Assembly (NCBI GenBank): GCA_024704765.1
Contig: JAKMXF010000199.1
Coordinates: forward strand, 372,001-436,000
DNA length: 64,000 bases
Source: Oopsacas minuta
Taxonomy: Eukaryota > Animalia > Porifera
Direction: 5' to 3'
Part shown: positions 1 to 64,000 of the stretch, in pieces
How positions within the stretch are numbered: the first letter of the stretch is position 1
Layout of the letters: each line of letters opens with the position of its first letter
The notes under the pieces: model-generated
What the model saw: only the letters and a program-made list of their open reading frames with translations
What the model was told of the DNA's origin: nothing
Databases searched by the model: none
Position numbers and translations under genes: made by a program

Positions 1-1160
1 TATCTATACAGAATGTTGGTTTAATAAACGATTGAAGTGGACACGCTTATGTTCGAATTGGCTGCTAACTTCCTCCCCTCAAGCATCCTAAACTATTTCC
101 TAGAAATTTTGAATAGAGCCATAGCAATTACCCTTTAGTTGTCTCACTAACATGAATGAATCAACTTGGGAAGTTAGCTGAAAGATTGAAATTAAAGGCA
201 TCAGGCTAGTAGATTCTTACAATTGATTTCATAAGAGAAATTTATATACTTGAAACTTGAAACTTCTGGGTATGTGTTCAGTGATAAATCTGGGCATTCT
301 GCGAAGATTTGTCCGGTCGGATAATTCAGACTGCCAAAACTGGTGATTGCGAAATTTTGGCATGAAAATCTAATCCCGGGAGAGGCTTCATCCAGGGTTG
401 GCAAACCGCGCACTCTGAGTGTGTATAAAATAAACTTGCCGCACCCTAGTGTATTAAGAACATGGGGATACCGCATGATAAATGTCAAATTTGGCGAAAC
501 CCATAAATATTTCCCAAAGTCACATTCCTGTGTGAACCCCGCGCATCCAAATATTGGCCTGCCCCGGGACCATTTTTGTGGATTCAAATGGAAAGGGACC
601 ATATTGGCGGCTAAAGTTTATCATGGAAAGTTTTTATACCTATATATAAGCAAAAGAACGAAACTATATCCAGTGTCAATTAAAGAGTTTCTAGAGTCGT
701 AGGTAAGTAAATAGAATCGATTAGCGTAGAAAACTAGCATCTACGCTTGGGACAGAAGAGAGAGTTAACTATCATTAGATTTGTTTGGAGATATTTTTCA
801 TTGTTTATAATAAAACGTACCGCACTGAAAATTTCAGACCAATTGCACCAATTTGCTACAAATTTTTGTGTTGCGTATCAAAGGAGTTTAAAGTAACTCC
901 AAGTCTAGACAAAATATTAGTTAGAAAGTATCAGTTGTTGTTTCAAGATTAAATCAAGTAACAAAATACTAACGATGGTAAATCTGAATAATGTCAATAT
1001 TGTAAATTCACCACCACCTCACTATAAAATATTATAAGTATCAAAATGTATAGCTAGAAATTATCTAAACATAGTCTAGCTAAACATGGGACATTGAAAA
1101 TAGATCTTGTAGAAAATACTTTTAATTAAGCTATGGAATGTAGAAGCAAGCTTTAAATTC

Positions 1161-2491
1161 CTACGGGCGTTCAATAAGAAGTCGTTATTCCAAATTTTGT
1201 GAGTCGGATATTTCTACCCAGATCAAACTGAAATATCTAATAACAATCCATCCATTGTGAATTCAATAATGCAAAGCATTTTGATTCTGATGTCTCTCTA
1301 ATATTGTACTTATTTACATTTTGGCAGTTTATTATAGTAACATTTTTAATGGCTTCAAAAAGTACAAAGTTCAAAATTGAGCAGAGAGTATATGTGAAGA
1401 TCAGAACACTGCTCAAAGTTTCACCAACAGATGCCCATAAAGATTTAGAGGAAGTTTATAAGGATGCAGCACTTCCATATTCCACTGTTGTTGATTGGGC
1501 TAGACGCTTTCGTGAAGGTAGAGTGTCCATTGAAGATGGGGCAAGAATAGGGAGACCAGTTTCCAGCGCCAGTGACAAAAATATCCTTGAGGTATCAGTG
1601 TTACTTAAAGAAGACCCTCATATCACGCTTGTGGAGATAGCTGATGCGGTTGGGATCTCAACGGGGACTGCTCAAGCTATTGTACATGATAATATGAAAA
1701 TCCGAAAGATATGTGCTCGATGGGTACCGCATTTACTAACTCAGGTCCAGAAAGCAAAGAAGGTCCAATGCTCTACTAAATTGCTCTCTGAGTTAGATCG
1801 AGCTGACTCCAGAAGGTAATTTGAGATAGTAACAGGTGACGAAACTTGGGTACGTTATTCTGAGCATTTTTCAAAATAAGCAAACAAAGTATGGGTGGCA
1901 AAAGGACAGGATCCACTAATGATCCCTCGACCTGACTTTCGGGACCCGAAGGTCATGTACTGTATATTTTTTTATTCTAATGGTCCAGTGTGCCAGATTT
2001 GTGTCCCCAAATACCAAACAATAACAGGCTCTTTCTACACCAATGAATGTCTAACAGAGGTTGAAAAATTGTACCAAAATCGACGGCCAAGGACTGGAAC
2101 TCGTGGATTGCGAGTATTGCATGATAACGCCCGACCGCACAAGACAAAGCTGGTTAGAGAAAATTTGGAAGCTATGAAAATTGTGGAGTTAGATCACCTT
2201 CCCTACTCGCCAGATCTAGCTCCCTGTGACTTTTGGTTGTTTCCAAAGCTAAAGAAACATCTATCAGGCAGGAAATTCGAGAGTCGAGCTCAGATAGGAT
2301 CGGCGATTTTTCAGTATATGAAAGGTGTACCAACCGAAGACGACAAAAGGTTTATTGATTGGATAAAAGGCTGAAATTAGTTTTACAGCACGAAGGGGAA
2401 TACTTTGAGAAACTCCATCACTGAATACACAATTATGCTAGAAAAATTTAGAATTACAATGTGATAACGACTACTTATTGAACGCCCGTAG
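1161..2491 (+). mobile_element. mariner (DD34D) transposon, family A, defective copy
   Basis: TIRs CTACGGGCGTTCAATAAG(A/T)AGTCGTTAT at both ends, with TA after the right end. The transposase runs from ATG 1349 to ~2424 and is broken by stops (1817-1819, ~1878) and deletions. It has WVPHLL, HDNARPH and YSPDLAPCD motifs and is closely similar to the intact copy at 45937. Confidence 0.95.
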
Positions 2492-2845
2492 TAAATAAAT
2501 ATAATATTATACTGCTTCGATTAACTAGAATGACAGTTAACAAGGAGACAGTGTCATAATGAGTATTCTAGTGTAATATTATGGTAAATCAAAAAGCAAT
2601 AGGAAAGTTACAAACATGATATATATTTGGAGGATTTTTTACAGTGAAGAAATTTTCAGGAAAGATGGGCAAAATGTATACTATGCAGAGATGGAATGAA
2701 ATCTGCAGTGGCACTTAGTACCCCTGGTATTGAAATTTAGAGAAGTAAAGGTTGTCTTAGAAATATATAGAAATTGGAATTCAGTGACATAACGATTGAT
2801 CTCTGTGGTAATGGTTCCACCAAACATAATACCAAAAATTATTAC

Positions 2846-3041
2846 CAAAAATTGTTTCTGATTCATTAAAGCAGGTAACCCAGATACTTCCAGAATAATC
2901 ATGAATCTCCATTGAAATCATGTAACGATATACATAGTTTGGGAAGTCCAAATTGCATTTTTCACATCGATAGAGCGTAGTGAATTCATCTTTAAACACT
3001 TTCTTTTGGCATCCATCGCTTGGGCATGATTTATAAAATAT
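2846..3041 (-). CDS. RPA1: RPA1-like exon: DBD-C with C4 zinc finger
   Basis: Translates IFYKSCPSDGCQKKVFKDEFTTLYRCEKCNLDFPNYVYRYMISMEIHDYSGSIWVTCFNESETIFG, matching RPA70 DBD-C (human MYQACPTQDCNKKV...[25 protein letters not shown]...WVTCFQESAEAILG). Acceptor ttattttag| at 3042-3043, donor |gtaata at 2844-2845; phase 0 start matches the previous exon. Confidence 0.9.
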
Positions 3042-3602
3042 CTAAAATAAAATAAACCCATTTAAGGTAGTCAAAGATAAATTGGGAATAATCAAGTAGA
3101 AAAATACCATTAAATACTTACGTCATTCAAAGAGTACTAATCACTGATGTAATTGATAATAATACTAGTCTAAATATACCTATGAAATCATTCCAGGTAG
3201 TTTATTCAATTCTCGATTAAGGACAGCTCCCAAATCGAAGTTATCATAAATTATTTCCAAGTTCTTGTCGCTCGAATTTTGTCAGTTTTAGCTACTTATA
3301 CAATTATGGCTTCAAAATCGTCAAAAATGAGCATGAACAAGAGCACATATCAAGCCCCGTTTATTGTTGATTACTCGAATAGAAACACTCTCAACGATCT
3401 CGTTGGAGGTTTGGGGGGCCAAGCCTGTGCCTATTCCACATCAAAAGGTGGGATCAAATATTTAGAGAAGGGAGAGAAACAATTGAAAATGAACCTGGGA
3501 CAGATGGACCTAAATCAGCTGAATGGGAAATCTCAGTTGAGTTAGTTCGTTAATTCTTTCAGCAACGATCACTGCTGGCCTATTTAGGTGATTCAAGTAT
3601 AC

Positions 3603-6048
3603 TAGAGCATTACCGGATTAGAGATTTCCTACTCCGACCGGATCCGGGTATCCAGTGACGGATTATCCGGTTATCCTGCTAGATTGTATTACAGAATATT
3701 AAAGACCAAGGTGTATAAATTAGATTATCTGTGGGCGATCGGGCTTCTTCACTGCTAGGTTTTTGTAATAGTAGATAATTAAGTACACCACAACATTGAT
3801 ATGTATGCACATATGAATATTTAAGTGATATCAAATTTGGGGTATCGTATATATTATGTTATATTTCATTCTAAGTATTTCCATATTCCATATGAGCGAA
3901 ATTTGGTCGTTCTTCTCAATTTCTAAATAAGACTCTTCGAGAGCACTGTGCAGTGAGTGTAATGGAGATATTTCACGTGGGAAGAATTCCAAAACATACA
4001 GTACATCCCCACGGTGGAATCTTTTGAAAATTCCCATCTAGAATTATTTAAAAGCACTATCAAATCAAATCTTCTCTTCCCACATGTCGATTACAGCCAG
4101 AACAGCTTTGCAACAATGCACCAAATGTAATGGATTCAGCCATATCCAGTATTCCTCTGATCGCGCATTCTCAATCAGATCTAAGTGCAACTATTCAAGA
4201 AACGTAACATCACACATTCGAAAAACAAAAAAAGTGGCAAATTGATGATCCTCGTGCAATGGAAATTCACTATCGAATCGGAGAGATGATAGTAATTGAT
4301 AACCAACCCATTTCTATAGTTGAGAATATAGGATTCAAAGTTGATCAGCCATATTTCTCCGAGATATGAAATTGCAAGCAGAAAATACTTTCAAGAAAAG
4401 ATACTTGCGAAATTTTATGAAAAACTAGCACAATCTATCTCACAGCTTCTCAAGGACCAAAAACACATTTCCTTTCCGATATTTGGAGTGATATGCATTC
4501 AAACTTGTCATATATCAGTTTAAGCGGTCATTTCATAGATCTATCGTTTCAGAGAAGGATGTTGTACTAAATGTTAAACATTTTCCAGGTAGTCACAAAG
4601 GAGTTGCCATTTCTAATATTTTCAAGAAATGAAAGAGGGTTGGAAAATTTCCGATATCAAAGTTCATCTCCTCATTTGTGATAATGCTGCGAACATACGC
4701 CTAGGTGCGGAACTAGCTAATACTAAGAGCGAAAGTTGTTTTATACATACAATCCAATTGGCCTTAAACGATAGCATTTTCTAACAAAGAAGTATCAGAG
4801 ATATTATACATGTTAGCAGAAACATTGTCGGCCATTTTCATCACTCACCTTTAGCAACAAATCGTCTCAAAGATATTCAAAATGTGCTTGGAATTCCACA
4901 ACATAAACTAATTCAAAATGTGCGAATTCGATGGAATAGCACCTTTTATATACTATAAAGTTTGATGGAGTGAAGAAGAGCGATTGCAATGTATTCAAAT
5001 GATTTTGGAACTACAAACCTTACTCTATACCAGTGGCATTTATTTGAAATATACTGAGATTATTACAACAAATTGAGGAAGATATAAGACGATTTAGTTC
5101 CACTTCAATATCTATTTCGGAAATCATTGTCGAAGTACGAGTTCTTTTACGATACCTCGGAAAAAAAGAACTGATGAAGGAGTGCAAACAATGAAGAATG
5201 AATTAAGGAAATCTATCTAGGCTCGTTTTGTGATTGATGGAAAGATATTTACCAAAGAACATTATATAATCGCAACAATACTTGACCCCAGGTTCAAAAC
5301 TTAATTCTTTACAATTCAACAGAAAGACTATTTGGATACCATCAAGGATATGCTTATTTTGGAAATGGCGAAAGATGTAGGGCCTGAAGCTAGTTTGCCC
5401 ACAAATATAAGGGATAATTTGATAATTGAAATCGATAGCTGTGAAGCTCCGCCACCCAAGAAATCTTTAAGGGAAGATATTCATGATTCTATCATGAAGT
5501 GCTAGGATGAGATTCTAAGTGGAGCGTTAGACTACGAGAAAGAAATATCATATTTTGAGGGGGAGCAGATGAGCATTAGTCCTGGAGTGAGTCAGAATAT
5601 ACAAGAAATCATTATAAATTCCACCTTGAATGCTATTTGAAAGATCCATTACTCCCTAGATCGGGAGATCCCTTACTTTGGTGGAAATGGAATGTGGCTA
5701 TCTATTCGAATTTAGTTTCCGTTGCTGTGAAATATTTATCGGCTCCATCAAGTTCAATATACAGTGAGAGACTATTCAATACTACTGCAGGGATTATTTT
5801 CGAAGAAAGACGCAGCTCTCTTTTCCCAGAAAATGGGGAGCGATTAATATTCATTTAAAAGAACCACTCATTATTTTATTACAAATATTAGTGGTGTGCT
5901 CTAGTGCTCTAATTACTCATATTCTGTTATCGCAAATTACTTAAAATATCCGCCCGGATATTGCTTCATATCCGGCAGCATTCGGATATCCGGAAAATGG
6001 CCTGATATTGGTCGATACCGGATTTGAACCGGACTTCCGGTACAGCTA
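3603..6048 (+). mobile_element. degenerate hAT transposon (ZBED4-like transposase)
   Basis: Ends TAGAGCATTACCGGA / TCCGGTACAGCTA with CCGGA-rich subterminal repeats. Broken frames give KKWQIDDPRAMEIHYRIGEMIVIDNQPISIVENIGF, IRWNST, ATILDPRFK and the dimerisation motif LSAPSSSIYSERLF. No clear 8-bp TSD. Confidence 0.85.
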
Positions 6049-7429
6049 ATGTACACTGAGGTCTCAACGGGGAAGAATTTACGAGTGTGAAGTTAGCAGA
6101 CTATTCAACCATTTATACTTCAATCACTAGGTTAATCATTTTCACTTATCAGATTTTAACTAAATTTATCTCATTCGATAGAGGAGAGATAAACATGTGA
6201 TGCAATGTGCTTTTGGTGTAAATCTTTTACTTTTTATAGGAATCATTTGAACAATTCCCTATTTATACAAGTTCATTAAAATATACCATCTAAAAGTTAG
6301 AATGTGATGCTGAAAATTCTTTGTACATTTCTACCATATCAACGCTAATGTAAATAAATTCATCAAAAAATACCGAAAACTCGCTGAGTGATGGCCATTC
6401 AAATTTTTTGTTGGTCGAGGATATTAATGGGTACTATATAAAGTAGGGTTAATTCAAACTCATATATATTATCAATAGATGAGACATAAACATTTATAAC
6501 ACTGTCAATTTTATCCAGAAATACTGAAAATGTTCACCCGCATCAACCCTCTAGAAATCGATTATTTCTCATATTTTTGTGAATCATGAGCTTTAAACTT
6601 TGAACTCATTTTAGAAAATATTTACCAACAGAATCGCCTCCGAATCTCAGGTAACTTCCTTGGTATTCCATAATTCAATTCTCTTAAGGGTAGCTAGTTC
6701 ATTTTAATAAACATTAGTCCTCTATAAAGTTTGAAACTTCACCATTTTGTAAACCAAAGTATTTGTATATACAAGTAATACACCCTCCAGTAAATGTTTG
6801 TCATGTTTAGATGATGATCTACGTCAAGCTTGGATAGTTACTATTCCTAATTAGAAGGGTCTATTTTTATATATTCCCGAAATTGATTCATTGACTGACA
6901 GAAAATATTCACACTCCCCTTCGCCATAATAGCATTTTTGATATTCTTATTTCAATCATATATTTTGCATTGTTCGCCTGTATAATTCAATCCTGCTCTC
7001 CATTGGTGGTATCGAAATAAACCAAGGAACAATAACTCCAACTCAAGATTCATATTCTGAACAAGGTAATTCATAAAAATTAAATCTTTAGTCTTTAGGG
7101 GGAATAAGATTAATTACAACCTTCCGGCACGCCTTTCTGTACATCTAGTTCATAAATATGATGCATATAGTCTATCAGACGGATTGCAGCCATCATAGGC
7201 GTAGCATGGTTAGGGGGCGGTGGGGCATATACCCCACCACTTCACAACTCGAGAGTTAATGAGAATTTCATTGATATAGTTTCAGCACATGCACTTAAGT
7301 CACATACTTAGGACAATCAAAAAGATCACATTATTGTGTAATACAATGACACTACAATAACTTAATCAAATTTCATCATAAAATGTTCGAAATACTCCTC
7401 CTCTACATCTATGCATAGTTGTAACCTTT

Positions 7430-8440
7430 CAACCCACTTCGAAAATGTATTTTATTATTTTCATCTCTGTCTACTGAATTGAGGTACTGGTAAATTTCGT
7501 TTGCTAGCTCTTGTCTGGTATGAAATCACTGTCCTCCGAGATGTATCTTCCGCTCAGGAGATAGCCAAAAATCTCAAGGTGATAGATCTGGTGGACATGG
7601 AGGATGTTCCATCATTTCAAACCGGATATCTTCAATGACTTAGATAAGGTATTTGCATCATGAGGCCTGGAATTATGGTGAAGTTGGATTCCTCGAGTTC
7701 CTGAACGCAGACGTCATGTTTATAGACTTTTTTGACTTTTCTCAGGCATTTATCTGCGTAAAATCCTCCATTGAGTCGTTCTCCTTTAGGCACAGGTATT
7801 TGAGTCACAGGCCCATACGTATCAAAGAATATGGCGTAAAGAACCTTATCCCCTAGGAATTCCGGAAGTGACTTTTCAAGGGGGTAAAACATTATGGTAG
7901 CCATGAATTGCTTTGTTCATTACACAGAGGTTCGGAGAATTTAATCCAAGTTTCGTCACCGGTAACGATTTCAAATAACCTTCGGGAATCTGAATCTCTA
8001 TATTCTTTAAGCAAATGTTTGAAACCCTCTACTCCTTTTCCCCCTACGAGGACTTTTGTATCTATCGCGCCTAAATCTTTCGATATTCGCGATAATCGTA
8101 TAGATTTATATAAACACTTCCCGATGAGATGTCCAGGATTAGGGCAATCTCTTCAACCCTCAAATGGGGGACAATATCCAATAGTTCAAAAGGTCGGAGG
8201 TAATTTCAGGGGTGGTAGCGGAGATTAGTCTTCCTGTCTTCAATGGTGCGCCTACCAACCTTTACTTTACATGCCCATTCCTTTACAGTGGGATCCACTA
8301 GCGCTTCCCCATGATAAACCGTGACTAGATCCTCATGTATCTAGAGTGGTTGTCGCCGAGTACGGTACGAATCTCTTTGTAAGCTCGTTGTTCGGTTTTG
8401 CTCGAAATGTGTTTTGAAGTCATGAAAAAGTTGACCCTTA
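7430..8440 (-). pseudogene. old mariner transposase remnant (related to family A)
   Basis: Minus-strand fragments YAIFFDTYGPVTQIPVPKGERLNGGFYADKCL and PPDLSP*DFWL. Multiple frameshifts; TIRs not recognised. Confidence 0.8.
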
Positions 8441-9343
8441 GGTTAAAAGTAGAATATATCAAGATATATAATAGCTAGAGTGAAATGCTTAACGGCATTA
8501 AATAGGTAGACGATACTATTAGGATATACTATGAATTTCATGTAATCGAGTAGAGTCTGCCTGCTATAAACTAAGGATGGGAAGCTTTTGAATGCCCCAA
8601 GTAAATATATTTATAGGATCACATGTGCTAATGATAGAATATAGTATCAATTTTCACGCAATTGAAAGTATTTCATTCCTTTGTTATTCTAATTGCGTCA
8701 ATTCCGCATTCTACTCCATGCTATGTATATATGTGCCCCAGCATATCGTTGGACCTAGCTATGCCTATGCCAGCCATCCCTTGTTTGATTTTAGGTAACT
8801 TTTGACTATATTTTTACATGATTATATGTGAAATATCAACCAAATATAATGTTGTAAGTGCATGAATTTAAATATTTTTGTTTTGTATCTAGAATAACCA
8901 AGGATATCAGGCTAATGAAATGTGAAATGGTTTCAACAGTTCATTCCTTTGAAGCTCTCATAAATTAACTTGATGGAGTAATTTTGAATGCTCAGTGACC
9001 CATTAGATCTGATGGAGAATCCTTACACATAATCCTTCCAATTCCTTCCGATAGACTTGAAATTCCACACAGGGGAGGCGAGCGGACCCGTTGCGAATCA
9101 CTGTTAATAACGAACGATATTTGAATAAGAATTCCATTAATGATAACTCTTTAAGTTGGCTATTTAGATATGAAGGAACCTCTCTCTTCTGATAAGATCG
9201 ATTATACCGTTGACATTGGATAACACTTAAATATGAAAACAGCATGGAAGGAAAGCCCCAAATTACAAAAACTAATAAAAGTAGAATATATCAATAGACT
9301 ATATTAACTGTGTTGTATATGCTTTAACAAATAATTCTTACTA

Positions 9344-10653
9344 CAAGGGTTGTTCAATAAATAATGGGACTTCATCCAGAATGCAAAAATAAACTTAACT
9401 TATCATAATTGATTATTAAATGTTTCGATAAATTCTCCCTTTAACTTAATACATCGTTTCCATCGTTCTGGTTAGTTTTCCAGCCCAGTGGTATAGAATT
9501 CTTTAGGTTGCCATTTTCTCACTGTTTTCTTTCATACTCCAGCCGTTTGAAATCCTCAAACCTCTTCCCACGAAGAGGTCTCTTCATCTCTCCAAACAGC
9601 CAGCAGTCGTTGGGAGCCAGGTCTGGACTATACGGGGATGAGGGAGGCATTCGAATCCTAAGTTGTCAATTGCAGCCATTGTCTTGGAGCTTAAATGGAC
9701 CTTACGTTGGCATGTTGCAGCAATACGCCACGTGTCAACTTGCCTCGCCTCTCACGTTTAATCGCTTGACGCAATTCTTTCAATTCGTCAACGAAATTAT
9801 CACTGTTTATGGTTGTCTTCTCAGGCAGACACTCGAGGTGTATAATTCCTTCCCTATCTCAAAATACTGTTGCCATTCTCTTCCCTGCTGATTTTGCAGC
9901 ATTTACCTTGATGGGCACAGGTTCATCACGTTTCTTCCACTGCTTCGATTGAGTATTCCCCACTGGTTCATAATAAGGAAACCAAGTTTCATCCCCCGTT
10001 ACTATATGAGCCAAAAAGTCTTCCTCTACCTTGTATCTTGAATGTAATTCTTTGCTACCTCTGACCTTTTTGCGTTGTCTTCTTCTAGAAGGGTTTTAGG
10101 ACCCAACACGCAATTACCTCGACATTTCCAGATCTTCAGTGATAATCGAGTGTAGTGTGGCTTTTGATATACCTGCCCTCTCTTCTAACTCTCCCAGGGT
10201 TATTCGTCTGTCCACGGCCTAAATTGTTTGGACCCTCTCGATATACTCTGGGTTTTTGAGGAAGTCGGACCACCTGGATGAGGGTCATCGTGGAGTTCTT
10301 CATCGCCATTATCAAAACGTTCGATCCATCTATATAGATATGGTGGCTTTCGAAGGACATTCATCACCGAAAACACTATGCATTTCACGAAGAATGTATG
10401 AGCCAATCTTCCCTTTTTTGCCACAGGTACCAAATTATTTGTCATTTTCTTTCTTTGCTAAAATCCATTAGTTGAAAAAGGTAGCCTATACAAATGAAAC
10501 TTTATACTGAAGAATATGCTAGTAGAGTAGAGAGTATATTGTATAGAAGTTAGACAATCAAGTTAGGCTTGTAATCTGATAGTAGGCTTAGAGCTGTATT
10601 AACTAGAATTTGAATTCGATACATTAGTCTTATTACTTATTGAACAACCCTTG
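9344..10653 (-). mobile_element. mariner transposon, family C, defective copy
   Basis: TIRs CAAGGGTTGTTCAATAA at both ends with flanking TA. Frameshifted transposase on the minus strand with a PYSPDLAPND-type motif. Second copy at 20149. Confidence 0.9.
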
Positions 10654-11119
10654 TACTTATGAAATACAAACATAGTGCTAGTGTAATATGAGAATAATAT
10701 ATCTAGTTCGGCATGTAAGGGGCGAGAATTCTGCATTTCCATGCTTGCAAGAGAGATAGACTTCAGATGCGGATAGAATTTTGGAAAGGATACCTATTCA
10801 TAACCTACAAAACATTAGGCCTGATCATCACTATCAAGAGTAGATATAAATGAAAGCATTTTCTATAATCACATGAATAAATGAATTATTGATATGTAAC
10901 AATCCGTAACACCCACATTTGTGAAATTATCAGATCGAAGTGGCATTATCTATTAGTGTAATTAGCAAATAAGTATAACAAAATGGCCATCTTTGGTAGC
11001 AGGATTTAAGTAAGCAATGGCACATGTTTAAAATGTTAAATTCATAAACCTAAAACAACTCAGTGGAATATATAAATAATTTGGCATTATAAAGTGCCCA
11101 CGCTTCTGGGGTACCGTAC

Positions 11120-11335
11120 ACACCATGGATGTCACAGGTTTTGTCAACATCCACTCAACACTCGATAAACAAAAAATTATAGTCAAATCTGGACAGCCAA
11201 CCGATAGGATATACTACTCTCAATACCCTTGCAAACATATTTAATATGATATCTCTCAGGAATAATGCAGAATAATATGACCATTTGGGCATAATCATGA
11301 TTACGTCAATTTGATAAAAGCCATCATGTCACAAT
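11120..11335 (+). repeat. unclassified dispersed repeat (diverged copy at ~57095-57300)
   Basis: Collinear shared blocks CCATGGATG(T/G)CACA, ACTCGATA, ATACCCTTG, GATATCT and TGGGCATAATC..GATTACGTCA at both loci. Confidence 0.6.
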
Positions 11336-12599
11336 TTAGTCTAGGGATATGGGAAGTCGACCATATATACTATATATTGGCTCTAAGGATTTCACCATTA
11401 TTGTATATTATCGAGGAATAAGTGGATATTACAAAGGACTAAAATCGATGGTAAGTCTGACGAATATTCTTCTCCTGGCATGCATTTTGTGTATAAGAAT
11501 AAGAGTAAGTTGCAAATTCTACAGAATACTAAGAAGAAAGAAGACAATCGCTCAGCAAAAATGTAGCATATCATGATATATCGAAAGAATTAGTCTTGAA
11601 AATATATACACTAACCAAAGAAAGTATCATTACACCACGAAATATACACCAGTAAATCCGGGAATTACTGCGAACATTTCAACATTCTTACAATAACATA
11701 ACCATAGAGGAGTATTTGACTGTGTTTGTTAACATTGTCCTGACTAACCAGATGAAATATTTTCTTAATAGATCATTAAAGAAACACTTTGCTCATCAAT
11801 AGATCATGAGCTTATTAAATATTCAATGAGGGAATGAATAAAATTCAATTTAGATGGAACAATTCAGATAGCATATTTGTATTCTACTGGTGAGAATGAC
11901 CCAGATTAGGATTTTGAATTCTTTAGAATAAGTCTTGTTGACGTATTAGTATTTTCATAATGGTGCTAAAAGTGGCAGATGTGGCACACTGTTAGAATAA
12001 TAGGCATCAAAATAGAATACAGTATAAAATATAACACCAAGAAACCTAGATAATATTCTCGAATCACCATTGTTGATAGCCACTAACCCATTATTTTGCT
12101 AGAGAAACGAAATTACAGTTGAACGCTGTAATGTATTAAATGCAAATAGGTTATCATAGAATGGGATTCGAAGGCCAGACTCAAAAACTATGATTATAAT
12201 TATGATTCGATTTTTGGAATTATGACAGTAATTTATATTGATTTATTAAGCATTCGTAAATCAAGAAAATACCATGTTTAGACATCACTTTGAGTCATAA
12301 ATAACAAGTTACGACAATCTAGATTCTGTAGAAACAGAAATTTTAACTTAATTAAGATCTTGAGAAATGTTCAACGAAGAAATACTATGTGTGTGTGTGT
12401 ACACTATTTTGGCATAGACAAATAATATTACCAAACTGAGTGTCCAAATTTTCCAAGGCTACTTACAGTATAGCATTCTCTGATATCCAACCAATAAAGG
12501 GTGTCATTGTGAAGTAAATCTAATAAAAACAACAATGGCATTCCCTTCAAAGGTACAATTACGAGATAAAATCCCGCGTTTATCCGAAACAAATTATCA

Positions 12600-13000
12600 C
12601 TGCAATAAATTACTACTTTAGAAATATATTCAACCCGCAAATTCTTTCCGTATTAAGAAGGATTTTTACAAGAACATTTCTCGGAAAAGTTTTAAGAATA
12701 CTGACAGAATTTGTATAGTATTGGTGAGATACTCCCCAACTAGATGGAATCCACGACAGAAGGTATGTTTCTCTGTACAATTTCCAAAATGTGAGGCATT
12801 AACTAAATGGCTAGATCTGAAATCCGGAAATTGGATGACAATTGGTATGAAGTTTTGATAAAGCTGACTGGTGTTCGACAGTAGCAGTTGAACCATCGGC
12901 AGGTCTGTACACTGACGAAACTTTGAGTGAAGCATTTGGAAGAGTCATAAGTCCTTTGTAGAAATCCTGATAAAGCTGGTATTGCCTTCGGGGCTAACAA
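12600..13000 (-). pseudogene. possible LINE endonuclease remnant
   Basis: Minus-strand frame LKVSSVYRPADGST resembles the V..VYRPP motif of APE-type endonucleases. Frames are broken and the match is weak. Confidence 0.3.
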
Positions 13001-13399
13001 ATAAATATAAGAAGTAAACCGCAATCACACTTATGGGGTCCGATGCCATATCTCCCAAAGATTTCTTGCTAGGCTCGCCAGAATAATCAACATTCTTAGC
13101 ATTTCAACTTCAGCTTGAGAAAGGAAAATGGAGATATCAACTATTATCTACAATTAGAAGGCATCGTTTTGGCAACTTGGGATAAAATTATTGGGATCTT
13201 ATGCCTCTCCTGGGTTATTGTCAGACTTGAATATATACCGATCAAATTAAATTGTCTTTATGGTTTCACCCCTTCAGGTTCCAGATCGATTTAGGGATGT
13301 TCTGTGAGAAAGTAGGGATACTAACTCATGTTTTTCAAACCACCTAGTAGCACTTATTTGCATAAAGGAGACTAGTGACATTGTTATAGAATTGAGCAA

Positions 13400-14250
13400 G
13401 TTACTAAACCTTGAAATTGTTTCACTTAATGAGATTAGTTTTCACACCTAATCGTAATAGTAAACCATTCCAAGTAAAGAAGAAGTCAAAGCTTAGATGT
13501 TTGATGGCAAAACTTAAGCAACGATGACAGAAAAAGGAGGAATGCTATGTATTTCCTAAAAAGCAATTCAAAGTGTAATAAATAGCATTTTTGCGGGTTT
13601 CTTTTGGATTGTTCGATAGAGGATATCAAAGACACAATCCGTCAGATACCCTCTGATGAAAAAGAGCTGATGAGCTACAATAGAAAGCAACCGTGTTGGA
13701 TTACACACTAACCTGCAAGTGGATGTTTCCTGGCAGCACCTTTACATTCTTATCTAAGGATTTTAGATTGGTTTCTTGAACATGATCTAACAAGTTGTAG
13801 CAAGAAAGTCTAAGGGGACTGTGATGCTATATAATCGAGATTTACAGTGCAAGAACACACATTTGAGCAGGAAATCAGATTTTCTAAGTTGGTTAAAGGG
13901 TGTTGCAATGAGGCTCTGCATCAATGAATGGTAAATTCTGAAAGATCATCATTTGTTACACCTGTGGTCAAGTAGGCCATCAAAGAATAGTGAAGAAATA
14001 TGCGTGGAGAAAACGGGGAAAAGCATATGAATAAGATTCTCTTCTTCTAAATTCCACAGATGAACTATTCTGCTATTTGTTCTTCTGTTACCACAATATA
14101 TTCATATATTCAATTGTCAAAAAACTATGTTCAGTGAAAATCTAGACTTCATTACCATATATGGTTGTCACAATTACGTCATATATTGAAAACTTGATGA
14201 GGAAAAACTGAATGAAAATCAACAAAAGAACCACAATAATCATCAAAGTA
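13400..14250 (+). pseudogene. possible LTR-retrotransposon gag remnant (zinc knuckle)
   Basis: CYTCGQVGH at 13954-13980 is a Cx2Cx4H knuckle with the final Cys lost. It sits in stop-riddled coding-like sequence and no LTRs were seen; boundaries are approximate. Confidence 0.4.
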
Positions 14251-15274
14251 TGCAGGAATAATGTATTGTATAACCCTAAATCTAAAATTAACGCGCAAAA
14301 CCAAATATTAGAAAATTAGCCCCTGATTAAAATATCAAACAAATCTCTAACATCAATATAAAATATGTCAAAATATGTGAAAATATGATAAATAATGTAG
14401 ATATAAATTTGAAAATGTTAATTCGGAACCAAAGATGCTCGAATACTCCTGAATAGTAGTAAAACGAAAAGCATATTGTGATATGGAAATAGAGAAAAAG
14501 GTGTTAAATATGATTAATCTTAGGATAAATGATGCATTATAAATTTGAAATATCAAATTTGGAATCCACATATTCGATTAGCCCCGTAAAGCAGGTAAAC
14601 GAAATCTTCAGCACGATTTTGAATAACATGACCAAAGGTATGAAAATATGATGATTTAATATGATAAGTCTGCCAATTTGTAACATTCAGAATCCGAAAT
14701 TCTCAAAACCGGGCTCTACGCAACCAATTACCCTTGACAATATATTGAAAACAAATCTCTAGTTTACTTTTGTCTTTTACATAGAAAGGTGTGAAAACAT
14801 GAATAATCACCAAAAGAGTGAAATATTCACTTTAGAAAAATTTCATACTCGTTGTGCAAATCTAAGATTCAAAATGTATATGTACGTCAATTTTCATGTC
14901 AATTGGAGTCAAAACTTCGCACGCTTGCGGGGACGGAAGTACGGACTTGGTACATCGTCCATGCCATAAGGGCATCTCCCTATAAGAGCGGCACTAAAAT
15001 GAGGTATACCCCATAAGTAATAATATATATCTTAATTGGATCTAGGAGTAATAGAATTACGTAACTCTACATGACTACCATTTTTTTACCAATGTATGAT
15101 TAATGATAACATAAAACTTCTAGAGGTGAAATATGAGACCAAAGTAGAGTATAAGATCAGGATCATGAAATCTCTAATTGACTAAGTGAATTTCAGATAT
15201 ATGAAAAGCAAAACAAGTTAAAGTAATTCGTAAAAGTATTACAAAAGTATTCGGGAAAATTAATGAACACAAAC

Positions 15275-15547
15275 CTCTCTATCCTTCTTGAAAAGTGAAA
15301 TTATTGCGCGAAATGTGAAAAATTCACCACTACGGTTATCATTGACAGAGCTAATTGCACTCGTAATAGAAGAAAACCCCAGTACTTCAGCAAATCCCAT
15401 TGCTTTAGTACTCACAGATTCCAATGTGATCGAAGTTCCCTCTGTGTTAAACCAAGCCTTTAATTCTTTAGCAATTGAAATATCAGGGTCAATAACAAGT
15501 GATGAGTTGGTGCCCACGGTGAGAGAACAGGTATTAAAGTCTGAAAC
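15275..15547 (-). CDS. RPA1: RPA1-like exon: end of DBD-B, linker, start of DBD-C
   Basis: 273 nt (91 codons): VSDFNTCSLTVGTNSSLVIDPDISIAKELKAWFNTEG...EFFTFRAIISLFKKDRE, matching human [37 protein letters not shown]...DYFSSVATVVYLRKE. Acceptor ctttag| at 15548-15549, donor |gtttgt at 15273-15274; phase 0/0. Confidence 0.9.
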
Positions 15548-16301
15548 CTAAAGAAGTAGTTGTGGTTATAAATCTCACATCACGTTGCAATATTCCGTAT
15601 ATACATAGGCTACTATATATAATAAGAATAGGATGGTAGTATGTGTGCTTGATTCTCCAGAATAAATTAGAAAAACTATATGTTGTAGAAAGCTGAAAAT
15701 TTCCACAAAAAGGAGAAATTTTGCTCTGCGACAAAGATCAATTAGTTTTGGAAGCGATACCTCTATACCTTCTCCAAGAAAGGTAATAAAATAGATTGAC
15801 CAATCAGATATCAGGGTTTAACAGTTCTATAAATTTGTACCTATTAGATTGGAGAATTCCCAGACAGTATAGTTACATAAATATGTGAAAAAACAAAAAA
15901 TTAGTATTAAATTCTAAATCAATTTTGCGAATTTATCAAACATTGACAAAAATGTAATCAATTAATTACAACAAACAAGAGTAGTTATAGGGCGAGGAAA
16001 TCTAGGAAGGGGAATAAATAGTTTTTCTTAACTTGACACATGAGGCGCCTAGCTACATATGTATTGATGTAAACTACATACTCGAGGGCTACAGGCCCGA
16101 GTGCAAACAAAACAGAAATGTTCGCAATCGTGTAGAGCGAGCAAGCGAAGCGTGCTCGTATCACAAATGTAGGAAAATAACCCAGCAATGACCAAAAAAG
16201 AGATAAGCATGCATTCTTAACAGCTCTAGAATTTGTAATCTCTTGTTAAAAGGATTGCACAAATATGCGATTAAATATATGAAACTAAACATACATTCAT
16301 G

Positions 16302-19300
16302 CGTGGCCTACGTTATAATAAGGCCTGTTCACTAGTGCGATTTTTTGGACCATGGATGTCGTTTAAGTCCATTAAATTTTACTTCAAATAATCATGTATT
16401 TGATGTTATTCACCCAAATCATGAACTCAAAAATTGTTCTTAAGCGATTTTAAGACCATGGATGTCGTTGAAGGCTTGTAAAAATGTATTTCTTAGAAAC
16501 CCATAATATTTATATTAATTTATGAATCAACCTTTTTGTTACATTCAATTTATTGAAACAATACATTTACGTACTCACTACCCGTTGTACCTTGTCCTCT
16601 TGTACTTTTATCCTAAGTTGTTTAGACAACTTAGCTTTTATCTCTGTAATGCCGCTCTCCACCCTGTTCTATCAGTTATGTGCATTTCTTTAATCTACCT
16701 CTCGATTTCTCCTTTTTACAGTCTCAATTAGCTTGTCATGCCCAACAGGTGTTCTGCCCCCGGATGTCGTAGTAATTACGCAGGAGAACCTTATACTCCA
16801 GTATTTAAGTTGCCAAATGGTCCACCTGATCTTGTCAATCGTTGGCTTCGAGCGCTCTGTAGAGAAGGTATCAGAGACTTAAAGAATGTGTTTGTGTGCT
16901 CAAAACATTTCCTCGACGAAGAAATTCAGACCAGTTTTTCTATCCATCAACCAGATGGAACATACTTAGAAGTGCCAGCTAAGCCTAAATTGCAGAAGGA
17001 TGCAGTGCCAAGATTTCTACCTAGATGTCCACTTCATCTCTCTTCGTCATCTGACACCATACCTCCGAGATTTGATAGATCTTTGAGAGAACAGCATTTG
17101 ATTGATACTGCAATAAATGAGAGTCTATTACAGTATAACCAAGACAAAGAACTTTCTCAGATTACCACACTGGAATACTTGGTATCCAAAACGAAGCACT
17201 CGGGTTTGCCTAATCATTGGTTAGTTTGGTCTTCTGATGATAATTCCTTTAATTTACTCAAACCTTCTATAACGAATAACAATTTGATTGCAATTAGATG
17301 CTCGTTAACTATTACCGAAACATTACATACTATGGGTTTCTACGAAGGTATACGCATTCCTCTTTCTCTCACTCAGATAAATGATATTCGTCAACTTAAC
17401 GATTTGCTTAAAGAAATTGAAAACAATTCTGCCCCTACTAATTCTCCTGAAACATTCCAACACCATGTCAGAGAAGCAACCGGAAGCATTCGTAAAGCTA
17501 TTGACCCCCTTTCAACTGGAAAAGAATCTGGAAACCAACAGCCTCTATTATTAAGTCTTCAGTTTATTCTATGCCAATTGGATAACGCTTTGATCGCGAA
17601 AACTATGAGCGATACAACATCGAAACTCTTGTCTGTCCCTCAAATTCCAGCTTATCTCGCCAGTTTGTTATAGATATCTTCAATCCCTGGACTGTCTATC
17701 ATTGCCGCACCTTTCTACTCTAAAGCGCTTATATTCCAATTTTGGTTTGGATTCTGAGTTTACCAACTATCTCAAACAATCAGTCACTCAGTTTAACAAA
17801 TGGGAACGAAATGTAGTGATTCAGATGGATGAAATTCATGTAAAATCCACATTTACATACAAAGGAGGTAAGATAATTGGATCTTCTTTGAATCCTACTG
17901 ATCCTGCAAAAACCGTTTTTGCCTTCATGATATCAAGTTTGTCCAGTATTGTCCGTTTATTGCCCTGTTCCAGCTCATCTGCTGAGGTACTCTTTCCTAT
18001 CATCAAAGATGTTATTCGTGATGTTGAAGCATGTGGACTCTCTGTACACGTTTTATGTACAGATAATTACCCGATGAACGTTAACATTTTCAAGTTATTT
18101 TCTCCCAGCCGACTTCTAGAGCATATTGTTCCTCACCCTATGGACTCAAACCGGCCATTGTTTTTTGCTTTTTGACTTCGTTCATATAATCAAATCGATA
18201 CGTAATAACTGGCTAAACCAAATAGATTATAATAAAACAATCACTTATCCAGATTTTGAGAACATACAAGTTGCGAGCACTGCAGTTTTCGAAGAAATTC
18301 GCAAATTATATAAAAGTGACCAACACTCTGTTGCTAAATTAGCTCCAAGATTAACCTCTAAAGCTTGTTGGCCTTCCACTTTATAACGACAAAATGTTTC
18401 TTTAGCTTTAAGGATATTTGAAGAATCTACAGCCGCTGCATTAAACGTTAGCTACCAATCGCGATACCACACTTCTACAAATTCACAGACTGCAGACTTT
18501 ATTGCCATTATTTGTAATGTTTGGAAGCTATTCAACATCAATACTCCGAACAAGGGTATCCTTCACAAAGATGAATTTTCAGTTCCACTTACCTACAATG
18601 ATATCAGATTTATGTTCCTTCAACGTGTAGTTGATTGGGCTGAATGTTGGCGAGTCATGCCTGACAAAAGAGGTAAATTAAGTCCTCAAACCTTTACAAG
18701 TTTCCGTCACTCTTGTATTGCACTCCCGTGCATTGTAAACCATCTGACTGGAAATTGTGGCTATTCGTACGTCCTTTCTTCGTTCTTGCAAAATGATCCA
18801 CTTGAGCATCATTTTGGCTTGTATAGGATGATGTCAGGAGCACAATACCACATTAGCTATTGCCAGGTCCTTGAAACAGAACGGAGAATAAAGTTGTCCA
18901 GCATACTCAAATTATTTTCGAAAAAGCCTGTAGAAGATAGCATATCACTTAAGAACTTCTTAGAATCATGCTCATCCTCTTATGACCAAGACTCCCATGC
19001 GTCTTTTAGCTTGGAGATGCATCTCTCGGCGATTCAGGGATATTCAGGGATAGAATTAAACAAGCAAATACTCCAATCACTCTCCTTTATAGCAGGCTAC
19101 TCAGTGCATGCCTATTACAAACATTCTACTAAATGTCAATCATGCCTCTTATTCCTCACTGAAAACAAAGAAATGGAAATTGAAGAACCTTCAGATTCTG
19201 AATATCGATTAATTCAGATAATCGACCGAGGCTCACTAAAATGGCCAAGTAGTGATGTCATAGATGCAATTATTACGCTATGGAAAGTATTCTCTTCTAT

Positions 19301-19914
19301 CGAGAGTCAACCAAGCATATTCAATAACTTTATAACCGGTCCTTCTAGGAGTATCCTGATACAGTTAACAACAAGTCTTATAGAAGATGAACAAGCTGAA
19401 GTATGGAGAGTGCTGTGTGACGAATGTGGTACAGTCATGTGGGATGTATTAGCTAAACTATTGACTGCTACTTCAAACCGTCTTATATCAAATAAGATTA
19501 AGAACATGAATTCCCAGCTACCCTTGAAACCGTGTGTCGAAAATACTCGAAAATTAAAGAAATTGAAGCCTAATTAACTTATCACATACCACTTTAATAT
19601 ACGTATCTTTTATTATTCTGTACTATTATCAGGCACTCACTATTTGAAATATGCTTAGTATTAAACCCAATAATATTTTATCTCATGGATTCACATTTTA
19701 GTTAATTTTCTCTAACTATAACATTTATTGTAAAAATAAGGACTTAAATGTATCCATGGTCTTCAAAATCGCTTAAGAACAATTTTTAAGTTCACGATTT
19801 GGGTGAATAACATCAAATACATGATTATTTGAAATAAAATTTAATGGACTTAAACGACATCCATGGTCCAAAAAATCGCACTAGTGAACAGGCCTCATTA
19901 TAACGTAGGTCACG
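16302..19914 (+). mobile_element. P-superfamily (THAP) DNA transposon with long TIRs, Galileo-like architecture
   Basis: ~163-bp TIRs (16302-16463 / 19752-19914) and an exact 7-bp TSD ATTCATG (16295-16301 and 19915-19921). It encodes a THAP-type transposase with several frameshifts and stops. Confidence 0.9.
16738..19577 (+). pseudogene. THAP-domain P-element transposase (frameshifted)
   Basis: THAP zinc finger MPNRCSAPGC...W...VCSKHF...LQKDAVP. Catalytic-region motifs QMDE, CTDNYPMN, FDFVHIIKSIRNNW (D-x2-H) and QNDPLEHHFG. Two frameshifts near 17600-17640 and further breaks at ~18170 and 18384-18450. Confidence 0.9.
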
Positions 19915-20148
19915 ATTCATGTTATTACCACTAAATCATACTAATATAACAATCACTAGCGCGGTTCGCTTGATTGCGCTACAAGGATGCTAATACTTCG
20001 TGTCCGTACTCGGTCTATGGGCCTCGCTTTGACAATTAGTTTGTGTGATATTCGGAATCAGCGTAGCTGATTACCCACAATACCCGTTGAAACCACATTA
20101 CTAGGATAATTATGAAATTAGATTACTTTTGTGTACAATATTTATATA

Positions 20149-21400
20149 CAAGGGTTGCTCAATAAGTAATAAGACTAATGTATCGAATTCAAATTCTAGT
20201 TAATACAACTCTAAGCCTACTATCAGATTACAAGCCTAACTTGATTGTCTAACTTCGATAAAATATACTCTTTACTCTACTAGCATATTCTTCAGTATAA
20301 AGTTTCATTTGTATAGGCTACTTTTTTCAACTAATTGGTTTCAGCAAAGAAAGAAAATGACAAATAATTTGGTGCCTGTGGCAAAAAGGGAAGATTGGCT
20401 CATACATTCTTCGTGAAATGCATAGTGTTTTCGGTGATGAATGTCCTTCGAAAGCCACCATATCCATATAGATGGATCGAACGTTTTGATAATGGCGATG
20501 AAGAACTCCACGATGACCCTCATCCATGTGGTCCGACTTCCTCAAAAACCCGGAGTAATATCAAGAGGGTCAAAACAATTTTGTACAAGGACAGGCAAAA
20601 AACCCTGGGAGAATTAGAAGAGAAGGCAGGTATATCAAAAGCCACACTACACTCGATTATCACTGAAGATCTGGAAATGTCGATGGTAATTGCGCGTTGG
20701 ACCCAAAACCTCTTTCAAAGAAGAAAAACGCGAAAGGGTCAGGGTTAGCAAAGAATTACATTCAAGATACAAGGTAGAGGAAGACTTTTTAGGTCGTATA
20801 GTAACGGGGATGAAACATGGTTTCCTTGTTATGAACAAGGGAGGAAAACTCAATCGAAGCAGTGGAAGAAACGTGATGAACCTGTGCCCATCAAGGTAAA
20901 TGCTGCAAAATCAGCAGGGAAGAGAATGGCAACAGTATTTTGAGATAGGGAAGGAATTATACACCTCGAGTGTCTGCCTGAGAAGACAACCATAAACAGT
21001 GATAATTTCGTTGACGAATTGAAAGAATTGCGTCAAGCGATTAAACGTGAGAGGCGAGGCAAGTTGACACGTGGCGTATTGCTGCAACATGCCAACGTAA
21101 GGTCCATTTAAGCTCCAAGACAATGGCTGCAATTGACGACTTAGGATTCGAATGCCTCCCTCATCCCCCGTATAGTCCAGACCTGGCTCCCAACGACTGC
21201 TGGCTGTTTGGAGAGATGAAGAGACCTCTTCGTGGGAAGAGGTTTGAGGATTTCAAACGGCTGGAGTAGGAAAGAAAACAGTGGGAAAATGGCACTCCTA
21301 AAGAATTCTATCACATTGGGCTGGAAAAGTTACCCAACGATGGAAACGATGTGTTAAGTTAAGGGGGAATTAATCAAAACATTCAATAATCAATAATGAG
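20149..21400 (+). mobile_element. mariner family C, second copy, 3'-truncated
   Basis: Left TIR TA|CAAGGGTTGCTCAATAAG; collinear with the reverse complement of 9344-10653. The last ~60 nt, including the right TIR, are missing where the family B copy begins. Confidence 0.9.
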
Positions 21401-21401
21401 A

Positions 21402-22733
21402 GTAGGGCAGTCAATAAGTCTTGCGGGAAATATCATAGAATATGATACAAAACTATATACACTAATTCACTATATTATTTATTCAAAGTAATCCCCTCAT
21501 GCAGATACACAAAGTTTTAACCTTTCCATCCATTTGTAAAACACATTTCTGTTATCTTCTTTGGGGTTGGATTTGAAGTACTGGTACAGGCCCGTTCCGA
21601 GTGCCTGTAATGTGTTAAAATCTTTGCCTTGAAGGTAGATTTTAAGCTTGGGGAATAGCCAAAAATTACACGGAGCTAGGTCTGGTGAGTATGGTGGATG
21701 AGGAAGTGATTCTAACCCTTGTACATCCAAGAAATTTTTGGTAAGCTTAGCTGTATGGGAACTGGCGTTATCAATTAAAATCTTCATTCCTCGAGTTCCT
21801 GTTTTCGGGCGGTACTTTTCTATATTTTTAATCAAATTTGGACCACTTGCTCTGTAAAGAAAGTAGCAGTAACAGCCTTTCCACTCTCACAAGGTAATTG
21901 CAAGACAATTCTATGACTACTGAAGAAGATGGTAAACATAATCTTAGGTTTTCTGAAGTCGGGCCTGGGAATTTTCGCCGCTTGTTCGTCGCCCCTTACC
22001 TATGATCGCTTCTTATACTTGCTATATGGTGTTGAATAGTACACCCACGTCTCTTCACCAGTAAAAGTCTCTGTTAGGCGTCTAGAATCGTAGTTCTCAT
22101 AAGTTTCCAAGAGTTTCTTGGCAATATTCAGTCGTACCGACCTTTGATTCTCACTGAGCTTGTGCAGGACCCATTTCACACAAATCGATCGGTAGCCAAG
22201 CTCAGTCGTCAGAATTGTATGAAGAGCTCCGATGAAATCTCTATACTTTATTCTAACTGATTGATAGTAATGCACTTGTCTTCCATGACCATACTTTCAA
22301 TGAATGTGATATTCTCTGAAGTGGTGGCGGAATCTGGTCGTCCAGATCCAGGCAAATCTGTGACATCAGCATCACCAGATCTAAAACTGGCAGCCCATCG
22401 CTCTACAATAGATCTGGAAGGGCAATCCACTCACAATATCTCCTATAACTCGCTGAAGATCTGTACGGGCTGGATCTTGAGTATTGTGCGAAACCCTATG
22501 TAAGCAAGCCATTTGAGGTTGAAATTATCATCCCTTGAAGCCATACATCCAACAGTGGGCATAAATTGACTATGCGTAACTATTTCAAAAATTCATAATT
22601 TGTATTGAATAAGCTTGAAACTTTCAGCATATGGAGTTTAACTATATCGGCTTATAATATATGAAAGTTTGTTACATTACTTGACTAATTTCTGAGATAT
22701 ATCATAACCCGCAAGACTTATTGAGTGTCCTGA
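21402..22733 (-). mobile_element. mariner family B copy 1 (defective)
   Basis: Degenerate TIRs (GGGCAGTCAATAAGTCTTGC / GCAAGACTTATTGAGTGTCCTGA), with TA at 22734-22735. Split transposase with PYSPDLAPCN. Confidence 0.9.
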
Positions 22734-25024
22734 TAAAACTCTTTATCTTTGATTTGCCTCAGCACTGTGGTGAATATGCCTTACAACCTTCGGAGCTTTC
22801 TGAATGATCTCACCAGCATCTAAGGCAAGGTTTTTGTGTGGATTTCAGACAGCCTTCAATTCCAAACTTGAGAAGGTATTAACTTAACCGTGTGACAACC
22901 ACAACGTGTATACACTGCTGAGTTTTTAGATCCTGCTAATTTGAAATAGGAGGTTTTCAATAATAATGCATTAAATCTTTTTATAATTTACTCTCGTACT
23001 AATCTTCCTATCTGATCTAGAATATTGGCAACCCAAGTATGGCTAGTGGCTGCATAAGAAGGATTTACATCGTCCAGAAATTGGCGCATACCTTCCTCTT
23101 CTACCTGAGGTTGTGGTCGTAGATCACGACATAGAACATTCAATACGTATGAAACATTCAGTCACCCCCTGTTCCATCTCAGTGAAGAGGCTTTATTGTG
23201 CTTGGCAATATTTGTTTGCGTAGTAACATGTAGTTGTAAACTGGTACTAACCTCTATTTCTTCTGTACAAATTTGAGTTGGCATTTTCTTTAGTCCAGAA
23301 AGATGAAGGTCAGTGATGTTATGCGTTGTTTTTAGATGGATTATACCAATGCTAGTGCTGTTGACAATTATCCCTTTGCAACTAGCTTACTAAATATATC
23401 TTGAGTTGGATCTGGAAATATAATTGGGTGGCAACGGTTGCAAATTATCTTGTTCTTTGACCATTGTTCATTAATCAGCTCAAAGTAATGCAACAAAATA
23501 TTGATTTTGATGGAATTGGGCGTGGTTTGCCTGGACTATGAGGCTGCTTCGTAAGTGCAGACCGAAACTGTATGTCCTCTGATGGCATCGTATTAGTTAT
23601 TGATTTGTTATGCAGTATCTATTACCGAAGAATGGTTTAGTGTATGGTTGTAATGTCAGATCAGATATATAGAGTAAAATGGTTTAAAGAAATATGTATA
23701 TATATACAGTCAAGGGACAAAAGTATTCGACCACACAAATATATTGTCATAAATTGTATACTCTTTCCCGCTCCTATATATTGTGTAGTCTATATTCGTA
23801 GCTGCAATCTAGTAATTTCCATAGAATAACGTATGTTTTTCAAGAATTTCAAAAAAATATTTTCGATTTACACTTTCTGAGGGTGTTAATTATGAATAAT
23901 TATTAGATAATTATTGATAATCAAATATGTGGTAATTCAAAGCCTATTAAGAATCTATAATTTCTGACTTGATATTTGAATTCTACGTAGGCGAGTTACC
24001 CCAGATTGAAATTTCCAATCGAATTGAACAACTTTTACCAAAGTTATAGAAGAATTCCAATTTGTGCCATTTGTGCCACCTTTTGCCCAAGGTGGCACAA
24101 GTGGCCGCTACCAAGAAGTTATTTTGTAATTCAAGGGTTAGCATAGTCAAATCATTCGAAAATAGTACTTTGACTTATTCCTCCTAACCCTAGTTGATTT
24201 CCTTGTAGTGGCGCTTTTTCCTGCCACCTGTGCCACTTTTTCAAAAAGTGGCACAAGTGGGACAAATTGAAATTCTTCTATAACTTTAGTAAAAGTTGTT
24301 CAATTCGATTGGAAATTTCAATCTGGGGTAACTCGCCTACGTAGAATTCAAATATCAAGTCAGAAATTATAGATTCTTAATAGGCTTTGAATTACCACAT
24401 ATTTGATTATCAATAATTATCTAATAATTATTGACAATTAACACCTTCAAAAAGTGTAAATCGAAAATATTTTTTGAAATTCTTGAAAAACATACGTTAT
24501 TCTATGGAAATTACTAGATTACAGCTACGAATATAGACTACACAATACATAGAGCGGGAAAGAGTATACAATTTATGACAATATATTTGTGTGGTCGAAT
24601 ACTTTTGTCCCTTGACTGTATATACTCAAAAGACTCTATAGTAAATAACAAAGTAAAAAGTATTTACAATCCTACCTTAGATAATTCCCGTTCACACGAT
24701 TGACAGGCTGTATTTACCAACTCTTTTATTTAGTATCTTAAATTACATAGTTATAACTTCTTAATAACTGTAATAGAAATTTATCAATGCTATATATTTA
24801 TGGGATAATTTCGCATTATTTCAGCTAAGTCTTACGATATTCGGTTTACCTTACCGAATACGAATACTGAGAATATGCGGTTACCTTAACTGAATACGCA
24901 TGCTGGTATACCGTTACCGCAACCGAATACCGAATGCCAATATTCGGTTGGTAACCGAATTTTGAATGATTCATCAATTATTTTTCGGTTGAACCGAATA
25001 TTGAACTATTCGGTTGCAACCTTG
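22734..25024 (-). mobile_element. 5' half of a degenerate hAT transposon (inverted)
   Basis: Minus-strand fragments LCRDLRPQPQVEEEGMRQFLDDVNPSY, CGCHTVKLI and KAPKVVRHIHHSAEA. Terminus CAAGGTTGCAAC at ~25024 with CCGAAT/ATTCGG subterminal repeats at 24835-25020. Confidence 0.75.
23707..24618. mobile_element. 912-bp foldback non-autonomous Tc1-like element
   Basis: TATATA|CAGTCAAGGGACAAAAGTATTCGACC...GGTCGAATACTTTTGTCCCTTGACTG|TATATA. Near-identical inverted arms of ~380 bp; no ORF; nested in the hAT 5' region. Confidence 0.92.
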
Positions 25025-25646
25025 GTAATTTCAACTGAATTATTAAATGTCGAGACAAACTGATGCTTTCAAAACATCGCTAAAATACGAATATTTATTC
25101 TATAATATGTTATTATACACGCCAATGATAATATATACCATATTAATAACAATTCAGAAGGATCGACACGAGATCCCTTGCCCAAAATCCATAATCAGTT
25201 TTGAATCCTTCAGTATAGCAGGCTATGGATATTCTTGAAATGTTTCATTCCTGGTCTTTACTGTTATTATAAAACTATCACTTTTTACTTACCAGGCTTC
25301 GATCGTTTATATTCGCCTATCAAAAGACGGCTTATTATACATAAGATCTTACAACTCATTTTGAATATTGAACCAGGGATGCACTTGTCCCTTGAACTGA
25401 AACTAATCAAATTTGTCTCCTGTTTGTTAATATCATCATTCCTGCGTATATAATGGGCATATATTTGTATTCAACATGCATTTTGCCATATATTGTCATA
25501 TTTTATACATTTCCCATTGCAATATGTCAAATAATATCAAACAGGTTATTAAATACCCATTAAAATCAATAAACAGTAGATACATTCTTATCTGCTTAAA
25601 GGCAACTACTATATTACGTTCACCTGCAGATAGCAGTATCAAAATA

Positions 25647-26028
25647 CAGTCCCTCCAATTTCCCATTATATTGACCTATCTTTTGCGGTCACCTGCTTAA
25701 CACGCACGGAGCCACCATTTTTTGTCCCTTACTGTCGATAAACCAGTCTATATGGCCAACTACTATATCTAACGGCCGCATTATATAGAGGTCGCCTCCC
25801 ATAAGGTCACCTATTGACAAACCCCCTGGGTGCCAACATTAACTGCTTCCATTTTAGTATCTTCAATATCGGTCACTTGGCTTTAAGGCCAATTTCTCTA
25901 TCTCTCGATCATTAACATAAAGTTCCTATAACATTGAAGTAAAACAGTCAACCCCTCTATTGCTGCTACCTGTATATAACGGCCACTTTTACCAGTCCCT
26001 TTGATGACCGTAATAGACAAGTTTGACT
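25647..26028. mobile_element. probable CAGT-ended MITE
   Basis: TA|CAGTC...GTTTGACTG|TA with repeated GG(C/T)CAC(C/T) motifs inside. The left boundary is uncertain; an internal CAGTCAAC start lies at ~25946. Confidence 0.45.
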
Positions 26029-26399
26029 GTATCTTGCTAGGTACAAACAGAAATACATTAATCAATCTACGGGATGTTGTAGCAGTTGTTTACCGAGATA
26101 CTCTTAGAAGAATTGGGCAAATTGAACTGTTTCAGTGCCCAAAGTACCGACTTTGAGTTTCGTGCTCATATATGTGTTTTGATAGTATGTTCTTTGGAAA
26201 AAGGACTGGTGCAGGGGATTCTCTACAACTGAATGTACCAATCCAGTAATCTTAGGCGAATAATTTCCATCTTGTCCATCCAGCCGAAGGATTATAATTA
26301 TCCATTCTACACACCTAATTTCATTCAACCAAATACATTATTATAATAGCTCTTCTTCTGAGTTTAATTACAGTGGAAGGATTAATACAAGGCTTTTTG

Positions 26400-26607
26400 A
26401 TATTATTTGTATTGCTAAGCAGTGGTAAGAACTGCGATTTTAAAAATCCCAAAAGGTGACAATGATGTCATAATTTGGTCATAGGTGTGAATTTCGTCTA
26501 AGGCTGGAAGTTGTCCCAACCAGGCCTAAAATATGCCTGTATGCTCAATATCAGCCCTGCGTTTTTCCTGTTTCTTCAATCAATTCTGGGCATGCAAACA
26601 TATACTG
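26400..26607 (-). repeat. truncated copy of the repeat family also at 43139 and 60619
   Basis: Minus strand TATATGTTTGCATGCCCAGAATTGATTGAAGAAAC...TAGACGAAATTCAC...CATTGTCAC is collinear with the other two copies. Confidence 0.7.
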
Positions 26608-27568
26608 TTAACTCCGCTTAATAGAGACTCATCGATTCTTGCCCTTTCGTCCCGTTTAAGCAGAGTTCTCAATTTTCAAGAGTTTTTCGATTAATCTAAA
26701 GAGTATCATTTTTCTATTTTCAGTCTTAGAGTCCCCCAATTCAAGTTACCCACTCTATTGATGAGCAATTTTGAACAGAGTATAGTGGATTGAGAGAAAA
26801 TTCAAAATTATGCTAGGGAGTCGAAATACTCACCATATTTCACGATACTGGAAACCTGCAAACTATGGCTAGATGTAACATAAAATCATTTAATGAGATC
26901 CATATTCACATGATAATTTCCCCATTTGAAATGAAAAACACTGTTGCTGAAGAGTAAACTTCTTGAAATAGTCCTTTGGTATTCCTATAAATATTTTCTA
27001 AAATGTCATCAATTTATAAACAATTTCCTTTGTTTATCACTTTCATAAAAATCTTTCACTGCTCTACAAATCCAAACTCTTATACAAGTCTTATTGACTA
27101 AGGTTTGCTGTCTATTTCAATCCATAGTATTTCCCTAATAGTACGCCGTATGATTATATACTTCGAGGTTCCTTCAGGGGAGGGAGTATTCGAAGAAGGT
27201 CCACTTGCTATTCGAGGAAAAAGGTATCTAAATTCTGCCCTATCTATCAAATATTGTATTATTTTCTTCACATTTAAGAATTGTACTTTAGTTTCGACAT
27301 TTCTTTAATTGAGCCATAGAGTTTCATTACTTCAAGTGGAATCAATATTTCAAAATGTAACTGCCCTTCTTTTTTCTAAATTATTTCGTCTCACGGAATG
27401 CGTTTTTAGATTTGTAGTAATCATATTCTATAACAAAAGTTAGATCTATATTTTGGACTATGTAAGGTTATTCGATAGAACAAATTTTAGGTGAGTTCCA
27501 GAGAAGGGCAATCTTTGCCCGGAATACATGTATTTTATATTTGTAGACCAACAAATTATCAACTATTA

Positions 27569-30065
27569 CACAGTGTGGAATTATGCGGCAATAGGTGAAA
27601 ATTTGACTTCGCTATTTACTAAAATATATGTGTGCACTCGATTTTACAATATTTCAAACCTAGAAATAGACTATTATTTGTACTTAATGAACATATAACA
27701 TGTCTAATCAAAGTCTCAAAATTTGGCTGAAATTTGGAATTGAAATCTTGAAAATCACAAATATGTATTCTTCAAATACTCATGCAATATTTCAGCATTC
27801 CTAGATCTGGTAATTCAAAATTTTTTCATTCTCAAGCACTATTACCCATATTTCAGCTCCTTAACCTACATTTTGGTCCCGATAGTTCAATTCAAGTAAT
27901 TGTGAGTTGAATAGCACAGTGTGGTAACTTTTCCTTATTTAGTTATTTCCAAGTATTTTAGACGATTCTGGCGTGAGGAATTCGATTTGTCTGTGCATTT
28001 AATGAATCGTCAATAATTTTAGCGAAAACGTCGAAATTCTCCTATTTTGATTTTCGCTTCATATTACCCATTATACATTCGCATGACATTATATTCATTT
28101 CAAATATTGATTTAGTTAGATTGATTGTTGTCTACAGATTGTATTTGTTGATGGCTGCCAGAAGAATTTGCAAGCTGTCACCAGATTCGTTTTACTATGT
28201 GTGCGGATACTACTTTGGACCAAGACAAGTCAGGCATAATATAACACCCGGTACAAAATTGTGTATTGCGTATTATGCTTATTTTGGTATGCCAATGGGT
28301 GATAAAGACAAAATGTTGTCTCCTCACTTCTTCTGTGGATCATGTCATTTGACCTTAGAAGGATGGCTACGTGGAACGTGAAAGTATATGTCATTTGCAA
28401 TACCTCGAATTTGAAGAGAGCCAGTAAACCACCATGATGATTGCCACTTTTGTATTGTAGATATTACAAAATATAAAGGAAAAAATAGAAAAAATATTGT
28501 ACCCAAACATTCCATTGTCTATTGCTCCAGTGTCGCACAATGAAGATCTGCCAATTCCGATTTCTCCTTTCTTAGAATGAACTGTTGAACCTGAGTACAT
28601 ATCTTCCAATGAAGAAGATTGTATCAGCTTCGACGAAGACTTATCATGAAAACCACACTTTCCTATTCAGCAAGAACAATTACACTTGGTTAGAGAATTA
28701 GGTCTGACAAAACCTGACGCGGAGCTTTTTAGATCTCGTCTCAGATAGTGGAATTTACTTGATCCTAGTTGTCTAGATATCTATCTATAGAAACGGCATC
28801 ATAACTTTGCATCTTTCTACAAATTTTCGCTTTCCAATCTTTGTGTTACTGTTCTGATGTGGATGGCCTTTTTAACGAAATTTGTGTGGAATACAACCTT
28901 CACATTGGCGTCTCTTCATTGATAGCTCTACAAGAGGCCTAAAGGGTGCTTTGCTTCACAATGGCAATGAATTTCCTACCATTCCGTAACTCACTCAGTT
29001 CATTTAAAGGAAAATTATGACAATGGGAAACATATGATGGAGATGATCAACTATTAAACACACAAATGGGATATTTGTGGCGACTTCAAAATGCCAGGAT
29101 TTCTACTTGGATTACAGGCTGGCTGTACAAAACATGCTTGCTTCCTTTGTTTGTGGAATGGTAGGGCAGATGACCAACACTATGGTAAAAATGATTGGCC
29201 CGTCAGAGAGGAGTTATTTCCAGGAATACACAACGTTATTCACAATGCTCTTGTTAAACCAGAGAAGGTTTTGTTGCCACCACTTCACATAAAGTTAGGG
29301 CTTGTGAAGCAATTCATCAAATCTCTGAATCCCGATAGTGATGCCTTCAAACATATACGTTCAATGTTTCCAAAAGTGTCTGAGGGGAAAGCAAGCAATG
29401 GAATCTTCGTTGGACCTCCAATTAGGCGGATGCTAGTGTTTAGCGAGGTAGAAACCAAAGTGAAAGTTGTTGAAAAGAGAGCTTGGCAAGCATTTAGGCT
29501 TGTAGTTAGTGGATTTTGGGAAATAGAAAGTCATAAAACTATGAAGAACTCGTTGATAACTTAATTGGGCAAGTTTTCAACATCAAGAATGTAGAATGTC
29601 ACTCAAACTACATTATTTACACTCACACTTGGGCTTTTTAGTCTAAATTTGGGAGATGTGAGCGAAGAACAAGGTGAACCTTTCCACCAAGTTATGTTAG
29701 TAGTGAAGAATACGTATCAGGGAAAGTGGGACGAACGTATAGGAGACTACTTGTGGTGTTTGATATGCGATGCTCCGAGTATACACAAAAGAAAAGGGTA
29801 AAAACAACATTTTAACTTAACGTCACTTTTACGTTATAAAGTATACTATTGATTATAATACTGTAAATGTCTAATTTTTAAGGAATGCATTCGTATTTAG
29901 AAGATTCCCTAGCATTTGTTTGGGGGATGAAATATGATATAACATGTATTTTGTATTTATTGGAGAAGTTTCGATTCTGATCTAACCATGGATGGATATT
30001 CACAAATATTGCTACTTGTGATATCCATGCGTCTTAAAGTAGTGGGGAAAAAACTCAAATTTCGA
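27569..30065 (+). mobile_element. Chapaev3-like DNA transposon, degenerate, right end missing
   Basis: Begins TTA|CACAGTGTGG. Broken transposase with CKLSPDSFYYVCGYY...AYYAYFGMPMGDKDK..PHFFCGSC and GLQAGCTKHACFLCLW...LLPPLHIKLGLVKQFIKSL, motifs I associate with Chapaev3. Cut off at the mariner starting at 30068. Confidence 0.7.
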
Positions 30066-30067
30066 TA

Positions 30068-31389
30068 TCAGAGCGTTCAATAAGTCTTGCAGGTGATGAT
30101 ATATCCCAGGAATTAGTCAAGTAATGTATCAAACTTTCATTTGTTAGAAGCACATATAATTAAACTCTTTATACTGAAAGTTTCAAGCACAAATTATGAA
30201 TTTTTTGAAATAGTTACGCATAGTCAATTTATGCCCACTGTTGGATGTATGGCTTCAAGGGATGATAATTTCAACCTCAAATGGCTTGCTTACTAGGGTT
30301 TCGCACAATACTCAAGATCCAGCCCGTACAGATCTTCAGCGAGTTATAGGAGATATTGTGAGTGGATTGCCCTTCCAGATCTACTGTAGAGCGATGGGCT
30401 GCCAGTTTTAGATCTGGTGATGCTGATGTCACAGATTTGCCTGGATCTGGACGACCAGATTCCGCCACCACTTCAGAGAATATCACATTCATTGAAAGTA
30501 TGGTCATGGAAGACAAGTGCATTACTATCAATCAGTTAGAATAAAGTATAGAGATTTCATCGGAGCTCTTCATACAATTCTGACGACTGAGCTTGGCTAC
30601 CGATCGATTTGTGTGAAATGGGTCCTGCACAAGCTCAGTGAGAATCAAAGGTCGGCACGACTGAATATTGCCAAGAAACTCTTGGAAACTTATGAGAACT
30701 ACGATTCTAGACGCCTAACAGAGACTTTTACTGGTGAAGAGACGTGGGTGTACTATTCAACACCATATAGCAAGTATAAGAAGCGATCATAGGTGAGGGG
30801 CGACGAACATCCGGCGAAAATTCCCAGGCCCGACTTCAGAAAACCTAAGATTATGTTTACCATCTTCTTCAGTAGTCATAGAATTGTCTTGCAATTACCT
30901 TGTGAGAGTGGCAAGGCTGTTACTGCTACTTTCTTTACCGAGCAAGTGGTCCAAATTTGATTAAAAATATAGAAAAGTACCGCCCGAAAACAGGAACTCG
31001 AGGAATGAAGATTTTAATTGATAACGCCAGTTCCCATACAGCTAAGCTTACCAAAAATTTCTTGGATGTACAAGGGTTAGAATCACTTCCCCATCCACCA
31101 TACTCACCAGACCTAGCTCCGTGTAATTTTTGGCTATTCCCCAAGCTTAAAATCTACCTTCCAGGCAAAGATTTTAACACATTACAGGCACTCGGAACGG
31201 GCCTGTACCAGTACTTCAAATCCAACCCCAAAGAAGATAACAGAAATGTGTTTTACAAATGGGTGGAAAGGTTAAACTTCGTGTATCTGCATGAGGGGAT
31301 TACTTTGAATAAATAATATAGTGAATTAGTGTATATAGTTTTGTGTCATATTCTATGATATCACCCGCAAGACTTATTGAACGCCCTAG
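30068..31389 (+). mobile_element. mariner family B copy 2 (defective)
   Basis: TA|TCAGAGCGTTCAATAAGTCTTGC...GCAAGACTTATTGAACGCCCTAG|TA. Same split transposase as copies 1 and 3. Confidence 0.93.
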
Positions 31390-33064
31390 TAGCTGCTGAA
31401 ATTGATGAATCACAATACAAGCTATTTCAAAACAATGACCTAAGGTGGAATTCGACTCATGATCTGATTTGAAGTGTCATTAATAAATTTAAATCACTAA
31501 GGATTTATTCATTGAAGCATCCAGGAAAAAATAACGGAATTCAATTCTGCTAAAGAATAAGTTTTGATACACTGTTACGGGATACTTTCCCACTTTAAAT
31601 GGGTCACAAAAATATTGCAAGGTGATTACCCTACCATTTCGATTTACTATCCGTGTGTGAAACTATTGTTAATCTGTAGAAGATGTTCATCCATTATTAA
31701 TTATGATCTCGGGAGATCATAATAGTGTAAACTAGGTCGGGTCGAACTAAATAGCCTGGTTACAGAAGTACGTGAGAAATTCCTTGTTGCTGTACAAGAA
31801 ATGTTCGATACAAAATTCCCTATTGATTGATAGGCATGCAAGCTTCTAGGACCCAAGATGGAAGTCTCTGAGCTTTCTTGAAGAATTAGATAGAGAAGAA
31901 ATTAATATGGAGTTAATAAATGATTTTTGGCGTATTTGGAATGGAGAAAGCTAACTGAGGCATAAATTGGAAGAGATGGACAAAGTTCAACACCTCCTTC
32001 TCTTGCAGGAAATGTATCCAAGCTTAGTGAAGAAGTCGGAAATTTCTTGTTGTGAGCCGTCGAGGAATCAAATATAGTTGGAATCAATATTGATAATCAT
32101 ACAATTAGCATAGAAACTCTAGGATTGATTGCTAACCTTGAAGAGGAATTGAAGTACTACAAAGGATTGCCCAAAGTAGATAATAACTCTGATTCCATTT
32201 GTTGACGTGGTGGGGGAGAAAGGTGTAATTCCACAAACTTTAAAGACTAGGTTACATGTCCAGTGTTGTTCATGCAAACGTAGCATCCAGTGCAGCCGTT
32301 GAAAGACCATTTAGTACAGCAGGCAGAATAGTTAGCAGGGATAGAGTGAACACTAAGCCTCAACGCGTAGAGAAAATTCTATTGGCACATAAAAATTAAG
32401 ATTTATGGCTGCAAGATGATTAGGAGAGAAAGAAATTTTTTCCCGGCTAATCTTGGATATTTAGAAAATCTGTCATGTGGAAAACACTCCCAAGTTTGCT
32501 TAATGAAACAAAATCAGGAGAAGCAAGGGAAATGGACCCCGAAGAATCAATTTTGACCACTAGATAACCGAACTTCGTACTAGTACTTGTCTCGCAATTT
32601 ATAAGTCTCCTAGCATATTACTGTAGCATCTAGCACATTATTTTTATAAGTGAAACAAGTTAAAGTTGAAAATTATAACCAACTACGCACTTGTTTATAA
32701 AATATATTGGATAATAATGTTCAAAATCACTGATTTAATGACTTAATATTATGATTATTATCACTTCATTAGTATTTGTATTCGGTTGAAGCAACTGAAT
32801 ATTATCCATATTCGTATTCGGAATGAGTAACCGAATAGTTACGGCATTCGTATTCGGTTGAAGTGATTAAATATTATCAGTATTTGTATCCGGTTGAAGT
32901 AACCGAATATTATCAGTATTCGTATTCGGTATGAGTAAGCGAATATTATCAGTATTCGTATTCGGTATGAGTAAGCGAATATTATCAGTATTCGTATTCG
33001 TTTTAGTATTCGGTAAGACAGCTATTCATGAATACTGATATTCGTTTTGGCGGTTTCAACCTTC
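31390..33064 (+). mobile_element. 3' half of a degenerate hAT transposon
   Basis: AAEIDESQYKLFQNNDLRWNSTHDLI, LLGPRWK (LDPR-like) and ASSAAVERPFSTAGRIV. Subterminal ATTCGG repeats and the terminus GTTTCAACCTTC. Confidence 0.8.
32770..33010 (+). repeat. subterminal tandem repeat (36-bp unit) of the hAT element
   Basis: GAATATTATCAGTATTCGTATTCGGTATGAGTAAGC is exact at 32905-32940 and 32941-32976, with partial and diverged units on both sides. Confidence 0.9.
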
Positions 33065-33378
33065 TAATTAACATATATATCAAAGTATTTGCATTTTAAG
33101 TTTATAATAACCAATAAATGATCAATATTTCCCTGACATAGAATAACTATGAAATTAGTATAAACTTCAAATCTTCTTAGTGTTTGAAATCTCGGCGTGG
33201 CTTACTATATTATACTACTATCTAAGAGGCAGAGACGACTAAAAAATAGAAGGCGAACCATGTAGAAATAATGATCGTTTCACTATTGTAGAAATATGAA
33301 GATAATACATTTGGTTGCCTTTTAATTTCAAATATTTTATTAATCAACTATGATATCAACCTTTCTCCTTTGAATGCA

Positions 33379-34677
33379 CAGAGTTAGGCATAAGTTCTGC
33401 AACAAGCATAAACTAGTATATTTCTTATTTTACCATAATAGTAGTTGAAATTCGTAATGAATTAGTGAATATACATACTAAGGATACGAAATTATTCTAG
33501 CACTTCGAATGTATTGCCCTTTGCTGCGATACATAGGCTCAATTGCTTATAGAAATTTTCGACAGCAACACGCAACACGTCCTCACTGATTAAATCCCAC
33601 TCTCTTCTCAAGGAAGACTTCAGACTTTCGACATTCTTGTGAGGCTTTGCACATACCCTGGACTCTAAGATGGACCATATACAGAAATCCATAGGGTTTA
33701 GATCTGGAGAAGAGGCCGGCCATTATTCAGTTGATATAAATTCCGGTACATTGAGTTTCAACTACTCAGATGTCATTTTGGCTTTGTGGGAGGGAGCGGA
33801 ATCTTGCTGGAACACCCAATGCGCGCCATTGAAGTGCTCACCAGCCCAAGGCTTCAATGCGTTCTCTAAAATGCTCTCTACATACACCTCTTTGTAAATT
33901 TTCACCCCTTTATCAATGAGCACCAGAGGTGTCCGACCATCAGAGGAAATAGCTCCCCAAACCATGACCGATGCAGGTTTCTGAGTTCGTTTAATTGTGC
34001 GTATTGATGACGATATAGACCTTCGATCTGGGGCAAGAATTCGACTGTTTTGGCGATTACATGTCATTTCTACGGTAAAAATCTTCTCATCGGAGAAGAC
34101 AATGCTCTGGTGCGTGCCACCAGTGAACCTTTTTCCCAGAATCAGACATTTTTCATACCTACGCATCTTATTCACCTCAGAAAGTAACTGTACCCCTCGA
34201 AATTTGTAGCATTTCAAGCCTAAATACTCTTTTACTATCCTCCCCATACTGGTTAAAATATTGAAGTCTTTTGCCATGCCTTGGATGCTTCTGACAGGAT
34301 TCTTCCTGACCTTCTCCCGGACGAGCTTCCTAACAGCAGGAGTCCGAACAGAATGAGGTCTACCTTTTCTGAACCTGTCCTGGGTACAGCCAGTCTCCTT
34401 GTAACGTTTGATTGTACGGTAGACTATCCATCTGTTTATGGACAGTATTTTTGATATTACGGAAGCTGACTTGCCTTCATTATGATACAAGATTATCAAT
34501 GACCGTTTTGCCTCTTTGTCCATAAATTAAAAAATTTTTCTAGTAGGACTCAATAGTCCAAATATTGTTTATAAAGATATTGAAGATAACATATGATAAA
34601 TAAAATATTCACCTAAAACCATTCGCAGAACCTCTAGCTTAATTTCAATTTTGTTGCAAAACTTATGCATAACCCTG
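33379..34677 (-). mobile_element. Tc1/mariner superfamily element with DD37D triad (maT-type)
   Basis: TIRs CAG(A/G)GTTA(G/T)GCATAAGTT(C/T)TGCAACAA. The transposase at 34523-33492 is one 344-codon frame with two in-frame stops: FSDEK, QQDSAPSH, then 37 residues to the D of SPDLNPMDF. Confidence 0.88.
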
Positions 34678-34934
34678 TAATTGATAAACATGCACAACTC
34701 AATTATAATTATGTATTACCCTTTACAGTTGACTCCCTCTTAATTTGACACTAGTGACAGCTCTTTGAGAGAGGTTTACGGGAACCAATAGCTATAGTTA
34801 TATAATTAATATAATACTCATTCGTACCTTTCGGTGATTTAGTTACAACAAACATCGGAATATGTGTCCAAATAAGGTGAATTCAACTCGACATTATCTT
34901 TATCTTATCATACATAGATTATTCATATTCCTAG

Positions 34935-37870
34935 ATGCCCAACAAGTGTGTTGTTACTGGTTGCAAGACAAATTATTTAACTTCAGATGCTAGTAAACAG
35001 GTTTCAAGTTCCAGACAATATTGAATTACGAGCGAAGTGAACAGAGTTTAGCAATCGAAAGGCTTAATCTGCCACGAAATACCCAACTATCTGTGGATAC
35101 CATTCCTCTGAGATATATCTCGTGCGAAATCCACAACGAATTCGATTAAATTATGCTCTCCACCCCATTCCCACATTTCATCCTGAAACGATTCCAGAGT
35201 CTGAGAGTGATTCTCAAAAGACCAAGAAAAGATCTCAATGTTCGTGTCCATCAACCAGACCAAATGCCATTATTCAAATCATAATTTTAATTTAAATCTT
35301 TAGATAAATTCGCAGAATTATTAGATACAGCTACAGAATACATAGGTTTCAATATCGAGAAATCTAGAGAATTTGTGACTGCTTATCGTGTCGAAATACT
35401 TCACGGAATCGTTTACATTAAGGAATGCACAAGCGTAAAAGATTCACTAGAAGTAAAGCTTTGTTATAAAAGCATGCCTCTCTCCTTGCACAATTTTATC
35501 GCAAATCCCGAAGGTTCTAAGCGTACTTCGCTCCCTATGCTCGTGAATCTACCTAATTACTGAAAAAAATCAAAGCCCTTCAACTTAAATTGAAGTATTA
35601 AAAGAGCTACTTGATATAAGCTACTTTGGGGTTCCCAAGCGTGAGCGAAACTCATTTGAGCGAAACCCACTTGAACGAAACTCTCTTTAGAGAATCCATA
35701 TCACAATGTGTAAAGTTATCCAAAGTGAGACTCGGATAAAAGGGTGCGTTTTGGAGTCTGAAATAATACCTATGTTGGTGTCATAGACCAATTTCGTATA
35801 AGTGGGAATCTTGCCCATGTCAAAGAAAATTATTTCATCAAATGGCATCTCGGTACGAAACAACAAAAAGTGTCCTGCGTAAAGTTTTGAAGGTCAATCT
35901 TACAGATTTGATAAATTTGTGTCGCCAATACTAAGAAACGATGGCGTTGTCGCACCGAGATTGCAATGGCTGTATCTATTGTATGAATGATCAGGGAAAC
36001 AGTAATATTCAAACTAGAACACCTCACCGTTAACATTATATCGCAGAATCAGATCCTAGGGCCATCGATTTAGTAATTTCTGACCTGAAAATTTATTCAA
36101 TCGTTAAATAATGGGTTGAATTGATTTCGCCCAGCGGGTTTCGCTAAAATGAGGACAAATCGTTACTATGACCCTAAAGGAAGACCACTCTATTCTACGA
36201 AAATCTTGAAATTTGCATTTTTGATGCAAAATACCTCAAATGCAGCTTATCGTTACCTTCAACATTTTCTGCTTTTACCTAGGTATTCTCTTTTACACAA
36301 GTTAAGTAGTCAAGATATCGACACTATCAAAGCTTTAGTTACTCTGCGAAAAAATTAACAACTTGGTCATAATGTCATTTTACTTTGGGACGAAATGTAT
36401 TTGCAACAACAAGTTCAGTATGATGGCCAGGCACTTACTGGATGTGATAGCACCTTTCAGATGGACTGAAGAATTCGCTGCTACATTGTCGTGTCCTTAA
36501 CTTCTTCTGTTCCATTCATGATAAAAGCAGTTCCCTTGACCAAAATTTTAAGTGATGTCCGTTTGCTCTGGGATAATTAGCTTCATATAAATTCTTACTC
36601 AAAATAAATTTAAATCTTCGAGGAATTACATCTGATAACCATCCCACCAATGTTAGTTGCAATGGTAAGCTATTGAAACAATTTCCATCTACGATAAGTT
36701 CAGAGTGCATATTGAATACGAGAGAAACACAATTATTTACTATTCGATACTGTATCCTGGTCAGCTTTTCAACTCCTACACAAAAAGGATACAAACTTGA
36801 ATGCCCCCTAAAATGCCCCCAAATATCACACCAAGCCCTACACCAGGGAACAAAAAACAATCGGTCTACCTTTCACTCGCAATTTTTAGCAGAAAAACAC
36901 TTTCAGCCATGTGGAATTACTTTCCAGATTATACCACTACTCCATTTTTCATGAAACATGTTCATAATTGATGGTTAATTGTTAATTCCAAAGAACGCTA
37001 TCACTCAGATAGTGTAGGCTCAGCACTTGTTGCAAATGACGGAAATGTGGAATTCTTAAGATATTCAAGCGATTGGTTGGAAAAATGGATGACGTCTAAT
37101 ACATTTGGATGATCTAAACAGACGTTTAAGGCATTAATTCCACCCATCGAGCAATAGCCAATTTGTGCTCAGATCTACTTATCAGATGGGTATTAGTATA
37201 TATTAACTGGTCGTTTACAAATGATCCTTTAGTGAGATACTTCTCCCAATATCATCAGATGTCTGGTGGCCGATTTCTAGTAACCCTGAGAGAAGTTTAT
37301 AAAACTGAATAAATTATCAATCTAAAAAGATTATTCAAATATGAACTTGAGGTTCCAAGTAGATCTTTGTGGGAAGAGTCAATTCTCCAAAAATTTCTAA
37401 ACGAGATTCACACTTTGAATTTTGAACTTTTTTCACTCTCGTAAGGCACTAACGAAGTTATTATTGGCTGCATTTATATTCCGATCCCTGAAAGAAAAGT
37501 TGAAATGTATTGATTGTATGATCTTCCTAGAGCGAGATACAGTTTCCAGCGCTTATATCGAGACTGCAAATTGTGACAAACTGACACGACCATCTTCTGC
37601 TCTCATGTTTACACCAAATCTGCCAATGCTGCTCTGGAGTTAACTGAAAAAGGATATTAGCCAGCAGTGCCCCTGAAAAGGTACTAGCCAAAATTGTTCT
37701 TGATAAAGCATGCACACTATGGGAATACATTTTTATATGTAATCTATAAGAAAATTCTGGATTGAACATAACTAATTCTATGATTTCTAACGTATTATGA
37801 AAAAGTCCCTCGAAAGAAATCAACGCGATGAGGAGGAAATAACAAATTGTTGAATTTAAGTCTAGATAAT
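34935..37870 (+). pseudogene. degenerate THAP/P-type transposase (distinct subfamily)
   Basis: MPNKCVVTGCKTNY, RPLYSTKILKFAFLMQNTSNAAYRYLQHFLLLP, LLWDEMYLQQQVQYDG and DPLVRYFSQYHQMSGG fragments; many stops. Confidence 0.8.
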
Positions 37871-38399
37871 TGAATTCAAATAAGTACTAGTAAGAATTTA
37901 GTCAGTAAACATTCTTATATCATTTTTATGACTACTTGATTATAAATGACGTTATAATATACAACTAGTATAATATAAATTAACCAAAACGCATAAATGA
38001 ATGTAATTCGAGACATATTCAATTGGCATTCTATTTTATTAGCCTTCTCGGACAATTAGATAGCCGTATAATAAGGTAAGCCATGTCTCGGGATTCGTCA
38101 ATGTTCCGAAGCTCAATCGGGGTAAGAGATCCTGGCATTAAATACTGTAAATAATGTTATACGCTCACGCTAGTGGAAGTAGACCCATTTCTGTAAGAAA
38201 TATGCGAAAAAGAAGAAAGTTAAGAAGAAGAGGACTTGCTAGGTCGATTGCGGTTAAATAAACTCCACATATATATAATGACATATAGAGATTGAAACCA
38301 CATATTACTCATGAATACACTAGATACCTAATCAAATTCACTTGTTACATTCCACTTTGAATCTATAGTTCAACAAGATGAGTTGTATTATACCTGGAA

Positions 38400-41080
38400 G
38401 TACCTCAAATTTCAGGTGTGAAAATACTTTACGACATAATTTTGTGCTAAGGATGATGTTAATCTTGAAAAATAGCTAGAGGCATTCAAGACCCAGAGAA
38501 GATTGCCAAGACAACAAAAGTATAAAGGAAAGTAATACTCTTTTGTTTGCCATGCATGATGTTCTCTCTAATTGTTTTCTCTAGTGTATAAGGGTTACCA
38601 CTGGAAAATTTGGAATACAAATGCTATTATTTATGATATTCTTTAGGTTTATACGACCCACATCAAAGAGGAATTCATTGAAAAGATATTCGAATATTCT
38701 GATGGCCAGAGGAGGGTGTGACACCACAGGTCCGAGTGGCTCTGACAAAGACTGCTGTACGAACTATATTACGAACTGCCCTAGCTACTTGGCAAGCAAA
38801 ACAGAGAAGACAAATAGAATTTCAAGAGAGGATAAAGAGCTGAGAGTGATTTAAACTGCAATAAAATTGAGCTTAGTGGAGGATACATCTACCACAGCTA
38901 AATTTTCAGTTAGTAACCTCAATGGTATTGTTGGGAAGTTGATTTTTCTCATCTTATATCTAATCCCAGCAAAGCCTCCGTTAAGAAGAATGTTGAGAAT
39001 GCCATTATTGACCTTGCTAAGTGTCATTGAACCAATAAAGAGCATGAAAATGATACAGAATTTGAGGAGCCCCAAATCGAGAACCTAACTTTACCATCAT
39101 AAATTGCGATTGAATTTTACTTGCTCCGTTGAAATATTAGATCGTTTCAAAATAGGCGCCGTTATAACATAACGACGCAGGCTTTTGCCCTTAAGTTTAA
39201 CAGAATTTCTCCTGCTTGCTTTCGGCTACGCCAAACTTCAAATTGCCTGAATCTCCCTTATGAGCGTGATCTACTAAAAATTTTAAATTCAATTCGTTGG
39301 AAAGTGAATATTAAAGTGTACTCAAGGAGTTTTAATCTACTTTCAAAGAACAAGAGAATCATATTTACTTCAGATGGATGAAGTTCATATTAGTAGCGAT
39401 GCTCGTTATTAAGGTAGAAGAATTATTGGCACTATTGCCATCCAGAAGACCCATCGACTACGATATTTTCAATTTTGGTATCTAGTTTGATGACTAATTT
39501 CTCTACCATTGTACGGCTAGTCCCCTCGGTTCCTAGCCACGCTGCAGCTCTATTACCTGTTGTAATTACGAAAATATCGGACAATGAGAGGTGAAATTTA
39601 TATGTTGATGCTGTGTGTACCGACTATTAACCAATGTCAGCAATTTTAATCTTCTTTCCCAAATCAATTCGAAACAATTAGTCAAATTCAAACGACAACA
39701 AAAAAGATGTATTTCCACTATCGAATGATTGGATAATTATCCCTGGTCAAACATATGCAGAAATAAACATGCATATCAATCAATACTTCAGGATTCATAA
39801 TTGACACTATTTCATCACTAATTCTTTGTATCTTACGATATGCTATGCAATTTTGATGACATTAGATCCTTATATAAATCTGATGGAAGACAAATGTTTA
39901 AAAGAGCTCCAAAATTGACTATGAGAGCCTCTTGGGCATCTAGCTTGGAAAGACAGGAGTTTATTCTGGCACATAAAAATATTTACGAGTCAAGTTGTGG
40001 TGGACTTTTATCCCTCAATATTAAGAAGAATATTCGAACCAAAAACAAAACTGTTGATTTTCTGAAGTTGAATAATTACACCTGTAATATTTATAGGGAA
40101 TTGGGCTGGAAAGGTATCCATTTTAATGAAGATAATTTATACCTATAGTTACATGCAAATCGAGATATACTTTCCAACGAAATGTGTTAGCTGGTTAGAC
40201 TACAGGGAAATCTACCCACTGCTAAGGAAGATAGTCTCCTCGGACATTCACAAGTTCGAAACACACATGTAATGCATTGTACTAAATATGGATTTCAGTA
40301 TCTGCGACCTTACGGATCCAGAACGATACTTTAGAACATCATTTTGGTTTATAGACAAGAGGCAGGTTCCATTCATCAAGTCTCTTATCCCAAAATCCTA
40401 GATTCTGAATACCGATAACAACTCTCTCACATATTAAAAAGTATGCGACATTAAAACTGAATCTGATAAGATTCAAAACCTACCGCCCTGGGATATTTGG
40501 ATATGTTTCTGTTCCGTTGGCGATGACGCAAATGTGGAAAAAGAAAATATTGCGACAAATTTAGAACAGGTCAAACTTCCAGTAATAAAATTTTCAAATT
40601 AAATGCCTCGAGTTTGTAGCAGGTAATATATGTAGTTTTCATAACTGATAAATGAAATGATTGTAAATTGTGTAAAAATTTTCTTACGACTGGAAAATCC
40701 ATCAATATTGACGATGATAATAGCAATCAGCTCACCCTAACAGAATAATCAGATAGAGGTTCTCTAAAACACCCATCGACTTGTGTACTCGACATTACAA
40801 AAATTTGAGATGACATATTTAGTAAATCTACAGTAGAACCCAACTGCTCGAGAATATGTATATTGGTTCGCGGATTCGTCTCGTGCTAGACTTGTTCAGT
40901 TAGCTTGTATATTGACAGAGACTATTAATAGGAATATTTTGTGTGGGTGTAACATCTCACGTTGGGAAATATTTGACAAGCTGTTTGCAGCTCTTTCTAA
41001 CTGTACTTTTCAATAAGATCAAACATATAATTCAATGGTTCTAGCTCACAACAATTATGAACTCAAAAAATTCAATAGAT
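38400..41080 (+). pseudogene. degenerate THAP/P-type transposase related to the 16302 element
   Basis: Fragments THIKEEFIEKIFEYSDG, RRRYNITTQAFAL and QMDEVHISSD..Y*GRRIIG are collinear with the 16738-19577 transposase. Confidence 0.7.
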
Positions 41081-43138
41081 AAAATATTTCTTTTAGTATA
41101 AATCTAGTCTTTATCAGTCTGTCACTCCGATGAAGTATGAATCGGTAAAAGTAGAAGTCCGTCTCAATAATGCAAGTGTCGTGAATATTCTAATATTCAA
41201 AATTTATTTTGTTAATTTGTTCATGATAATTTAACATACTTTGAATAATTACATATATTTACAGTAGATCATATTTGTTTCTTCAACATTATACAAGTCA
41301 ATACCAAGATAGAATATGTTTTGATATCTCCAATTTTTGAAATAAGATTGTAGGGAAAATAATCTACAAGTCATGGTAATTCTAAAGGAAAATGTTTGGA
41401 CACCTTCCGACGAATGTCGCAAACAGCAAATTTTCAAGCCAGTATGGTTAGCTTTCAATAAAAATATATTTTAACATATAACGAATGGTCACAATAAGTT
41501 TCAGGACTTTAAATGGAATGGACGGAATTGTCTGAACTGGGCATTTCCACCCAAATGAAAGCAAACATTTCAGACAAGTTTGAAAATCATTACCTACCCA
41601 TATATTATTAATAGACCCTCATGATTTTGATCTTAAGATATACAAAATATGCATAATTGCGTAGAATTGATTATGAAACAATAAAATTGAACATCTCAAT
41701 ACTGATATTGAACTTTAATAGGGATCTAAGTCAGACGGAGAAGGTTGGTAGGAACGTCGATATTGGTAATCACTGAAAGATTTCAAGAGATGAGTAGTCA
41801 TTCGAAGGTTTTTAAGGACAAAACTTAAATTTTGCATAGAATTCTAAAAAGCAAAAGATTAAACCAAGTAATAGTGAAAATTATTCAAAATTAAATCAAT
41901 TGCAACTTAGTTCAATAATCAATGATTATAAATAAGTGCATCTAGTTCAAAGAACTATTATTCTGATAAATTTCAAAGTTGGTGACTTAGTTCATGATAG
42001 CAAGTCAAACTCATGTGCTCGCTAAGTTCCTGTTTGACATACGAATAAAAGAATAACATAGGGAAGGAAATCGCAGAATCAGTATCACAGACTCAATTCG
42101 AGGAGTAAGGAAGATGTTACCAAGAAGTGGTATAATGTCGTGGAAAAGCAACCATGATAAGAGAAAAATTTCCTTGGCAAAAAACTGATAGTGGATTTCC
42201 TGAAGCCGAACGTACAGAGATCGAGACCAAGTTGAAGTGTATTAAGGGTTGCATCTACCAGAAGCGACAATTTTCTCGAACAACAAAGTAATGAATACGG
42301 CTCTTTTGGAAAATGAGCAGGAAAAGATTGAACTTTGAAAGGTATCGATTACAAGGGGGACAAAATGTTCGATATATTGAGACAGATAGTTGGTTTCCAA
42401 AAAGGTCACTAATACCTCAGATCCCTTCGAATATGCAAACTGATAATTATAGACGTGATCGAACAAGGTTACTTCTAGCACTTCCTTCTCGACCATATCC
42501 ACCAGTATTAATGCAGCAACATTTCAGATGTAACAGCAATGATTTGTAGCAAGTATACTAAATTCTAACGTTTTGTTTATACAAATATGAAATTATTCAG
42601 AGCAATCTGTGACACAGACTGTTGCATCATGTTTCAGCAAGCCGAAACTTGCCGACAATAGTATCATCTTCGCAAGCAGTGGAGAAAGTGATGTGGTTTT
42701 CTCGTTCTAGATAATGACCAAAGACAAAAATATCATGCATTACCATAGTTGGAATTGTAAATCAACACACTTGTTCTGGATATCAGCTAAGTGTTCATCT
42801 ACTTTTCAAAAGTGAAAGCACATAAAATATATTTTCTATATTCAAAACGACGCGATTACATACCCTATGCACCGAAATTGTCGAGAAAATATTGATGTGA
42901 TGAGGTTTGGTCTAAAAGGGTAACCATTAAACTAAGAGCCAATAAGGAAAATTGTTACTTAACTTCTAGAAATCTTTGATTCGTTTAAAACTGCATCCAA
43001 AGAAAAGCCTCGTGAGTGCTTCCTGGCCACTTGGCGAAGATGTCAACCAAATACTGCCGGGAAAATGATCCCAAAAATATAACTACCATCTTCAAAATAT
43101 TTCCAGTAGTAATCTAGACAATTAAAACCCAATTAAAC

Positions 43139-43505
43139 TATGTACATATGTTTGTATGTCCAGAATTGATCTAAGAAACTGGACGACCCCAGGGCTGGTT
43201 TTGGCATACGGAGGTATATTAGGCAATTGTTCGGGCAAGATCAAATCTTGGACGAAATTCATACAAAACCAAGGCGAGAATGTCAAAATTTTTGGATTTT
43301 TGAATAATGCCAATTTACATGATAGTAGTTTGAAATTTGAATACCAGGTACCCTCAATGTGACAAATGTCCTGTCATAATTCTGACCAAAAGTTAACTAA
43401 ACATGGGTATGTTTCGTCATCATGACTGGACAAAAACTGAAAATTTTCAAATTTTGAAAAATTTATGAATTTATTAATCCCGAGGCACGGGGGCGCTACA
43501 TTAGT
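43139..43505 (+). repeat. non-autonomous repeat, possibly Helitron-like
   Basis: Starts with a TATG-rich tract plus GTCCAGAATTGAT and ends in GC-rich CCCGAGGCACGGGGGCGCTAC..TAGT. Homologous to 60619-60991 and 26400-26607. The repeat is directly visible; the Helitron class is an inference. Confidence 0.6.
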
Positions 43506-44793
43506 TCTAATTTAGACGTTGCCGTTAGTCTGTATTGTTTTTCCGAGTACTGTCATTAGTTCGAATCAAGTTTGAGTAAATATTAAATAGATAAAGAAAT
43601 TTATTTATGCTTTGAGAATACTATAACTAGCTAAAATGAATGTATTTAGATTTAGATTATATAAGAAAGAGAATAAGAGAAACAGGAAGCATAAATATTG
43701 TTAAATATATTAGTAAATGTCGCAAACATGCTTTATATCACTGAATGGAAACACAACAGGGCTCCAGTTCTTCAATTGCATTACTGTAATCTGTGCAGCA
43801 ATTGACATGATTACACAAGGCACGAATATCCATCTACCTGTATGAGGTAACTGGTAGACTACACAACAGTTTTCCAAACTTGTATGTGTGCTATCTTCCA
43901 CTTCAGAATATTCTGTATCACTTAAGGCAAAATTGTCTGGTGTTTTGAAGTTGCCAATATTAAACTTATCGATTCAAGAAATTGCCATGGTGAGTGCACT
44001 CCTTCATTCAACTATTGTTCTGATATTCCTAAGTTGATCATTATCGTGGTGGAGTATATGAATGAAAGGTTGAATCCTCTCAGGTCTCAAGATCGCCCTT
44101 CTTCCGTTAATACTCTCTGGATGATATAAGGGACTTGAACTTATATAGAATATTATCATGTTCTTTATGTGAAATATTCTTATCATCAATAAGAAACTCT
44201 GCAGTTGCTTCCGGACTCTTGCCCTTTGAAATATAGATAATTTATGCTTCATTGTTGGTCACAACAGGGGCCATTACTTCACTAGTAGCTATTATTAGAC
44301 ACAAAAGAGATTAAAAATATTTTCGGGTGTCATCCAAATTTACATGAGGACAAGGATATATAGAATTTACTTGAATATCTAACAAATTCTAAAACTACAT
44401 TTTTCCGATATATGTCCGGTCCAAGCATTGATATGACGGAAAAGACTGATGTAAGAAGCAAACAAAACTAGAGGTGGGGGAAATGCCAGCTACAAAATAT
44501 ACGTACTAGACTGTAATAATGTGAATGTGTAATCAAACTAGGAAATTATGACACAACTGATTACTAAGGTTGATTTAACTCGCCCTTACAAGTGCGCCTT
44601 TGTAACCTACAATTAGTACATACCAACCGAGAGTATAACTTAAGCAAAGTACGTGCTAACTGAGTTCTACAGTATTGGACTCTGAAATTGGAGTTTGCAG
44701 AGCTTCGATAAGACTTGAAGTGTTACAATAGGAAAATGAAAAAATTAGTGTAAAATGAAAGGAAATAAATAAAATATATATGATATAACATAC

Positions 44794-44978
44794 TCGTGCA
44801 GATCTTATTAGAATGATAGGGTTGCCGCAAATATTAAAATTTAATGCATCAGTTCCCCATAGAGTACAATTGATTTTCTTTCTAGTCCTATCTGCTAATA
44901 TCAGTTCTCTCTTTTGCAATTGCGTACCTTTACTCCTGAGCAAAAAATCCACGAGATCACAAATTTCAACACAGACGC
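44794..44978 (-). CDS. RPA1: RPA1-like exon: DBD-B core
   Basis: 185 nt: (G/C)VCVEICDLVDFLLRSKGTQLQKRELILADRTRKKINCTLWGTDALNFNICGNPIILIRSAR, matching human [62 protein letters not shown]. Acceptor ttattag| at 44979-44980, donor |gtatgt at 44792-44793; phase 0 end joins VSDF of the next exon. Confidence 0.88.
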
Positions 44979-45111
44979 CTAATAATATTAGAAATGTTGA
45001 GAAACTGCTGGAAAAATTTAAATAACGTAAGCTTAGGCAGAAATCGTTGAAAAAACACACTACCAACGACAAAGAGAAAACATTAAACTTTGGATAAAAC
45101 AAGAAATATAC

Positions 45112-45188
45112 AGATGAAATTATGAATAGTATTAGAATCAGCAAAACACTCGTTATGTGCAGTCCAGGATTGAAATTGAATGTAAACC
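45112..45188 (-). CDS. possible upstream RPA1 mini-exon
   Basis: AG/GT-bounded 77 nt with a phase-compatible end, VYIQFQSWTAHNECFADSNTIHNFI. It is only weakly similar to the expected VQFDF...DSLVDII segment and would put Cys at a conserved Gly. Confidence 0.3.
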
Positions 45189-45936
45189 CTAACATAGAAA
45201 ATACTTATAACTATTGCTGATAAATATAAATTGACTATATATTGAAGAACAGGAGAGAATGTGTACAAATTTGATACAGATAACAAATAACTACATCGAG
45301 AGGAACACAAAAATTGAACTGTTCTCTTCCGGGCACACAACTTGATATGAGTTCGATATCCATTGTCCTATTGTCCAATCATGTTAAGATAAAAAATGCC
45401 GGAATTGAAATATTCGCCTCAAGATTCAAAGAATAGTAAGAATAACCTATCATTACCGTATCTCGAGTTTGTAACAACTTTGAGAAATAAGACATAAGAT
45501 ATTGTTTAATAGAATATTGCAGGAAATGTACGATTTTCAAAAAGGTGCATAAATATCATCCTTGGTGAGAGAATTGGTTATAACGAAGTGGTTACTTTTT
45601 CGAGTTCCTTTTCATTAAGAACAGAAACTTGGCCTAATGGGTTATACTAAAGTAATTTTGAATATAGCAGAAGCAGTTATATTTTACTATTGAGACAGTA
45701 CAATGCTGTGCTATAATAGAAAATAAATGCTACCGGACAGGCTTTGCTCTCATAAAGTGAGAAAGATCTGTCTGAAAGGTAGATGCTTCACAATGAAAAG
45801 AAAAAAAGTAGCTCCCAATTGCAGTGGGTGTATATGAAAGATCCCAGGTGGACTAAAAATTTGAAAACTTTAATTGAAATTGACCTATCAGAAATTTAGA
45901 AACTAAAAGTGATAGCAATGTTTGATTGTTGAAGTA

Positions 45937-47275
45937 CTACGGGCGTTCAATAAGTAGTCGTTATTCCAAATTTTGTAAGTCGGAATATTTCGACCTAGAT
46001 CAAACTGAATTTTCTAATAACAATCCATCTATTGTGAATTCAATAATGCAGAGCTTTTTTGATTCTGATGTCTCGTTGAAATATTGTACTTATTTACATT
46101 TTGACAGTTTATTATAGTAACATTTTTAATGGCTTCAAAAAGTACAGATTTCAAAATTGAGCAGAGAGCATATGTGAAGATCAGAACACTGCTCAAGGTT
46201 TCACCAACAGATGTCCACAAAGATTTAGAGGAAGTTTATAAGGATACAGCACTTCCATATTCCACTGTTGTTGATTGGGCTAGACGCTTTCGTGAAGGTA
46301 GAGTGTCCATTGAAGATGGGGCAAGAATAGGGAGACCAGTTTCCAGCACCAATGACAAAAATATCCTTGAGGTATCCGCGTTACTTGAAGAAGACCCTCA
46401 TATCACGCTTGTGGAGATAGCTGATGCGGTTGGTATCTCAACGGGAACTGCTCAAGCTATTGTACATGATAATATGAAATTCCGAAAGATATGTGCTCGA
46501 TGGGTGCCGCATTTACTAACTCAGGCCCAGAAAGCAAAGAGGGTCCAATGCGCTACTAAATTGCTCTCTGAGTTTGATCGAACTGACTCCAGAAGGTTAT
46601 TTGACATAGTAACAGGTGACGAAACTTGGGTACGTTATTCTGAGCCTTTATCAAAAGAAGCAAACAAAGTATGGGTGGCAAAAGGACAGGACCCACCAAT
46701 GATCCCTCGACATGACTTTCGGGATCCGAAGGTTATGTACTGTATATTTTTTGATTCTAATGGTCCAGTGTGCCAGATTTGTGTCCCCAAATACCAAACA
46801 ATAACAGGCTCCTTCTACACCAATGAGTGTCTAACAGAGGTTGAAAAATTCTACCAAAATCGACGGCCAAGGACTGGAACTCGTGGATTGCGAATATTGC
46901 ATGATAACGCCCGACCGCACAAGACAAAGCTGGTTAGAGAAAAGTTAGAAGCTATGAAAATTGTGGAGCTAGATCACCCTCCCTACTCGCCAGATCTAGC
47001 TCCCTGTGACTTTTGGTTGTTTCCAAAGCTAAAGAAACATCTATCAGGCAGGAAATTCGAGAGTCGAGCTCAGATAGGATCGGCGATTTTCCAGTATATG
47101 AAAGGTGTACCAACCGAAGACTACAAAAAAGTATTTTTCGATTGGATAAAAAGGCTGAAATTGGTTTTACAGCACGAAGGGGAATACTTTGAGAAACTCC
47201 ATCACTGATTACACAATTGTGCTAGAAAAATTTAGAATTACAATGTGATAACGACTACTTATTGAACGCCCGTAG
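45937..47275 (+). mobile_element. intact mariner (DD34D) transposon, family A
   Basis: Perfect 28-bp TIRs CTACGGGCGTTCAATAAGTAGTCGTTAT, TA on both sides (45935-45936, 47276-47277) and an uninterrupted transposase ORF. Confidence 0.97.
46129..47208 (+). CDS. mariner transposase, 359 aa, full length
   Basis: HTH region, WVPHLL, TGDETW, HDNARPH and YSPDLAPCD, with exactly 34 residues between the second and third catalytic Asp. Confidence 0.97.
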   Translation: MASKSTDFKIEQRAYVKIRTLLKVSPTDVHKDLEEVYKDTALPYSTVVDWARRFREGRVSIEDGARIGRPVSSTNDKNILEVSALLEEDPHITLVEIADAVGISTGTAQAIVHDNMKFRKICARWVPHLLTQAQKAKRVQCATKLLSEFDRTDSRRLFDIVTGDETWVRYSEPLSKEANKVWVAKGQDPPMIPRHDFRDPKVMYCIFFDSNGPVCQICVPKYQTITGSFYTNECLTEVEKFYQNRRPRTGTRGLRILHDNARPHKTKLVREKLEAMKIVELDHPPYSPDLAPCDFWLFPKLKKHLSGRKFESRAQIGSAIFQYMKGVPTEDYKKVFFDWIKRLKLVLQHEGEYFEKLHH

Positions 47276-48228
47276 TAAATGGTAGTTAGGTGAAATTTGA
47301 TGAAATAAAATTCAAATAATTAGAGACAGTATTACAAACACTATCGGAAAAACTGGAGAACGAAGGTAAATTTCCAAGTAATTGAAAATTTAGTCCATAA
47401 ATGAGCACCGTTAAAGTGACAAATATCAACAATAAATTTCGAATATAATTTAAACACAGTGGAAAATATATTTTGGCCAATTTCTAAGGAAAATACAAAT
47501 AGTCCCATTAGCGGGATTTCAGATAAGATTGGACAGGTGCCGATTTCATTACAAAGATATTTCCAAAAACATAGCATACAACCTGGCTTCTTCATGTAAT
47601 ATCAACAGAATACTGCCAGGAAAATGTGTAATGTTTTGATGTCAAATGTCCTATGATCTCGTTTTTTTCCCGTGAATTGGTATAAACGAAGATAAATTTA
47701 TTATTCCTTTGAATTACGAACATAAACTTAAGCCCAAATCGTTTAAGGTTAAGAAATGTGGAAATGCACATACAGGGTTTGTAGGTTTTGTCCATGTGGT
47801 AAAATGGGAAAAACCGTCCTGTCCAAAACCTCCTAACTGATAAAACTGGCCATAACCGGTAAAAGCCTAATTGAAATCCTAGTGCATGTTACCTGTATAT
47901 TTAATATCTGAATAAATACTTGTTGACAGATAGGAGTTCGCTTTGAGAGCATTTTTCAAGATGAGTTCTAATCCTCCAAGCCTTTGTGTTGGCCATAGCA
48001 CTACATTTTATACACTTCGCTCATATTTTTTCACCAATTTCTAATTGATAAAAAATTTCCAAACTGAATGAATGGGGCTTCCCCCTTGTGCCATTTCAAA
48101 CTGGACAATTTAAGTAAGTAAAATATACAATCTGCCCGATAGTATTCAATTTCTATAATTTCACAAATGCTTTGGATAATTATACCCGTTTAGAAGTATA
48201 TATGTACGAATAATTCATTAGTATAATA

Positions 48229-49561
48229 TCAGGGCGTTCAATAAGTCTTGCGAGTCATGATATATCTCAGAAATTAGTCAAGTAATGTAACAAACTTTCA
48301 TATATTATAAGCCGATATAGTTAAACTCCATATGCTGAAAGTTTCAAGCTTATTCAATACAAATTATGAATTTTTGAAATAGTTACGCATAGTCAATTTA
48401 TACCCACTGTTGAATGTATGACTTCAAAGGATGATAAATTCAACTTCAAATGGCGAGCTTACATAGAGTTTCAGGAAATAATCAAGATCCAGCCCGTACA
48501 GATCTTCAGAGAGTTACAGGAGATATTGTGAATGGATTGCCCTTCCAGATCTACTGTAGAGCGATGGGCTGCCAGTTTTAGATCTGGTGATGCTGATGTC
48601 ACGGATTTGCCTGGATCTGGAAGACCGGTATCCGTCACCAATTCAGAGAACCTCGCATTCATTGAAAATATGGTCATGGAAGACAAGTGCATTACTATCA
48701 ACCAGTTAGAATAAAGTATAGAGATTTCATCGGAGCTCTTCATACAATTCTGACGACTGAGCTTGGCTACCGATCGATTTGTGTGAAATGGGTCCTGCAC
48801 AAGCTCAGTGAGAATCAAAGGTCGGCACGACTGAATATTGCCAAGAAACTCTTGGAAACTTATGAGAACTACGATTCTAGACGCCTAACAGAGACTTTTA
48901 CTGGTGAAGAGACGTGGGTGTACTATTCAACACCATATAGCAAGTATAAGAAGCGATCATAGGTAAGGGGCGACGAACAAGCGGCGAAAATTCCCAGGCC
49001 CGACTTCAGAAAACCTAAGATTATGTTTACCATCTTCTTCAGTAGTCATAGAATTGTCTTGCAATTACCTTGTGAGAGTGGCAAGGCTGTTACTGCTACT
49101 TTCTTTACAGAGCAAGTGGTCCAAATTTGATAAAAAATATAGAAAAGTACCGCCCGAAAACAGGAACTCGAGGAATGAAGATTTTAATTGATAACGCCAG
49201 TTCCCATACAGCTAAGCTTACCAAAAATTTCTTGGATGTACAAGGGTTAGAATCACTTCCCCATCCACCATACTCACCAGACCTAGCTCCGTGTAATTTT
49301 TGGCTATTCCCCAAGCTTAAAATCTACCTTCAAGGCAAAGATTTTAACACATTACAGGCACTCGGAACGGGCCTGTACCAGTACTTCAAATCCAACCCCA
49401 AAGAAGATAACAGAAATATGTTTTACAAATGGGTGGAAAGGTTAAAACTTTGTGTATCTGCATGAGGGGATTACTTTGAATAAATAATATAGTGAATTAG
49501 TGTATATAGTTTATGTATCATATTCTATGATATCACCCGCAAGACTTATTGAACGCCCTAG
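48229..49561 (+). mobile_element. mariner family B copy 3 (defective)
   Basis: TA|TCAGGGCGTTCAATAAGTCTTGC...GCAAGACTTATTGAACGCCCTAG|TG. Same lesions as copies 1 and 2. Confidence 0.93.
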
Positions 49562-49688
49562 TGATTGGTTGAAACAACACATTCTATGATCACTTTACTG
49601 TTTGATTGTAAGCCAGTGCCAATAGTATATTACCAAATCATAATAAAATATCAACAAGTTATATATGTATTCTTATTATCGAAGGGTA

Positions 49689-49794
49689 TAGGATTGACCA
49701 GTATGCCCTGTTTCGACCAGTTTTGGCTGCTAATACCGGGTTTTTCCCACTGCCCGTCCAAAACCAGTTTTGGGCAGGACAAAACTCAATCCTG
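49689..49794. mobile_element. short MITE (related copy at ~47773-47881)
   Basis: Ends TAGGATTGA / TCAATCCTG. Internal GTCCAAAACC, CAGTTTT and GGTTTTTCCC motifs are shared with the 47.8-kb copy. Confidence 0.5.
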
Positions 49795-50699
49795 TACGCA
49801 TAAGAGAGAATAGCAGCATCCTAACCGATAATTACAGAGCTGCCAGTACAAGAATATTAAGATTTTAATGAAGTAAAAATTATGTCAAAAATTTCGGAAT
49901 ATCACAGAAAATACTCAACAATACGATAAGTTCAGAATATAAAGAATAATTATTAGAAGTTATTTCATAGATAATAGCGATAATCTAGAACCGCATTTGT
50001 TTTGATAGTCCCATTGAGAGTGGGGCCATGTGTCCAATAGCTTTGAAGTTCTTAAGGGGTTGGATTCATCAGGATAATTTGTTTAGAAAAATGCTAGAAA
50101 TGGAGCAGAGGACGCATACTTCACGAAACTATTGAACACATACATAGTGCAAAATTGCAGAAAAATAGAAAAAACAAAATGACAATATCTGAGAAAAAGA
50201 GCAAATGGAGAGAAGTTAATCATTGATCAGAATCGTAGATATTCTACATAGATCTTTAATCGTACAATTGACTTAAAACCAGACGTTGTTTAGTCTAAAC
50301 CTAGCATTCATTCCAAATAAATATATGTTATAAAATAATATAAATTGAGTTTCCAAAAAGGGGAAATATATTTCTATAGTTGATTAATTAAATAATAGGC
50401 TGGCATTCCTAAATTAGAGTCTCAAACATAATTCAGGTAGTTTACCCAATTAAATGAGGTTTAGGACAATGAAATAACCAGTTTTGAGCACAAAAATAGG
50501 GCCGAACCCAGTTTAACCCACCAAATGGGGTGTAACCACATTTAAACCGGGGGGGTGGGTTAAACTAGCCAACCCTGGAGACAACACCTGCTGGCCTATT
50601 AGCCTGGAAGATGGATTATATTAATTATAAAAACGGTCTGAAAAATATACGATTTAAGGATGATTATTCAGCCCCAATTAACCCGTCGAACTTTGATTC

Positions 50700-51350
50700 A
50701 ACATTTATAATTGACATTGTCTCTTGGTAAGATTACTGTGTTAATCTGCTATTTGTATCAAAAAAGCCAACTGCATTAAAGGTTTACTAGCTTTCGACAC
50801 ACTTGGAGGCATTATCACTCCTGATCAAACAACTTGCAGAGAACTGAGAGAATACCCTACCTTCCATAATCCAGAATAATGGTCTAGAACATCACTTTGG
50901 TCTATATAGACAGATGTCAGGGTCCCACTATTAGATGTCTTTTACTCAAATTTAGAAAGTCATCAATTTAAATATTTTACCTACACTGAAGGCACCATTT
51001 CTCTTAAAGAATACCTCAACACATATACTGACGACTATGATTGTTTGACTCAAGAACAACTTGATATAGAACATTACAACTGAATTAGAAGTCTCTTAAA
51101 TAGATTGCCTCGTTTATATAGCTGGATCTTTTCTGACTTTAAAAAGTCTAGTGGTTGTCAATCTTGTAACACCAGATAACCTCCTGCGAGCTAACAAAGG
51201 GGTTGGATTTCAATGTATTTTGATTGATCTAGTGGATAGAGGTTCAATTAATTATCCTACTCGGTATTTGGTGAAATGTATGCACCCATGGAAAGAAGTC
51301 TATTCTGGACTATCTCGTAACTTGTTGGTATGAATATATTTGAGCATTAG
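50700..51350 (+). pseudogene. P-type transposase C-terminal remnant
   Basis: QNNGLEHHFGLYRQMSGSHY at ~50875-50930 matches QNDPLEHHFGLYRMMSGAQY of the 16302 element. Confidence 0.7.
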
Positions 51351-52899
51351 GGTGCCAGTTGTCTCTTATATTGGGAATAACACTTGACACATCATTCTTT
51401 ATGGTATTTAAAACCTAAAGAATCATAATGTACAATTTCATTGGAATTCAGGAAGAATAGAGGTGCGCAATACAATAATTCCAAGTCCAGGCTGTGCAAT
51501 TGGATTCAACCGGATATTTTACATTATCGAAAAGTGTAAATCTGATAGGATTGGAAACTATACAACATATATTTGGTGTCTTTGGAGCGGTTTGTATTTG
51601 CTTAGAATACAGATTTGTACTACATGGATTATCACTTCATTGATAAAGGAGAAAAACAAATGGAATTCGCTAATAAAATGGTGACCTAGTATTTTCAATA
51701 TTTGCGGCAACAAATGCACACTAATGAGCATTAATAAAGATAGATACAGTAATATCTGGAATGATTGGTGTTTCTGTGGTGTCTGGAATTCGATATTGAG
51801 GAAATTGTGCTTAGCCTGACCTAATATCATCCTGTAGAAGAGGGTTCGGAATGTTAATGTCATGGTCTTAATATCAATAACACTAAGTGAAAAAGATATA
51901 AATTTTCGATTTTCTTTTGTTTTAGATGATTCTACTAGCTACCATTAGAAGAGAGAGAATGAAGAGTGTAGTTTAGTTAAATGATAAATGAATTGTCATA
52001 TTTAATCTATTGATGCGTATATATTTGTATCTAGCATTGTGCTGATTGTGATTTTACTATTAAAGTATAATAATTGTATAATTCAAATGGAAATTTTAAC
52101 TGGGCTGAGTGGTCTTAGATCATTATAATACAACAAATGTTATACTAGAATACTTTAGAATAGTTTCAAAAGGGGATATAACAGGTATTCGATATTTTTA
52201 AAGTCAAGAGTAAATGCCATTCATGGTGCAGGTTTTGAATAGAGTGCCAGTGCCTAGTATATAGAATGCTATGGACATGTTTAATACCACTGATCATACT
52301 TGGAAATATATTAATAAGTTATCCTAAAATCAGACCGTTGAGTCATTTAAGGAGCGATCTAAGCGTACTGCAGGGCAACTATACCGCAAGGGGACCTGGG
52401 AATGTCGCCCATGTTGCCTCGGGTAAGAATCAGACAAAGATTAAACCAAAGGTGGTCACAGGATTCTGAATGAATATCCAATAGTCAGTGTCAACCGCAT
52501 ACTTCCCAAATTTTGCAAATGCACCAAAAGTGGCACGAAGACATGAAAATTCATAAGCGACTTTCTATAGATCACATTTATGGTTTCAAGACATACAAGG
52601 CGGGCCACTATCCGGTGAATAAACAATAATAGATATACTAATATCATTAATTGTTGACAATATAACAATTACTTAGTTACACTGGTCCAGGATTCCAGAT
52701 GGTGTAATGGTATGTAAACTGTCACACAACAATACATATTGGCTTTTAAGTACAAAATCCGAGTTATCAGTTCTAAATATAGTCTGTTCTTTGGCCTGGC
52801 CCATCTCTTCAAATTTTACTACAGAATGTGATAGAATCTTGATGCTACAGACTTCAGTAATGCGGATCTTAATAATTCCTTACTACTGCAGCAAGTGGT

Positions 52900-54120
52900 A
52901 AAAAAAGGTGGTGAAGAACAAACCTCGCTGTTTCCAACAAACGTGACTACAAAAGATAAAGGAAAGAAAATTTCCTCGACTGGATTATGATAAGATTTCC
53001 AAGGTGCTTCTGCAAAGTTTGTAAGAATGGAGGTAGGTCACTTGAGAGTATGGTGGAACTTGTGTTACATATCAACAATTGGAGCAACGCTGCAGGAAAG
53101 ATGCGAGCTCATTCAGTCTTGTGAAATTCAGATTATTACAGTAGAGCAATGTAATAGTGGACTATCGTAAATCAGTTGCAGCAAGTAGGTGAAAAAGAGA
53201 TGCTAAAGAACCCAGCAGCTATAAAATCATCCAGCCGCTAAACTCATTTTCTTGCTCATCATCATATTGCTCAAAAGACTAAATTCAGTAGACATGTTGA
53301 TAGAAAAGTGAGTTGTGACGGACAAGATTCAAGATTATTCATTGAAAGAGCTTTAAGAAATGGAGGATAAGTCCAAAGGCGCCGAGGTTGAATTTTTTGC
53401 AGCATTAGGGCAATGGGCTGAAGAATCCATCCTAAAAATCCTCCGACAAGCACAGTATTTAGCTTGATGGCTGATGAATATACAGATATTGTAATATCGA
53501 ATAGTTTTATGTATTTTGTCATTGGGTAGAAGATGGACTGCCTATTAAACACTTCATAGAAATTTTTTCATTGAGAAAAGCAGATGCCAAAAACAATCTG
53601 TGAGACTCTGGTTGAGTGCTTGAGGAAGAAGAGCATACAAGTTAGCAGGCAGATTGGCATGGACTTTGATGGGGCAGCAATATTTTCTGGAAAGCATAAG
53701 GAGTTCAGAGCCTATTGATGAAGAATTGATCTCATTCTATATCGGTGGACTGTCATCGTCAATAATTACAATTCGCATGTGTTCAAGCAGCCAACAGTGT
53801 TAGTGGTATAAACCATATCTATACTACGCTGACAATTCTTTGGAATTGTTCCACTATTTCCCAAAGGGAGATGAGTATTTCAAGGAGGTCCAGCATGTAG
53901 TCAATATCCCAATGTTTAGAGATAATCAAAACATCAAACAGACGTTGGGCGGTTCACGAACGATGTTTAAAAGTTGTAAAAGATAACTTAAGTGGAATGT
54001 TTTTGCTCTCAACAATATCTATGAAGAGACAAATGAGCCAGAAGCACTGAGCACAAGCAAAGCTCGTACAAAACGTCAACAATATCAGTAATATTTCCTT
54101 TTGATTACATTTGATCCTTC
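52900..54120 (+). pseudogene. degenerate hAT transposase (ZNF862-like)
   Basis: LMADEYTD, WVEDGLPIKHFIEIFSLRKADAKTICETL, IGMDFDGAAIFSGKH and RRWAVHERCLKVV in broken frames. Confidence 0.8.
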
Positions 54121-54291
54121 CTTCAGAATGTTCAAGCGATTCCGTGGTTTAGTATTCCCTCCTCAATATAGACAATACCTTTCCGTACAGAGCATTAGAG
54201 GATAAAGATTCCGAGATTCTCAAACTGTACAGGGCGGTATTGGTAAATCCCCTAGGCCACAAATGATGACTACGTCTTATTTCTTCCATAG

Positions 54292-54512
54292 AGGATCAAA
54301 TTCATTTTCTTGAGTTCATTGAATATATCAGTAAGATAACACAGAATTTCGACCCAAGGGTGACCCGAGAATTGTTAAGCCAAGTCCGATCTCAATTGTC
54401 TAAGGAAATTTCAAAGCCTTCTAGAAGTTCAATTACAAGATTAAACACTTCCCTTGGTATAATAGAGCCTCATAAGGTTCACTCATCTCTTTCTACATCT
54501 CCTAGAAAACCC
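54292..54512 (+). other. candidate plus-strand exon of an unknown gene
   Basis: Open 73 codons (DQIHFLEFIEYISKITQNFDPRVTRELLSQ...SPRKP) between a polypyrimidine-AG and a GTGAGT donor. No recognised homology. Confidence 0.3.
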
Positions 54513-57500
54513 GTGAGTATTTATATTTAGATTAAATAAAAATCACTACCTTAACTTTTTCGAATATTCCTTTCAGCCCAAATGGTAAAGTATTAATCCT
54601 GGGAAAGAAGCCGTGAACTTATAATGATGGAAAGCGATGTTCTTCTTTTCTCTTTTACGTAAACTCTAAATCCCCAAACCCCAGCTATTATAGTAGGCGC
54701 ATTGTCAAAGGAGACCTATAAATGATAATATTATAGAAATATCGGATATTAAACCTGGGGAGAAAAAATGGTCAGGTTAAACCTTAATAGCACTATGAAA
54801 GTGATTCGGTTGAAACTGTACCTATAGACTAGCACAGACATTTGTTCAATTGATTGTATTGTTGATGTGACTATATGTGATTTGATTTATTGGTTGAATC
54901 TACACTCTTGGTAACTCAAAAGAGACTTTTCAAATTTATCATGATGTATGATATATTTCATAGTTGTCACATCTTAATGATCCAAAGAGAGACCACGAAA
55001 TTAAACACAATCTTAACCTTCTCATTACAACTTTCGCTTGAGAATATTATTGCGGTAATAAATCCTATTAGCATCAATTCAGTCGACAAATTTGAGTAAT
55101 TCAACTGTCCCTCTCACTAATAGATTTTTTACAAAGATTGACTCAATTGATATTTTCATACCTGTGTGAACATGGTTCCAATCTAAATTATGCTAAAATA
55201 AAATTCGATGACGGAGTTAATCACATGTATGCGTATTGTTTTTGTCAATATGGGCTCACACATCAAAAGATGCTCTTTGATTTCGCCGAAGTGATAATAA
55301 TGAATGAAGCCTAGCCAAACAGCACACCTGGAAACGTTTGTCAACATCGAACTGCGACGAAAGCTAGATCATTTTGGAGGATCGGATCGAGAATAGAATG
55401 AAAAGATCTCGATCCTTCCAAAATCTACTTACAGGAAATAGTACTATATTCAAACTTAGGACTGACTAACGAACAAAAGCTGTTATTAATTCAACAATCC
55501 CAATTTCATCCATACTTCTATTAAACTAGGCGCTAAGCTTGCTTGAGCTACGGGGCTTGGGCGAAAAATTTGTGCTAATAGTCGAGATACGGGCACCTCT
55601 AGAATATGTACATACTATACTGGTATCTAAATAACTATTAGAAAAATTTTTATCAGATCGAAATTAGTTTCAGACTTTGCAATATTTCCAATCGATCTAC
55701 AGTCTCAGATAAGAAAAAACTTGCATACAATAACTACACTAATACTACAATACATATGATTGTCGGTTTAGTATTAAATCATTAAAACGGCTCTAAAAAA
55801 GTTGGTACATAGGCTACTTACTAATTAAAATATAATTCACAATATAGTCACATGTTTGTCCCGAGTATTTTGGAAATTGGAAATAAAGGTGAAATAATTG
55901 CATCCAAATTAACAGGTACCGTATATGTTTGGGCTTAACATTTGAGTGAACAGGAATTCTCAATTGGGAAATCATAAATCTGATAGGTCAATACATTTTT
56001 AGATCTATCTAAGAGAGTTTATGCGATATCACTTAGATATTGGAATATAATCCTAGACTAACCACATGCCATATACCTGCCAAATTTCAAGTTTGTAGTT
56101 CTCAGAATTTCCTCAATCTGGATTCAATATTGATCAATACATTGGTTATGTGATAGAAAATTTGTCACCCTTTCTCAGGGACCAGTAAAGATTTAGTAAA
56201 TTTAGAATAAATTGCATACCCAGGCGAGTTCGTAGCTCATATCAATTCCAGAATCAAGTTGGATAAAACAATAAATGTGCCGACAGTTTAGTATATTGAG
56301 TAAATTTGTTAAAATGGGAGAGAGTAATGAAAGGCATAATGCTTATTTGGATATAGTTTGGCACAATTTGTAATAAATCATAAATCTTTGCTCACTACGG
56401 TCGCAGGTAGTGAAAAATTGAATAAACACCCATGTTGTCAAATTTTCAAATTTTCTCTACTGTGGTGACTTCATTAGAATAATGGGAAATGTATGCCATT
56501 TAGCATATACTACATTTCATAAATTGCAAGAATTATTCTATCTTACATAAAAATGGGGTAATAAGCATGCAACTATTATATGACGCCATCTTGAAATATC
56601 AAAAATATATATATTCAATTAATGTCCCAAAACATTCGTGTTTTGTCAAAGATTTGAATTGCAATTTTGGATATTTCACCATTACTACACTATGGTTTCA
56701 GCATTATCATGCCCAATGTGTCTATCGCACAGCCTACGAAACTAAAGCCTATCCACGGTGTAAAATTTTATGGACCATGGATTTTATTAAGTCAAGGAAT
56801 TTGACTTGCAATTCTATTTTCTCGATAATATTTAACTGGTGTATTGGCTAAAATAAAAGTCCAATTGACAGTTAATAGTTTTCAAATGCCATATTATCCA
56901 ACTATTAATGGTTTGAAATGACGTCATCTGTTTGGTTAGGAGGGCAATATGTTGTTAAAATCTACCATTTTTGAAGCTCTGATAAACGATAACTACTTCG
57001 TCTCCGATGCCAGAATGAATATCAAGTGATCAAAAGATGGTTATATATAGAATATTTTGCAATTATAAAGTCGTCCGTTACTGAGTTTAATTAAGTACCA
57101 TGGATGGCACATGTTCCGGCAATATCGACTTTCAACTCGATAGTCGCTAGAGTGAATATCAAATAATTCCAACTAATATGTACTCTATACCAAAACTCCC
57201 ATACCCTTGTAATACATTTTCATACGATATCTTGAAGCACTATTGCGTAATCTTGATAATGACCAAAATATGGGCATAATCCCGATTACGTCACACCGAC
57301 CTGAGAGATCGTATCAAAATGTACTCCAAGAGTTTGGGAATTTACGTATAAAGTACATATTGTTGGACTTATTTAATAGTTACCCTAGCGACTATCGAGT
57401 TATTAAGGGATTTACCAAATACGTTCAATCCATGGTACCAAATATAACTCATTAACTTGACAATTTATAATTACAAAAATGTCTAAAATTCTCTGTGCTA

Positions 57501-57784
57501 TCTAAATTCCATTGTAAAGGAAGACATGTAAGAATAATAGTTACTAATTGTCTCAGGAATTAGTGCGATTGACTTTATAGAATGATCCTTCCATTGAATT
57601 GTCTATAGTTTGCTTCAACACACTTCGATTCTAATCGATTCACGACCTGATGTGTAAGGTACTTAACGAACGTTTCGATCTGAAGCTTCAAATTCTTAGT
57701 ATATGGCACAAGTCCGTCGATTAATGGAGTTGTCAGGTTCTTTGCAGCCTTTTCACTAAATTGCAAAAGGAGTGACAAGGTATA

Positions 57785-59087
57785 CGAGGGGTACTCAATA
57801 AGTTTTGAGCCTAAGTATCAAAAAGCATCAATCTATATAAATTTTTACCATAATTGTTCGAAATAGCATCCTTTAGCTCGAATGCACTTGTTCATTCGTT
57901 TAAACCAAGCTTGAATAACTTCTTGAAATTCATCTTCGTTGATGTCTCCGATCACTTCTCTGAGGGCCCCCTCAAGTTCAGAATTCGATGAAAATTTCTG
58001 CCTTTAAGGTATTTTTTTTATTCTAGGAAAGAGCCAGAAGTCGCAGGGTGCTAGATCTGGAGAATAAGGGGGGTGTGACGAAATATGTAGTCCTGATACT
58101 TCAATGAATTGTCTTGTCATTTTTCATGTATGAGAACTGGCATTATTGTGGTGCAAAAAAGTTCCCCTTAATCCTGACCAGGACCTTGTAAATTTATTGC
58201 TTTTATGACTAGAGGCAAACAACTCTCTGTATACTAGGTTGAATTAATTGTCTTACCAGGTTCAAGAGGTACAACAATTTTAACACCCGTTGTATTAAAA
58301 AATGCATACATTTGTTTCTTAGAGTACTAAGTTCTGCGAACCTTTGTTGGGGACCTTCTCCAATTTCACACCATTGACGGCTCTGCTGCTTAGTTTCTAT
58401 ATCATAGTGATAGATCCATGTGTCATCACCAGTTATTATTTTGGAAACATCCCTACTGTTGCCATTGTTGAATTTTTTAAGCATTTCATGGCACCATTTC
58501 ACTCGAATCTGCTTCTGCTAAGGATGAAGTTGATGTGGGATCCAGCGGGCAAAAAGTTTATGCAGCTGAAGGGATTGGTGTAAAACGGTGTGCACTGCCC
58601 CGGATGAAATGCCAATTTCGTGCTGAATCCTCTCATATGTAACATTTGGGTCTGCTTTCACCATGTCCTTAATTGACTCAACATTTCCCTCTGAAACAGC
58701 GTATGGGGGCTTTCCAGGGCGGGGTTGGTCTTCAAGAAGAAAATTCGCACAATTAAATTCTCTGTACCATCTTTTCACTGTTGCCGCAGATACCTTGTTA
58801 TTTGGAAAGGCTGTACAGAAATTTTCGTGACATTCTTTTATTGTTTTCAAAAGTTGGAACTGAAAAAGTATTATCGCACGAATATGAAGCCTTGATAACT
58901 GTATTGAGGATTAGGTAACTAAGGGATCCATAGATAATAAAACTACTGCTATCTGAAAAGTATACAAGATTAAGTTACAAGATTTTTAGCGAAGCATATT
59001 TATCCCATGTTTATTCGAAACAAGTAATGGTTTACTTATATAAGAGCCGCAACATAGTCAGGCTCAAAACTTATTGAATGCCCCTCG
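57785..59087 (-). mobile_element. mariner family D, defective copy
   Basis: TA|CGAGGGGTACTCAATAAGTTTTGAGCC...GGCTCAAAACTTATTGAATGCCCCTCG|TA. Broken transposase with RWIPHQL, TGDDTW and PYSPDLAPCDF. Confidence 0.92.
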
Positions 59088-60165
59088 TATTCCTCAGTTC
59101 CAGAAAAAGCTTAACCATGCACTTAGGACATTCATACCGTTCCGTATTTACTGGAATAAAATATATATTATACTATATTATATTATCGAAATCAATATCA
59201 AGGCAAAAATACTTTCGATGTGACTACTAATTAAGATTAAGAGGCCTCAGAAACATATAATTAAAGATACGATGGATTGGAGTGAAATTTAACATACTTT
59301 TGATCATATACGCATATAGATATCGAATTCTTGCTATCAATAACAAATGGTCCCTTCTGCTGGCAAGATTCCTAGTTCGAAAGCATCATCCTTAAATCAT
59401 TCGATAAAAGTAATCTAAATCCCCACGATCTGACGGATTGTCACTTGACAAATCGAAGTCTTGAACGAAGCCAACAATTAAAAGGATTTAATCAGTTCAC
59501 GCATTTTTAGCATCAGTTTCAAGGAGAATATTAAACAGATCTAGGGTACTCTATGCGGTATTGGTTATCATAAAGCATCGTCAAGTATAGTTTGTGGGAA
59601 AATCTATATCCTCATTTTAGCCTTGTGATGTAGTAGCTTGAAAGGATTCATGAATTAAGCTGTGAGATATCTTATTGGGGTATGGTGAAAGGTGGAGATG
59701 TGCCTAAACTAAGCTTAAATAATGTAAATAGTCTATTGACATTCCAAACAGGAACTATATTTTCTCCTTCTCCTCTCGCAAATTCACAACAGATGGTTAA
59801 TAAAGTTTCCTCAAATTCCAAATGATTTAATTCAAAAATTAAGTAAATTTGTTTGATTCGATATACAGTTTATGATATTCCAAATTAAGTAATGTTTGAA
59901 CAGTTAGTGCTGTACGAAAATTATTGTTAGTACTGAAAATCTAACAAGTCAGTTGACTGTGATTCATTAGTACATGTAAATAACGAAATGTATCAAAAAT
60001 AAATGAAACGACATAATATATGACCGAAATGAGAATAAGATTAGAATAATATTAAATGATAATTCGAAACTAAAACTCTAATGGTATAAAATCACAAAAA
60101 ACTACAATTCCTAAATGATAATTAATTTTAGTTGAATTTTTACACTTTTCATCTATCCCTCAAAT

Positions 60166-62097
60166 CAGTGATCTGCGGAAATATATTACGTGTCCACCAA
60201 TGGTGTAAGGTTCCGCGGGGGTCAGCAAACTGATGAAAGGGACCATGCCTCTACTTAAGATTAATCAGTGCAGTAATAAGCAACTTGAAATCTTTCCAAC
60301 AATGTTTACATCATTTGTTAAATACATTTTGTTTAGCCGGCTACTAATAAACCAACATATCAATAGATTTTAGAAACACGACCACCCAAAATTCCGAATA
60401 AAGAGCAGTATTTGAGAACGAAATTTAATTATAAAACCGGAATTTCGGTAAATTAAGAACTACATCAAATATCGATTGCTACGAAATACTTAAAATATCC
60501 TGACAAATAAAAGAATTCATCTCCAGTACATCAATATACTACAGGTTACAATATACAAGAATACATGCAGGACGCTGAAAAATATTTCCTATCTATTCTA
60601 TCACAACGCAATTAATCTGTATGCATATATATGTTTGTATGTCCAGAATTGATTGAAGTAACTAGAGACCTCCAGGACTGATTTTAGGCTACAGGGGTAT
60701 TTTCAGCCGGGCTCGGGCAAGTTCGAGTCTTGGACGAAAATTAACACTTAAATTATACTGCCATTGTCACATTTTGGAATATCCAAAAAGAACATTATTA
60801 ACCCTGTTCAGGCAATCTAGATTATAGAAGAATGAAATTGGAGAAACAGGTACCCCTCAATGTGACAACTGTCCTGAAGGCAATTCTGACCAAAATCGAA
60901 CTTATTTTCGGCTAAATTATGAGTTAGCTTAATTGGGCTAAAGCTAACTCATAATCTTAATGCACGAGGCACGAGGTACAGAGATCGCTAACCCAAATTG
61001 GCATGGACCTCCATTGTGACCACATAAGGACAATGGAATTTGGATGGATCGTGGACAATAAACGATTTTACTGAGATTAATAACATAATGAAATGAATTC
61101 GTGACATTTCTCTGAACATTGTTAGAATGAGAAACATAAACTCTTATGCGTAAAGAGGTGAGGTGGCTGTCTCATGGGCGACTTTTCGAATTGTGGGAAA
61201 AGTGAGAGTATTCCTGAGCGAAATACAAAGTGAATTCAATTACATATTTTGAGTCAAAAGAGTGCATGTTACGTCTAGCGAATTTGAATGGCATATTTGA
61301 TCATTTCAACTAAGCAAATATGAAATTGATAGCAAACAGGTTATGAATGGCTTTTGAAACGTCTCATACTCTGGTGCGATAACATTCAGCGATGTAATAT
61401 GGAGATATTTCCCGAACTCAGTAAATTCCTGGCCGAGCTATATTACCATCCCCCTTGGGTGTAAGAATTCGTTTCTCAAATGACAAATTTCGTGTCGGAA
61501 ATCACTGCGCAATTCATGGAAATTCAGAAGTTGGAAAACTTATCCTTGTAGAAGAACCATTTACGCTACTACGAATGAGGTCGACTATGTTTCCAGTATA
61601 GCTGAAGAAGAACTGATTGATATACATAAAATATAGCTGCAAAGCGATTTTATGATAAAGAGAGATTCTCAAAATTCTGGCTTGAAATGGGCCCGACACT
61701 AACCCTAATTCGCACTACCATAGTAATAGGTGATATTTTGTAGTTTGCAACAATGTACATAGCGCGACCGCCTTTCAGCGCAGTCACTGTCATCAAAACT
61801 AAGACTCGCATTCAACTGGTGGTTCAGAACGATCTCAGGATGGCGCTGCCTAACGTTTCTCCTAATATTGAAGAATTTGTGAAATTTTCTCAAGGACAAA
61901 GAAGTCATTAAACACAAGATATATTTCATTTCATTCATTATATACAATTAAATATTGGTAGTAATTAAATCAACTAACTGAATCACAGTAAACGAATTTC
62001 ACATTTATAGCAATATTAATCAATAACAGTTGGGTTCCACGGAAAAAATTCTTGAATGGGAAAGGGTTTTTGAAGGGAAAAAGGTTGCGGTACACTG
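60166..62097 (+). mobile_element. degenerate, internally deleted Buster/Charlie-type hAT element
   Basis: CAGTG...CACTG ends with GGTTCCGC/GGGTTCCAC subterminal motifs. EVRWLSHGR at ~61155 and C-terminus FATMYI...FSAVTVIKTKTR..LVVQNDLRMAL.NVSPNIEEFVKFSQGQRSH*. Confidence 0.8.
60619..60991 (+). repeat. copy of the 43139 repeat family, nested in the Buster-type element
   Basis: Shared ATATGTTTGTATGTCCAGAATTGAT, TCGGGCAAG, TCTTGGACGAAA, CAGGTACCC..TCAATGTGACAA and CGAGGCACG blocks. Confidence 0.7.
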
Positions 62098-63099
62098 CAG
62101 TGAACAATTCAAAAATGTTAGACAGGCACTTATAACTACTATACATTCAGTGTGGATCATATATACTATTAGTACAGTAGCCTAGCTACAATATTAATAT
62201 TAGGAAAATGGATTGGAACATATTTGTGGTTAATACATATGCTACCTGATAATTCACTAACTTAGTTTTCTCAGTCTAATAGCTCGCTAATAAGAACAGA
62301 AATAAATACAATCATGACGAATGGAATGTTTAATACAGATGAACCCACAAAATGGAAAGAGTACTCAATGATCAGGTTATGATGACAGAGCAAAAATGCA
62401 AAATTTAAAATGCTTTATTTCATTTTCAACCTAAATTTATGGATATTGCCAACGGTGCTATTGTAGTTCTATTTGAACAAAATTACAATGGTACCGTTAT
62501 CAATATACTTAAATTCAACATAAACAAAAAATATTTTATGTTGATAATGACAAAGCATAAAATGAGGATTGGAGGTCGCAAACTCCCATCCCCTCAGTGA
62601 GGGGCAAATATTATTTTCAATCCCTTCGATGAAAGAATTTACATTGAATATACCAATAAATATATCACTATCAAGTCTAAGTGAATTTGACAATATTTCG
62701 GTGATTATTTCAATTTGGCTATATCATCTCATTTCTTCTGATATAATACAGAACAAGGATTCTAGAAATAGCAAAATACGCATAGATTTCTCACAGATCA
62801 AAACATATATATATTTAAACTAACCACAAATCTATACGGGATAGTCAAAATATGATCGGAGTTCGCGATCCCGTTCCTTGCGAAATATTCATGAATTGCA
62901 TCTAATCGAGCCACCTCTTTATCGGTTCGATAGAATAGATAGCTATCCCCAAAGTGTTACAGCAACCCAAAACAAACTGACATAGGTAAAACTACATAAA
63001 ATTTGTAAATTATTAACGCAAATGAACAAATAGATGTTGAAATACAATGTTCAGGACATATTAAACGACGCACTACTAACCACTATGATATCAGGAAAA

Positions 63100-63530
63100 A
63101 TATTTTTACAAATTTAGATTCTGACCCATACCTCCATATATAATAATGCGATGAATAAACTAGCTACTGATGGATAGGTAAACAACTCTGTCAAATTGTG
63201 ATAATTCTCAGGACTCTTTTCCAAAAGCTAATGACGAAGTGTGTCAGGAAATTATTAGGAGTTGGGAAATGCAACCTGCCAGGCTTCGTTAAATGATTCT
63301 AACAAACATTTTAAAGAATTCTTTTCTTAACGACAGATTCGACTCAACAGATTGTGGGAAACAATATTCAAACTGGTTTCGTGGTCTGTAAAATCCAAAT
63401 GGTCTGGGGACTGGTAGAATACACATACTACCATGATATCTGAAGAGGAATTGGAGCAAAAATATCTCAAAAAACAGAGCATTTTTCGTCCCAAGCTCCT
63501 TTGAATCCACCAGTAGTAAATGCAAATCCT
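63100..63530 (-). pseudogene. possible LINE endonuclease remnant
   Basis: Minus-strand frame SNSSSDIMVVCVFYQSPDHLDF resembles the APE-domain V..YRSP motif; stops and frameshifts. Confidence 0.3.
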
Positions 63531-64000
63531 ACATTTCTTAGAATTGACCCTATTTCAGATATACATGTTTTACAAGGGTTAGATGATTAAGTTCTGCTTA
63601 CCTCAAACTGATTCAACGCTCAAAGATTTGGGAATTATAACTACGTTCATATCTAACTATTGATACTACAATTTTATCATTGGAATCCCAGGAATGGTTC
63701 AAAGATCTTGGAAACTCATCATTCTTGCAAAAGCGTGCTTTTATGTGTTTCAAGGTTCTTTTGTCTCAGCAAAAGTAGCATTATTGCACAATAATGAAAG
63801 AAAAACGTGAGAAAAAAATTACAACCGGGACTGACAGCTATATCTATTAAATTTTGTTTTAAAAGTGGCACTATTAATTGGAGGTACCATGAAAGGTCGG
63901 GTTTAATTTCATTACACATAGTGCATCCAATTAACAGTGGCACTTTCTAAACAATATTATTCAATAGGCTAAGTTGTTAGCACAGGTTGTAATTATATCT

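Follow-up and report, generated by a model that had tools for sequence, protein, structure and literature searches.

Two mariner transposons of opposite orientation lie a few kilobases apart in the genome of the glass sponge Oopsacas minuta, and each of them adjoins one part of a hAT transposon. The question raised by this locus is whether the two hAT parts once formed a single element, and, if so, what divided it. The locus was analysed within a stretch of 64,000 nucleotides (assembly GCA_024704765.1, contig JAKMXF010000199.1, positions 372,001 to 436,000), hereafter the window, to which coordinates refer unless a contig is named. The first-pass annotation had proposed that a mariner inserted at a TA in one hAT and that the stretch 22734-30067 is now flipped between opposed mariner copies, a proposal that our results support. 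The features are listed in Table 1.

Table 1. Features at and around the flipped block, in window coordinates.
Feature	Position	Strand	Remarks
Family C mariner, 3'-truncated	20150..21399	plus	final 63 bp missing, the 3' inverted repeat with them
'ga' replacing TA	21400..21401		TA there in 9/11 other family C copies; presumed mutated mariner B target
marL, mariner B copy	21402..22733	minus	3' tip adjoins family C mariner, 5' tip adjoins hAT half A
TA target duplicate, marL 5' tip / hAT half A	22734..22735
hAT half A	22736..25024	minus	5' terminus 25024, BED-like finger, CxxH and HHS motifs, break at 22736
Fold-back insert within hAT half A	23701-24624		about 920 bp; marked by inverted repeats
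Single-copy intron DNA, original hAT 5' flank, now inverted	25025..26860		self match only in genome
Two short dispersed repeats	26861-27452 and 27559-27914		many copies, 74-87% identity
Element eY, unclassified ('Chapaev' in the first-pass annotation)	27915..30065	plus	cut 33 bp before the ...GCATTGTG terminus
TA target inside eY, before marR 5' tip	30066..30067		same TA in 8/9 uninterrupted eY copies, TG in 1
marR, mariner B copy	30068..31389	plus	5' tip adjoins eY, 3' tip adjoins hAT half B
TA target duplicate, marR 3' tip / hAT half B	31390..31391
hAT half B	31392..33064	plus	RWNST, hAT C-terminal dimerisation domain, 36-bp subterminal repeats, 3' terminus 33064
Third mariner B copy, same local lineage as marL and marR	48229..49561	plus	95% identity to marR

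Two halves of one hAT element

Joining the reverse complement of 22736-25024 through one TA to 31392-33064 keeps the reading frame (...aga gtt tta gct gct gaa...), as had been noted before, and brings the motifs into the normal hAT order of BED-like finger, CxxH, HHS, RWNST and C-terminal domain. The last of these, at 32244-32396, scores 30.3 bits against PF05699 (cut-off 21.4). When 600 bp on each side of the join were searched against the genome as DNA, either half returned its self match only, and the join was therefore examined at the protein level. Querying the rebuilt hAT by tblastn with 18 long ORFs of other hAT families in the same genome gave nothing usable, these families being too distant. 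By contrast, four hAT copies of the same genome that have open frames across the join point align to the rebuilt element without a gap, and neither extra nor lost residues were found at the join relative to these four. Over the 21 residues past the join, with the part before it anchored, zero offset yields 7-9 identities, versus 0-4 at other offsets. On contig C102, a degraded relative matches the two halves collinearly, with a single offset for both.

The ends of the rebuilt element show the short terminal inverted repeats (12 of the 14 terminal nucleotides match) and the matching subterminal repeats of a hAT transposon, the latter being of the ATTCGTATTCGG type and present on both halves, in line with the first-pass annotation. 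The 8-bp flanks, where a hAT target-site duplication would lie, are GAAATTAC and TAATTAAC and agree at five of eight positions, a match with an estimated chance of about 6% in AT-rich DNA. Because rejoining restores the spacing seen in the relatives, one hAT took one mariner, and the segment stands in flipped orientation in this assembly, with half A, at a mariner 5' tip, inverted and 8.6 kb upstream of half B, at a mariner 3' tip. The alignments thus show an old, dead hAT copy that was struck by one mariner B at a TA in the transposase region. That the halves are instead two unrelated truncated hAT copies beside two independent mariner insertions, with no inversion, is extremely improbable. 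The one point in its favour is the general density of such elements in the genome, which holds at least 771 candidate hAT domain matches and at least 266 mariner candidates, and it is opposed by the shared ends and the self-only DNA matches described above, and by the complementarity of the halves to the nucleotide at one TA, with 0 overlap and 0 gap.

The mariner pair and its local relatives

The termini of the mariner B family were set from 30 genomic copies as TA-TCAGGGCGTTCAATAAG...CCCTAG-TA, most copies having TA on both sides, and the boundaries of the two opposed elements of about 1.3 kb, as first annotated, coincide exactly with them. Elements of the family are 1322-1337 bp long and carry terminal inverted repeats in the Tc1/mariner range of about 25-30 bp (TCAGGGCGTTCAATAAGTCTTG, with a near-complement at the 3' end). 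The TA duplication typical of Tc1/mariner insertion is found at three of the four mariner B flanks at the breakpoints, the exception being the 'ga' at 21400-01. The coding frames are fragmented; the DDE_3 profile scores 27.8 (marL) and 26.6 bits, under its cut-off of 28.6, and the HTH_48 of Mos1 profile scores 13.4 bits.

Over the full alignment marL and marR are 97% identical, with an uneven distribution of differences: complementarity is 99% between the arms 21516-22498 and 30294-31276 and 85-93% in the outer parts. The private changes of marL are concentrated at positions 6, 8 and 9 of the inverted repeat and in the final 28 nt of the element. In marR, the first 134 nt contain 11 private substitutions, a 9-bp deletion and a 1-bp insertion, and lie about 12% off the family consensus, as opposed to 1-2% in other copies. 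Some 45 variants are common to marL, marR and the third local copy and are absent from, or very rare among, 27 other copies. These common variants form a mosaic among the three, which points to repeated exchange. The marL 5' edge and the marR 3' edge resemble the third copy, and the marR 5' edge and the marL 3' edge are dense with private changes, a division into clean and dirty edges that is expected of reciprocal chimeras.

A family B copy usually has its nearest relatives close by on its own contig, lying in the same or the opposite direction, and additional copies near an existing one are therefore to be expected. Inverted sister pairs are found on contigs C364 (4865-9054; 99.9% identity, 1.5 kb apart) and C77 (844860-875342; 99.2%, 28 kb apart), and another nearby inverted pair lies on C314 (230816-250570). 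The DNA flanking the C364 pair matched no reference copies. Since some copies share 99.4% identity across contigs, the family was active recently.

Near-identical inverted repeats may also mislead an assembler. The assembly was made by hybrid SPAdes from Illumina and corrected PacBio reads, followed by SSPACE, Pilon and GapFiller (PMC10280926), and the arrangement is known from this one assembly, with a single match for each hAT half. The genome could thus be collinear, the assembler having crossed between copies in the near-identical core and flipped the middle block in silico. The real order would then be a minus-strand mariner flanked by the family C mariner and eY, the reverse complement of eY, the unique DNA, hAT half A, a mariner and hAT half B. 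Between inverted repeats the orientation of an enclosed block is ambiguous in a de Bruijn graph, identical runs in the cores reach about 270 bp, and the edge pattern is equally compatible with a path switch. Nevertheless, repeats of 1.3 kb are far below the PacBio read length or mate-pair span, about 20 differences mark the cores, and the breakpoints are free of gaps and N runs, with 0 N runs in the whole window. We consider such an artefact unlikely, though to be taken seriously.

The outer junctions and the intronic setting

The junctions on the far sides of the two mariners have a different character. The family C and 'Chapaev' sequences at these positions had been taken as element ends, a reading that does not hold, since both elements are cut internally. 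Eleven other family C copies run on beyond the cut with TA AGTATAGG...GAACAACCCTTG and then TA, which rules out a family C mariner that ends near 21400 in a degenerate inverted repeat. The X junction (21399/21401) falls at a TA within the family C mariner, at position 1250, and the Y junction (30065) at a TA within eY. A Pfam search of the eY ORFs (157 and 86 aa) gave no match. X and Y are, judging from these copies, two mariner insertion junctions at different target sites and not element ends. At X, two substitutions without an indel would account for the sequence more simply than microhomology (GTA/TAGG) with a 3-nt loss.

The two internal cuts and the hAT site imply that the junctions of three target sites are borne by two mariners, and a deletion is therefore needed in addition to the inversion. 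That the other junction fails to reconstruct, with an extra deletion implied, was foreseen in the first-pass annotation and is borne out: X joined through TA to the reverse complement of Y rebuilds no site, and the window contains neither an orphan family C tail nor that of eY.

The flipped block lies inside the RPA1 gene. On the minus strand, this gene covers C199:463930 to 352717 or beyond, and an exon for its C-terminal domain lies at window positions 2844-3041. The intron that holds the flip is huge and filled with transposons. Between hAT half A and eY, in the unique and short-repeat DNA of 25025-27308, five ORFs of 60 aa or more were compared with Pfam, and no recognisable exon was found among them; to this extent the earlier statement that no RPA1 exon lies in the flip stands, the check not being exhaustive. 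The flip lies in an intron and should be neutral for RPA1. The AT and GC skews of 25025..26860 fall in the lower tail of the window (14th and 3rd percentiles), a weak hint, not decisive, of an opposite ancestral orientation.

Origin of the flip and comparison with known systems

On balance, and with modest confidence in the account as a whole, we regard ectopic recombination among locally hopped mariner B copies as the most likely cause of this arrangement. Family B mariners would hop locally, and further copies would have inserted nearby in the opposite orientation, with eY and the family C mariner receiving one each. The flip of 22734-30067 would then have come from homologous recombination between inverted mariner copies, which spared every junction between transposon and flank and left each mariner a chimera reciprocal to the other. 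The tails of the family C mariner and of eY, with whatever DNA separated them, may have been lost in a second exchange, this time between two direct copies, or in a flanking deletion made by transposase. Arm-to-arm gene conversion would hold the mariner cores about 99% alike, the edges having drifted.

Several observations argue for this account. Inverted homologous copies are present at both breakpoints, and one split insertion site is rebuilt, the rejoining being in frame and gapless against the four relatives and in agreement with the collinear C102 copy. Both inner junctions have clean TAs without an excision footprint, as expected if the breaks fell inside the repeats, and the TA sites of Y and X are present in uninterrupted eY copies and in family C copies, respectively. 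The mosaic of common variants and the pairing of clean and dirty edges point the same way. Against it, the reciprocal flanks do not rebuild one site, and a second event is therefore assumed. Also adverse are the strong divergence of the first 134 nt of marR, for which the account gives no full explanation, and the altered X junction, where 'ga' stands for TA and the first inverted-repeat base is changed. The edge pattern and the flip are also what an assembler path switch in the near-identical core would give, which tells against recombination as the cause.

Mariner transposase itself might also have produced the flip. In hybrid-element or alternative transposition, the mariner 3' end of one sister chromatid and the 5' end of the other enter a nearby TA together after replication and yield an inverted block between two inverted copies of one element; the deletion on one side, reaching to the TA within the family C mariner, would then stem from a second aberrant event of this kind. 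A single original insertion suffices for this course of events, four of four junctions fall exactly at mariner tips beside TA target positions, and both the recent activity of family B and the recurrence of its nearby inverted sister pairs (C364 and C77) are in keeping with it. The copies should, however, begin identical, and marL and marR differ by about 12-15% at their edges and by about 1% in their cores. One coordinated event moreover predicts that X be contiguous with the reverse complement of Y, which it is not, and the frames of all local mariner B copies are broken. We judge this explanation quite unlikely. In its strongest form, in which mariner transposase acting on sister-chromatid ends made both the flip and the flanking deletion and the pairs on C364, C77 and C314 are further products, it is very doubtful; if true, a Tc1/mariner family would be reshaping the genome of a glass sponge through aberrant transposition.

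The flip is an event of a known and ordinary kind, a rearrangement mediated by transposons that calls for no new mechanism, and no effect of it on RPA1 is apparent. It provides a base-level example of how nested DNA transposons allow an old rearrangement to be reconstructed, and suggests local interplay among transposon copies in the Oopsacas minuta genome, through hopping, conversion and recombination. The locus is useful as a test of local assembly correctness and of the presence of both orientations in the population.

Three known systems offer points of comparison. P-element hybrid element insertion and alternative transposition of Ac/Ds, with sister-chromatid or reversed ends, can generate an inverted block between inverted copies and also one-sided flanking deletions that run from exactly the element tip to a target site. 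The inverted block and one-sided deletions of the present locus are compatible with such products. It differs from them in the strongly diverged mariner edges and in having two new junctions at two target sites, and it is known from sequence alone. With gene conversion between the arms of palindromes or inverted repeats the locus has in common the near-identical cores, the diverged edges and the mosaic of variants, here over three neighbours. Its arms, unlike those of long palindromes, are transposon copies of 1.3 kb, for which repeat polishing during assembly could partly mimic the pattern.

A parallel to the preferred cause is provided by ectopic recombination between inverted transposon copies, which makes inversions such as the Galileo-flanked inversions of Drosophila buzzatii. 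In contrast to these, the flip described here spans 7.3 kb, is intronic, involves a Tc1/mariner family in a glass sponge and is known in one arrangement, and its second pair of flanks rebuilds no site, so that a further deletion is needed. It shares with the Galileo-type inversions the inverted homologous copies at both breakpoints, the intact junctions, the swapped flanks and a pair of flanks that rebuilds an insertion site.

RPA1 setting and the opposed mariner pair

The glass sponge Oopsacas minuta has a genome assembly of 61.46 Mb in 365 contigs with ~36% G+C; the published assembly is described as 365 scaffolds, ~61 Mb and 36% G+C (PMC10280926). RPA1 lies on the minus strand and spans ~111 kb, with introns packed with transposons, and the entire window falls within the gene. 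First-look counts are high for a "compact" 61-Mb genome: candidates number at least 771 for hAT domains, at least 266 for the mariner family studied here (mariner B) and at least 167 for a second one (family C).

Features of the rearranged region and related copies. Bare coordinates are window positions; C199 is the contig containing the window, and C364, C77 and C314 are other contigs of the assembly.
Feature	Position	Strand	Remark
marL, left mariner B	21402-22733	-	1.3 kb, opposed to marR
marR, right mariner B	30068-31389	+	1.3 kb, opposed to marL
Third mariner B copy	48229-49561	+	nearby relative, in RPA1
Family C mariner	20150-21399	+
Family C relative	9340-10652	-	in RPA1
Element eY	27915-30065	+
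eY relative	C199:453952-456126		in RPA1
hAT half A	22736-25024	-
Fold-back insert in half A	23701-24624		~920 bp; arms 94-100% complementary, centre ~156 bp
hAT half B	31392-33064	+
Tc1/IS630-like transposase ORF, directly right of hAT 3' end	33492-34523	-	253 aa; HTH_29, HTH_23 and HTH_Tnp_IS630 above cut-offs
hAT copy of a family related to the split hAT, same intron	4797-4940; C199:377625-377864	+	57-aa open frame over HHS...RWNS
Inverted mariner B sister pair (L038, L037)	C364:4865-6193; 7725-9054	-; +	99.9% identical
Inverted mariner B sister pair	C77:844860; 874008	+; -	99.2% identical
Inverted mariner B sister pair	C314:230816; 249258	-; +	97.9% identical
RPA1 N-terminal domain exon	C199:463637-463930	-
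RPA1 C-terminal domain exon	2844-3041	-
RPA1 C-terminal domain exon	C199:352717-352902	-

Mariner B displays Tc1/mariner features (TA duplication, ~28-bp inverted repeats and 1.3-kb length), and its transposase profile scores fall slightly below the Pfam cut-off because the reading frames are broken. The termini, defined on 30 genomic copies, are TA, TCAGGGCGTTCAATAAG...CCCTAG, TA, and the boundaries that the first-pass annotation had assigned to marL and marR coincide with them exactly. The two copies are 97% identical overall; their complementarity reaches 99% over the central 983 nt and 85-93% in the outer ~120 nt.

A hAT element split at one TA

Half A adjoins the 5' tip of marL and half B the 3' tip of marR, each via a TA. 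Joining the reverse complement of A to B through one TA yields a badly decayed element of 3964 bp that contains each hAT landmark once and in the usual order: a BED-like finger, CxxH, HHS, RWNST and the C-terminal dimerisation domain (PF05699, 30.3 bits). The outer ends of the halves have 12 of their first 14 nt in common and share one subterminal repeat motif. The match of the 8-bp flanks, at five of eight positions, is uninformative.

A DNA-level search of the genome found no second copy of this element, and relatives were located by protein-level searches. Both halves find their match on a single strand of a degraded copy on contig C102, at an offset of 3306 on either side of the join. This copy, those on C352 and C339 and the one at window 4797-4940 have open frames over the join position and align without gaps to the rebuilt element from IIxxxxxxVxHxHHS through RWNS. 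When the 26 residues before the join were anchored and the 21 residues after it were slid against the relatives, 7-9 identities were obtained with zero residues added or removed and 0-4 at all other offsets. The rejoining in frame proposed by the first-pass annotation is thus borne out, and the comparison with other genomic copies that it called for reveals no extra sequence at the join in the four relatives. Judged from sequence, A and B are a single hAT copy split at one TA by one mariner insertion. The rejoin tests rule out two truncated hATs that lie side by side by chance.

The second junction

At the other side of each mariner, the first-pass annotation had placed the ends of the family C mariner (21400) and of eY (30065), which it labelled "Chapaev"; eY has no Pfam match. 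Comparison with other copies shows that both elements are instead cut internally. Eleven other family C copies extend 63 bp beyond the 21400 site (TA AGTATAGG...GAACAACCCTTG, then TA). At this junction (21399/21401) 9 of the 11 show TA against "ga" in the window, and the C of the family B inverted repeat is replaced by G. The best reading is that a mariner B inserted into the family C element at an internal TA and that the junction later acquired two substitutions. Likewise, nine other eY copies extend 33 bp past the position of the TA that follows 30065, to ...GCATTGTG, and eight of them read TA at that position. Both tails are absent from the entire window.

As read from these copies, marL and marR bear junctions from three distinct TA target sites, one each in the hAT, in eY and in the family C mariner, and a single inversion is therefore insufficient. 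An inversion together with loss of the stretch carrying both tails can explain the junctions. The reading as an inversion of 22734-30067 is supported for the assembly in its present form, with the account of the second junction corrected. The block comprises transposon remains and 1.8 kb of single-copy DNA; in 25025-27308, five ORFs with a length of 60 aa or more were tested and have no Pfam match.

Origin of the rearrangement

The simplest ancestral order that accommodates every junction would start with the main part of the family C element, a mariner (-), the family C tail, intervening DNA, the eY tail and a second mariner (-), and continue with the reverse complement of the main part of eY, short repeats, the 1.8 kb of single-copy intron DNA, half A, mariner (+) and half B. 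An exchange between the two mariners in direct orientation would delete both tails, and recombination of the remaining minus copy with the plus copy would flip 22734-30067; deletion first or flip first would both yield the present map.

The mechanism is probably ectopic recombination. Homologous exchange is favoured by the untouched TAs, the local lineage of the mariners, their mosaic structure, their edge pattern and the additional nearby copies to be expected. Both inner junctions retain an intact TA with no excision footprint. The three mariner B copies in the window have ~45 variants in common that are absent from 27 other copies or present in very few of them, and therefore constitute a local lineage. 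Within it, marL matches the third copy at mariner positions 1-165 and marR at 166-465, and all three are alike at 466-1272. The 5' edge of marL and the 3' edge of marR are clean, the 3' edge of marL has 5 changes in 28 nt, and the 134 nt of the 5' edge of marR (30068-30201) combine 11 private substitutions with a 9-bp deletion and a 1-bp insertion; such a pattern is to be expected of reciprocal chimeras between a clean element and a worn one. These 134 nt lie ~12% from the family consensus, versus 1-2% in other copies, and still have three lineage-specific variants. Candidate explanations of their divergence are error-prone repair, a polishing artefact or conversion with an unsampled copy as donor.

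Additional nearby copies are expected because the nearest relative of the 30 sampled mariner B copies is usually a same-contig neighbour, in either orientation. For mariner B, family C and eY alike, the closest relative lies near, inside RPA1: similarity is 95-97% among the mariner B copies here (elsewhere at most 93%), 94% for the family C pair and 99% for the eY pair (elsewhere at most 89% for both), a pattern suggestive of hopping or gene conversion on a local scale. Inverted sister pairs also occur on three other contigs, and the C364 pair has the tip-to-tip layout of marL and marR.

Transposase action, by hybrid-element insertion or alternative transposition, would produce the same topology with junctions likewise at TAs, but this route is rated lower: it predicts copies identical at birth and a contiguous target at the family C and eY junctions, neither of which is seen. 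Alternatively, a path switch in the near-identical inverted-repeat core could have flipped the block in silico and would yield the same clean and worn edges, in a hybrid assembly that SPAdes built from Illumina together with corrected PacBio reads, with SSPACE used for scaffolding and Pilon and GapFiller for polishing (PMC10280926). The repeats are, however, short (1.3 kb), with ~20 core differences and without gaps, and such an artefact is unlikely. The single-copy block has a composition skew that leans to the opposite ancestral orientation, which fits a flip but does not separate a real one from an artefact.

The rearrangement, for which ectopic recombination is the preferred reading, should be selectively silent, and represents an event of a known kind in a new host.
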